64,000 nt of DNA from Lama guanicoe (Eukaryota): positions 18,409,496 through 18,473,495 of the forward strand of contig MU054925.1 in NCBI GenBank assembly GCA_013239625.1, read 5' to 3'. The notes under the pieces were generated by a model. The model ran no database searches. It was given only the letters and a program-made list of their open reading frames with translations, and was not told the DNA's origin. The position numbers and the translations under genes are program-made. Every line of letters starts with the position of its first letter. Position 1 is the first letter of the stretch. Below, in pieces: positions 1 to 64,000 of this stretch.

Positions 1-2080
1 TTAGAGACAGCAAGGAACTTCTAAAGATAACAAAGGATTGATTAATAAATTTATGAGAATGAATTAATAACATTGATGAGATGGAAAAGTTCCTTGAAAG
101 ACACAAACTACCAAAGTTTACTCAAGAAGCAGATAATAACCTGAGCAGCCATATATCTATAAAAGAAATGGATTATATAGTTAAACGCCTTCCCGCAAAG
201 AAACCTCAAGGCTTAAATGGCTTCACTGGTGAATTCTACCAAACACTTAAGGAAAGAATAATACCAATTACACAAATTCTTCTACACAACTACACAAAAA
301 TACTAAAAAAGAGAGAATATTTTTCAACTCATTCTATTAGGCCAGCCTCACTCTGAAACAAAACCAGCACAAGAAAACTAGTGATCAACAACTTTCATGA
401 ATATAGATACAAAAATCCCAAACAAAATTTTAGCACGTAGAATATAAGAATATACAAAAAAAAAAGGATGATTCATCATGACCAACTGGGGTTTCTCTCA
501 GGAATGCAGGTTGGTTTAACATTTGAAAGTCAATTAATATAATTTATCATTAACAAACTAAAATAGCAAACCAACTCAATAGAGACAGAAAAAGCATTTG
601 CCAAAATCCAACATTCATCCCTGATTAAAAAAAAAAACTCTCAGCAAAGTAGGGATGGAAGGGAACTTCTTCATCTACAGGCATCTCCAAAAACCTACAG
701 CTAATATCATTAATGAAACACTGAGTGCTTCCCCTTTAATATAAAGGGAGAGACTAACGAGGTCCACTCTCATCACTTTTATTTAACATTCTACTGAGGT
801 TCTAGCCTCAGTGCAATAAAGCAAGAAAAAGAAACAACAAGCATCCAGATTGGTAGAGAAAAAGTAAAACTGTCCTTAAACACAGACAATACAATCATCT
901 ATGTAAAAAACCTGACGGAATTTACCCCCAAAAGCTACTAGAACTAATAAATGAGTTTGGCAAAATCTCAGGATACAAGATCAATACAAATATCAATTAT
1001 CTATTTATACACGAGCATTGAACAATTATAAACGGAAAATTTTTTAAATGTCATTCATAATAATATAAAAATATGAAATACTTACGGGTAAATCTGATGA
1101 AAGATGTACAAGAACTGTACACCGGTAACTACAATAGACTGATGAAAGAAATTAAAGATCTAAGTAAATGGAGAGATATACCTTGTTCATATGTAGGAAA
1201 ATGAAGTATTGTTAAGATTTCACTTCTCCCCAAATCGATCTATACACAATTCCAATTAAAAATCATAATAGGCTTTTTTGTAGAATCTGACAAGCTGATT
1301 CTAAGATCTGTATGTAAATCCTAATGATTGAGAACACTCAAAACATTCTGAAAAAGAAGAACAAATGTGGAGAAGTAACATTCCCAGATTTTAAAAGCTT
1401 ATTAAAACGCCACGATAATGAATGCAGTGTGGTATGGGTGTCAAGACAGATACAGATAAACTGACCAGAACAAAGTCCAGAAATAGACACACATATATAT
1501 GAACAACTGATTGTTGACAAAAAATGCAAAGGCAATTAAATGAACAATAACACTTTTTCAACAAAGTGCTGGAACAGCTGGATATTTATATGCAAAAAAA
1601 AAAAGAAGTTCAATCTATACCTCCCATACCTCATATCATTTTCAAGAATTAGCTTAATATAGAGCTTAAAACTAAACAGAAAACTTGAAAATATATAACT
1701 TCTACAAGAAAACATAGAAGAAAATCATTGTGACCCTAGTTTAGGAAAGGACTTCTTAGATAATGACACCAAAATCAGATTCATAAAATAATCCAAATTG
1801 ACAAACTGGATTTGGTGAAAATTAAAATCTTGAGCTTGTCAAAGTACACTATTAAAAGAATAAAAATACAAGCCACAGACCAAGAGAAAATATTCGTGAA
1901 TCATATACCTGAAAAAAGAATTTGACTCTAGAATGTATTTTTATAGATTACAAAATTCAGTAATAAAAAATAAATGATGCAATAAAAAAGGGCAAAAGTT
2001 GAACAGATTTATCAGCATTGAATATAAAGATAAATGGGGGGCAGATAAGCACATGAGAAGATGCTCAACATCATTAGTCA
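1..2080 (+). mobile_element. Old LINE-1 (L1M-type) ORF2 remnant covering the RT and C-terminal regions; frameshifted
   Basis: ORF 81-356 (MEKFLERHKLPKFTQE...GFTGEFYQTLKE) is recognisable L1 ORF2p. Downstream A-rich L1 motifs include gaaaaagcatttgccaaaatccaacat, caggatacaagatcaatacaaa and gatgctcaacatcattagtcatt. Many stops and frameshifts. Confidence 0.92.
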
Positions 2081-4038
2081 TTATTTGCAACCTAGGGGAA
2101 TTCTATTCCCAGCCAAACTATCAATCAAGTATGAAAGTAAAAGCAGTGTATTTTCAAATACATAAAATCTTACTGATATATACACAGCACCTAAAAAGAA
2201 ATGAAAGAACAAAGAAAGAGAAAGAAATAACATGGAAGAGAAAGATGTGGACTCCAGGAAACAAGACATCTGATTTAGGAAGGGCTGGCACGATGTTGAA
2301 GGGAAGTGCCAGGGCAACAGCTATGCAGATTCTTCAACAAACTAAAAAGGATGAAGGTCCTGAAGAGATGTCTCCAAGGACAAAAATATAACAACCAGGT
2401 TGGATGATGATTTTGGCTGGACTGAGTGAAACTGTAGGCACATATCACTTTAAAAGGGGGGAAAGAAATCCCACAATCATTAGCTCTAAGGAAAACAAAA
2501 GAGTTACACAATTTACAAAATGCACGTATAATATAGGATTCAGCTGTGAATTCTCCTGCGCAGTGCAAAACTTTACAATCCCACACCTCACTGATGCCAA
2601 GCAGACTCGAAACGACTTTTATTCATTAAACGAGTTCCACTCCTGTTAGAAAGTGGTGGAAGGGTGGCAGCAGGGGGCTTCTGAGAAATGTAGCTACTTA
2701 ATCAAAATGTCTGTGACACTGGAATCAGACCTTCTTAAAGTCATATGGAAGTTTAAGGAGAAATGTGCCAAAGACATGCCTTTTATGTGACTTGTTTCAC
2801 CATCAAAATCTGTCTGCCATGCCTCTAAGGTAAGACCACATTTTATTTTTGCAGATACTGTCCCAAACAAGGGTAATAATTGAGGCCAGCTAAAGATTTT
2901 CTATCTAAATCAAAGCCCAGCGCAAAGCTTGGGGGCGGCGAGAAGAGGAAGAAGTCATACCTGTGTGGATGCTTACCTGTATAGAGGGTAGGTATTTAAA
3001 AGAGTTAAACTTTCATTTTTCAGTATGAGAAAGTTATTGGAAAACTGATAAAACAGAAAATGAAGTAATAGTAGGTACATTCCTAAAGGTGTGTCTTGTA
3101 GGCTTCAGCTCCGTAGCTCAGAGCATTTTATAAAGATGTATCTCCAAAATCTGTATCTTAGAAATTACAGCCTCTGTAATTCTCTAGAATGGAAAATAAC
3201 AATAATCAACTCACTGTTTGACTTCTGAGGAAACAGAAGAGGAAGGAGGTGGGGAGAGGCTTACAGAAGCAGCATCTTCCATACGTACTATTTATACTAT
3301 GATTCCACACACAGGAAAAGAACATTAAAGGAACCGGTTTGATCCTATCATCCTTGGCACTCTGGTAGCACCCCTGTCCTGCTGGTTACATTCAATCCTT
3401 CAAAAGCAAAATTTAGGATCACAGCATAACTTAACCACTAGAGGGAGTTTAAACAGCTATTAAATACAGTGGAAAAGAGGGGCCACCCAAAAAAAGGCTT
3501 TTTCCTCACTAGAAGACATGGCTGTACCTCTTTGAACAGAACAGATTGGAGAAAAATAAAAAATGAGATTTTTAAGTGGTGACAAGGGTAGAATTTTGTT
3601 TCTTCTGAACGTTGGAAGTGCTCATTTTCAAGCGTTTAAAATACTACCCACAGCATAACCGTTTTTCTCATCTCTCTACCAGGCAATACAACCTCCTCCT
3701 TGGTATTTATCACGGGTAGGTTTCCCCTCAATTATACGTTAGTCAACACAGCCCTATATGTGTATCTATACCACACTATTAGGAATTCAGGCTTTCACGC
3801 CAGACAGACCAGATTTTAACCTTGCTTTGCCACCTTGTGATATGTGACCACAGACTATGTAATTAGCTGCTCTAATTAACATGAGACTCAAAGTGCCTCA
3901 TCTATAAAATGGGCGTACAGGATTCTGTAGAAGTAAATTAGTTAATGTATGGAAAACACCTTGGTACACTACCAGATCCAAAAAAAAAAAAACAAACCTT
4001 TTCCAATGGGTATATAGCTTCTGCATTATAAAGCTGCT
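1885..4038 (+). repeat. Tandem duplication, copy 1 (~2154 bp)
   Basis: Begins agaaaatattcgtgaatcatat and ends cattataaagctgct; repeated immediately at 4039-6181. Confidence 0.97.
3770..3970 (+). mobile_element. MIR SINE relic (duplicated at ~5920-6120)
   Basis: MIR core-like cctcatctataaaatggg and ttaatgtatggaaaacaccttggtaca. Confidence 0.6.
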
Positions 4039-6181
4039 AGAAAATATTTGTGAATCATATATCTGAAAAAAGAATTTGACTCTAGAATGTATTTTTATAG
4101 ATTACAAAATTCAGTAATAAAAAATAAATGATGCAATAAAAAAGGGCAAAAGTTGAACAGATTTATCAGCATTGAAGATAAATGGGGGGCAGATAAGCAC
4201 ATGAGAAGATGCTCAACATCATTAGTCATTATTTGCAACCTAGGGGAATTCTATTCCCAGCCAAACTATCAATCAAGTATGAAAGTAAAAGCAGTGTATT
4301 TTCAAATACATAAAATCTTACTGATATATACACAGCACCTAAAAAGAAATGAAAGAACAAAGAAAGAGAAAGAAATAACATGGAAGAGAAAGATGTGGAC
4401 TCCAGGAAACAAGACATCTGATTTAGGAAGGGCTGGCACGATGTTGAAGGGAAGTGCCAGGGCAACAGCTATGCAGATTCTTCAACAAACTAAAAAGGAT
4501 GAAGGTCCTGAAGAGATGTCTCCAAGGACAAAAATATAACAACCAGGTTGGATGATGATTTTGGCTGGACTGAGTGAAACTGTAGGCACATATCACTTTA
4601 AAAGGGGGGAAAGAAATCCCACAATCATTAGCTCTAAGGAAAACAAAAGAGTTACACAATTTACAAAATGCACGTATAATATAGGATTCAGCTGTGAATT
4701 CTCCTGTGCAGTGCAAAACTTTACAATCCCATACCTCACTGATGCCAAGCAGACTCGAAACGACTTTCATTCATTAAACGAGTTCCACTCCTGTTAGAAA
4801 GTGGTGGAAGGGTGGCAGCAGGGGGCTTCTGAGAAATGTAGCTACTTAATCAAAATGTCTGTGACACTGGAATCAGACCTTCTTAAAGTCATATGGAAGT
4901 TTAAGGAGAAATGTGCCAAAGACATGCCTTTTATGTGACTTGTTTCACCATCAAAATCTGTCTGCCATGCCTCTAAGGTAAGACCACATTTTATTTTTGC
5001 AGATACTGTCCCAAACAAGGGTAATAATTGAGGCCAGCTAAAGATTTTCTATCTAAATCAAAGCCCAGCGCAAAGCTTGGGGGCGGCGAGAAGAGGAAGA
5101 AGTCATACCTGTGTGGATGCTTACCTGTATAGAGGGTAGGTATTTAAAAGAGTTAAACTTTCATTTTTCAGTATGAGAAAGTTATTGGAAAACTGATAAA
5201 ACAGAAAATGAAGTAATAGTAGGTACATTCCTAAAGGTGTGTCTTGTAGGCTTCAGCTCCGTAGCTCAGAGCATTTTATAAAGATGTATCTCCAAAATCT
5301 GTATCTTAGAAATTACAGCCTCTGTAATTCTCTAGAATGGAAAATAACAATAATCAACTCACTGTTTGACTTCTGAGGAAACAGAAGAGGAAGGAGGTGG
5401 GGAGAGGCTTACAGAAGCAGCATCTTCCATACGTACTATTTATACTATGATTCCACACACAGGAAAAGAACATTAAAGGAACCGGTTTGATCCTATCATC
5501 CTTGGCACTCTGGTAGCACCCCTGTCCTGCTGGTTACATTCAATCCTTCAAAAGCAAAATTTAGGATCACAGCATAACTTAACCACTAGAGGGAGTTTAA
5601 ACAGCTATTAAATACAGTGGAAAAGAGGGGCCACCCAAAAAAAGGCTTTTTCCTCACTAGAAGACATGGCTGTACCTTTTTGAACAGAACAGATTAGAGA
5701 AAAATAAAAAATGAGATTTTTAAGTGGTGACAAGAGTAGAATTTTGTTTCTTCTGAACGTTGGAAGTGCTCATTTTCAAGCGTTTAAAATACTACCCACA
5801 GCATAACCGTTTTTCTCATCTCTCTACCAGGCAATACAACCTCCTCCTTGGTATTTATCACGGGTAGGTTTCCCCTCAATTATACGTTAGTCAACACAGC
5901 CCTATATGTGTATCTATACCACACTATTAGGAATTCAGGCTTTCACGCCAGACAGACCAGATTTTAACCTTGCTTTGCCACCTTGTGATATGTGACCACA
6001 GACTATGTAATTAGCTGCTCTAATTAAAATGAGACTCAAAGTGCCTCATCTATAAAATGGGCGTACAGGATTTTGTAGAAGTAAATTAGTTAATGTATGC
6101 AAAACACCTTGGTACACTACCAGATCCAAAAAAAACCAAACCTTTTCCAAGGGTATATAGCTTCTGCATTATAAAGCTGCT
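4039..6181 (+). repeat. Tandem duplication, copy 2 (~2143 bp)
   Basis: About 99% identical to 1885-4038 (about 11 substitutions and 3 small indels by eye). The ORF track shows the duplicated ORFs 1999/4153, 2081/4229 and 2404/4552. Confidence 0.97.
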
Positions 6182-6479
6182 GACAATAAGAATTTCTTTA
6201 TCTCTCCTCCCAAGTTCATCTCAGCATCAAAGCATGCAAATGCTGAAGCAAACCAAAGACGCAACCCTTGTACATGTGACCAGGAGGCAAGACATACTGA
6301 TTTCTGTGGCCAACCCCAGGGAAGGGCCCAAGAATTCACACCTGAGAGGCCCACATTCAGTCAAAAAGCAAGAATGAGGAGTCCATGTCACTTGCCAGGC
6401 CCCTAGCCACCTTTCAATAAGGATACTTCCATGGTTACAGAGATGACTTGACTTTACTATGAAATGTTTTCTTTTCGCA

Positions 6480-6860
6480 GTTATGTATCATCTTAGAACA
6501 TTCAGAGTTGTGCAACCGTCACTGCTACCTAATTTAGACCATTTTCATCACCACCAAAACAGGCACCCCAATGCCCACTAGCAGTCACTCTCCCACCCTC
6601 TCTACCCCAAGTCCCTGGCTACTAATCTGCTTTCTCTCTCCATGGATGTGCCTACTCTGGCCGCATTATATAAATGGACAAGTGGATTGCTTCCCCTCCT
6701 TGGCTGTTTTGAAAAATGCTGCTATGAACATGTGTGTACAAATTTTGCATGGACATGGTTTCATTTTTCTTGGGTGTGTATACCTAGGAGTGGAAATGCT
6801 GCATTATTAGTAACATAATTGAACTTCCTAAGGACCTGCCAAACTATTTTCCAATCACAT
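6480..6860 (-). mobile_element. Old L1 3' end fragment (L1MB/L1ME-like)
   Basis: Antisense L1 3' motifs: ttttcatcaccaccaaaa, ctactaatctgctttctctctccatggat, gctgctatgaacat, tacctaggagtggaaatgctg. Confidence 0.75.
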
Positions 6861-8073
6861 CGTCCAGAAGAACAAGAAAAAACTGGTCGACCCCTAGGCC
6901 AGAGGAGACAGGGAGTCCTCAGAGAAGAAGGCAGAAGGGAGGAGAGAAGAGGGTTCTGAGAGACCGGGGAGCTGCACCCGGTTTCCCAGACATACTGCTG
7001 AGAGGCATGGCTGTGGGTGCATGTAAAGGACATGCATTCTCAGCCCGGATGCTCACACCCCAAGTCTGGCATGAGGCAGCGAAGAATCCCCAACACAACG
7101 GCTTATAAGGACAGAAACAACACGGTAACAACTGGCCCACATCAGACGGGACACCCCCATACCCATGCACACACTATCCCGAACGACCGTGTGCTGTGCG
7201 GTCTGGGCGCTGGCCTGGAACTACGGAACATCCTGAGGAAGCAAGAGTCTATGATGAAACCCAAGAGGCACCAAGGTTACACCTTCTTCTCCACCAGAGA
7301 GGCAAAATGGCAACTCAGCCAGAAAGGAAGTTTCTAGAAAGCAATTCTATTTCCAGCCCCTTTGATTTTAAGGACTGACACTCACACCTGCCACAGAATT
7401 ACTGAGAACCCACTACGTACAGGGTGTCCTCCTAGGCCAGGCTGAAGTGGAGAATATAAAAGTCAGTTGGGCCACACGAGCCAGGGCATTTACAGTCAGG
7501 TAAGAGCAAACACGAGTAACTCTAGTCGTTCTTTATGACACACTGCCTGTGAGCACACCTTGTGTTACACTCTTCGCAAATGGATCGAATTTAATGGAAT
7601 CTTCCTCACAAAAGGACTGTGAGGCTTAGAAGTTCAGAGAAGGCAAAGGCTTGGCTAAGAATACGTGCTAGTAATTGGTGCAAACTCCAGTACATTTTCA
7701 TTCCTGAAGCTCGGACCCCCTCCCATGGAGAGGCCAGTGTGAGCGCTCTCCTTTGATGACTCAACATGCATGGGACATAGACCTTGGCTCATGATTTCTA
7801 AGAGGTGGGATGAGACTAAGTCAAACCAACCTTCTCTAGCTTGATGTGCAATGCACCCAATGCCAGATGGCTAGTCGGAAGCCTGAGGCTGGCTGCACGG
7901 GAGACATCAGCCAAGTGGGCTCCCGTGATCATGGGAACCGTGGCCTTGACTGAACCTCTCAAGGTCTGTCAATCAGTCTTCCAAACAGCAGATTTCCATT
8001 CTCATTCACATCATCTATGTGTGCAGCAAAGAAGTTACATAGCTAATTTTGGGGAGAAATTTCCAACTTTTCT

Positions 8074-8120
8074 ATTTACGTGCAAAAGGAAGAATTCATT
8101 TACGTGCAAAAGGAAGAATT
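8074..8120 (+). repeat. Direct repeat with 24-bp period (2 x atttacgtgcaaaaggaagaatt)
   Basis: Two perfect 23-bp copies at 8074-8096 and 8098-8120. Confidence 0.95.
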
Positions 8121-8959
8121 TGGTTATAAGCAAAAGGGAAATTTTTCTTGTAGGGGAAAATCCCACAGAGCTGCTTTGCTTTGAGATACTGGCACTCAAC
8201 CCAGTGCCTCAGAAACTATTTTAAATTCTTGTGTGGAGCTTCCTAGAAACAATAAAAGGAAAATAAAGTTGATTCTGGCAATGAAATGTTCATAGTTCTT
8301 CCTGAAGTATTAATCTTCTGAACAAAATGGTGACAGTGAGTGAAGCAGGCCTATCAATGCTGTGAGAGGCATGATTTATGTATTTCGTATTGCTGCTTCT
8401 GTTGTGTGATTCTGGGCAGATGACTAAACCAAATCTCAAATCCCAAAGAGAAGTATATTGAGCTGTAGAGAGAAGTTAAAAAAAAAACAACCAAAAAACA
8501 CAGAGAAAGCTAAGTTATAAGGAACTAATATCTCCTCTTTGGGGTCTTTATCTGAAGAATCAATCTCTCTTCATTCAAGATTATACAGCCATTTAACTTT
8601 CATTTTCTCATATACAAACTGAACTTCAGAGGTGAGGACCCTGGGAAATCATCTGGTCCAATTTCTCATTCTGAAAATGGGAACATTTGAGATTCCAAGA
8701 GGTAAAGTGACTTGTGTGAAGTCATCTGTTCATTAGAACAAATAATATTAAGATTTCAACCAAGTGGGAAGGGCACTGACCTAGGAGTGAGATGACCTGG
8801 AGTCCACTGCCCACTCAGCCATGTATGAGTTTATAAAATGAAAGCGTTGGATTACATGGTTTTAAAAATCTCTCCCCTCTTTGAAAGGGCTATCCTTCTG
8901 TGAACGTGAGCTTTCATTTCTTTTTAGAAACTTAATAACTTTCTTTGCAGTTACTATGA

Positions 8960-9200
8960 AGAGGCAACACGTGTAAGTGGTTATGTGAGTGGGCTCCAGA
9001 ATCAGACATTCTCCCTTGCGAGCGCACCTTTCACACCTACTTATGGTGAAGGCCAGAGCAAATTACTTGACCACACCGCCTCATCTGCAAAATGGAGATG
9101 GTAACCACACCCACCACAAGTGGCTCTCAGAGTGATTAAATGAGGTAACATGTCAAGTATTCTGCACAGGGCATGGCACACAGCAAGTGCTCGGTATACG
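8960..9200 (+). mobile_element. MIR SINE
   Basis: cctcatctgcaaaatggagatggtaa...gattaaatgaggtaacatgt...gcacagggcatggcacacagcaagtgctc. Confidence 0.75.
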
Positions 9201-9379
9201 CAGGCTGCCTGCCATTCATGTTATCATAAAGGAACTACAGCTGGTGTCTTTGTGTGCATTGAAAGATGGCATCCTTTCCTCTGGGCAGATGCAGCCCAAA
9301 TGCTAAGGTCCACATCAAGGCAGGATCTCATTCTCCATGGCTATGTGCTTGGCTCTAAAAAATTAAGGAAAGAAACCAT

Positions 9380-9705
9380 TTCCCAATATCCTTTGCTGAC
9401 AGTGGTAGCCAATGACATATGTTTGTTATAATGTCAGCCTTCTAGAAAACTCTTCAGAGGCAGCCTACTTAGAGGGCAGCAACATTGTTCTTTTCTTTTT
9501 CTTCTTTTTGCCTGGAATGCAGAAAGAATGGCTGGGCTGTCAGCAGCCTCCTGATCATGAGAGGAGGGCTAAATGACTTTCAGAGACTCAGTCCTTCAAT
9601 CAATAATTCAATGCCAAAACCACTGACCCCCAGACTGCTTATTTCATGGAGAAAATAAACTGATGTCCATTTTTTAAGCTACTGTTATCAAAATGCAATT
9701 CCTAA
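9380..9705. mobile_element. MaLR (MLT1-like) LTR relic
   Basis: gcctggaatgcag...atggctgggctgtcagcagcc...catgag...aaaataaac...ttttttaagctactg...cctaac, typical of old MLT1 LTRs. A similar relic lies at ~17150-17400. Confidence 0.55.
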
Positions 9706-9849
9706 CCCAAAAAAACTTCCAAAATCTTTTCTGTCAACAAATATATGTAGACCTGCCTGGTCAGTCACTTGTCCCTGGCCACGTAGCAGTCCTAAGTCAG
9801 GCCCTCGTTGGCCCTCACTTAGAGTTTAACAAAATGTAAAAACTGCCCT

Positions 9850-10000
9850 GAAGGTTCTTGCTACTGCATGTGTGGTCTGCAGACCAGAGGAACTAGTGTC
9901 ATCGAGGAGCATTTTAGAAAGGCAGCGTCTTCAGCCTCTTCCAAACTACTGAATCAGGACTCCAGTGATTTCTGTGCATAGTGTAGACTAAGGCTCTGGA
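9850..10000. mobile_element. MER5-like hAT-Charlie DNA transposon relic
   Basis: gtgtggtctgcagaccag...ttagaaaggcag...actactgaatcag. Confidence 0.6.
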
Positions 10001-11657
10001 CTAGACTTCCAGACTCTATCATTCTTCTTAAACACTACTGCCAAAATACTCTTCCTGAAACACATTAGTAGTTTTTTTAATCATGTCACTTTCCTCCAAA
10101 ACCTTCAAGGGCTCCTTACTGCCTATAGACTAAAATCCAGACTCCTTAGCCTGACAAGGCATTCTGTGATCTTGAGTTCTCCTGGAAATGTCCATCAAAG
10201 TGCCTGCGATGCACATATTAGTCAGACAATAAATAATATTCTATATAAGTCTAAGCAAAACAGTGAGTGTACCTGAGAAAGAATATATTCCTTAATTCTG
10301 GCTTTTCCAAGCCAGGCATTGGGGATATGGTGGGACAAAAAACCAGATATGGTCCCTTGCCTTCATGGAGCTTAGAGATAGTTGAAAGGACAGCATCTTA
10401 AACAGAAATAAAGTAAAATAAATATATTCACTGATAGATTTTAACTGCTAAGAAGGAAACGAATGGACAGTGATACAGAGTAAGCTAGACTGATCAGAGT
10501 AATGGCCCAGAGGGTATGGAGCCTGCAGAGGGGCTGGTCCAGGCACAGGAAACAGCCCGTTCAAAGCCCAGAGAGAATCTGGTGTGCCTCAGGATCAGAA
10601 CAGGGGCCGCCCTTTCAGGCTGACTTAGAAAACTGACAGCCTAGGAGGAAGCCTGCATGGGATTCACCTTCCAAAGTACCAAAGAGATAATGCTGAATTT
10701 CTTTTCCCTAACAGGTATCTTCACTGGGACCACGAATGAAGCAGAGAGCAGGGTATGCTTCAGAGTCGCTGTGCGTCCAGCCCTGGAAATCACACCTAGT
10801 GAAATTGGAATCTCAGCTCTACCACTTATTGGCTCTCAACTCCCTTGACCTCCAAGCCTCTGGTCCCTCAGATATAAAGTGGGTTTAAGATAGGACCAAC
10901 TTTGTCGTTACTGTGAACGTTGAGGGAGATAATGCTGGTAAAGCTCCCCAGAACACTGCCACCCACATCGGCGCTGACCTGAATACTGGAGATCACAAGA
11001 TTGTGATGATGATGATGATGATTGTTGTTATTAGCTTCTGGGCAGAGGCTCGTCTCAGATTCTCCTGTCCCCCCCACCCTCCGAGGCCTCCCGACCTGCC
11101 ATCCCAGGCCACCTCCTCCCGCGCACGGCCACCATGATGACCCCAGGGCGGGCGCCAGGCGCCGCCGCCGGACCCCTGTTACCTGGGGCCAAACGCGACC
11201 TGTCGCCACCTCGCGTCCTGGGCCCTGCCTCCCTCCCGGCCGCCTGCTGGCCCCGCAGCTGCGGCGGCGGCGGCTCCCCCAGCCCAGCCCGGCCCGGGCG
11301 GCGCGGGAGGCCGCGGCGGGGCTGGCGGCGGCAGCGGCGGCGGGGGGCAGAGCCCAGAGGCGCGGCGGCGGCGGCGGCAGCGGAGGAAGAGGAGACGGAG
11401 GAGGATGCACCGGGCTGCGGGCGGCCCGGCCCGCAGTGCCTGAGGCGCAGGGAGTGGCCGTCGCCTCCTGCGCGCACCATTCCTGAGATGGCGGCGCGGC
11501 GGCTGCTCGGGGAGCCGAGGAGGGGTCAGCCGGGAGCAGGCTGAGCCCCGCCGGCCCGGGGGGCTCGCCGGGGACCCGCGCGCTCGGGGGAGCTGTGGCC
11601 CGCTGGCCGGCAGGCCTGCGGAGCGGTGAGGCCGGGGCGGCCCCGGAGCGGAGCGTG

Positions 11658-12168
11658 NNNNNNNNNNNNNNNNNNNNNNNNNNNNNNNNNNNNNNNNNNN
11701 NNNNNNNNNNNNNNNNNNNNNNNNNNNNNNNNNNNNNNNNNNNNNNNNNNNNNNNNNNNNNNNNNNNNNNNNNNNNNNNNNNNNNNNNNNNNTGCTNNNN
11801 NNNNNNNNNNNNNNNNNNNNNNNNNNNNNNNNNNNNNNNNNNNNNNNNNNNNNNNNNNNNNNNNNNNNNNNNNNNNNNNNNNNNNNNNNNNNNNNNNNNN
11901 NNNNNNNNNNNNNNNNNNNNNNNNNNNNNNNNNNNNNNNNNNNNNNNNNNNNNNNNNNNNNNNNNNNNNNNNNNNNNNNNNNNNNNNNNNNNNNNNNNNN
12001 NNNNNNNNNNNNNNNNNNNNNNNNNNNNNNNNNNNNNNNNNNNNNNNNNNNNNNNNNNNNNNNNNNNNNNNNNNNNNNNNNNNNNNNNNNNNNNNNNNNN
12101 NNNNNNNNNNNNNNNNNNNNNNNNNNNNNNNNNNNNNNNNNNNNNNNNNNNNNNNNNNNNNNNNNNNN
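11658..12168. other. Assembly gap (N) over the GPR27 N-terminal half, with a 4-bp island at 11793-11796
   Basis: Run of N in extremely GC-rich DNA. Confidence 0.99.
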
Positions 12169-12694
12169 CGGCGGCGGCGGCGACGACGAGGACGCGCCGT
12201 GCGCCCTGGAGCAGCGGCCCGACGGCGCCCCGGGCGCGCTCGGCTTCCTGCTGCTGCTGGCCGTGGTGGTGGGCGCCACGCACCTCGTCTACCTCCGCCT
12301 GCTCTTCTTCATCCACGACCGCCGCAAGAACGTGGGCATCCGGCCGGGAGGGCCGGGCCGCCGCGCGCGCCGCCTCCTCGTGCNNNNNNNNNNNNNNNNN
12401 NNNNNNNNNNNNNNNNNNNNNNNNNNNNNNNNNNNNNNNNNNNNNNNNNNNNNNNNNNNNNNNNNNNNNNNNNNNNNNNNNNNNNNNNNNNNNNNNNNNN
12501 NNNNNNNNNNNNNNNNNNNNNNNNNNNNNNNNNNNNNNNNNNNNNNNNNNNNNNNNNNNNNNNNNNNNNNNNNNNNNNNNNNNNNNNNNNNNNNNNNNNN
12601 NNNNNNNNNNNTCCGGGCCCAGTTCCCCTGCTGCCAGAGCCCCCAGGCCACCCAGGCCACCCTGCCCTGCGACCTGAAAGGCATCGGTTTATAA
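11684..12694 (+). CDS. GPR27: G protein-coupled receptor 27 (SREB1), single exon; start codon lies in an N gap, so the start coordinate is estimated
   Basis: Visible frame from 12170 reads GGGGDDEDAPCALEQRPDGAPGALGFLLLLAVVVGATHLVYLRLLFFIHDRRK-N-VGIRPGGPGRRARRLLV [228 N] RAQFPCCQSPQATQATLPCDLKGIGL* (TAA 12692-12694), matching GPR27 ECL2/TM5 and the C-terminus. Start estimated from the ~161 aa N-terminal to the visible block. The 4-bp island tgct at 11793-11796 fits the V-L codons of the TM1 GNVL motif. Confidence 0.93.
   Translation, partial: XXXXXXXXXXXXXXXXXXXXXXXXXXXXXXXXXXXXXXXXXXXXXXXXXXXXXXXXXXXXXXXXXXXXXXXXXXXXXXXXXXXXXXXXXXXXXXXXXXXXXXXXXXXXXXXXXXXXXXXXXXXXXXXXXXXXXXXXXXXXXXXXXXXXXXXXXXXXXXXXXXGGGGDDEDAPCALEQRPDGAPGALGFLLLLAVVVGATHLVYLRLLFFIHDRRKNVGIRPGGPGRRARRLLVXXXXXXXXXXXXXXXXXXXXXXXXXXXXXXXXXXXXXXXXXXXXXXXXXXXXXXXXXXXXXXXXXXXXXXXXXXXXXRAQFPCCQSPQATQATLPCDLKGIGL
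12384..12611. other. Assembly gap (228 N) over GPR27 TM6-TM7
   Basis: Run of N; the reading frame is preserved across it. Confidence 0.99.
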
Positions 12695-14304
12695 GGGGCT
12701 TTCCCGCCATGCGCACTTCAACCCGGCCTTTTCCTTTGGTTTGGACGGTGACGTCGTTCCTCCCTCTTCTGCCCCCTTTTTCATTTTCTAAGCTGCCTTC
12801 AAAACGACTCTCAAAGTGGATAAACACTTGGATTGTACAGACTTCTGCGTGGGGAGAGGGTTTCGAAGTTCCAGCCCCACCCCAGCTCCGCGTGTTCATC
12901 CTCTTTAATGTATTTTCATCTTGACAGTAGGCCCTGCAGTCTCTGTACTGGTACTGATGTCTTACTCCATGTGTTACTCCTATGGTTTGTTTGTTTTGTT
13001 TTGTTTTGTTTTGTTTTTAAATGAAGGCTAAACATTTTCTTCATGCAACCTTTCCTAAAGACCATGGCCAGTTTTCTACAGAAGCTATTTTTGACAACCT
13101 CAAGTGGCATTACATTTTGCGGTGAAGTAGAGGAACCCGGGGGGACTTCACAAGTTCGATTTCTTGAGGGTCTTCTGTTGGAAGCAGGAGAAAGAGGGAA
13201 AGTTGTCTCAAGTTCCCTCTGAAATGCGGGCCGTGCGGTCAGTGGGACTGCTCTCGTTCTTTGAAGGTATTGAGAACTCTGTTCAGTATTGATATTGAGT
13301 TTAAAGAGCAGAAATGGGAGTGAGTAGCAAGGCAGTCACTTCTGATCAGGGACAAGTAAGATTTGTTCCCCACCTTGCTTTATACCACTAGAAAATGCTC
13401 TTTGTACTTTACCAATCTTGAGTGGAAACATTTCTGTAAAATTGCAACTTTTCAAAAGAGTAAAGAGTGTTTTGGTTAGTAATGGTGTGGAGAAAATACA
13501 GTATTGCATGTTTTCGTGAGTACTGATTGTGGTTCAGGGACTGGGAGGGCTCTGAGACGAGCAAATCAAAAGTGTTTGGGTATTTTTTGCCAATAAAAGT
13601 TAAAATAATTTTATGGAAACAGTTTGTGCTTCAAGGAGCCCAGTTTTATTGTCTTACGAAACTCATTTCCACTTTGAAAATTGTTCTTCTTTTGTTCAAG
13701 GTATAGATGGACGGACTATAATGGTACTTGACTACTTTGAGACAAAACATTTCCTTAAAATGTTTGCTAGGTTGAGCTGTGCTGTTCTGCTGGTGGTTGT
13801 TTTAAATTAATAATGAGAACTGTAATTTAAAATAATTATTTCTTTGTTAGACACATTGTCATTAAATTCAAAGACTAAATTCTGCAAGTACTGTATAATT
13901 TTTTTTTTGCTTCTAATGCTACATTTTTTATTAACGTAGCTTCCGTTTTGAGGATTTATATCTGTATTTCTTTTTGCATTATATAAAATACCAGTATTTT
14001 CATTCTGGAGTGGGTTTCTGTTGCTGTGGTTTGAGGCTATGACAGGTAGTAATATATGTGTAAGCAAGGTAGTCATGTTCTGTTACCCTTTCAGTGCATG
14101 CTGTTTAGTTGACCATCAGAATTTCTAAGACATTTGAGGCTTGTTAATCTAAAGTGCAAGATAAAAATCTGCAAATCTTTTTAAAGGGAAGAAGTGGTAG
14201 ATATATATACTGCTTTAAAACTGTTTTTTTATGAACATAGAAAACATGAGTGTGAGCAAAGTAATCATTTTGATAAAATAATCATTAAAAATGGGTGCAA
14301 TAAA
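12695..14304 (+). other. GPR27: Probable GPR27 3' UTR with candidate poly(A) signals (AATAAA 13592-13597 and 14299-14304; variant TATAAA ~13982)
   Basis: AT-rich sequence with no obvious interspersed repeats after the stop codon. The 3' end cannot be determined from sequence alone. Confidence 0.45.
12987..13017 (+). repeat. (TTTTG)n microsatellite
   Basis: tttgtttgttttgttttgttttgttttgttttt. Confidence 0.9.
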
Positions 14305-15727
14305 TATACTGAAATTTGAGTTGGGCATAATACAAAGTATTTAATGTTCAGTCCAAGATGGGTAGGTCATAATAAGAGGGGGTGGCTAAATCATCTCAGG
14401 TGAAATGGCCAGCATCATTTTATTTTGTCTGTAAAAGTCATTCAGTCTATGCAGACAGTCTCAAATTTGGAAAATATGAGTAACTCTTAGTTTTAGCCTG
14501 TTTCTCCCCAGGTTATAAGACCAGGTAGACATCCATTATCAAAGGGCCATTTATCAGAAATCTCAGCTAATCTAAAGACAAAGAGGCCCAGGAAGTAAAT
14601 CTCTCTTCCTCTAACCTCTCATCCACCCAAGTGATCCAAGTGCAAAAAACAGAAGTCACTGAGCCCGTATGATCTTCAGAATTCTGAGCACCTGCCATGA
14701 CACAGGAACCAAGTCATCAGGGCTAATTCCTGTGCAACTTCAGCCTTAGGCAGTAGGTCAAGGGCACAGAGATAGCCTCTGGGCTCTATGTGGCCTTGAG
14801 TTCACAGATACTTTTCCATAGGAGAATCCATAAGCCAGTGATTCTCGAATTTTAACATTCATAACAACTATCACCTTAAGTACTTGCAGGGTCCAGAGGT
14901 TCTTATTAGAAGGAGTTGGGGCGGGACCCAGGAAAGAGCATCTTCAACAAGTTCAGAAGTTGGAGGCACACTCCAGGCCTTTGCTCAAACCCGATTTACT
15001 CAGACACCACGTGTACACACTTGGTGATCTGGGTTTGTCTTGCTTTGTTCTGATTGGATGGGAGGTTTCTAATGAGAATTCGGGTGATGAGTAATGAGAA
15101 ATGACAGGCAACTGTAAAGGAAAAAGAAAAGAACCAAGAGAGGCAGGGAAACAAGCCGTCCAGGGGAATTCTGTGTAGGAGCAAAATCCCCTCACACCTC
15201 AATAGTTTTTTGCCCAATGAATGTATTAACCTGTACTTTGTTAACTATATTAATAAAAAAAATCAAGAAAAAGTTAGCTGTGTTGCAGAATACTCTAGTT
15301 GTTGTACCAGGACAGGTACAATGTATTTGGGGAAGACTTCCATTAAAATTGCTCATTTTGTTTATTTGGGAAACTATTTTAGCACAATCTCTCCTCCTCC
15401 TCCCCAAGTGAGATAAATGAATTGTGTCTATACCTGAAGCAACAGAAAATAGATTGCTTGTCTATAAATCTTTGTCTGCATGTCTTAGCATGGGATTACT
15501 GGGTCTAAAATGAACATTTTTAAGTCTTTTGATACTGTTATGTCAAATTGCTTTGCAGAAAGACTTACATCTGCTTACTTTTCCACCTGGCTATGTTCTT
15601 TTTTTTTTTTTAAATGAAGTAAGTGGGGAAGCAAATAACAAATCAATAACCACAATGATAAATAATAATCTCCATATCCACTGTTCAGCCTTGCCAAGTC
15701 TTGTCAGTCTTGCCATATTGGTCTCTA

Positions 15728-15881
15728 CCTTTCTTTCCTTTTCTCATCTTTTCTTTTCCTTTTCCTTTCTTCCCCATTTCCTTTCCTTTCTTTCCATCTT
15801 CCCTCTCTTCTTTCTTCCCTTCCTAATTTCCCATCCTCCCTTTCCTTCCCTTTTCCTTCCTTCCTTTCTTTCTCTCTCTTT
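15728..15881 (+). repeat. Polypyrimidine (CT-rich) low-complexity tract
   Basis: About 150 bp almost entirely C/T. Confidence 0.85.
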
Positions 15882-17785
15882 AAAAGAAAGAAAACAGGAC
15901 ACAGTGATTTCTGCCAAGTCTTTGGTTTCACCATCAACCATTTGTGTTCTCAAGTGCCCTGCCCCAAAGGACAGGGTCCTAGGTCCTGGGGCTGAGTCAG
16001 GATGGATCACAGGGCTGGTGAGACTGGCTCTACCCTTCACCGTCTTTCCAAGGCCCGTAGGCTCAAATGCAAATTTCTGGTCTGCCACAGAAGCCTTTCG
16101 TGGTCCAGCCCCTCCACCAGCCTGGCTTCATCCTCCCCTAGGATTTCCATCTCTCCCTGCTCTGATTACCTTTGTATAAGCTCTCCCAGGAAAGCCCATC
16201 CCCCTTCTCTGCCTGGGAATCCCTCACCAATTCCTCTAGAGCAGAGGCAATATTCACAATATTTAGTAACTGGGGTGGAATGGGCATAACTAACCTGTAT
16301 AGCCCTATGCCTTGGTTTTGGTTGGACTAAGATCCCAGACTTCTGGAACCCTTCTTGGCCCAGTCACCCCCTCCTCTGGTGCATTGTGTTTATCTTCCTG
16401 AATCCTAGTGCCTGCCTGGGCTCCTGCCTCCCTCACGGGTCTCACCTCCTCCCACTTACTTCTCTGGTCTTGTGCTCCAGCCACTCCAAGTCACTGGCAG
16501 GGCCCTGAACAGATCATACTGGGTCACACCAACATGCTTTTGCATGTATTGTTCCTTGTGTCCAAAGTCCCTCACTCCCTCTTTCCCCAGCTCAACTACA
16601 GGTAAGCTTGCAGACATATGGGGTGAACTCTTAGACATACAGGGTAAACTAGCCTCTACACAGACGGGGCAACTGTCCTAGTGCAGGTCCTGCAATATTT
16701 TCAAGTGTCCAAACACAGGCATTAGATCTGATTGCTATGGTGAGCTGAGTAGCAGGCTTACTGTCTTACTGGCATTTCAGGTTGTCTGTGAGTGGAGGTG
16801 CCTGGGGTTATAAAACTCAGCAGACCCAAAATACCGTTCTCCATTCACGTGGTAGACTTGTCACTCTGTGGGACCCTCCAAGACCACTGAACTTCAGGAT
16901 CTGCCTCTGTGATGGGCAAAAAAACATAATGGGAAACTCTCTCCACCCATCCACATTCTAAACCCGTATCAGTATCCTTGCACTATTTATTAGCTGTTTC
17001 TGGAGTAAAGAGAATTAAAAGCAAACTTGACCTGAGTCCAAGGGGTTCTTTATGCTTTTTCTCCAACTTGGACAAGACTTTTGGGGTCTAACCAAGCCCA
17101 TGAACAGAGCCCGCTTACCCTCCCTTTTCCTTCTTTTTGAGATATTTTTGATGAGGATGTGATACTTGGAGCCACAGCAGCCATTTTGCAACCATGAGAA
17201 GAGATACTATCAACACTGCGAAAATAGCAGGTTAGAAAGATAAAAAGAGCAAACATCTATTTTAACACTGTTGAGCAGCTTACCCAAACAATCAACCTCA
17301 TTATCTCTAGACTTTAGATTTCTGGTTTTGAAATAAAAACTGCTATTGCTTCAGGCACTAATATTCAAAAAGCCTGTTATTTGAAGTAACAATTAACTGC
17401 AGCAATACTTAAAATGACTCCATCCTCTCCATTCCCTTGATAGCTACGCCTGATACCCTGGAACTGCATACACAAATTCTTAAAAATTAGACTTACTTAA
17501 TTCACTTTTCCCAACTATCAGGTCATTTCAGCCTGCTGTTAAGTGTTAGATCAACCTGGCTCTGGGAAAAATAATAGATTTGACTTGATTTCTTAGATTG
17601 AAATAAATCTGAAAGATGAAAAAATACTTATTACAAAGCCTGTTCTATTTAGTTGCACTTTATTAACCCTGTTATCATGATCAGTGCATTTTTAAGCTTT
17701 TGAGATAGTAAAATTTAGTTAAAGGAATCTGGAAACCCACCTGAATGAATCCATCTAATTCATAGGTACTGTGACTGAGTAAGAG

Positions 17786-17986
17786 GCCAGTTTCTCAGTT
17801 TCTTCTGCATAGCACAGGGAACTATGTTCAATAGTATAATAACCTTTAATGAAAAAGAATATGAAAATGGATATATGTATGTATATGCATGACTGGGATA
17901 TTGTGCTGTGCACCAGAAATTAACACCTTGCAACTGACTGTACTTCAATTAAAAGAGAAGGAAAAAAAAACAAACAGCCAGTTTCT
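17786..17986 (+). mobile_element. Short 5'-truncated lineage-specific L1 3' end with a 10-bp TSD
   Basis: atagcacagggaactatgttcaat...gaaaaagaatatg...caccagaaattaacac...gactgtacttcaatt plus an A tail. TSD gccagtttct at 17786-17795 and 17977-17986. Confidence 0.88.
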
Positions 17987-20900
17987 GTGTTGGGCAGTGC
18001 AGGGAACACAGGGATAAGGGAGGTCCAGCTCCCTTGCTAATGAGTTTGCAAGCTAATTGGAAAAACCTGGCAAACGTACCCCAAGCCAAAAATCAAGGCA
18101 GAATATGATATATGCCTGAAGGGAGATCTAGATAAAGAGCTCAAGATGAGGAGAGCACATATCACAGTCCATTTCCTCGAAAGGGCTCTAGGCAGCCTAT
18201 CTCCAGTTGCCCAACAGAGGGAACAGGAAAAACCAGCAGACGGAACAAGATCTGTCCAGGTTCCTATCTTCCCCCTCCTGGATTCTTAGATTTTTCTTCT
18301 GACTACCCATTCTCCTTACTCTGGGCTCAATTTTCAAAATTAAGTTTTCTAAGCGAAATAAAACCACCCAATTCTCTCTTCAAAGTTTTCGGCTCCGGTT
18401 CCATGCAAATGCTCAATTGCCAGTAAGGGATGTGGTCATATTAACAGAAAAAGTTCATTATATGAGATCTTTTTGCAGCAAGAGCCAGCAAATTAAATTA
18501 GCAATGTCAGAAACGGATAGAAATCAAACAGGTAGCTCTCAAGAAGACTGCTTCCCTCTCCTCCCAAAGGAAGGGGGAGTAGCAGGCTTCCACTCCAGAA
18601 AAGGCTGCTTTGTGCTTTTGCTCCAGGGGAAAGAAGTCTTAGTAGGTAATCATCCCACCCTGTATCCCGGTTGCAGGCATTTAAGACAAACGGCTTGAAA
18701 TTTATATCTGAAAGCCTGAAGACTCGAAGCCGCTCCAAATTACATAGAGAAAACACACGCAAATGTTTTAAGTTGCAGTGTCAAGGCGTAAATGCAATTC
18801 TCTTATTTCTCAGTAACATTAGAGACAGGTAAATTAAAGCTACTACCACCTGGCTTCTAGGAGGAATAATTTAGTCATTTATAAACTAAGTTGTAAGTGG
18901 CCAGACTACTCTAGATGGAGAACATGTAAACTGGTAGGAAAATGTATATCTAAAAATAGCACCTGATACATTTATATTACCTAAATTATGCCAGTCTGTG
19001 TAGTTTTCTAGGATGGAAATCTGATTTTCTGCCAGGATGGAATATTTAAGAAGTACACACGGTTTTTTGGTTAGAACCTGTGATGGAACTTGGAAGTTTC
19101 AATAAATGGTTTCATTTTCTTGAAGATACACAGATGGGCTGTAATTTTGAAAGGCTTTGAAAAATTATTAAAGTTTCAATGCCGACTTAATACATGCTTT
19201 ATTAAAATATTCTCCAGAGATCGTGAAATTTAAAATGCATGAGATGAAATTTTTCCTTGTCTTTTTTTAACATATTTTTTCCTTTTATTCCCCCATATCT
19301 TTTCCTCACATAGTTCCTAGTACTGACCAATTTGCATCGCAATATATTTAGAAGAGAAAAAAGTGGGGAATAGGAAAGAAACCCTGTCACAGGTATTCAT
19401 CTGGGAGAGTGATATACTAAAGAGTATAAATGTACAGTGTGTCATTCTTTTAACCCACAGTCACGATCAGTTTAATTTGCATATCCATCTTGAGGAATTA
19501 TGGGAGACCCAGAGCTATTTCTAGGATTTCATTTGCATAACTGTTCTAATCTTTTATGAGTAGGGTGACATGTGGTCTGACAAAAGATTTTATTTTAATT
19601 GGTAAGTTACTTTGTAAGTTTTCTAAAGATATTAGAATTAAACACCTTTAGATATATATTTAATTCCTGCCTCTATTGAAAGGAACACAATTATACAATA
19701 GCATGATTAGCTTTCTGCTAATGGCATGTTACTTTTCTTTTTGCTAGTAGGAAAAACAGCTTTGTTCACTGAAAGTTTGTCATTCAAAGTTTTTTCTTTT
19801 GTTTTTCTAGCACCGTGTGGTGCAATTAAAATTCACTTAAACATCATAAGAAAACGTATGGTGGTTATGAGCCTTAGTGACTTCCCGTCTCCAGAATTTC
19901 TTAATTCGTGGGTTTGAGTTTGGAATAGTGGCAGCAAGAAATGTACACATTTTCTTAGCCTCTGGATTATTATCGTTCTGGTGACCAAAGTATGTAAGTG
20001 AGTCTAACCATTTCCGGTTTGAAGACTCTTCTTCCATTTGGCTATCAATTTCTCATTAAGATATTCTTCCAAGACGGTGATAAAGATGAAAACTCCACTT
20101 TGGATGTTTTAACACTGACCGCTCTCCAGCCGCACATTCTTCTTTCCTTTTGAACCCAAGCCCGGGTGAGCCAGCCCCAGCAGGGAGGAACTCTCACCTG
20201 GGCCCTGCCTCCCGGCTACAGCAAAGACTAAAACCAACCAAACTGGCTCGCTGCTGCCACTTTGGCCTGACTTGCGCCTGCCGTATTCTCACTAGACAAT
20301 CCCATGGCCTGAGTCCTGACTCTTGTCACATCCTCCCTGTGTGTGTGGCATCATTAGTCCCAACATCCAAACCAATTCTGGAAGGGGGGAGTTGACCCCA
20401 CCACCTTCTGCGAGGCAACCAGTAAACTGGAACACAAAAATAAAGTTTTTAAGATCACAGAATGAAGTATTAAGTGTAACAAAATGATGCACGTTTGAAA
20501 AGAATGATTCTATTTGTACTGAGTAGGGTACAAGTGGAAATGTTTTAACAGAGCCCTGGAATCAGAGTGGCTGTTTCTCTGGGCTTTTGGGTGGCGGCTT
20601 CAGGAGGTCATTCAGTGTGACCCAGCTGGTGGGTCCACTCTACTACCTTTCCCAAGTGCCTTCTCTCTGGATCCAAAGTAGCCGGGTTCACTGCTGCCCA
20701 CTATTGGAGAGGAAGGGGAGTGCAACTTACTTTTTTAAGCAAGGGAGGCAGATCACTTCTGCCCACATTCCGTTGCTAAGAACTAAGTCAGATGTCACAT
20801 CTGGCTAAGGGCTGCTGGTGAATGCAGTCTCTAGACGTCTGGATGTGTGGTCATGTGCCCAGTGAAAACCTCTTGAGGGAGGGGCAGGGATAGAGAGAGA

Positions 20901-21292
20901 AGGAGCAGAGAGAGGAGAGAGGATGGAGGAGGGAGGAAAAAGAGAGAGAATGTGAGAATGAATGAATGAATTGTGGAAGACAACTGGAGGCTACCAATCA
21001 TGCCTTCCATTCAGGGATTTTCTTCTTCCTCAACGAATCCAGGAAAATTAACAGAGAACATTAACATGAGCTGTCCAAAGGACTAATGATTGCAGACAAC
21101 ATTTAACTCCCCAGAACTCAATCCCATAGCTAGCAATATTTTTCTGTAAGCCTCTTACTTTAAGCAGCAAATATTTTCTTTTAAAATTTTATATGAGTAA
21201 ATATTGATTCCTATGTGCACATCCTGCGCCTGAAAAATCCTGCTCCTCCACTTCAAACTCCAACTTGGGATTTCAAAAATATATCCCAAGGT

Positions 21293-22305
21293 GCAAATGA
21301 TGCGACTGGCAAGGGATTAATTTTCAAAATATACAAACAGCTCATACACCTTAGTTAAAAAAAAAAAGGNNNNNNNNNNNNNNNNNNNNNNNNNNNNNNN
21401 NNNNNNNNNNNNNNNNNNNNNNNNNNNNNNNNNNNNNNNNNNNNNNNNNNNNNNNNNNNNNNNNNNNNNNNNNNNNNNNNNNNNNNNNNNNNNNNNNNNN
21501 NNNNNNNNNNNNNNNNNNNNNNNNNNNNNNNNNNNNNNAAGTCCATGAATGATAAATGCTCGAGAGGGTGNNNNNNNNNNNNNNNNNNNNNNNNNNNNNN
21601 NNNNNNNNNNNNNNNNNNNNNNNNNNNNNNNNNNNNNNNNNNNNNNNNNNNNNNNNNNNNNNNNNNNNNNNNNNNNNNNNNNNNNNNNNNNNNNNNNNNN
21701 NNNNNNNNNNNNNNNAAACCTCTAATTCGAAAAGACACACACACCCCAATGTTCACAGCAGCACTATTTACAACAGTCAAGGCATGGAAACAACTTAATG
21801 TCCATCAACAGATGACTGGAGAAAGAAGTTGTGATACACACACACACACACACACTATTCAGCTATACAAAAAAAAGAACGAAGTAATGCCATTCATAAC
21901 AACATGGATGGATCTAGAGATTATCATACTAAGTGAAGTAAGTCAGACAGAGAAAGACAAATACCATATGATATCACTTATATGTGGAATCTTAAAAATA
22001 TGATACAAATGCACTTATTTACAAAACAGAAAGAGAGTCACAGACATAGAAAACAAACTTCCTGTTTCCAAAGGGGAAGGGGGAAGGGGATAAATTAGGA
22101 GTTTGGGATTAACAGATACAAACTATTATATATAAAACAGATAAACAACAAGGTCCTAACATATAGCACAGGGAACTACATTCAATATCTTTTAATAACC
22201 TATAATGAAAAAGAATACATCCATGTATAACTGAATCACTATGCTGTACACCAGAAATTAACCCAACATTGCAAATCAACTAAACTTCAATTTAAAAAAA
22301 AAAAA
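21293..22305 (+). mobile_element. Lineage-specific L1 3' portion (ORF2 C-terminus, 3' UTR, poly(A)); two internal N gaps (21370-21538, 21571-21715)
   Basis: TPMFTAALFT...WMDLEIIILSEVSQTEKDKYHMISLICGI is the L1 ORF2p C-terminus, followed by a cetartiodactyl/camelid-type 3' UTR and an A tail. Confidence 0.93.
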
Positions 22306-23269
22306 GGTCCATTTCAGTTTGGTCCATAGCTTCTGGCATAAGATCTAATTCTGCCTTAGAAAGGATGTAATCCATTCACATTATTTACATCAAACTAGAC
22401 TGCTGACTTCGTATTTCTTGTGTAAATTCTCACTTTGCCTTACTTTTAGAAATTCTGGCCTATGAAACCCCAACTTCAGTGAGAGACCATCCTGGGGACT
22501 AGAAGAAACAGCACCACCATCCCGACAGGGCAAGACTTTCTGTGCTTTGCATAGAATTATTTAAAGACTCTCCATGAAGCATGATTACAAGTTTTTTCGA
22601 AACACTTATTTGGAAAGGTGCCAACTTTGCTAATGAGTTAAAAAATAACAACCAAAGAGAACTGTGAACTCCTCAGTGAAAATAAGAACCAAGGGGAGAT
22701 GTAGCAAATGGCAAAGTTCTGTTTTTCTTTGAATGGTAGTGGGTTGGTAGGTACAATTCTAAGTTTTCTATGCAGACTCCACGGTGGTTCTTTTGGCTGT
22801 GTACAAGTCGTCTATGTTTTTAGGTAGTGCTATACATAAAAGCAAAATTTTATAAAAGTTGGTTATTTGTCTTTTAACCTGGGGAAAAGTGGATGGTTGA
22901 CCCAATCAAGTTTTCACCATTTATGAAAAAGGACGTGTTGATGATGTGAAAACAACACTGAGCAAAACTGATGTGCGTGTTACTGTCCTTGTAATTTCAC
23001 TTGAGCTCTGTTTTTGTTTTCAGCAAACTCACTGAGGAATGTTTAACAGCAAACTAAACAGAAGCAAAAATTAGCCTTCTATGACCAAGTATGATACTTA
23101 GTTCCGCAAAACCCCCTACCTACATCCCTGGGACACGTTACCCGAGGGGGAAAGTCACACGGAATGTACAGCTGTAAGCCCTGGCTGGGTAAATGGCTAC
23201 AAAGTGGACAGATGTTTCTGCAACGGTCGGCAAGGCCACTGTTACGCAGTTGAACAATTTCAGAAGTTG

Positions 23270-24661
23270 TTTATTTGCAATGATGAATCCATTTACAATA
23301 CTTGGCGGGTTTCTCCAGGCCGGGCTCCATCAGCATCGCCGCGGGGCCGGCCCCTAGCACCCTGCCTACCCGCCCGCCATCAGCAGCCCCCTCCTATCTG
23401 CTCAATCAGCACAGTGAAACCCCACGAGTCCACTCCCGATGACAGTCAGTTTTGTATGTCATCATCTCCCTTCATGCTCCAAAACCCCACCGATTGACAC
23501 GTTATTTATCGTACTACCTTAAAATTCATGCAAACACAACTTTCCTGTGTGTAAAGTGAAAACGGACACACCGTTCGTGCTGGGTTACCCATTTTGGAGT
23601 CTTGACCCATTTTTGAACGTGGGCTAGACAGAAATCCGCTCGTAATAAAAACTGACAACTGTGACAAAAATAAGGATATAATATTAAAAATAAATCAAAT
23701 GATATACAATACTGTCCTTATTCTGATACAGAATTTTTACACGGCAATATTGGTAAGGATACAAATGGCAGGATGTCAGGCAACGCATTACAACAGACCT
23801 TTGGGTTACAGATAAAGTTTAAATAACAACTTAATACTGATTTAAAAATGGCAACTAGTGTTATGCCAGATTAAAATCAATACTTCCTTTTCAAGTAACA
23901 TTTTCTGGAACACCTCTAACTATGAGACTTTTGTAAAAAAAAAAAAACCTTTATAAAAAGAGAAAGAAACAAATGCAATATTGTATTGGCAGTCTCAGAA
24001 AAAAAAATCCCGAAGGCTCAGAAGCACCCCAACCTCAACGCCACATAAGACAAGTCTGGGGTGTCTGGTCCAGTGACACATTCTTTTCACTGTTTAAGTA
24101 TCAGGCAAAAAAGCTTGATTCTCATCAGTGATTCTGCCAACAAAGTAAAGAATACGGACCACCCCATTTTAAAATGCTGGAAGGTCAGGGAGGGAAATGG
24201 TGAAGGATAAAATGAAGGTCTTAAAATTCTTTGAGGAGTGAGGAGTGAGTAGAAGAGACCAAGGGGCACGTGGGCACGTGTGCATGCGGTGAGGCAGGGC
24301 GGGGGAAGAGAGTGCTGAAGGAAAAAAAAAGTTTCTAAGACAAAACATCAAATTCCCATTCTCCTCACTTTTGTGAAGATGGGTGAGTTACTGGGGTTAG
24401 AAAAAGCCAAACCAAACCAAAACACCAACAGGGGAATGAGAACTGCTTCCATAATGCCCTGCATTTTACATTTCTATCCAAATCATAAGTCTTCTTTCAG
24501 TTCAAAAAATCATTTACAAATCAAAGAGAGATATGTTACTTGGAAAGTTGAGGAAGCAACTGCATCTCTTTCTGGCATTTAAACAAATGTTTGGCACAAT
24601 CACAAGAGACTTCATGTACATCACGTGGCTGTTCATATTTCAAGTTTCTGCCCCCAAGTGA
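23270..24661 (-). other. PROK2: PROK2 3' UTR (AU-rich); candidate AATAAA at 23270-23275 on the minus strand
   Basis: Follows the PROK2 stop codon and resembles the recalled human PROK2 3' UTR (e.g. gtgaaaagaatgtgtcactggaccagac). The distal end is uncertain. Confidence 0.6.
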
Positions 24662-24766
24662 TTACTTCCGGGCTAGACAGATAAATCGGTTAAAGGAAGT
24701 CCGTAAACAGGCTAAGCCAGGCATACAGGGACATGTGTGGTGCATTCTCCGCCCCAAAAATGGAAC
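24662..24766 (-). CDS. PROK2: Prokineticin-2 exon 4 (last coding exon)
   Basis: Acceptor ttttggttttag, then [34 protein letters not shown] (TAA 24664-24662); 105 nt, phase 0. Confidence 0.97.
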
Positions 24767-24869
24767 CTAAAACCAAAAAGAAAACTGTGTCAGAGCAGGA
24801 AATTTTTCTTTTAAAAAACAATTTTTGAGCAATCTCTTTGAATAACAATAGGTAGTGTTTACTGAGTGC

Positions 24870-25060
24870 TAAGTATTCATCAAGCAACAGACTCAGCATT
24901 TTTTTGTTATCCTTTCCCAGCCTTACAACCTCTCTGTGAAGATGGCAAATACGCAAATCATACCCATTTTACAGATGAGAGACTGAGGCACAGAGAGATG
25001 AGTCACTTGCCCAAGGTCACATACCCAGAACTTGAAGCTTGGCTGGCAGCCGGACCTGAG
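24870..25060 (-). mobile_element. MIR SINE
   Basis: cccattttacagatgagagactgaggcacagagagatgagtcacttgcccaaggtcac. Confidence 0.85.
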
Positions 25061-26087
25061 AGACCGCGCTCTCAACCAGCCATCTACACCGCCTTTTACT
25101 TTTTCTTATTTTAATTATTTTCAGCGCATCCCACTGCTGAAGCTCCTTGAGGAGAGCATAACGTGAGAGGCAGGTCCCCACCAATACAATCAGCAGATAA
25201 AAGCTCACCGCCAATGAGGACTCGATAAATTCACACATCTGTGCAAAGATGTGAGAAGTCGAAATTCTGGTTGGGGCAGGGGGAGGAAGTAACAAGAGGA
25301 AAATCAGGGGAGGAGGCCAGCTCGACTGGCAGAGATGGGACAGAGGAAACCTGGCCTAGGCAGAGACGGCAGTGAAAGGTCAGCTTCATTCCAAGAGCCC
25401 TTCAACTGATGTTTCGGAGGGCCCTGCTCACGCCTGGGTGAAGCTGGGTGGAGGAGGGTCACCTAGCAGCTGGTGCGATGGTTCTCTTTGCCGGGGACAA
25501 CAGGAGCACCCTCCAACATGCATGTTTTCTGGAGGCACAGAGCAAAAACCATTCTCCCTCCCCCACGAATGGTGCCCCCTCGACAATCTGCCTGCTTGGC
25601 AAGTTATAGGGAGAAAGTTTAACCCCAGGCCTGGAGGCGGTTGGTCGATATTCAACAAAATGGGATGGCAAGCTACCCGATGCAGGGTTATGTGAGGGAG
25701 GCCAGCCATTACAGATTCACGCCTCAGGGATCCCTCTCCAGTTTACACACCACAGGGAGATGCACCCTTCCTGCTTCCCAGCTCAAACGCTTCACTCAGT
25801 ACCATTCCAGTGTTGGATCTCCTGCTCTACCTAGTCCACCAAAACAGGCCTCCCCAAACCACCTTATCTGACTTTAGGAGAAAATCTGAGCTGCACCTCC
25901 CAAATGCCTTCGAAATAATTTCTTTATACATCAAACCAAAGGCTGTCTGCAGACAGTGGCAGAACCATTCTAACCTTATTTGCAGGTTGAACTGATAAAA
26001 TGAATCCAAGGCTATGTAGCAATAACGGTCAAGGCTAATTATTCTGGGCCTTATCTTTGGATGCTACCATGTTCGAGTTCTTCTTAC

Positions 26088-26150
26088 CTCCTTTTTCCTT
26101 TTTCTTCTCTTCCTCTTTCTTCTTTCCTGCCTCCCATTTCCAAAATGGTT
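26088..26150 (-). CDS. PROK2: Prokineticin-2 exon 3 (63-nt cassette exon encoding the basic insert of the long PK2L isoform)
   Basis: ccttccag|NHFGNGRQERRKRKRRKRKKE|gtaaga; 21 aa, phase 0/0. Confidence 0.95.
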
Positions 26151-26567
26151 CTGGAAGGGCCAGGGAGACGGTTGAAATCAATAAACACTAAGGGATGAAA
26201 GAGAAATGGCAGGAAGGTGGTGGGGGGACGTGGGGAACAGTCAGAGCCATCCCAGATCCTTTGTCTTTTCCTAAGAGCCCGGCTGTCAAGGCTCTAACGA
26301 TGTGTCTACACATGGGCACCGTGGCCGCTGGTTCCGTGCAAGACTTGTGCTAGAATGGTTCTGTCACTGTGTGTGTCAAAGGGCCCACAGGTGGCCGGCT
26401 CGTTTGTTGCCAACGAGACTACATCAGAGGAGGTGGGCGTAGCAGGGACGGCTCGGACAATTACACAGGGATCGTATGAGATGTGATAACCCCCAACCTT
26501 TACGAGCCTTTCTGACCTCGAGACTCTGCGCGCCTCGTTTCACCAAGCCCCAAACTACTGCCCGAAC

Positions 26568-26791
26568 CAGCGGTTCTCAATTTGGGCTGATTCTGCCCCA
26601 ACACCCCCAGGGGACATCTGGCAATGTCCAGAGACACTTCTGTGTGTCTCAAGTCGGCGAAGGAGGCAGTACTACCGGCATCTAATGGGTAGAGGCCAAG
26701 GATTTTGCTAAACATCTTACAACTCACAGGACTGCCTCCACAGCAAAGAACTATCTGCTCTAAAACAACGGTGCCAAAGTTGAGGAAAACG
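26568..26791 (+). mobile_element. MER20 hAT-Charlie DNA transposon
   Basis: cagcggttctcaa...ccccaggggacatctggcaatgtccagagaca...ggcatctaatgggtagaggccaaggat...gctaaacatc. Confidence 0.85.
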
Positions 26792-28734
26792 AACACAGGC
26801 AGCAACATCCAGGGAAAAGGAGTCTGGAATAAGTGAACTCCAACAATGATAAGCATATACACAGAGAACACCGAGCATCTTTCTCTCATCCATTCATTCC
26901 ACAGACATTTATCGAGTGTCGCCAACACATCAGGCCCTATTTCAGGTGCTGCGGATACAGCGATGAACAAAACAGGAAAGGCCTCTGCTCGTCACTAACT
27001 TAAATTCTAATGACACGTGCCCAGTAAGGTAGTTTCAGCTATGAAGCAGCGCCCTTGTGGTTTCACTCCCATGCTTTGTACATCTCGACACAACGGTCAC
27101 TCTTTGGCCTGGCACGTGGGTTGTCAGCAAAAGCAGCAGACAAGAAAACTGAGGCTGGCGGCCCGCCACGGGCCAGGCTTCATAAAGGCGTCATGCGTGA
27201 ATGTCACACCAAAGCCGGGGGCCGGGTTTATGCCTCGTTTTGACACAAGCTAAGTGGCTGCCTCTTGAAAAGTGGAGGAACGTGCCTGACTGAGGTCGCC
27301 CAGCTAGAAAAGGAACATGTCACAGTCAGCCTCAGCTCCAGCTTCTTCCAAATATCACCAAGGCCCAGACTCCAGGCTCTTGGAAGAACAGGACTGTTAC
27401 TTATGAGAGCATAGCACTCAGCCTGGTACGCAGGACGCACTCAAAGAAATGTTTGTTAAATGCCTATCTCCCACTCCCACCCCCACCATCGGCTGTGAAC
27501 TCCCCAGAAGGCAAAAGGGTGATCTTCTCAGGTCCTGGGGCTCCCCCTCAGCCTCCCTCAGCCTGAGCCCCCCAGCCGCCTCTGATCAATGCCACCAAAT
27601 CTGAAAGCCAAAGTTCTCACTTACGTAGGGTCCCCCTGGGGTCTAGAAGGGGCCCTGGCAATGAGTTCACAAGTCTATGTTTTTGTGAAACCTTCAAAAC
27701 ATCTTTTTATTACTCTTTTTCTTATGCAGGGCACCAACATACTGTAAGAGTCAACCTAGATGTGTCCACATTGAATTCAATGGAGTGATTAGATTGACCT
27801 GCAGGCCCCCATACTTGGATGTACTTTTCTTATTCTTATCCTTTTTCAAGATCCAGCCTGTGTTTCTCCCTCCCTCCCTGGAGCCTCTCTTCACTGGGCC
27901 AGCCTGTAGCTGTTTTCGCCTTCCTTTTTGCCTCTGAGCTCTTAACCACACAGACATGATACACTCTGCAGACACCTGTCAGGGTCGTAACTGGCCCACT
28001 CGCTTCCAGCTCTACGTCCACGGTATAACAAAGCTAGAAGGTGCCTGACAGTCACAAGTGCAGGAGAAGTGTTCCCAGAAAACGCATCTTCAGATTTACA
28101 AAGAGAGCCAGTTTTGTTACAACTTTTTCAACAGAAGTACACAGTTCAAAAAAATTCAAATGGTGTAATAATGGATACAATAAAAATGACAAGTCCCACA
28201 GTCCCACAGTTTCTGGTTTTAATAACTAAGAAGAGGGCCAGTGTATCTTAACCTGGTAAAGTTTTAAACTGATCCTTCTAAGTTTTGGGGGGCTAGGTAT
28301 ATATTCACACAACGCTAAATAACACAATTATTTATCTGCTCCCCTCCTGTGAGTCTAGGGTTAACCTGGGGCTTGGGCTGATGGAGGCGGACCTGATGGG
28401 TACCTGGGCCTCCCACTGAACTGTGTCCCCAGGAAAAGTAAAGAAAAACAGGGAGCAGTGGCTCAGTCTCATTGGTTGTGTGAGCTCCACTTGGGGTGGG
28501 GGAGCTGTTGGCATGCAGGCCTTGAACTCCTGGGATTAGGAGGGCGCAAAAGATTTGCAAGAAATGACAGTGGTAATTTCTGTGGGTCGAGGGGACCCCA
28601 TGCACACCCCAGCAATCATGTGTGGCAGCCACAAGCACCCTGGGTGGATGAGAGGGCAAAAGCAGCTGTGTGCTCGGGTAGCCGGTGGGAACCCGAGGAC
28701 GCTGCGTCCCGTGAGGCTAAGTGAAGCATTAGAT

Positions 28735-28970
28735 GGGGGTGCTCAACCGAGGTGACCCCAGCCCCCTCCAACACTCACCTACCCCCCCCCAGGTGACACG
28801 GGGCAATGTCTGGAGACGTTTTCGGTTGTCACAGCTGGGACAGAGGTGCTACTGGCATCTAGTTGGGCAGAGTCCAGGGATGCTGCTAAACATCCCACAG
28901 TGCTCAGGGCAGCCCCACAACAGAGTTCCCCAGCCTAAGATGTCAGAAGAGCCCAGGTTGACAGACTCTG
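28735..28970 (+). mobile_element. MER20 hAT-Charlie DNA transposon
   Basis: ggcaatgtctggagacgttttcggttgtcacagctggg...gctactggcatctagt...cagggatgctgctaaacatcc. Confidence 0.85.
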
Positions 28971-31900
28971 CACTGGACTAAAGCACATTTATGTTTTAGG
29001 AGTCTCTCTGCCAATCTGAACCTGTAATCATAGCCATGAAGCTGCCCTGGGAGATCAAACCGAAAGTGGCTCTTGACATCCGTGATAGGAAAGATGACAA
29101 AATTAGCATATTTTGCTTTCTTCTGTTCATCTTTTGCTAAATATTGAAGTTATGTTAGTTATAGTTTAGTTAGTATTTTTTAAATGTGATAATCTATTCT
29201 GAAATTATGTTTATAATGTTTCCTCACAGGCTGGTTCTAAAACAGGAACAGCCAATAATTTTTAAAAATCTTCCTTTTATTTTTTTTTCACACAAACAAG
29301 ACCCAGGTTTTAATTTGAAAATTTTTTCTTCAGAAAAGGAAAATGTATTAGTCAAGTTTTAAGGTATAGCTAAAAAATAAAAATAAAAATAAAAATAACT
29401 GATGCTAAAAATGTTAACATAAAAATGGGACAAAAGTTTAAAACAAGATTAATTTTTGAAGGAAACATAGTTGTTTAAATCTAAAAATTTTTATAGAATA
29501 TAAGCAGTAAAAGTATTAGTCACGTAATTACAAATTGCAAAGGCAATGAGTAATCAGAAGAGGATAGGAAAAGTTAATCTTTGTAAACTCCGGAAGTGTG
29601 GCTATTAATAGAAATTAGTGTTTCTTTGCTGTACAGCACGGTATTCCAAGAAGACATATGATTTAGTAATACATTCTCAATTGTTAAAAAAAAATCTACC
29701 ATTGAAAATTAATACATGTTAAAACTATTATTTGCCTAAAAATGTGTTTAGAAAACATGCACCTATTCTTCTTAGGTACACTCATATTTCATTCTATTTT
29801 GAATTATCAAATGTGAAGTTTCACACTTTAAAATTACAAAATCATAGCCTAGCAGTGACTGTAAACTCTGTAAGTTAATTGACCCATCCGAAATAAAACA
29901 GTGGCCACCAATTCCTATCTACAAGTCTCGATTTCACTCATCAAATACTGCTCACTTTTTCAAAATAAACAACTGTGATTCATGTCTAAGCCAAACTAGA
30001 ACAGACAGTTCAAATCTTAAACAGGTATAGTCCTCACCTATTCAAAGCCTTGTGTTTACAAACACTAATCCTTGTGACCACAATTGAAATTAATCCACTT
30101 TTTTTTTTCAAACAAAACAAAACAAAGAGAAAACTGGGAGGAAAAAAGTAATGAACGTATCCATACAGTGTCTGTCTACATTTTTATCATCTACTAATGA
30201 GCCAGAAAGTTTAAAGTGGAGTTTCACCAGGATATATTTACAACAAATTATTTACTTGAGTTGTTTTGAACAGAACATAGTTGAAAGAGACTCTGGAAGA
30301 ACCAGGTTTTCACCAGGACAGGTTAAGTTCATCCAGAAACAAGTGACAACTCTGGGACTAAAAACAGGTCTTTGAAATGACCTTTGAAAATGTTTTCAAG
30401 ACAGAAAAATAATCAATGTGAAAAGCGGTAACACTGCATTCTAAAAACATATTTCAAATGGGCATCCAAACAGGGGGTAAGTTCAGATCTGAGATTAAAA
30501 TCTTACTACTTTTTAGTACTCCAGTTTTTTGATCACTTATTTCTCCTATGAAAGCCATAATCTGTTATTACAGACTTCGTTATTAAAACTATGATTAAAA
30601 ACAAAAAAACAAAGAAACCCAGCACAGAGATGTACCTGGGTTTCTGGGAGAATGACTTTACTTTCAGAACTGACCTGGCACTAAACCTGAATGAGAAAAA
30701 CTATAGGACCTGGGGAAACAGAATCTGGTTCTCTTTCCAAAACATCTCAGATTTGGAAAACTCATCGGAACTGCAGGATGAGACAAATTCCAGCTCTGAA
30801 CTGTTATCCCTCATCTCAGTGAATGCCTTCCCCACACAAACCAGCTTTGGTTAATTGCACTAAAAAATATTCAAATTAAGCACAAAGACAGCTTTCACGG
30901 AAGGAGGAGAGAATGCATGTGTGGTTAGGAGCACACAGACGACAGAGTCAGAAAGAAGCGAAAGCCAGAGCCTGCCCTCTGACCTACACCCCATGACCTC
31001 AGCCAGTTACGGAGCTCGTAATGCTGTCATAGGTAGAATGTGACCAAAACAAACGCACTTCACAGGCTTGTTGCATTAAATGACAACCACATACACAACA
31101 TTCGGTTTCAAGTGTCTGCTACATCACGGCATTCAACAAGTGGCAACCGTTATTGCTATTTACACAAAAATAGCTCCCCAGACGCTGTCACCCTTCATGC
31201 ATTTTAGCAAAGTGGCTTCGTGATCCTGGGAACTAAAGCATGTAAGGTTATACTAAAGCTGGACAAAGACAACGTGATTCTTAAAGGAGAAGGCTGAGTT
31301 AACAGTAAACTTCTCAGCGACAGCCACTCAAATCACAAAAGATGACTCATGCTTGATCAGGTTGATGAAAAAAACTGAGATCAATGCCAAAGGGCCAGCC
31401 TCACCTCCCCTGGGCAGCAGTTAGGCACTGAGACAGACAACCAACGGTTTAAAACCCTTTCCTGTCTCAAAATGGCCAGGAATAAAAGGTGCATATCATG
31501 CTGAAAGACATCACCGTCTCCAACAGTAAAACCCTGGGGGAGGGGCAGTGGTCTAAATGTAACAGGAAGCATTTCTCAAGGAAACCACAGGACAGCCAAA
31601 TTCCGTCTTCACATGGGTCCCAACCACCAGTGTCCCCATTACAGTGCACAGGGTAAAACCCAAGCCAATTTATTTCTTTATGTCCTTTTGAGAGAGTCAA
31701 AATATGAACTGTCATCTGTGACTGGAGTGCAGGAAAGATGTTTGGCTCTACTACAGTTTTGAACCCTAAGCCACATGTGCGGAGGGAAAAAAAAGGTAGA
31801 AGACGGAACTGAGTTTGCTTTGAAAACATTCAACCTATTCTGGGGATGAGAGTAGACGATGTGACGAGAGAACACTGCAGAGGACTGAACTTGCCTCCAA

Positions 31901-32894
31901 CAAGCCACCAGGCCTGGGATGTAGCCCTCAGCAGCCGTGGACCTCCCGTAACCACTGGGTAAACAATGATGTGGGGCGAAGAGACCGAGGCACCCTTGAC
32001 CTGGCATCCCTGGGGGATGTGGCTGGGACCACACTGCGCTTCAAACGTTTTCAACCCGAAGGGCAAGGGCTCTCCAGGCTCCACACGCTTCTCTGCTCCC
32101 TCCTGTCTGCCACCCACCCATTCCAGAAGTAACGCAGACCTGCCTGGCCCTGCACACAGGGGCGCGTGCAACCCCCCGGGGGACACAACCTCTAAAGCCC
32201 CGCGCAGTCCTGCCATCGAACCGGCGGTCCTGCCGCTTCCTGTCCATGCCTTTTCAAAAGTGCTGTTTTAGGTCACTGTGACACTGAGCTGTTACATAAT
32301 AAAATAAATTGGAAAGCGAAACATCATCAACCTCTAGGACTGTGAAAATGTGTCCTGTAGACAGAACCAAAACATAGGACTTTAAAATTAAGATACAACA
32401 GTAAATGTATCATGAATGATTTTCTGCAAAAAACCAAAACACAAACTTCTTGATTTCTGCCTTTTCAGTGGGTCTGACATTAACCCTCTTTTCATGAACT
32501 TTTATACTCTGATTTCTGCAAAGACACATACATGGTATTTTATTTATATAATACATACAAATTAAATTTTATTTTTATGTATAAAAAATTTTAGGATATC
32601 TGTATATCCTAAAAAATTTTAAGCAAATATGCATGTTTCAAATTATTTTTATGAAATGTGTCTAACATTACGAGAGCCATGATATGCAAATGTTCGGTAG
32701 AAGAAGTATGGTAAAGGATACAATTCTTTACAATGAAAAGGGAGAGGAGAGAGGAGGCGGCTTTCCACCGCCCTCTTCTCTGACTTCCAATTTCAAGCAT
32801 GTTACCTTGCGTTTCATGTCATATAGGCCTTGCTCAGAGGTGACAGACATTGCAATATAAGAGAACCACCATGAATACAAATATATACACTAAC

Positions 32895-33020
32895 TTTACG
32901 AGTCAGCGGATGGCAGGTGTCTCCCACTTTGCCCATTGGTGTGCAAATCCGTATGCTCTTAACCCAGATACTAACAGCACAGCACATGCCTCCACCACAC
33001 TGGGGGTCCTTGTCGCAGGC
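32895..33020 (-). CDS. PROK2: Prokineticin-2 exon 2
   Basis: gcatttcag|[42 protein letters not shown]|gttagt; 126 nt, cysteine-rich AVIT-family core. Confidence 0.97.
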
Positions 33021-36000
33021 CTGAAATGCAACAGACAGGCAGATAAATACAGATAATGGGGAAGACTCAGGCTACAGGGATCTAAAATTAGCAGTAAAAG
33101 AAAATGTTCTCTTAATATCCAACCACTATGATGTTAATAATCACACGTACAAAAAAGAACTGTAATCTTCATTCACTTGAACATATTTACAATAAAACCT
33201 GATCGGAAGAGATTTTCCTACTTGTTGAAAAATAGCCTAAAAATAGTCCACACATTGTGAAAATTCTAAATACAAGAAGACTTAAAGAAAAAACAAAAGC
33301 AGCTCTTTTTCTAGTGTTTTATGGCTGAATTGGCTTTGAACTTGAAGAATGAGTCTCTATTAGTCTTTTACCATAAATAGCTGTTAGGAACTACATAAAT
33401 CAAATCACAAGATTTTATGTCTATTAACTGCAGAATATATTGGGCCCAATTTTAAGAAGGGATTTAAATGGTCTCTAAATCTGGCATGAAATACTCCAGA
33501 CCCATAAAGGCACTGATGTAAATTTTAAAAGTACAATTCATTTTCCCTTTAAATATTTGCATTTTGGTCACAAGACTCAATGTTTCTCACACCACTGACT
33601 TGATTTTCACCATTTCCTTCTGAAAGAAAGAAATTTCCTAGGTTAGAATGGACAGTCCAAGACTTTCACCTTATATTATTTTTTTTTGATGAGTAACTTG
33701 CAAAAAGGAAATTACTGTACATATGTGTACATTACAAAATTAGCTGAATTATTCTATAAGATTCATCAGATTTAGAAATACACATGACAGATGCAATTAT
33801 CAACAATGATTACTCAAGGCATTTGTTCCTAATATAAAAATTGTAAATATATATAATCAAAGAATCATCTTCAGAGTGATTTCCATACTTGACTAAGTAA
33901 ATAATGAAGTCTAAACTTATTTACATGAAAATACATCTGAAGAACTATTGTTCTCTCCTAGAACCAACCATAAATAGGATGCTTTGTTTGAGTACTGTGC
34001 AGTAATCTGTTTTGCTAGCAATAAGGTAAAGACATCCTGTGTTACGTATGAAAGAAACTAAAAAGTCTTTAATTTAGACACAAATTTAAATGCAGATTTA
34101 ATGGAAACAACTAAAACACGCCTTCAAAGTTCTTAGTTTTGGGGACAGCTATAACTTCTTGAAACATAAATATGTGGGCACACCTTCGTTTATTATTTTT
34201 CATTAAATGTGATCAATAATCTTTCTTGCTTTAGAGTTTTTTTTTCCCCTCCATTAGAATTTTTTCCTCAGGCTATTTAAAACAGTATCTGGATGAAAAC
34301 TACAATTTTCATCTTGAGGTGTATGGACATTTATAAGAAAATACCTAAACATTTCCACTTTCCAATTTTTATCTGTATGCCAGAAATCACGTGTATGTAG
34401 CCATTACATTCCATAAGTGAGTTGTTCAGTATACAATCTTTTCCAATACGGTTTTAACAAATCTATGTGGACATATAAATCAACTTTTAAATAACTACAT
34501 ATATTACCAAAAAAAGTAAATATTTAAGGTGAAGGTTTCGGGCAATATTTTATTTCAACAGATGCTCAAGACCAGGAATTTCGAAGTCCCACTAGCTCTT
34601 TTAATAAGACAATCAAAATCCAGCCAATATCTCTTAAAACTCAATCAATCACTTGGATGTTTAACATCCCAGAGATGATAAATTTAGATAAGTTACTGAG
34701 TTTTTCATTTGACTCCAGATGGTTCCTGTCATGGAAACATTACTACATTTCTTTATTGCCATGTTCTTTTAGAGAAATTTTTTTTCATTCTTTTTTTGTT
34801 GTTGTTGTAACACTGATTTAAAACAACAACCAAAACAACACAGAGAATTATATAGCAAGCCCAGTCTAAACTTTAACAGAAAAACAGTGTGATAAAATTT
34901 CATTTTGTAACAAAAACACTTTGGTTCTTGAAAATATTTACAAAGAATTGCATAGGTTTATATATTTTTAATTAGACAGCTGTTTCCTAATGCCCTTCAT
35001 CTTGAACCCACTGCAGATCTATTCAGATAGTGTTGTCTTGTGAATGGAACAAAAAGATACTTCTATCACAAAGGAATTTTGGGCTCAGAGGATTAGGAGA
35101 AATTTAAAATGAGCCAGCAGGGGAAGAAGGAGGGCAAAAAACCTAACTAATCATGTTTCAATTCTCATGTATTAGAAAGACCTGTAAAAACTTTTTCAAC
35201 CACACAGACTGGCAAATATATTCAAATACATTTTAAAAAATCTATTCTAGTAAATATCTCAATGCTTATAATTAAATATCTATTGGCTGTAACCCAAATG
35301 TTTATTGGCTGTCACCAAAGACTGTTACAGTACAAGGACTTTTAAAAAGCTGTAAGCCTATTAACATAGAGACAATGGAGCTTAATTTTCTCAAGACAGT
35401 GCCATTTCCCTTAAATTTAAATTTTATTTCATTATGCTATGTATCATCATTTCAAACACAGAAATTTTATTTCAGCCATCTTCTGTGCACTGAGATATTT
35501 GAAATAGTTTAATGGAAGTGTAAAATAATTTCAGACCTAAAAGAAGAGTAAAGCACTTGAACAACCAGGAAATAGTAGCGGTTTTGCATTGTTGGTGTAA
35601 AGTAGACAAGACTTTTTTTTTATTCTGTGCTGTAAACTCATCCTTCAGATCCACACAAAGAAAATTGCTGGTGGAAGCAGGAGAGAACTGAACGAGTTCC
35701 TACTTCCAAAAATTAGGACGACATCTCTCTAAACTGAAACATCTACATCGCAACCTACTCCGTTATTATGCCGAAGTGGAAAACTTTTACAGGGAGAACC
35801 TCAGGACGCTTGAAAACAAACAACCTGGACCCCAGAAGGAACGTTCATATTGCTTTTCAGAGTGCACATAACTTGGCCTCAGATCAAGTTATTCGCAAGG
35901 GTTTCTGCGGAGGCTGCATCGGGGAGCAAACTCCTTGATTACAGAATTAAGACCCGCTGGATTTGGGGGTATTCGTCTTGCCCCTTTACATTTCAGGAAG

Positions 36001-36149
36001 AGACCCTCAAATTTTAAGGAGACTTGAAGGTCTGAGAAAAGTGCTTGAGAAGATCCCGAAAGGAAACTTCTTTCAGCTTAAGAGAAAAACAGACCAAACA
36101 GGGAGAGAGAGGAAAGCAAGCGGGAGAAGGTGGTGATGAAGGTGGTGGG

Positions 36150-36900
36150 GTGAGACAGCGGTCACTTCTCCTCCTGGGCGCGCCCGAAGTCCCCGCCGCC
36201 CGCTGCTTTGCGAGCAGGGCATTCTCCAAGTGCGCCAGGGGGCGACCGGGGCAGGCGTTCCGCCCAGGACGACCCTCCCGGTGTCCCCCGCCTCCCCGTC
36301 GCGGTCCCCCTCCAGAGCGCCCACGGCGCGTGGCAGGCGCGCATCCCCGGCGTACAGGTGCGCCCGGGGCCGCTTACCCCCGTGATGACGGCGGCGTCCC
36401 CGGCGGGGGGCGTGAGTAGCAGCGGCGGCAGCAGAAGCAGGAGCAGCAACCGGGCGCAGCGCGGGCTCCTCATGGTGCCCTCGGGCCTGGGTGGCGGTTG
36501 GGGGGCCGTTAGGGGCGCGCGGGCTGGAGCGCGGAGCGCCGAGCGGCGGGCGGGCGGCTGGCGCGAGCCTGCCGGCGGTTATAAAGGCGAGCCCCGCCGT
36601 GACTCACGCCGCCGCCCGGCCGGCCGCACGCGCGGGGGCCACGGCGCGGAAGCCCCCCGCCCCGCGCTCCGCTCCCCGCGGGCCCCTCGCCTCCCGCCCG
36701 CCGCCGCCTTCCGCACGCGCCCGCATCGCTTTTGTGATCCGAAACACCCTCCTTTGCTGTCCTGGTTTCCCGAGCTCCACGTGCTCAGCGCCCCAAACTT
36801 GCAGCTCATTTGCTCTCCAGATGTTTCAGGAGCGCCTACTACGTGCAAGGCGCGCGGGGTGGGGTGGGGGGGGCTGGCTCACCGGGGCGGGGGAGTAAGG
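36150..36900. promoter_or_regulatory. PROK2: PROK2 CpG island and promoter: TATA-like TTTATAA (36579-36585, minus), AP-1 TGACTCA (36600-36606), E-box CACGTG (36778-36783), HRE-like TACGTG (36840-36845), GC boxes
   Basis: Motifs read directly from the sequence; the TATA-like element is ~105 nt upstream of the ATG. PROK2 is an established E-box (CLOCK/BMAL1) regulated gene. Confidence 0.8.
36378..36473 (-). CDS. PROK2: Prokineticin-2 exon 1 (signal peptide plus the AVITG mature N-terminus)
   Basis: ggcaccATG start; [32 protein letters not shown]|gtaagc; 96 nt. Confidence 0.97.
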
Positions 36901-39369
36901 GAGGGGACAAGAGCCACTAAGTTGGTTCATTTGTTCGGCGGGTCTTTTCGGAGCGCCCGCTGTATACTATCTACTTCCACTGGGTCTGTCCTCAGGGTCC
37001 AGTAAAGAAAAGACAGACATCAAACAAACACCCTGGAAACGTGGAAGAGGGGGAAAAGGAACAAAGGGAGGGCAGAATGACTCCTCATCCCATATCCCTG
37101 ACGACACTGAGGGGTTTGTCCCTCCAGCTGTGGGAGTCCAATTTCTTTCTTTCATTCTAAATGCTGTCCCTTTTCTGCTTACATCTGTTCCCGACCCTCT
37201 CTCCTCTGTGATTTTCCTTGCATGCATTTCCTCCCTTTAACAATGCGCCAGCTTTAGGATGGTGCCAAAGCAAAATGAGATTCCCCTGGCTTCCGGTGCC
37301 AGCCTAAGGCCTCCTAAGCTCTAGGTAGGCAGCTCTCCTTTGACTTTCCAGCCCAAGATAATCACCTTTTAGTCTACGTAAGATGCAGCGTTACTGGGAT
37401 GCATTGCACTCGTGTAAACGTGACTTGAGTGCCTACGGGTTCTAGGTCACCTACAGATTTGTCCTCCACCTCGGACCCCGAGCCTAGCTCCGAGAATCCC
37501 AGCCTGTTTTTCCAAAACGAAGATGATTTCAAGAATACCTGTGCGGGACCACGCCAAACTTGCTTCCACTGAAGTTTCGGGAAGCCCAACTTTCTTCCTG
37601 AAACTTCAGAAACTCTGGCTTTCCCTCATCCCGTAAGGACCACAAACTGTTGAAAAGCAGATGCCTCTTTCAGCCTTTCTAATAAATGCAGTGAGGAGAG
37701 TCGGGACAAAGTTACTTTCAGACTGTGGGGCTCCCCCATGCCAAAGCATTCAGACTAAATGTGGGGGAGAAAAAAAAAAAAACCCAGCCAGCAATTATCC
37801 GAATGTTAAACAGCTGAATATTTGGAAAACCAAATCTTTGATTTCAAAAACCTTTTTCTCATGCATGTTTTCATGTTTCAGAAATGTCTCAAAAAAGAAA
37901 ACAAAAAGGAATCAAACTCTCAAGTTTTTTTTAAAAAAAATTGTTAAAATTGGATTCACAGTAAAATAAGTGGAAACAGTAGCAAGTGACAGATTGGTGG
38001 AAAGTTTCCTTTTCCAGTCTCCATGCCAACGCTAGCATGGGAATGCTGCCGGGTAAATGTAAAAACCAGTCAACATGGATTTTAAAATTCCTACAACTTT
38101 TTTTTTAATAGTCTATTTCATACTTGTTACTACTGAATGCCAGCTTGGGTATTCCCTGCTTCTCCGAGCATAGAAAACAGGATGTGTCCACAGAGGAAAA
38201 TCAGTTTTCAGAAGTAGATGGCTTCATACACTGCTGTTTGGGAAACAGTCCTCAGAAGGCTGTTTTGAAACAAGGTTGGAAACACTTAAAAATAGGGTTG
38301 GTTTGGTTTCATGTTGTTTCTTTTGATCCTGCTGTTGCTTGTAATTGTTTTAATACTTTAGAGGAGAAATGAAGGCCTCTGATATGACAGATCTTTGCAT
38401 CTGCAGCCAAGTTAGAAAATTGAAGTCTGAAAGTTAGTTCCTTCTTATAAAGGGAAAGATGAAAGGTTGAGTTTAATTAGTCGGTAAAAATCAGCTAGGA
38501 AGGCCATTACTGAAATAGAAATTGAAGAGTAGATTAGCTATTCTGTTCTCTTACTGTTAATACTGCCACATGAGCAATGCAGCCCTGGGACTACTGTAGA
38601 AGGAGAAGCAGACCATGTAGTTCAGAGTGTAGACCACCAATCATATTCTAGCGGACCATCAAGGCTCAGGTGAACTGGAGAGGGAGCACAGGGAAGTCCA
38701 CAGACCCCTTGTGTGTGCATCAGACTGGCCTGGATTGGGATTCTCAGTGAACACTGGGCAAACTGCTTCAACTTTTCTATGCCCGTTTTCTCACTAACAA
38801 AATGGATATAAAATACCAGCCTCATGGTGTACAACATCCATGGGGTTTGAAGAGTGTCAAGTGCTCAGCCAAGTCCCTAGAACATACTGGGAGCCCTGTT
38901 AGCATTATCACTATTGAGCCTTAATCTTTGCTGCCCTCTGATAATTTCAGCCAACACTGATAGCGTTTTCTTCTGTCTTCCATCAGATTAGATTATACAC
39001 TCCTTGCGATTAAGATCCTTGTGTTAATTTCCCACACACTTCTCTTGGCACGCAGCACAATGACAGGTATATACAGGCACTCAGTAATCAAGGATCAGTT
39101 AGAGGATCAATAATCTGCAGACAGGGCACAAGGAAGAGATGTACAATGTAGACACATTTACTGTACATGAATCAATTCAATATAGTCATCAAAAAGCTAG
39201 AGGGATCAATATTTTACCTGGGGACCTGCCAGTCTACTCAGGGGACACGTGACTGAAATGAGCTGAACTGGGAGATACAAACCTGTCATTACAGTCACTC
39301 TGGGACCCAGGCTGATGATGGCTCCATCATCACATATGTTTCATGATTACCACTGTCGGGTGGTGAAAT

Positions 39370-40130
39370 GGGTTAAATTCTGTCCCCCCACCCATCTCAT
39401 GTCCAATCTATCTGGAATCTGACCACTTTGCTCTCTGTCATGGCCACCCTTCTTGTTCTGAGCCATCATCATCTCCAGCCTGGATTCCTGGCATTGCCTC
39501 CTGACTGGCCTCCAGGGGTCTCACCCTTGTCCCCTACATCCTGTCATCCCCCCAGCTGCCTCCACTCTTCTTTGAAATTTTAAGTCAGACCCTTTGCTCC
39601 AAGCCCTGCAGTGCTTTCTTGTTTTTCCCTCCTAGAGACTTCAGGTCTTCCACTTCACCGACTACGACTACAGCTTGTCTTCCTGCCAGCCCTGCTCCAG
39701 CCACGTGGCCGCCTGAAGGTTCCCAGAACTCACAGGCACGCTCCCACAGTGAAACATCTGTCCTGAAAGTTCTCTTTGTCAGGACTAGTTTTCCCCCAAA
39801 TCAGCAGGAACGCGACTGCCTCCCTCCCTCCTTCAAGTGTTCACTCAGCTCTCACCTCAGTGAGGCTTCTCCCCACCACCCTGATAAATGTGCGACTACC
39901 CCAGCGCTCCAGATGTCCCTCACTCTACTCCTTTCCATATTTTGTTTTTTCCTCCAGCACTTGGCACCTTCTTGTCCCCCATTATTTACTTACATATTTT
40001 GCCCCGCCCCCACAACCTCCTTACACATAGACCAGAATATAAGCTCCAGGGATTTTTTTCAAGACGTCTTTTTTTCACCAATTTAAGTCCAATGCCTCCC
40101 AGGCACTTAATAAATATTCGGTGAACAAAT
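39370..40130 (-). mobile_element. L2 LINE relic
   Basis: ccatcatcatctccagcctggattcctggcattgcctcctgactggcctcc...ctcagtgaggcttctcc...caggcacttaataaatattcggtgaacaaat. Confidence 0.75.
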
Positions 40131-40484
40131 TACTCAAAATGTGGAGAAGAAATTGAATGGATGGATTGGTGGATGAGAAAGGATTGGATAGGAGGCTACT
40201 GCCGTGGCCCAGGGGGCTTCTGCTACTGTTGTTGGCAGTAAAGAGGGAGGAAAGTGAACTGATTCACTGAAGCAGTGAAACAGGTAGAGCCTATTACTGA
40301 GTGAGATAAAAGGTGGAAAAGGAAATGCCCAAATTCCTCACCAGGATTTACCTTTCATAACAGATCGACACCAGGCATGCTGGGGTACAGAAAAGAACTG
40401 AAATTCTGGCCAGATAGAGTCTCATTAAATTGTTTAAATCTGTCCATTTCATATAATACAGCCACAGTGGTAAAATTTTTGATC

Positions 40485-40660
40485 AAGAGTTGGCAAACTG
40501 TGATGTACTGCTTGTTTTTATGAATAAAGTTTTATTAGAACACAGCCACGCTTGTTTACATGTTGTCTGTGACTGCTTTCCCACTGCAAGGAATGTTTTT
40601 GAGAGAGAGACTGTATGGCCCATAACGCTTAAAACATTTATTATTTGATCTTTTGTAGAA
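40485..40660. mobile_element. MER58A-like hAT DNA transposon
   Basis: gagttggcaaact...gtttttatgaataaagttttattagaacacagccacgc...gaaaagtttgccgactcctg. Confidence 0.8.
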
Positions 40661-42689
40661 AAGTTTGCCGACTCCTGCTTTGGATAATATAGAAGAGGAT
40701 CTGGAGTTTCTTGACAGCTCCTCAGGGCAAATTTATTACCACCAGATTTTCCTGGGCCTGTTATGGACTGTATTTTTGATGTTCCCTCTGGTTTATCAGT
40801 TCCACCTTGTTATATGTACTTTTCATTTCTATTGTCTGTTACACCGCAGGCGCTCAAGAAATGATTGTCGGCAGAATTTGAGGTGGAAGGACAATGTGTG
40901 TCTGGTCTGCCACCTTGAACTGGGAGCCTGAAACCTCTTCTCCTGTATGTAAGCGAAGAGCACTTTCATGACTCTTGTATATGAAGTTCTAGTTTTAAAA
41001 GTGATTCTAGCTTGCTTGAGGACATACTTTTTTGGTGTGTCTCATCTTTGCATGACTTCTAATTAATTATTACAGCACAATAGGTGGGCCTGGTAATTTC
41101 ATAGCTGGGTCCCATTTGCCTTTGTGTAAATGATTTTCACTTAGATGGATTCAAAACAAGTAAAATAGATATTCTGCTTGCTTTTTTACCCTTCATCCTT
41201 TATCACTGTACTATTTCACGGTGGCTTTTCTTGTTAAGAAACCCATAATATCAGTCTGAAGTATCTTTTTAAAATAATAACCATGCTTTAAATGTGACAT
41301 GAAAAATGGAATTGCTTTTATAATTCTAAATAAGACATCTATTTTAATCCACTTCAATGCTGATGATTCCTCTTTATTTTTAAAAATAAATCACCATGCT
41401 TCAATTTGAAAGCCAATTGTCTATGGAGGCACTAAAATTATTTGGTCTATTCAAGTGATAATGTACAATAAAGTTTACCTATTTTTAAATAGTTGAAATA
41501 TTAATCCAGGAGAAAGAGTTTTCTTAAAACAATTAGTATAAAATACATTTGAAATAATATGAGGGGTCAGGGTGAACATTTGGTTCTCAGAGATTTAGGT
41601 TTTATTCATTATAATGCTGAATGTATTTAATATTCATTTTTAGCATTGAAGAGGGGCCTTAAGGCTAAAGCTTATATATCATGTTTTTCATTAATAGGAA
41701 GGGATTGTTATGCAAATCTGTAGCATATCTGGTAACTTTCCAGAGAGAAAGAGAAAGTCTCATATAGCAAAGAGCTTTTTTAAAAAATAAAAAACAGGGC
41801 TAGGTACTTACTTTTTATTATTTTAGATCAACATTTATTTGCTATCCCATACTAGTAAATTTCATTTAGCAATTTGTTTTTCTCCTCAAAATTTGGATCA
41901 TATTTATTTTTATACTGAGGGAAAGGATGTGAAATGATAAGGTATCCAGACATAGGAATTTTAGGCACAGACCAGTTAAGAGAGTCTTCATTTCTAAATG
42001 TAAAGCTGGCTCTCTCTCTGCTTTGCACATGATTGGTGCTCAATAAATCTCAATACCTCTTCTATAACAGCCCCAGTTACCCATGGGACAGGTACTGTCA
42101 CAATCCCCATTTTACGGATAAAGAAAGTGAGATTTGGAGAGCCTAACACAGAATCACGACTTCTAAGTAGTAGAGCTGGGTCTCAACCCAAGTTGGTCTG
42201 ATGCCGAAAACTTCATTATTATAGCTTCTCTACCTGTTTCCATACTTCATTTAAATATTGCCATAAAAGATGTAAAAAGCCAATAACCGGAAGAAACAAT
42301 CATTATGTTGTGTATTTTCCTCAAACTCATCTTAAAACCTCTTCTCTCTCTTCAACTCAGAGATTAAGACTTAAAAACAAAATGGCAGAAAACAGATACA
42401 ATTCCAGATTTTTTGTTTAGGGGTACTTTTTTCAGAGGGATTCCCTAAAGAATAGATTCAGAAGAGCTGTTACTTTTGGTAACAGAAAGAGGCGATCAAA
42501 ATTCTGCTCTGCAGGTTCACTTGTCAGAGTTCTAAGATAAGACTGGTACTTCTGTTCTCACAAGCAGCTGACCAAAGGCACCTTGCTTGCATTTTTAGGC
42601 AGAAAGGTCAGTAGAGTGAGCCCAAGGTTAGAGGCTGAGGACTCTGGCACAGCATTTACCCATGAGGGTTTCTTCGTAGAAAAAGACTG

Positions 42690-42830
42690 AGTTTTATGAT
42701 CCTGTGATTTTTTGGAGACCTCTTAAGGAGTCACAATTCGTATCAACACATTAAAGGCCCTGAGAAGTCCTGCAAGAAGACACGAGCGCAACTTGGTGCA
42801 ATCCAGCGTTTCTGAAACCTGTGGGGATAG
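42690..42830. mobile_element. MER103-like hAT relic
   Basis: cacattaaaggccctgagaagtcctgcaag...ccagcgtttctgaaac. Confidence 0.55.
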
Positions 42831-44554
42831 AGCACTTTTTGCATGTGCCAGAGATCAAATCTTAGGCAAATCTGAATCCCCTCTCTCAAGCACATGCAAG
42901 TCTTACCAAAAAAATGCACTAACTTTTGGATAAGTGTTTTGAATATCTAGCCAGTATGAGATGAGCTCATGGATCAAATAAGAGGAATGTTAGATACTCT
43001 AATTTACCTAACTTGCTTTACAGATGAGGAACCTGAGAATCTGAAAGATTTCATGTTGTGGGAAAAAGGGGACAGGGCTGGGAGTGGGTCGTGCCTCTCC
43101 TGCTTCCTAGTTCGGGTTTCTTTCTTTATTTTTTTGACCATACATGCACCTCTTTGAGTAATGGGTGCCCATTGACAAAACAGTTACAAACACATTTTCC
43201 AAAAACAGGAGACTGTGTTATAAATATTCCTGCCCTGTATGTTGAGTCATGGCAGTGGCTGGTTCCATTTTTCGCACCGTAAGAGAAATGGCCATCAAAT
43301 TGAGCATTCACGTTACAGCACCTGGGTCTCTACCCGCTGGTGTCATCTGCCCTTTGCACAGTTTGGCAGAGCTTGGGTTTGCTAAGTGTAAACACAATTA
43401 TCATCAACATTTGGTCCATGAATTAACAAAAAAGGACAGTGTAGGCTTGGGGGTGGGGGAGTTGTTGGAAAATTACTTCGGGTGGGATAAACTCTCACTT
43501 GAAGAATCCTAGGTGGTAAACTGGTAACTCATTTGTTTACTTCTAAAATGTTTCCGAGCTGATAGATGCAATTCACCGTAATGAAAGTACTTCCAAGCCC
43601 TAGCCAATGATCCATGGTAATGGTGCTTTTATGATCTTATTATGGCAACCTCCCCTCCGTTTTCCCTTGGGTTGGTCTGTTTAATAGACTCCCATCAAGG
43701 TAGTTGGAGAGGGAGAGGGAGTCAGGTCAGATGAGTTCCGAGGGAGCTTCAAAGTGTTTTCTTCACAGACTGAGGCTTCAGAACCCAGCCTTTCCTGACT
43801 CAGGGGTTCATGGTCTCCCTTAAAGCTGATGAAAACCCCAAAATCTTATCCCAGCACTAAGTGCTTCCAGCTGTTAAGTCATTTTTAAATTAATTAACTG
43901 CCAGTCTGATTTGTACATTGATCTCTCTCATCAATCAGTTTGTGTGAAATAGTAGATTTCAAACTTTTTTTTCCCTAGTGGAGCAGCCTAGTTTGGATAA
44001 GCATCCTGTCAGATAAAATTCGTCTTGATTTCCTTTCTTTTACATGCAGATAGGGCAGTGGGAGCTGTGAAGGGAAAACACAGGGCAGTTTTAGTTACCA
44101 GAGACCCGCCCAGGGTCCCTGCTAGGAGCCTGGAGGCTTTGAGAGAGAAAAGTGCTGTGAGGACCAGCCTACAACAGGGCATGTTGCTACCAGATGTTTC
44201 TCTGTAGAGCCACAGTTTCCCCATCATCGTGTTCAAAGCCCTAAACTGATTTCCTACACGAACAGCTCGTCTCATTAAGTCCATATCCCTCTGAAAAGCA
44301 TGGAAGGTTCTCTGTGATTTGAACCCAGTCTCCCTGTTCAGCGCTCTCACCTTTGAATTCTAACCAGGCAGGTTTCTTTCCTGACGTCACACAAACCAGG
44401 AACATCCACCAGCGTCCCAGCTTCTGCCTTCCCTCCTGCAGGACTGTCTCTGCCCTGTCTCACTACCTATTCACTCAAGGCCAAAGTTACAATCTCCCCT
44501 CCAAAGTGGGGACCACTGTGGTCCACATTTCACTTTCTCTTCTAAAATCTGAGA

Positions 44555-44810
44555 GCGTGTGGAGTGTAGCCCTTGACTACCCGAGAGACACATCTGGATC
44601 TGAATCAGGGCTCCTTCACTGGCTCTCTGTTACTTTGCAGCTCTGAGCCTCAGGATTCCTCATCTGTAAAATGGGGATAATGATGGCTTCCTCCTCAGAG
44701 GGTTGCTAAGAGAACTACATGAAACAACGTGTGTGAAAACGAAATGAAATAAGGGATAAATGTGATCTATCAACTGCATCGTTGTAAGAGCTCAATAAAT
44801 GTAAGTGATC
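44555..44810 (+). mobile_element. MIR SINE
   Basis: ctctgagcctcaggattcctcatctgtaaaatggggataatgatg...ctcaataaatg. Confidence 0.8.
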
Positions 44811-46461
44811 AGTATCCTTGTACTTCCCTAATAGGTAGGAAGTGACAGGTAGGTGATAACAAGAACTGAACATACTCAGACCATGTAACGTGCTTAGCAG
44901 ATGGCATGGCATACAGTGTGCCCTGTCTTTGTTTATTAGCTATTATATAATGATGATGATGGTGGTATCACAGGGTAAGGGAAAAAGGAAGTGACGCACT
45001 TTAATATTTATGTGCCTAGCATAGTGCCTGGCATATGAGAGTGTTTGAAAATGTTAGCTATTCCCATTGCATATTCCTTTGTATTATCACATACGTATTT
45101 CTTAAATGTAAGTCTGTTTGTAATTTTTCTGTTCCCCCAATATTAGGCCTCTGGTGTGTTTCCTTTTTTTTTTTTTAAGTTTTGAATGTTCGCCTCAATT
45201 ATAACGAGTCATGTTATATCAACCAATGAGTTCTTGAAGTCAAAGAGTATAAAATGTCCAAATACCCGCAGTACACTTTGTATTTTGAATACTATTATTT
45301 ACTTTTCTTAAATACTATGATACACCTATTAAAAGGTTGCACAAATTTGGGGCTTAGTAACATGTTGTCAGAAGTTGGGGGCTCTGGTCAACAGCTCCCC
45401 TTTTCCCTTACTGGGGCAGTGCAGATTTAACAGGCACTGAATCAACTCAAGAGATGTAGGCTGTGAAAGTAGAAAGGCTTTCTGGTCTGGCCTTCGAGGT
45501 CTGCTTGTTAAGGTCTTTTTACATCAATCTTTATCTAAAGAGTGTTGCTCTGGAGTCAGACTTGATGGAGCCCAGTACCAGCTCTGCCATTTACCATCTG
45601 ACTAGCCTTGGGAAAGAGATGTTATGTTTTCAGAGCTTCAGTCCTCTTATCAATAAAATGAAGCATAATAATAAGACCCACCGTAGAGGGTGGTTATGAG
45701 AAATAGACGACAATACGCCTGACGCACTGCAAGGACCCAACAAAACATTTGCTATTATAAAAGGAAAGGGCATTGTGCCAGCGCCGGCGTCCTGGTCTTG
45801 ACAATGGACCCTGGTTATATAAGACGGTATTGTTGGGGAAAGTGGGTGAAGGGTATTCAGGAACTCTCTGTACTATTTTTGCAATGTCTCATGAGTCTAA
45901 AATTATTTCCAAAAAAGTGTTGGAAAGAAGGAAGGAAGGAAGGAAAGGAAGGAGAGAAGGAAAGAAAAGACAGTCCCCGAGCTCAGTTCAGCAATGCTGA
46001 CCATCATTAGGTCTGAGGGCATCCAACCTGAAAATGTGCCTGTGTGGCTTCAGTGACAGGCAGGTCTCCCTTGAACTTGGGGAGGAGCACAGTCAGACCA
46101 CACAAGGCTCTCGCCTTGCACTGACTCCGAAGCGCTGCAGCCCTCTGCTTAAACGCGCAAGGAGAGGCTACAGGAGCCAGGCGGTCTGAGCGCTGGCCCT
46201 CGGGCAGTGAGGGATTTTATCCTAAATCGACAGATTGGCATTCTGATTTCATGATCCACATCGAGGAGGTTATCCTAAGTGCCCTTCTCTGCAGGTGCAG
46301 AGAAGTCAGGCTCAGAGTCTGCAAGACTCAGGAAGACCTTGGGTGATCACCACTGGATCAAGGCGATGGAAGCTTTCCCTGGAAAGTGTATCCCCTCTCG
46401 GTTCTGCAAATGGAGATTTTTAGGCTTTTCTAGTTCTGGTTAATCACTCCCCATAAAGCAC

Positions 46462-46645
46462 AGGGCAGCCCAATAAAACTTTCCAGAAGGATGGAAATAT
46501 TCCATACCTGTGCAGTCCAGGACAGTCCAACTAGTCACATATGCCTACAGAGCTCTTGAAATGTGTGGCCAGTGCAACTGAGGAATGAAATTTTCAATTT
46601 AACTTAAATTTAAATAGCCATACGTGGCTAGTGATGACTGTATTA
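46462..46645. mobile_element. MER3-like hAT DNA transposon
   Basis: ccaataaaactttcc...gatggaaatattc...cttgaaatgtg...agtgcaactgaggaatgaaatttt...aatagccatacgtggctagtg. Confidence 0.75.
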
Positions 46646-49208
46646 TATGAAACAGACACAAATTAAACATTTTCTACACTGCTGTGAAGATTTTTTTGCA
46701 ACATAAGGCTGGAAAAGAATTCAAAAGATGTACCAATATCCCTAGCCATCTTTTTTGAGTGAAATGTCTTCTCTTCTGACAGCCTGAATGGTAGGAGAAA
46801 AAGGCTCAGCCCGCAAATACCATGGATGACCTGCTCCTATGGAAGATACGTCAGTCAGGGAAACATATTAACCAGTTCTAATAAAAATGATAATAGCAAA
46901 CGTTAAAATAAGTGCTTACTAGATGCCAGGAATTGTGCTAAGTGTTTAAAACACACGACCTTCTATAATTCTCCCAACATACCCAAGTAGTTACTGTTAG
47001 AGCAACATCTAGCATCTCGAGGGCTCCCGCCTGTCAGGCGTGATGCTGAAACCTTCCCCAATTTGTCTCACTTAATCCTTCCAACTCTGTAAACTATGCA
47101 CTAATATTACCCCACCTATAAGCCCTGTGGTTTTGTGCAAGTTTCTTAACCTCAGAAAAATGAAACACATAATCTAAACATAAACGTATACAATTATATA
47201 TGTGCATTGAAAAAAATACTAACATGAGTGCCTGTGTGGCCAACACCCAGCTTCAGCATTTGAACACTGCCCGTGCTTCTGAAGCTCTTATGTGTCCTTA
47301 CCCAAGAATACACCCTAATTTTTCTGTGGGTTAACCATTTCCTAACTTGTGTTTTGCCAGTGATGTACAGATTCCCTCAAGAGACACAGATTTTTCTTCT
47401 ACTTCATTCCACGAGTGTCTTTGAGCCTCTTACTCTTTTTCCAGGTTTTACAGAACTTGACTTCTGAATTCCTCAGGAATCTCTGAATTCCAACTACGAA
47501 TGAAACTCAATTCAAACTGGCTTAAGCAAAGAAAGAATTTATGTACTCTAGAAACTGGAAGGACCAGGGGTGGCTACGGCTGGTCTTCTGTCGTGTGTTG
47601 GGTTGACCTGGTCTCCTCTGTCGGGCTCTCTTGAATGAGCTAGCCCCAGCAGCTCCAGGCTGACACCCTCTCTGTTTCTCGTTTACCGAAAGTGGGAGCA
47701 GCTCCCTCTCCAAGAATTCCAGCAGAGAACCCAAGACTGAGTCTCAGTGGACCATTATGGGTTAGGTCCTCATCTCTGAACCCATCCCTATAGCCACAGA
47801 GATGGGCTGTGCTGTTGGACAGACTTGTGACATGGGGGGTGTGATGATGATATGCATATGAGGGTAGTCCCAACAGGCCACTTGAACTTAAGGTGAGAAA
47901 CAGAGGTGGTTCTTCTAAGGAAAATAAAGGTGACGGTAACGAAGACAGGACAGATGTGCATAGGCAAAAGCAAGAGATGCGTGCCCCACTTTTGAACCAA
48001 GAATGTTGTTTCACTTCTGAGCCAAAAGGGTTACTCTGTATACATCTCAGCTACTGAAGAGTTAGGCACACCTCCCCAAGACACAGGAAGCAACAAAACT
48101 GTTCCTCTGAGAACCTTCTCAACCTCTTGGGAAAACAGAGGCTCTCTCAAACATTCTATTTCTAAAGGAAAACATTAGCAAAGTCTTTATCTTTGGCTTT
48201 TCGTTTTTATACACCATAGTCTTTCTTTGACTCTAAAAATGTACTTTTTATGTTTAAATTGGATAGTACGTCTCTAACTTCCTACTTGATGACTACATAC
48301 AGTCTCTCCACACCAGAATGAGGTAAATGAAAAAGAAATTAGTGGGTGTTATTTCCGAGACGTGTGGTTCAGGGATCATCAGAAAAAGCTCGACACAAAC
48401 ATAATGCAACCTATGATTACTCATAATAAAGATAACCACCAGACAATGAGACTTTATGGGGCTAAAATTATGAAATATTTATAGACTAGCTCATTTTGTT
48501 TGCCACCGCAAACTAGTTTTCATTTTCCACATTTCTCTCTTTGCTTCTCTTCGAAGCCATGGAAACAGCCCCCTCCTTTTTTTTTCCCTATGCAAATAGA
48601 TTCACCTCAGCATTTACTGACCTTTCCTTGGCATATTCTTTGACTGTGACCATGTCAGTTGTGTAAGAACACAAGGAAACTGGTCATAAATGCTTTCGGA
48701 AGACAACGATGTCAAACCTGACTTTGAATCCATAACGGCACAATTACTTTGTAGATTTTTAAAATTTCTCTATCAACCATGATTTTTTCCACCTTAAAAT
48801 AATCATATTCTTCCACAAGACTTCTGGAAGGAAAAAGAGGATGTTTCATTCTATAGACCTATATTCCCCAAATTTCCACACAAAGCCTACTTCTGTAAAC
48901 TGAATCATCATTTAAGATCCAGGGTAACTCAAAACTTTTTTCCCGTGAGTCACGGAATAGTTTTAATTTATAAGGAGAAAAATACTTCTGAGCTATCTTA
49001 CGTAACCTTACATAAGGAATCTCATGTTCCGTTTATAGCTGTATCGTGCAGCTGAGATGCTAGTGAGAAGTAACCTACCTAATATACTCTCATAGCGAGT
49101 TTCTCCTGTCATTTGTGTGTGTGTTTATTGTAATTGCAGATTTTGTTTTCAATGTTTACCTAAAAGAAGGCAGCTCTACAGGACCACAAGAAGATTATTT
49201 TCTTCACA

Positions 49209-49371
49209 TCTCTCCTGTAGTTTGTTAACTTTTTTTATTATTTATTTTATTTTCATTAATTAATTAATCTCCCTTTAATGGGGGCACTGGGGATTGAACC
49301 CAGGAACCTGTGCATGCCAAGCATGCGCTCTACCACTGAGATATACCCTCCACCTTCTCTCCTGTAGTTTG
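49209..49371 (-). mobile_element. Camelid tRNA-derived SINE (Vic-1-like) with a perfect 16-bp TSD
   Basis: Minus strand reads gagggtatatctcagtggtagagcgcatgcttggcatgcacaggttcctgggttcaatccccagtgcc plus an A-rich tail. TSD tctctcctgtagtttg at 49209-49224 and 49356-49371. Confidence 0.9.
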
Positions 49372-49464
49372 AATATAATTTATCATTAATTATACGTTTG
49401 TAGATAATTAAGACAAAACATATACATTTTTAAATGGCTTTTTGAATGAAAAAGGTCACCAGTT

Positions 49465-49662
49465 AAACCTTTGCGACTGAGGGCGATTTTGCCCCTAAGA
49501 GGGTATCTGGCAACGTCTGGAGATGTATTTGTTTTTACAACTTGGAAGAGGGGGTTGAATGCAGGCCAGGGATGCTGGTAGACATCCTATGATGCACAGG
49601 ACAGCCCCCACAGCAAAGACCAATCTAGCCCCTCATGTCAATATTGAGATTGAAAAACCTTG
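49465..49662 (+). mobile_element. MER20 hAT-Charlie DNA transposon
   Basis: gggcgattttgcccc...tggcaacgtctggaga...ggccagggatgctg...gcacaggacagcccccacagcaaag. Confidence 0.8.
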
Positions 49663-50329
49663 GGTTAAATTAACCTGTTACTGCAGGTAGAGACTCCCAC
49701 AAAGTCGATAAACCCTGTTCTTTTATTTGTTCTGCTGGTGCTGTTTAAAGTGTCACACTAACCCTGTATCTGTCAAGAAGCTAGACTGAGAAGCCTTCCG
49801 ACCTACTTGATCTACTTCTATACTCATCCTCTGCTTCTCCCTTCCTTTGAAACTGAACTTCTAACGTCAACCTTCCTCCAAGGCTTGGGAGCAGCTGCAA
49901 CTAACAGAACAAGCCAACTTCTTCTGGCTTTGCCAACCGAGGTGTTGTTTTCCTCACATAAAAGCAGAGTTGGGGTGGCTGTCCAGGGACAGTGTGCTGA
50001 ACCCAGGATGCCATTGAAGACGGGGGCTTCCTTCACACTTCCACCCAGCCATACTTAGCCCCTGTCCCTGCGTGGTGGCACGATGGCTGCTCCACCGACA
50101 GCCTAAGTGAGTAGGGGGAGGGCAAAGGATAAAGAGCGCCTACAGACTGAGAATGTCTGCTCTGATGAGCGCCCCAACTAGGTACTCACCGGTCACCCTC
50201 CAACACCGCACTCTGGTTGCTTTCCATGCAGCACTTACCATATTTGATAATGACATTTTAATTTGTTTTCTTGCTCTGGGCCCGTCTCCACCCCACACTA
50301 GTTGCTACATTTTTTAAAGTGAAGTCAGC

Positions 50330-50775
50330 CGCCCTGCCGAGGCTCTGCCCACCCACCCTGGCATCCTTTTTTACCATTTCTGGGCTCTCCTCCCTTTGCC
50401 ACCTTGGATCTTGAATGCTAACAGCAGAACCTGTGGCGGGGACGCTCTCAGGCTCCTGGAGGGGATCTCCTCTACCTGTGCAGGGGACCAGGAGTGACGG
50501 AGTGTTTTCACCCCCACGGGGAGGTCTGGGGCTATGAAAGCACAGATCCCTTACCCTGAGTCAGGAAAAAACTCCAAGGTGTAGTTTACACTCCAGGGCA
50601 CCCTGCAGGAGCAGGCCGAGGCTGGGGCTTTGCTTGAGAGCACCACAAGGCTGCCTCCTTCTTTTGCTTGTCCTGGTCCCCCACTTCCTTATCCCGCTCT
50701 CCTAGGAATGCCACCCTAAGAAATCATTTCTACAAGACTCTCTTCTCTGTCTCAGAGTCCCCTCCTGGGGAACAA
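50330..50775 (+). mobile_element. ERVL (LTR16-like) solo LTR relic
   Basis: gcaccctgcaggagcaggccgaggctggggctttgc...aaatcatttctacaag...tctcagagtcc...ctggggaac. Confidence 0.55.
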
Positions 50776-50990
50776 ATCATGTTGTTTTTATTTACCCAGT
50801 GCTGAGAACAGTGCCTGACATATAGTGGGTCCTTGCAAACCTCCCTAAGACTGGTTAAAAAATACATTACACTTGATCAAGCCAGTTCTGGAGAAAGACA
50901 CATTTGAATTCAGTCAAGTTCATATGATTCAGTAACAATTAGTAACTAATCTCTACATAGGTTTGATTCTATTTAGTGAAACTCAAATTT

Positions 50991-51097
50991 AAAATAATGA
51001 TTAGGAACTGGTAATTGACACAACATTGTAAACTGACTACAACTCAATAAAATAAAATTTAAAAATAAATAAATAAAATAAAATAGTGATCAGGAAC
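50991..51097 (+). mobile_element. Very short L1 3' end insertion with an 18-bp TSD
   Basis: aattgacacaacattgtaaactgactacaactcaat plus an A tail, flanked by aaaataatgattaggaac and aaaatagtgatcaggaac. Confidence 0.8.
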
Positions 51098-51826
51098 CCT
51101 CCCAAACTGTTGGTGGGAATGGAATTTGGTGTAGCCATTATGGAAAACAGTACAGAGATTCCTTAAAAAACTAAAAATAGACTTTCCATATGATCCAGCA
51201 GTCCTACTCCTACATCTGGCTATATATCCATAGGGAGCTCTAATTCAAAAAGATACATGTGTCCCAATGTTCAGAGCAGCACTATTTACAATAGCCAAGA
51301 CAAAGAAACAACCTCAGCGTCCATCAACAGATGACCAGATAAAGAAGCTGTGGTGTATTTATACAATGGAATACTACTCAGCCCTAAAAAGAACAAAATA
51401 ATGCCACTTGCAGCAACATGGACGGATCTGGAGATTGTCATTCTAAGTGAAGTGAGCCAGAAGGAGAAAGAAAAATACCATATGATATCACTATATGTGG
51501 AACCTTTAAAAATAAAGACAAATGAAATTATTTACAAAACAGAAAGAGACTCACATAAAAAACAACCTTATGGTTACGAGGGGGAGAGGAGAGTGGGAAA
51601 GGACAAATTGGGATTTCAAGATTTGCAGATACTAACTACTATATATAAAATAGATAAACAACAAGTTTCTTCTGTATAGCACAGGGAATGATATTCAACC
51701 TATAATGAAAAAGAATATGAAAATGAATATATGTATGTATATGTATGTCTGGGACATGATGCTGTACACCAGAAATTGACACAACATTGTAAACTGACTA
51801 TACTTTAATAAAAAAAAAAGAAAAAA
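51098..51826 (+). mobile_element. Lineage-specific L1 3' fragment (ORF2 C-terminus plus 3' UTR)
   Basis: ORF 51350-51679 includes ...PLAATWTDLEIVILSEVSQKEKEKYHMISL; camelid-type 3' UTR and poly(A). Confidence 0.92.
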
Positions 51827-54800
51827 GTATGTGTGTTTGTGTGTATGTATGTGTGTATATATTTTCTTCATGATTTTAATCAAGTGAGAGAAAAATACGT
51901 CTAATTTCGAGGTCTGCATATTTAGAATCTTGCATTTTTATTGAAGGCCATATCATATATAAGATGCCACATCTATGTCAAAGACCTGTTTGGCTGCATT
52001 GTAGGAAGAAAGACCTACTTTCCACTGAATCTATTTCTTAGGGGAAATAAACATTGAAACGGGAATCTCAAGAAAAACACTTTGCCTGATTTGCTTTTAT
52101 CTCTACTCTTTACAGCTTTTTTATGTCACCATGTTTTAGCAGAAATCAATTAATTATAGATTTCTAAGTGAAATATTTCATAATTTTATCAAGCCCAATT
52201 CTGTCACTGACTTGGTATGGTAGATAAACATTCAATTTAGATATTGAATCCTGGCCTCCAACCCCTGTGATTATAGTGATAAGGATGGAATGAGGCGACA
52301 TGGAATAAAGAATGTCTTTCAAATGTCAGGTACATTATTCTTCACGATTGCAGTGGGAATTAAGAAGAAAAGAGTTCTACTTAAAATATATTAACAGTTT
52401 AAGTAGAAAAGTAAAACTCATAAAATCAGAAGGATTTGGGGAAATTTATTTGTCCTTGAATAGATTTTACAAGGAGAGATATGAAATGGTTAGTCATGTT
52501 CCAGACTTTCTGAGCTGGCTAATCAGTCTGTTCAGGGCTGAGATGCAGGTATCTGGCCCTTATAAAGGGAAAACCCAACAGCAGAGAGAAGCTCTGTGCT
52601 CTTGATACAACCTTACCCACACTTGCTTACTTCTATGGCTTAAGCTAGTTTGAGGGGATTTACGTCACTCCAAGGACATCATTCATGTGGTAGTCTATAA
52701 AAACAATGCTAGAGATTCACTTAGACTAAAATGTGAATGTTTCCCCTGGATTTTCACACTGCTATAGACCTGGCTATTTTTCGTCCTGACGGCAAGAGTC
52801 TTTTCTTCTCATGGAAGAGAAACAGACATCATTCTTGGGGTGGTAGGCAGTGGTAGCAGGAATTCTGCTGAGCTTACTGAAACAGAATAAATCTCCAATT
52901 TGGTGACACCATCCAATTTGGGACAAGAATAGCTACAATTATGGAAGTACTGTGAATGGAGACCAAAGTGTGAGCTTTGACTAATTACAGACAAACAGAA
53001 TTTTTTGCAATTTTGGTATAAAAATTCGTGCTATGGGAAGTGATTCTGATGTGGCCACCTATCATTTATACTTATTTGACAGTACTTTTCACTTTTCAAA
53101 CATGAAAGAATGTACTCTAGGATATATTTTATGTATACAAGTACCTGTCTTTGACTAATTTATCTTCGTGTCTTATTCCTGGTAGGAAGTTCTGTATCAC
53201 ATTAGTTCTTTGACTTACTTTCAAAATTTACATAAGCGTACCTCTATAAATTTCATTCTGCAAACTTTTTTTTTATAGAGTGAAATATCTAAATGTAAGT
53301 TTGGAGCCTCATATATTTTAAGGGTTTTTGCCTTCTTTTGTCACGTGATATAAAAATACGCCATATAATCTTATCTCATACAATTCAAAATAGTAATACA
53401 TGATGTTTAGACAAAGGCTCTCCTGCTGTTTTAAACACCATTTAGCAAGTTTTATAGTTGAAGGGTTTGCTGACATCTCTTATTATGGTGATTATATGAG
53501 TATTTTTTATAAACCAAACAAAGATGCTTCCATAGCCAGGCACAGCGTGAACCTTTCAAAAGCCCCTTGCTTTTTAATCCTGTGCTAGTATTTTGGGGAA
53601 GCAACAGGGTACAGTAAATTCTCAATTACTCAGACTCACAGAGAAAAATGTACAGCAAAGAAGGTTCCCCAATCATTCCCATTTGGCTTTGGTTTTCATT
53701 TTTATACTTAGAACATGCCATGAAGTAAAAAAAAAAATTGTTGCTTGTAGATAAGTTATCTCAGACACCAAAATCTTCTTTAGCTCATGTCATAAGCACC
53801 TAAATTCTGCTTAGGAAGAAAAGAGATATCGACGACACTTCTTAGCATGTCCTTTTTTGTAATGTGCTAGCCTGCTATCTTGGACTGTCAGTTAACAATT
53901 ATAACACAGTACAACAAAGTAGATCAGTTGATAAATGAACCTGATCACCTTTTGCAAAGTTAAGAGCACCATATCAATTTAAAGAGTTGTTACTGCTGAT
54001 AATTAAGGAGACAAAAATCACAGGCTGAGGCTAAATTCAATCTGTTACCCAGTGGAACAGATTGTAAAAATATTGCCTCACAGCTCTTTTGAACTCTCAA
54101 GTTTCTTTTTAGGAACAGCTTTGCACATAAAAGGAAATTGTTTGTGAATGCTAGCTCATTTGGTTTCGCCTGATGGTTCCAGAACTGGTTTAAATGCCCT
54201 TGGTGAACCGTCTGATAAACTTCATTCAATAATCAGAGATATTTACTGGAGAGGCCTGATTGGATTTGCTAAATCCATAATGTGCTCCACTGATGTGGAG
54301 AGGTGTTGACAGTCCATTATCAACACCCAATCCTCCAGACTAACTCAAAAAAGGTACTATGTTCCCCTCAAAACCCACAGCTGGTCTTCTTAAAACTTTG
54401 TCTTCTTTCACTTACAAGGCTAACGTTCCTCCCCTCTGCCAGGCAGCCCTCCTAATAAGGGAACTTGATGGTCTCCGTGTCTTTGAGGTCTGGCTGGCTT
54501 CTATCTACAATATTGTGAATGTCTTCACAAAGTAGCCCGACCGTTCAACTCAGGCAAGAATTACAATTAGTGACGGGCAAAACTCATCTTGCATTTATTA
54601 TCTGGCATTTAGTTTCTCTTAATAGCTTAAAAGGGATCGCACAACAGCCATATAATTTCTGTGTCACCCAGCGTCATGGGTATGCTGGAGACAAATCACT
54701 CCACCCAGAACCAGCCATCCTAACCTTTCTAGCCCTAAATTAAACAGTGGTGTCACTTACTTCAGGAGAGGGAGTTGGGGAAGGCCTTAGATTCTGCCCC

Positions 54801-56249
54801 TGTCACAGACTAGATGGAAAACCTTGGGCAAGACACTTCTCCCTCGAGGCTGTTTTCTTTGTTTGTAAACTGGGGGTGATAGGGCTTTTATGAAGAAGCT
54901 GTATGTGTAAATGTGTAGCCGTCAGTATACAATTTTTGCTCAGGCATTCCCAATATATGCCTGTTTATTTATGAATGACACCACAGGCTATCCCATTGAT
55001 TCATAAGCACATTATGAATCTGTCCCAAAGAAGGAACTTTTAAAAGATGATATAAATGTTAATTAAAGTCTGTCTTCTTTTTCCTTCTCACATCTCAGTG
55101 GCTCTTCTGGGGTCCTCCCCACTTCGGTTTCCACTGGTTTAGAATCTCGGGTCATTGGAAGTTTACCCATCTATACAACTTAGTGAGAAATGAAAGCATC
55201 TATTCAGTGAGGAATGGGGCTCAGCAGAAGAGAACGGTGAGGATTAAATGAGATAGCACGTGAAAGCCCTTGGCACACTGCGTGGCACCTGTTTTTACCA
55301 CGAGAGATGCAGCACGGCCTAGATGTTAAGAGGCCGGCACTTGGATGCAAATCTCAGCTCCACTATGTACTAGTTGTGGCTGAACTGATGGAATTGTTTT
55401 GTGGAAAAAATGAATTTTTTTTAAAAAAAACACTAACAAGCAACAAATGTTACTGGGCATTATCACAGGGGCCCAATCGACATTAAGTGTTAACAGTAAA
55501 AACCAATGCAATGACATATGCTGAGGTCATTATGCCTCTACCCTTACTTTGTCCACTCAGAATGGTATCCAATAAACGTTCAGAATGATGCCTTTGAAAT
55601 ACTGCCCCAGGGCTGCATTCACCTCTGTATCCGTCACAACTTCTGCCACATCTGAGTACCACCTGTGCTATCATTTACTTAATATTTGTCATGAAATCTA
55701 GTTGGGCCTAACACCTAGAACTATTTCATTATTTCTGAGAGCAGTATTATTAGTGACATCATGCATTTGATGAGCTAGTAACATTTGTTTTCCTAAAAAC
55801 ACTTGACAATAAGCGCATAATTGTTAAAACCATTCCTCTCACCGTAAGACTGTATTACACAATCCTTAAATTATGAATGCTTCAATTATATTCATTCTAC
55901 TTACTGAGATCAAAGAATAAGCCAACATGTGTTATTTAAGCAGGTTTCCTTCGGAACACCCTAGTTTTCAAAAAGTTTAGCAAATTGGGATTTTAATCTT
56001 TTTACTTTTTGATACCGATTGTTACTATCTTTTGGATGAAGAGAAATTCAGTTTCATTCTTCACTGGGCCACTTCACAATGATTAGATTTTTCCTTTAAA
56101 TAAATAAGGCCCATAACATTTTTGATCATTGTTATCATAGGGATACTAAACATACCAAGTTAAATTAAATTAATCAGATTCCCCAAGCATGCATACGAGA
56201 GACAGATTAAGACAAGAGCTAAGTCTAGAATATTAAAAAAGAAATTCAG

Positions 56250-56370
56250 GGGGTCGAGGGTATAGCTCAGTGGTAGAGCACATGCTTGGTGTACACGGGG
56301 TCCTGGGTTCAATCCCCACCAGTGCCTTTGTTATGGGGAAGGAAGGAAGGAAGGAAGGAAGGATGGAAGT
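56250..56370 (+). mobile_element. Camelid tRNA-derived SINE (Vic-1-like) with a (GGAA)n tail
   Basis: gagggtatagctcagtggtagagcacatgcttggtgtacacggggtcctgggttcaatcccc, with A box TAGCTCAGTGG and B box GGTTCAATCC. Degenerate TSD ending in aattcag. Confidence 0.88.
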
Positions 56371-56875
56371 ACAGAAGGAATTCAGCAATATGGAAATCAA
56401 AACTGTCTCTATCAAAAGTGTAGAATTTCCACCCTGAAACTGACCATAAATAACATTCTAGGCACACACATATTACAGAGAATCAAGCCCTTTGAACTTC
56501 CTGCTGTTTGCTATTATTTTTCACTCTGGGAGTAGACTCCTCTTATCTAAATCAGAATCCCAAGCAGATTTAAAAAAAACCACTTTGAACCAAACTGCTA
56601 ACATCTTGAAACCTATGAGATCATCAGATGCTTTTGGTTTAAAACGGAAAAGATAACTCCTTGAAAATGATATAAATGCTTGCACAAATTAAAGTCTTTT
56701 TCTAATCTACATTCATGAGTTCCAGTGTAGTCCTCAACTCTATCTAATCTTTATCACAGATGCTAAAGTCATTATTACTATAAATATTAGGGGAAAAAAG
56801 TCATTTAAGCCAGATTCATGCTTTTAGTTGGTGTGGCTCTCAATCTACATGACAAGATGAGACGTGATCTCATTT

Positions 56876-57043
56876 AAGAAAATGTTGACACAAGGAACTA
56901 TATTCAACAACTTGTAATAACCTATAATGAAAAGAAATATATATGTATGTATAACTGAATCACTATGCTGTACACTAGAAATTAACACAACATTGTAAAC
57001 CGACTATACTTCAATTAAAAACAAAAAGAAAAGAAAATGTTGA
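56876..57043 (+). mobile_element. Short L1 3' end with a 13-bp TSD
   Basis: ggaactatattcaacaacttgtaataacctataatgaaaag...cgactatacttcaatt plus an A tail. TSD aagaaaatgttga at 56876-56888 and 57031-57043. Confidence 0.88.
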
Positions 57044-57085
57044 ATTAAATGGTGCATCCTTTGAATGAAACACATTGACATAGGT

Positions 57086-57319
57086 CAGGATTTCTCAGTC
57101 TTGGCACTGTTGACATTTGGGACATTTGGAGCTGGGTCATTCTTTGTTGTGCGGGCTGCCTGTGCATTATGGGATGTTTAGCAGCATCCATCTCTTATCC
57201 ACTAGATGCAAATAGTACCTTCCCCCAGTTGTAACAACTAAAAATGTCTCCAGACATTGCGAAGTGTACTCTAGGGTCAACCCTCCCCCACCAAAAAAAA
57301 AAAAAATTAAAAACCACTG
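57086..57319 (-). mobile_element. MER20 hAT-Charlie DNA transposon
   Basis: ggcactgttgacatttgg...gggatgtttagcagcatcc...aaaatgtctccagacattgc. Confidence 0.85.
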
Positions 57320-58539
57320 ACAGGTCAAGAAGAAGACTTTGCCACTGCTTTCCTGAATGTCATTGCTGAGTTTGGTGGAAAAAGTTGATTTCTCTACATG
57401 AGAGTTTTCTTTTTTCTGTGGCTGCATTATAAAATCCAAACTATAAATAACAGAGGTAAGTGAGAAAAGATTGAACATTTATTACCCAAAGCCATATAAA
57501 TTCAATAATAAATAATGGTTCTCTAAAAATATGAGAAATCTTTTCTCAAAGTCATTAGTTCTAATCATAAATGAATTTAGCGGCATTTCTTTAAATTTTG
57601 CACCTTTGTAATGAACTCTGATAAATTCATGGAACTGGATGTTAAATAAAGAGATAGAAGGGTCTAATTTGCTGGTTCATTAAGCTAGCTTATTTCGAGA
57701 CACTGTGCATATTGCTTGGAATTTCATATTTCTGAGCAGTGGAGACAATGGTAGTAACCATCTTTAATGTAGTGTGGCAGACAATTAGGGGCGCAAATGG
57801 ATTAAATCTCATTTCATCAGAGATACACACAGTGATTATTATTTTATTGCCAAACGCTGCCAGCATTACATCTCTTCAACAGCAACTGCGATACCTGACT
57901 CGCATGCTTAAATTTGCACTAAACGCTGCATGGGAACAACAATAATTTGGGCTGTGTTTCCTGACATGGCGTTATTCTGTTCTGTACTCTGTGTATTCAC
58001 ACAACACTGATGTTAAGGGGATAAACTTTTACCCACCCTCGAATTATGAGAGAGAGCTGTAGCATTGAGGAGAGGGCACAGGACTGGATTTAAAAACATG
58101 CATTCTTTATCCTAAGGCTGCCCCTTTCAACCTGGGTGACATTGAGAAGGTCCTTTACCTAGAACAGAACTAAAAGAAAGACCATTTTCTTCTATGGTTT
58201 TAAATATTTTTGTCAGATTTGTTAAATACTAAACATACTGCTGTTTTGGAAAAAAATTAAATTATACAACAAAACAATTATTTACTCCTCCATCTCCTTG
58301 ACCACCTCCATAGGCCATTTCTCTTCAAATAACTCTTATCAATCATCTCATATATATCTGTCTATATTTTTCAACAGCCTCTTATGGACATCTACAAGTA
58401 ATTTTACCCAAATACAGTGTATTCCTTTCTTTTTAAATAAAAAAGGGATTATATTATACATATTCTTCAATTTTCTTTTCTAACTTTAGACCACTGTTTA
58501 GATTTAAAATAGTTGCATAATATTTCATTGTGTCTTTAC

Positions 58540-58544
<5 letters not shown>

Positions 58545-58578
<34 letters not shown>
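58545..58578 (+). repeat. (TG)n microsatellite
   Basis: About 17 TG units. Confidence 0.95.
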
Positions 58579-58579
<1 letters not shown>

Positions 58580-58580
<1 letters not shown>

Positions 58581-58820
58581 TTTATTGAAGTATAGGTGAA
58601 CTTTCACTGCTGTGTTACTTTCTGGTGTACAGCATGGTGATTCAGTTATACGTACGTATTCTTTTTCGTGGTAGGTTATTACAAGGCATTGAATATACAG
58701 TGTTACAGTAGGACCCTGTTTATCTATTTTGTATGTGGTAGTTCGTATCTGCTAATCCTAAACTCCTCATTTATCCCTCCCCTCTCCCCCTTTGGTAACC
58801 ATAATTTGTTTTCTATATCT
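58580..58820 (-). mobile_element. Lineage-specific L1 3' end (antisense)
   Basis: tttattgaagtatag...tctggtgtacagcatggtgattcagttatac...taggttattacaag...cccctttggtaaccataa. Confidence 0.85.
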
Positions 58821-59347
58821 GTGTGTGTCTGTTTGTTTATTTATTCAACCATTTCCCTCCAGATTTACCTCACCTTGTTTCCAGCCCAAACCATGATGCA
58901 ATCAATGTCGCTGAACACACAGCACTGAGGCTAGACTTTTTCATGCAACTGGAAATAGGAAACAGGATGTTTCACCCAGATTGACTAATTGTTTTGTGGC
59001 CTGGTGTCCACAACTGCACACTGAGAATCACACCATCAGTCCTTCTCCCCTCACGCATCCTCAGAGCAGTGGGCGGAGCTGGTCTATGCAAATGACGTGG
59101 TGGTTCTAGAATCAGGAGGGCCTTTGATAATAATCTTCCCAAATGCACCTGCTTTTATTGGCACAAGCTGATATAAAATTGGTACACTTGTCAGTCTCCC
59201 CACCTTCTGAGCATTATTTTCAGTCGGTATTACCGCTTTTTCAGTAAGATAATTCACTTTTACAGTGGGTGGTATTTAGTTTACAAAGCACCATAGGAAG
59301 TACCATGTTAATGTAGTGCCTGAGTTCTGAGAACTGAGGTAGGTCAG

Positions 59348-59360
59348 GTGTGTGCATGTG

Positions 59361-59394
<34 letters not shown>

Positions 59395-59400
59395 TGTGAG
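59348..59400 (+). repeat. (TG)n microsatellite, imperfect flanks
   Basis: gtgtgtgtgtgtgtgtgtgtgtgtgtgtg. Confidence 0.9.
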
Positions 59401-60559
59401 CAATAGACAGAGAAAGGGAGAGAAAGCATGCACTCTAAATTCACTTAGGATGAAGTGAAAGTTATGCAGGAACATATCTACAAGAGCACAGGCTTTGGAA
59501 ATTGCTCATATAGGGAAAGAATATTCCATACCTTTGACATTTTCCCTGGGGGCATAATCATTTTTAGCTATTCCACTAAAATAGCTCATAATGAGCAGTG
59601 TAACATCTCTCTTCTGGAAAGAAAAGGTCTTAAAAGCACATCCATATTTATGTCACATTCTTTACTCAAACCACACTTGTGTTTGTGAAGAAAGAAAGTG
59701 TCGATGTGCAATGACTACTTCACATGTAGCTGACAGGCTGCAAAAGTGCACATGACATTCTAGCTCAAGAACTTGGGTCTAGACCAGAGGACTTTACACT
59801 GTGGTCTGTGATCCACTGGGTTATGAAATGAAGTTAGAGATCAATATTGACATTTTAAAAATAAAATAGAATAGAATGGAAAACATCACAGCTATAATAT
59901 GATGGTAGTTATTGTTTCATAAACACAAGTGCGTGTGCATGTGTCTGTGTGCGTGCGTGCGTGTGTACTGGATCTCAGCATCGAATGCTTTTCTTACTGT
60001 GGGTAGCTAGCAAAGACATTTGAAAACCCCTGCTCTAGTGACTCCTTGCTCAGGAGAGCCATAAGCAGTTGCCACTCTGCTGCTGGGTCCAGCTGCCTTT
60101 GTGCAGATGTGATGAGCTGTGCTTTTTAAAGATATGATGAGCTGGAGCTTTCTTCCCTTTTCTCCTTCTTCTCTTCTCCTAAATATCTTTTCTTAGAAAG
60201 TGGCCTTTCATTGAACAGGCTAAATAGATAAGAATTTGATGCTCAATTTCAAAAGGCAGTCAATGTTAGTGAGATGAAAGTTTGTTTGCTTGGAGGAGGC
60301 TTTGCTCTGAAGAATTGGGTAGGACTTGAAAGACCTCATCCTGGTCCTGGTTCTCCAAGATGGAACAGGAGCCCTGGGAGGGAGGGAGGTAGGGTGTAAA
60401 GAAAGACAGGTGGATGCCAGATGGCGTGAGGAAGGAAAAAGAGGTACCCCAAGGAGAGGAGGAACTCCCAGGGTCCATTGGAAGGTGACATGATGGAAAA
60501 ACGGACAGTTTGCTTCATTCTCTGAGTTCACTGAAAACCTTTCTTTCTGGTACTTTGTG

Positions 60560-61650
60560 GATTCAATAAATATTTATTGGGCACTTTCTATGTGCTGTGT
60601 TCATCTCTCTGGGAATACAGCAATGACCAGGACAGGTACAAGCCTCTGAACTTATGACATGAACAGTCTAAGGGGGTGGGGACGGAGACACAGATAAGAA
60701 ACAAATAACTAACGCATACAGAATGTCAGATGGTGGCACAGACCATAGAGAAAAAAGAAGTTAGGAAGGGGACAGGTGTGCGTGGTGTGAGGGCTGGGGC
60801 TGACAAGTGCGATTTTACAGAGAGTGATCGGGTAGATGACTGGGTAAAGAAGATGAGTAGTAGGATACTACTCAGCCATAAAAAAGAATGAGATAATGCC
60901 ATTTGCAGCAACATGGATGGACCTAGAGATTGCCATAGAGACCAAGTGAAGTAGAGACAGGTATCATATGACATCACTTACATGTGGAGTCTAAAAACTG
61001 ATACAAATGAACTTGTTTACAAAACAGAAACAGACTCATAGACATAAAAAACAAACTATAGTTACCAAAGGGGAATGGGAGGGGAGGGATAAATTAGGAG
61101 ATTGGGATTAGCAGATACAAACTACTATATATAAAACAGATAAACAACAAGGTCCTACTGTACAGTACAGGGAACTATATTCAATATCTTATAATAACCT
61201 ATGATGAAAAAGAATATATACATGTGTAACTGAATCACTATGCTGTACACCAGAAACAAACACAACATTGTAAATCAACTGTACCTCAATTCAAAAAAAT
61301 TTATAGAGAGTGGTGGGAGAAGAGGAAGTGACAGTCAGTGGACCTAAGATATGAAGAGAACGTGGAAGCAAGTCATCCAGACATTAGGGGGAGAAAGTTC
61401 AGGCAGGTACATGGCTGATGTGCTCCAGAAACTCAAGGAGGCCCGGGTGACTGAGCGGAGGGTAGGAGTGGGGAGTAGAGGAAGCTGAGGTCAGAGATGC
61501 AGGGTGGGGGTGGTGCTGGAGTCTACATTGTACAGAGACTTGAAGGCCATTGCAGGGGTTTTGGACTTTGCTCCAAATGAGATGTGATGTCACAGGAGGG
61601 TGTTGCACAGAAGGTGATAAAATGACACATTTTTAAAAAGATTTCCCTGG
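60560..61650 (+). mobile_element. L2 relic interrupted by a younger L1 3' fragment (~60862-61298)
   Basis: L2 motifs (attcaataaatatttattgggcac...; gaaggccattgcaggggttttggactttgctcc) flank an L1 3' end (tactactcagccataaaaaagaatgagataatgccatttgcagcaacatggatggaccta...poly(A)). Confidence 0.8.
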
Positions 61651-63689
61651 CTACCACCCGCCAGTGGCTACATGCTCTCTCAGCTGTTTCAGGTGTAACT
61701 GAGGGGGTAATACAGAGCAATGCAGACGTACTTGGAACAGAAATTAAAGCAGCATGGAAAGTGTCCAGACAGGTCACAAATCGAGGTCCACTATTCCCTT
61801 CCTTCTGATAACATGGTGATGAACCAGATGCGGGCAGCTGGCGTCCTGGGGGACCCCTGGTAGTAGCCCCGTGTAAAAGGGGCCAGTGAATTCATTTGTG
61901 TGGGTGGAGATCAAGTCACCTCCCGCACTCACAGGCCAGCTGCATTTGGAGGCTCTCTTTCCATGAACTCTGGTTGGCAGTGCCACCCCTCCGTCCCTCA
62001 AGCTCTTGCTCTCTGCAGTGGCTTCTTAGCTTCTTTTGCGCGTTCTCCGAAGCCAGTCCTCAGCTCATGTAACTCCAAGGAACTCAAGGCCCCTCTTGTC
62101 GGACTACGGCCATAGTCATCCCAGGAGCCAACACTGTGATCTTCTGCTGCGGATTCACCGGGCCGGCCATGGCCACACCATCCCCTGGATGTGCTGCTGC
62201 TCCCTTGGTGGACGGAAGAGTCCCTTTCTGCTCCTCCCTTGGCAGAAAGGGACAGAAAAACTACCCCAAAGCACCCCGTGAGACTCCTCTGGGCAACCTC
62301 TGTAGGCTGAGTAGGGGTTGCAGTCTTCTATTGAGCTGTCATAGGCCTCTCTGTACCTTGTCCTGCTTTTTGGGTTGGGGGTGCACAGAATGGGTGCAGT
62401 TACCCCTCATTCCTCCTGCCTGATGGGGGAGGGGCACGATCATCCCCCAAATTATTCCAAGGGTAATCATTCTGCTCACCTTCCTGCGACTCTGGACTGC
62501 ATGGTTGTGCTCCTGTTCTGACATCCTGACCTTTCACAGATGGGAGACTGTCCCCTCTTCCAGAGCAGGGCCCGGTCCCCGCCTCCCACACATGTGTACT
62601 GGTCCTGGAACGCTGAATGCAGCTGGCCCAGGTCCACACCACCGGGGTACAGAAGTTATTGTCATTCAGTCAATTGCTCGCAAAATGGGGAAATGTTTGG
62701 ACCATGAAAGTCGGTACTGATAAAAAATGCTGAATTACCTTCCCTAACATGCAAAATGTAAGTAGTATCCTGCCCTCGGAGAGGCCTCTCTTTGTAAAAC
62801 CCCACTAACCCACTGCTTTCAGATACTTGGACCGTTCAGGTCCGCAGATTATCAGAGTTCCCCAGGAGGTAGCTGGGCTATATGGAACCCAGGCTCCAGT
62901 GAATGGGACTTTGTAGGTGTAATGGTTAAAAAGAAATAAATAACAATTAAGCCCTTGTGGCTTTCTCAAAATCTGCAGCGCGGAAATTCAGATGCCCTTT
63001 TCCATGATATTCAGTCACTACGACACAGCAAAGGTTGCGGTGTATCGTAAATGATCAGAGGACCTTTATCTCTTCCTCTCTCTCTCCCGTGGTCACGGTT
63101 TGCGGACAGAAAGATGTTCCCTCTCCAGTAGCAGCAAAAGGGCACTGCAGTGAGGAGTCCCTCAATCACCAATTAAGTAGCTGAACTTTGATTACTAAAC
63201 GTTTTGGTTTTGCATTTTAATGTTTGATTTTTCTAATCTCCAGTCTTAAACAAAAATTATTTTCTAACATATACGAAAGTATCTCCCTACCTCTTGATAA
63301 AATAATACCTCTTAGTATTTTGCTATCTTTGCTTCAATGAATTTTTTCCCAAAGAACTAAGAACTGCAGATTCAGTGGGAGTTTCTTTTATACTCTTCTT
63401 TCTTCCTCAGAGGTGCACTGAAGCAAACATTCTTCTCATTTTTGAAACATCTTTTACTACATTTTAAAAAACCTTTTGCTACATTCTGCGTAACAGTAAA
63501 CAATATAAAGTGTCTTTTAAAACTTCATTATGGGACATTTTAAACATAAAGAAAATTAGAGGGAATGATATAAGAGCTCTGTTTGTTTTGTTTTGTTTTT
63601 TTTTTAACATATCTATATAAGCAGTAGCATACTCCACAATTTGTCTTGGGATTTGGTTTACCATGCCTCATCACCTCTGAAGGGGATTC

Positions 63690-64000
63690 AGGTTGATAGA
63701 TGGAGATCTATTTCACACATTTTAACTGCTCTGGAATATCCCATTATAGGAATGGCTACAACTTATTTGTCATCCTTCTATAGGTGGAATTTTAGGTGAT
63801 TTTCCAACAAGGCGGCAGTGAGAATCCTTGTACACATTTCCTTGCACACATGCATGCAGGTTCCTTGAGAAGTGGAATTACAGAATAGAACCATTGGCAC
63901 ACTTTGAATTTTCCTAGGTGTCACCCAATTGCTCTCCAAATGGTGACACCAAATTACCCTCACCACAAAAAGCCTGTGAGTGAGTTTCCCCACATCTTCG
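63690..64000 (-). mobile_element. Old L1 3' fragment (L1M, antisense)
   Basis: atcccattatagg...ttaggtgattttccaa...tccttgtacaca...agaagtggaatta...ccaattgctctccaaatggtgacaccaaatta. Confidence 0.65.

What the first reader, a model, noticed from the sequence alone, without database searches (positions are those of the whole stretch)
12320..12345. GPR27 appears to lack ~41 aa of the conserved SREB third intracellular loop (in-frame ~123-bp deletion)
Seen: an ungapped stretch reads ...FFIHDRRK-N-VGIRPGGPGRRARRLLV (cgc aag aac gtg ggc). Known (recalled human GPR27): HDRRK is followed by MRPARLVPAVSHDWTFHGPGATGQAAANWTAGFGRGPTPPAL before VGIRP. Its WTFHGPGATGQAAANW block is a signature shared by the SREB receptors (GPR27, GPR85, GPR173). 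Here 42 residues are replaced by one Asn and the frame stays intact. Inference: either a lineage- or individual-specific receptor with a shortened ICL3, which would probably alter G-protein or arrestin coupling in a family known for extreme conservation, or a mis-join in a GC-rich, poorly covered block between two N gaps. An artifact is at least as likely.
Basis: partly seen in the sequence, partly recalled or inferred. Interest (0 to 1): 0.75.

Follow-up and report, generated by a model that had tools for sequence, protein, structure and literature searches.

The report
Short-looped GPR27 receptor gene, unverified
In this camelid assembly the brain receptor gene GPR27 lacks about 40 codons of its usually unchanging inner loop, but I could not check whether the animal's DNA really lacks them or the assembly dropped them.

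Summary
An unbroken reading frame runs from the fifth membrane helix through K-N-V into the last part of the third intracellular loop.

The gene sits at the ordinary GPR27 locus. It is a single exon in a CpG island, with both PROK2 exons about 20 kb downstream on the other strand. This matches the mouse locus (PMC7101378 passages).

An in-frame stop lies just before the first N run, so the coding sequence can hold at most 344 codons. The receptor studied in bioRxiv 2025.03.12.642381 ends at L375. At least 31 residues are therefore missing.

The window has only five N runs, three on this coding sequence and two inside an L1-like repeat. Their lengths are odd, and the one run that can be tested keeps the frame. 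They look like deliberate masks, not assembly gaps.

The decisive test could not be run.

My odds are a real germline deletion about 0.5 (fixed about 0.3, private about 0.2) and an assembly artefact about 0.45.

The parts
11658..12694 (+). GPR27 (SREB1)-type single coding exon. The start codon is hidden in the mask and the stop is TAA at 12692-12694.
   Evidence: Searches show the frame. One search shows an in-frame TGA at 11627-11629 with no ATG before the mask. One search gives at most 344-345 codons.
12236..12313 (+). Hydrophobic run read as transmembrane helix 5, ending just before the basic HDRRK stretch.
   Evidence: Translation. Assigning it to helix 5 is my reading and was not tested with a family model.
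12326..12334 (+). The junction codons AAG AAC GTG (K-N-V).
   Evidence: The exact breakpoint rests on recalled human sequence.
12335..12383 (+). Distal part of the third intracellular loop that is still present, up to the mask.
12614..12694 (+). C-terminal tail of 26 residues plus the stop. Its last 17 residues run from a Pro to a final Leu.
   Evidence: This matches the P359-L375 description in bioRxiv 10.1101/2025.03.12.642381.
11658..12168 (.). N runs 11658-11792 and 11797-12168, with a 4-base island between them, covering the 5' two thirds of the coding sequence.
   Evidence: Read as purposeful masks.
12384..12611 (.). N run of 228 bases covering helices 6 and 7. The frame is kept: 12383-12613 is 77 codons.
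11000..11657 (.). CpG-island-like 5' flank with GC of 0.65-0.85.
36378..36473 (-). PROK2 exon 1: ATG, signal peptide, ...AVITG, then a GTAAGC donor. Intact. It sits in a 67-71% GC region and serves as a local control.
32895..33020 (-). PROK2 exon 2, the cysteine-rich core.
   Evidence: Pfam Prokineticin, E 6.9e-20, 71.6 bits against a cut-off of 21.6.

Best explanation
This is the orthologous GPR27 (SREB1) gene of a llama/alpaca-type camelid, at its normal place beside PROK2. In this assembly it lacks about 123 nt that elsewhere encode the core of the long third intracellular loop. I judge it slightly more likely than not that the DNA of the sequenced animal really carries this in-frame deletion. 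I put a deletion fixed in the lineage at about 0.3 and a young private or polymorphic allele at about 0.2.

Shown: the letters, the open frame, the locus, and a coding sequence of at most 344 codons.

Inferred: the remaining loop of roughly 30-35 residues is long enough to join helices 5 and 6, so the receptor should still fold and reach the membrane. It would lose the loop module that is conserved across all three SREBs. In loop-swap experiments that module carries GPR27's G-protein-independent inhibitory signalling, and it is the proposed docking site for shared partners. The expected result is a receptor with lost or altered signalling rather than a dead gene.
For: The frame is intact across the junction and on to the normal stop. 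An artefact would be in frame only one time in three.

No true gap is evident in 64 kb. All five N runs look like masks.

The assembly runs without a break through a flank of 80-85% GC.

No frameshift appears in the visible 71 codons, and the frame is kept across the 228-base mask.

The nearby GC-rich PROK2 exon 1 reads cleanly.

For function: the long third loop is about 60% identical among the three SREBs of human, mouse and zebrafish (PMC10670248 passages). Replacing GPR27's third loop greatly reduced its inhibitory effects while surface localisation stayed similar (bioRxiv 10.1101/2025.03.12.642381 passages).

Gpr27 knockout mice are viable with mild phenotypes, so an altered receptor is tolerable (PMC7101378 abstract and passages).
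Against: The missing block is the most conserved part of a 'super-conserved' family. That makes a real loss unlikely beforehand, especially as the rest of the coding sequence is similar enough to human to have been masked.

The region is 70-85% GC, where assemblies fail most often.

Other first-reader notes on this same genome report mid-size deletions and frameshifts in GC-rich exons, some in genes I would expect to be indispensable: s1-858087, s1-858905, s1-861962, s1-859710, s1-860429. A follow-up found a stop codon here that the alpaca reference protein lacks (s1-861122). All of these are unchecked AI notes.

A 2.1-kb tandem duplication of 98-100% identity in this window could be a false duplication.
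Confidence: 0.5

Rival explanations
1. Assembly or consensus artefact. The animal's gene is full length, and about 123 nt of a very GC-rich stretch were dropped during library amplification, assembly, gap filling or polishing. The deletion happens to be in frame.
For: GC is 0.70-0.85 over the gene and its 5' flank. The lost block is extremely conserved, so a real loss is unlikely beforehand. Several other unverified notes on this genome report deletions or frameshifts in GC-rich exons, and one reports a private stop absent from the alpaca reference. A near-identical 2.1-kb tandem duplication in the same window may be an assembly error.
Against: The deletion is in frame. There is no visible gap, frameshift or other damage in the coding sequence. 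PROK2 exon 1 is clean. From general knowledge, assemblers make breaks and small indels more often than clean 100-bp deletions.
Confidence: 0.45
2. The deletion is real and old, fixed in llamas and alpacas or in all camelids. The rest of the receptor is kept by selection. This is the sub-case of the best explanation that would matter most.
For: The same evidence as for the best explanation. In addition, the remaining coding sequence shows no decay, as expected if a shortened receptor is still in use.
Against: Nothing was seen from any other camelid. A search for GPR27 together with 'camel' found 2 papers, on a snailfish genome and on human ovary proteins. I saw only the listing, and neither title is about this.
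Confidence: 0.3
3. This is not the true GPR27 gene but a retrocopy or extra copy that has lost part of the loop.
For: GPR27 has a single coding exon, so a retrocopy cannot be told apart by missing introns.
Against: It lies in a CpG island with both PROK2 exons about 20 kb downstream on the opposite strand. That matches the described locus, where Prok2 is the nearest gene on one side. The frame is open to the normal stop.
Confidence: 0.03

Closest known systems
Mammalian GPR27 / SREB1 (human, mouse)
   Same: Single coding exon, CpG-island setting and PROK2 as a neighbour. A 17-residue tail from Pro to a final Leu, like P359-L375.
   Different: The coding sequence has at most 344 codons against 375. 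The visible third loop jumps from the basic stretch after helix 5 almost straight to its distal part.
GPR85 / SREB2 and GPR173 / SREB3
   Same: They belong to the same family, whose hallmark is a long third loop about 60% identical across the three members and across human, mouse and zebrafish. Breton et al. describe an 'elongated ICL3'.
   Different: That hallmark loop core is what is absent here. No sequence comparison was run.
Engineered GPR27 chimera with the beta1-adrenoceptor third loop (bioRxiv 10.1101/2025.03.12.642381)
   Same: It is a GPR27 without its own third loop. [quoted passage not shown]
   Different: It is a laboratory swap of the whole loop, not a natural internal deletion. 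It is a preprint, and I saw only passages of it.

Membership tests
GPR27 / SREB1 orthologue | Single coding exon flanked by PROK2 on one side and EIF4E3 on the other | tested here: met
   PROK2 exons 1 and 2 lie at 36378-36473 and 32895-33020 on the minus strand, with Pfam Prokineticin at E 6.9e-20. The neighbourhood is described in PMC7101378 (passages). EIF4E3 was not seen. Only 11 kb lie upstream in the window, and in mouse the gene is 25 kb away.
GPR27 / SREB1 orthologue | C-terminal domain of 17 residues from a Pro to a final Leu (P359-L375) | tested here: met
   Tail translation, numbering. Only the spacing and the end residues were compared, not the full sequence.
GPR27 / SREB1 orthologue | Rhodopsin-type seven-helix receptor (family model match) | not tested
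The rest of the coding sequence is masked.
SREB family | Long, highly conserved third intracellular loop | tested here: not met
   The visible loop is short. The coding sequence has at most 344 codons against 375. There are 20-41 fewer residues between the helix-5 and tail markers than in zebrafish SREB3A numbering (rough). This may be an assembly error.
SREB family | Altered DRY, CWxP and NPxxY motifs | not testable with these tools
   Helices 3, 6 and 7 lie under the N runs.

The most novel reading that the evidence does not exclude
Llamas and alpacas, or all camelids, carry a fixed, expressed GPR27 that has lost the signature core of the third intracellular loop shared by all SREB receptors since early vertebrates, while the rest of the receptor stays under constraint. 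That would be a natural dissection of the one domain thought to carry SREB signalling and partner binding.
Probability: 0.28. Interest if true: 0.55.

Novelty: new variant of a known kind. Interest (0 to 1): 0.3.

Why it matters
SREB receptors are orphan receptors, and no ligand or signalling route is agreed for them. The unusual conservation of their third loop is the main clue to how they work. One preprint finds this loop necessary for GPR27's G-protein-independent effects.

A healthy mammalian lineage lacking the loop core would have two uses. It would show which functions of the receptor can be dispensed with, and it would provide a natural construct for partner-binding and signalling assays.

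If the deletion is an artefact, it is a caution about GC-rich single-exon genes in this assembly.

Tried and rejected

Orthologue comparison: not run. After the visible coding letters could not go to any search tool, and the remaining unmasked coding piece (26 residues) is too short for the search for homologous proteins and its length window.

Solved structures: the 26-residue tail found only a chance match (1 sequence, E 0.68, an endoglucanase). No SREB chain matched this tail.

Missing segment elsewhere in the window: 7 short patterns taken from the finding's text gave 0 hits in all six frames of the visible sequence. Masked letters cannot be seen.

Retrocopy or paralogue: rejected on synteny.

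Literature:
- GPR27 plus 'camel' gave 2 papers, neither relevant by title (listing only).
- GPR27 plus '375 amino' gave 0 papers. The length came instead from the P359-L375 passage.
- The listing shows no paper whose title reports an SREB structure (listing only).
- bioRxiv 10.64898/2026.08.09.743761 passages held nothing on the loop.
- Figure S5 of PMC10670248, an SREB alignment, is a supplement. I could not see it, and it would bear directly on the loop comparison.

L1 identity of the second masked place: this is my reading of the flanks. Pfam gave only a sub-threshold unrelated match, RXYLT1_C at 18.4 bits against a cut-off of 27, so no tool confirmed it.

One search failed on a term that was too short and was repeated correctly.

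Full report
WHAT IS THERE. One search translates 12170-12382 as 71 codons without a stop. The translation has an acidic, glycine-rich extracellular-loop-like start and then a hydrophobic run that I read as helix 5. Next come a basic stretch ending in K, one Asn codon (AAC, 12329-12331), and V-G-I-R-P with an arginine-rich stretch up to the next N run. One search shows the same frame continuing through that N run to a 26-residue tail and a TAA stop at 12692-12694.

THE N RUNS ARE PROBABLY MASKS, NOT GAPS. One search finds only five N runs in 64 kb, 1049 bases in all. Three lie on this coding sequence (135, 372 and 228 bases) and two lie at 21370-21715 (169 and 145 bases). By my reading of the flanks, the latter two sit inside the 3' part of an L1-type repeat. 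Pfam did not confirm that reading. The lengths are odd, and islands of 4 and 32 bases are left inside the runs. Positions 12383-12613 make exactly 77 codons, so the tail stays in frame. That number also matches what I recall of the human receptor, but this is recalled and comes from no call.

WHICH GENE. I could not run a family model or a homology search on the visible coding letters (see below), so the identity rests on other evidence. The gene lies in a CpG-island-like region with GC of 0.65-0.85. About 20 kb downstream, on the opposite strand, are both coding exons of a prokineticin gene. Exon 1 has an ATG, a signal peptide...AVITG and a GTAAGC donor. Exon 2 holds the cysteine-rich core and matches Pfam Prokineticin at E 6.9e-20. 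Chopra et al. (PMC7101378, abstract and passages) describe Gpr27 as a single coding exon whose nearest neighbours are Prok2 and Eif4e3. The tail also fits: its last 17 residues run from a Pro to a final Leu, as in the 'P359-L375' C-terminal domain of the receptor used in bioRxiv 10.1101/2025.03.12.642381 (passages). I take this to be the orthologous GPR27 locus. A retrocopy is unlikely.

IS THE RECEPTOR REALLY SHORT?

First, in the receptor's frame there is a TGA at 11627-11629, and the nine codons between it and the mask contain no ATG. The start codon must therefore lie inside the mask, and the coding sequence has at most 344-345 codons. The receptor has 375. At least 31 residues are missing. 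If exactly 41 were missing, the ATG would sit 33 bases into the mask. One caveat applies: N-termini of SREBs vary, as Breton et al. report for fishes, so part of the shortfall could in principle be N-terminal.

Second, Breton et al. (PMC8187511 passages) describe an 'elongated third intracellular loop'. They give zebrafish SREB3A marker positions 217 (a valine in helix 5), 292 (third loop) and 372 (a cysteine in the C-terminal domain). That makes 155 residues from the helix-5 marker to the tail marker. In the window the helix-5 valines and the tail cysteines are 114-135 codons apart (my count), which is 20-41 fewer. The 77 masked codons have to hold helices 6 and 7, so the shortfall must lie in the loop. 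This check is rough, because it uses a paralogue and assumes which residues correspond.

My own recall agrees with it.

That left no run ids for read laying. This also closed Pfam, solved-structure and homologue searches with the visible receptor sequence, and so any comparison with alpaca, camel, pig or cow gene models. The only other unmasked coding piece, the 26-residue tail, found nothing in the solved-structure sequences (1 chance match, E 0.68). It is also too short for the homologue search.

REAL OR ARTEFACT.

For a real deletion:
- The change is in frame, and the frame is open to the normal stop.
- The assembly runs unbroken through 80-85% GC next door.
- There is no frameshift in the visible coding sequence or across the third mask.
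- The GC-rich first exon of PROK2 is clean.
- From general knowledge, assemblers more often break or make small indels than remove a clean 123 bases.

For an artefact:
- The gene is 70-85% GC.
- The lost block is the best-conserved part of a family named for its conservation. The third loop is about 60% identical among all three SREBs of human, mouse and zebrafish, and GPR27 is 97% identical between human and mouse (PMC10670248 passages).
- Earlier notes of this scan say the genome is a llama/alpaca-type camelid (s1-860414, s1-861122).
- Those notes also list several other apparent mid-size deletions or frameshifts in GC-rich exons, and one stop codon absent from the alpaca reference protein. 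They are unchecked AI notes. I use them only as a hint that this assembly may have local errors.
- A 2.1-kb tandem duplication at 98-100% identity in this very window could be such an error.

The junction codon AAC cannot be interpreted without the undeleted camelid sequence. The motifs of the supposedly missing block occur nowhere else in the visible window (0 hits for 7 patterns), so there is no sign of a local rearrangement.

I put a real deletion at about 0.5 (fixed about 0.3, private or polymorphic about 0.2), an artefact at about 0.45, and anything else at about 0.05.

HOW IT WOULD WORK IF REAL (inferred). About 30-35 loop residues would remain between helices 5 and 6, enough to connect them, so folding and surface delivery are plausible. 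The lost part would be the conserved loop module. Kaafarani et al. proposed that the conserved loops dock shared partners, and they found EPB41L2, SLC3A2 and LRBA near all three SREBs (abstract and passages). [quoted passage not shown] Removing the C-terminal domain did not have that effect. A camelid receptor without the loop core would therefore be expected to lose or change this signalling. Gpr27-null mice are viable with mild glucose phenotypes, so such a change could be tolerated.

COMPARISON AND NOVELTY. The gene is a member of a known family at its known locus. The one family hallmark I could test, the long conserved loop, is not met in these letters. If the deletion is real, this is a new variant of a known kind. 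If not, it is not a real feature. I found nothing in print on camelid GPR27. The search returned 2 papers, a snailfish genome and a human ovary proteome, and I saw only the listing.

VERDICT. The cause is undecided. One premise of the artefact reading, the N gaps, is removed. Interest is modest until reads or a second camelid assembly are examined.

Noticed in passing
window 1882-6143: A tandem duplication of a ~2.1-kb unit. About 1882-3995 is repeated at about 4036-6143 with a period of 2148 (2154 over the first ~150 bases, i.e. a 6-base indel). Identity is 98-100%. It is either a very young duplication or a false duplication in the assembly.
   Followed up: partly
window 32895-33020 and 36378-36473, minus strand: PROK2 exons 2 and 1, both intact. 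Exon 1 has an ATG, a leucine-rich signal peptide and ...AVITG followed by a GTAAGC donor. Later exons were not looked for.
   Followed up: partly
window 21280-22000: An L1-type repeat 3' part, by my reading, with two N runs (21370-21538 and 21571-21715) and a 32-base island between them. Pfam gave no supporting match. This is the only masked place outside the receptor gene.
   Followed up: partly
window 11200-11600: A very GC-rich 5' flank (0.80-0.85) with GGC/GCG triplet runs and long open frames on both strands. [quoted passage not shown] Whether that holds here was not examined.
   Followed up: no
window 12980-13020: A short (TTTTG)n-like simple repeat in the presumed 3' untranslated region, about 300 bases after the stop codon.
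   Followed up: no
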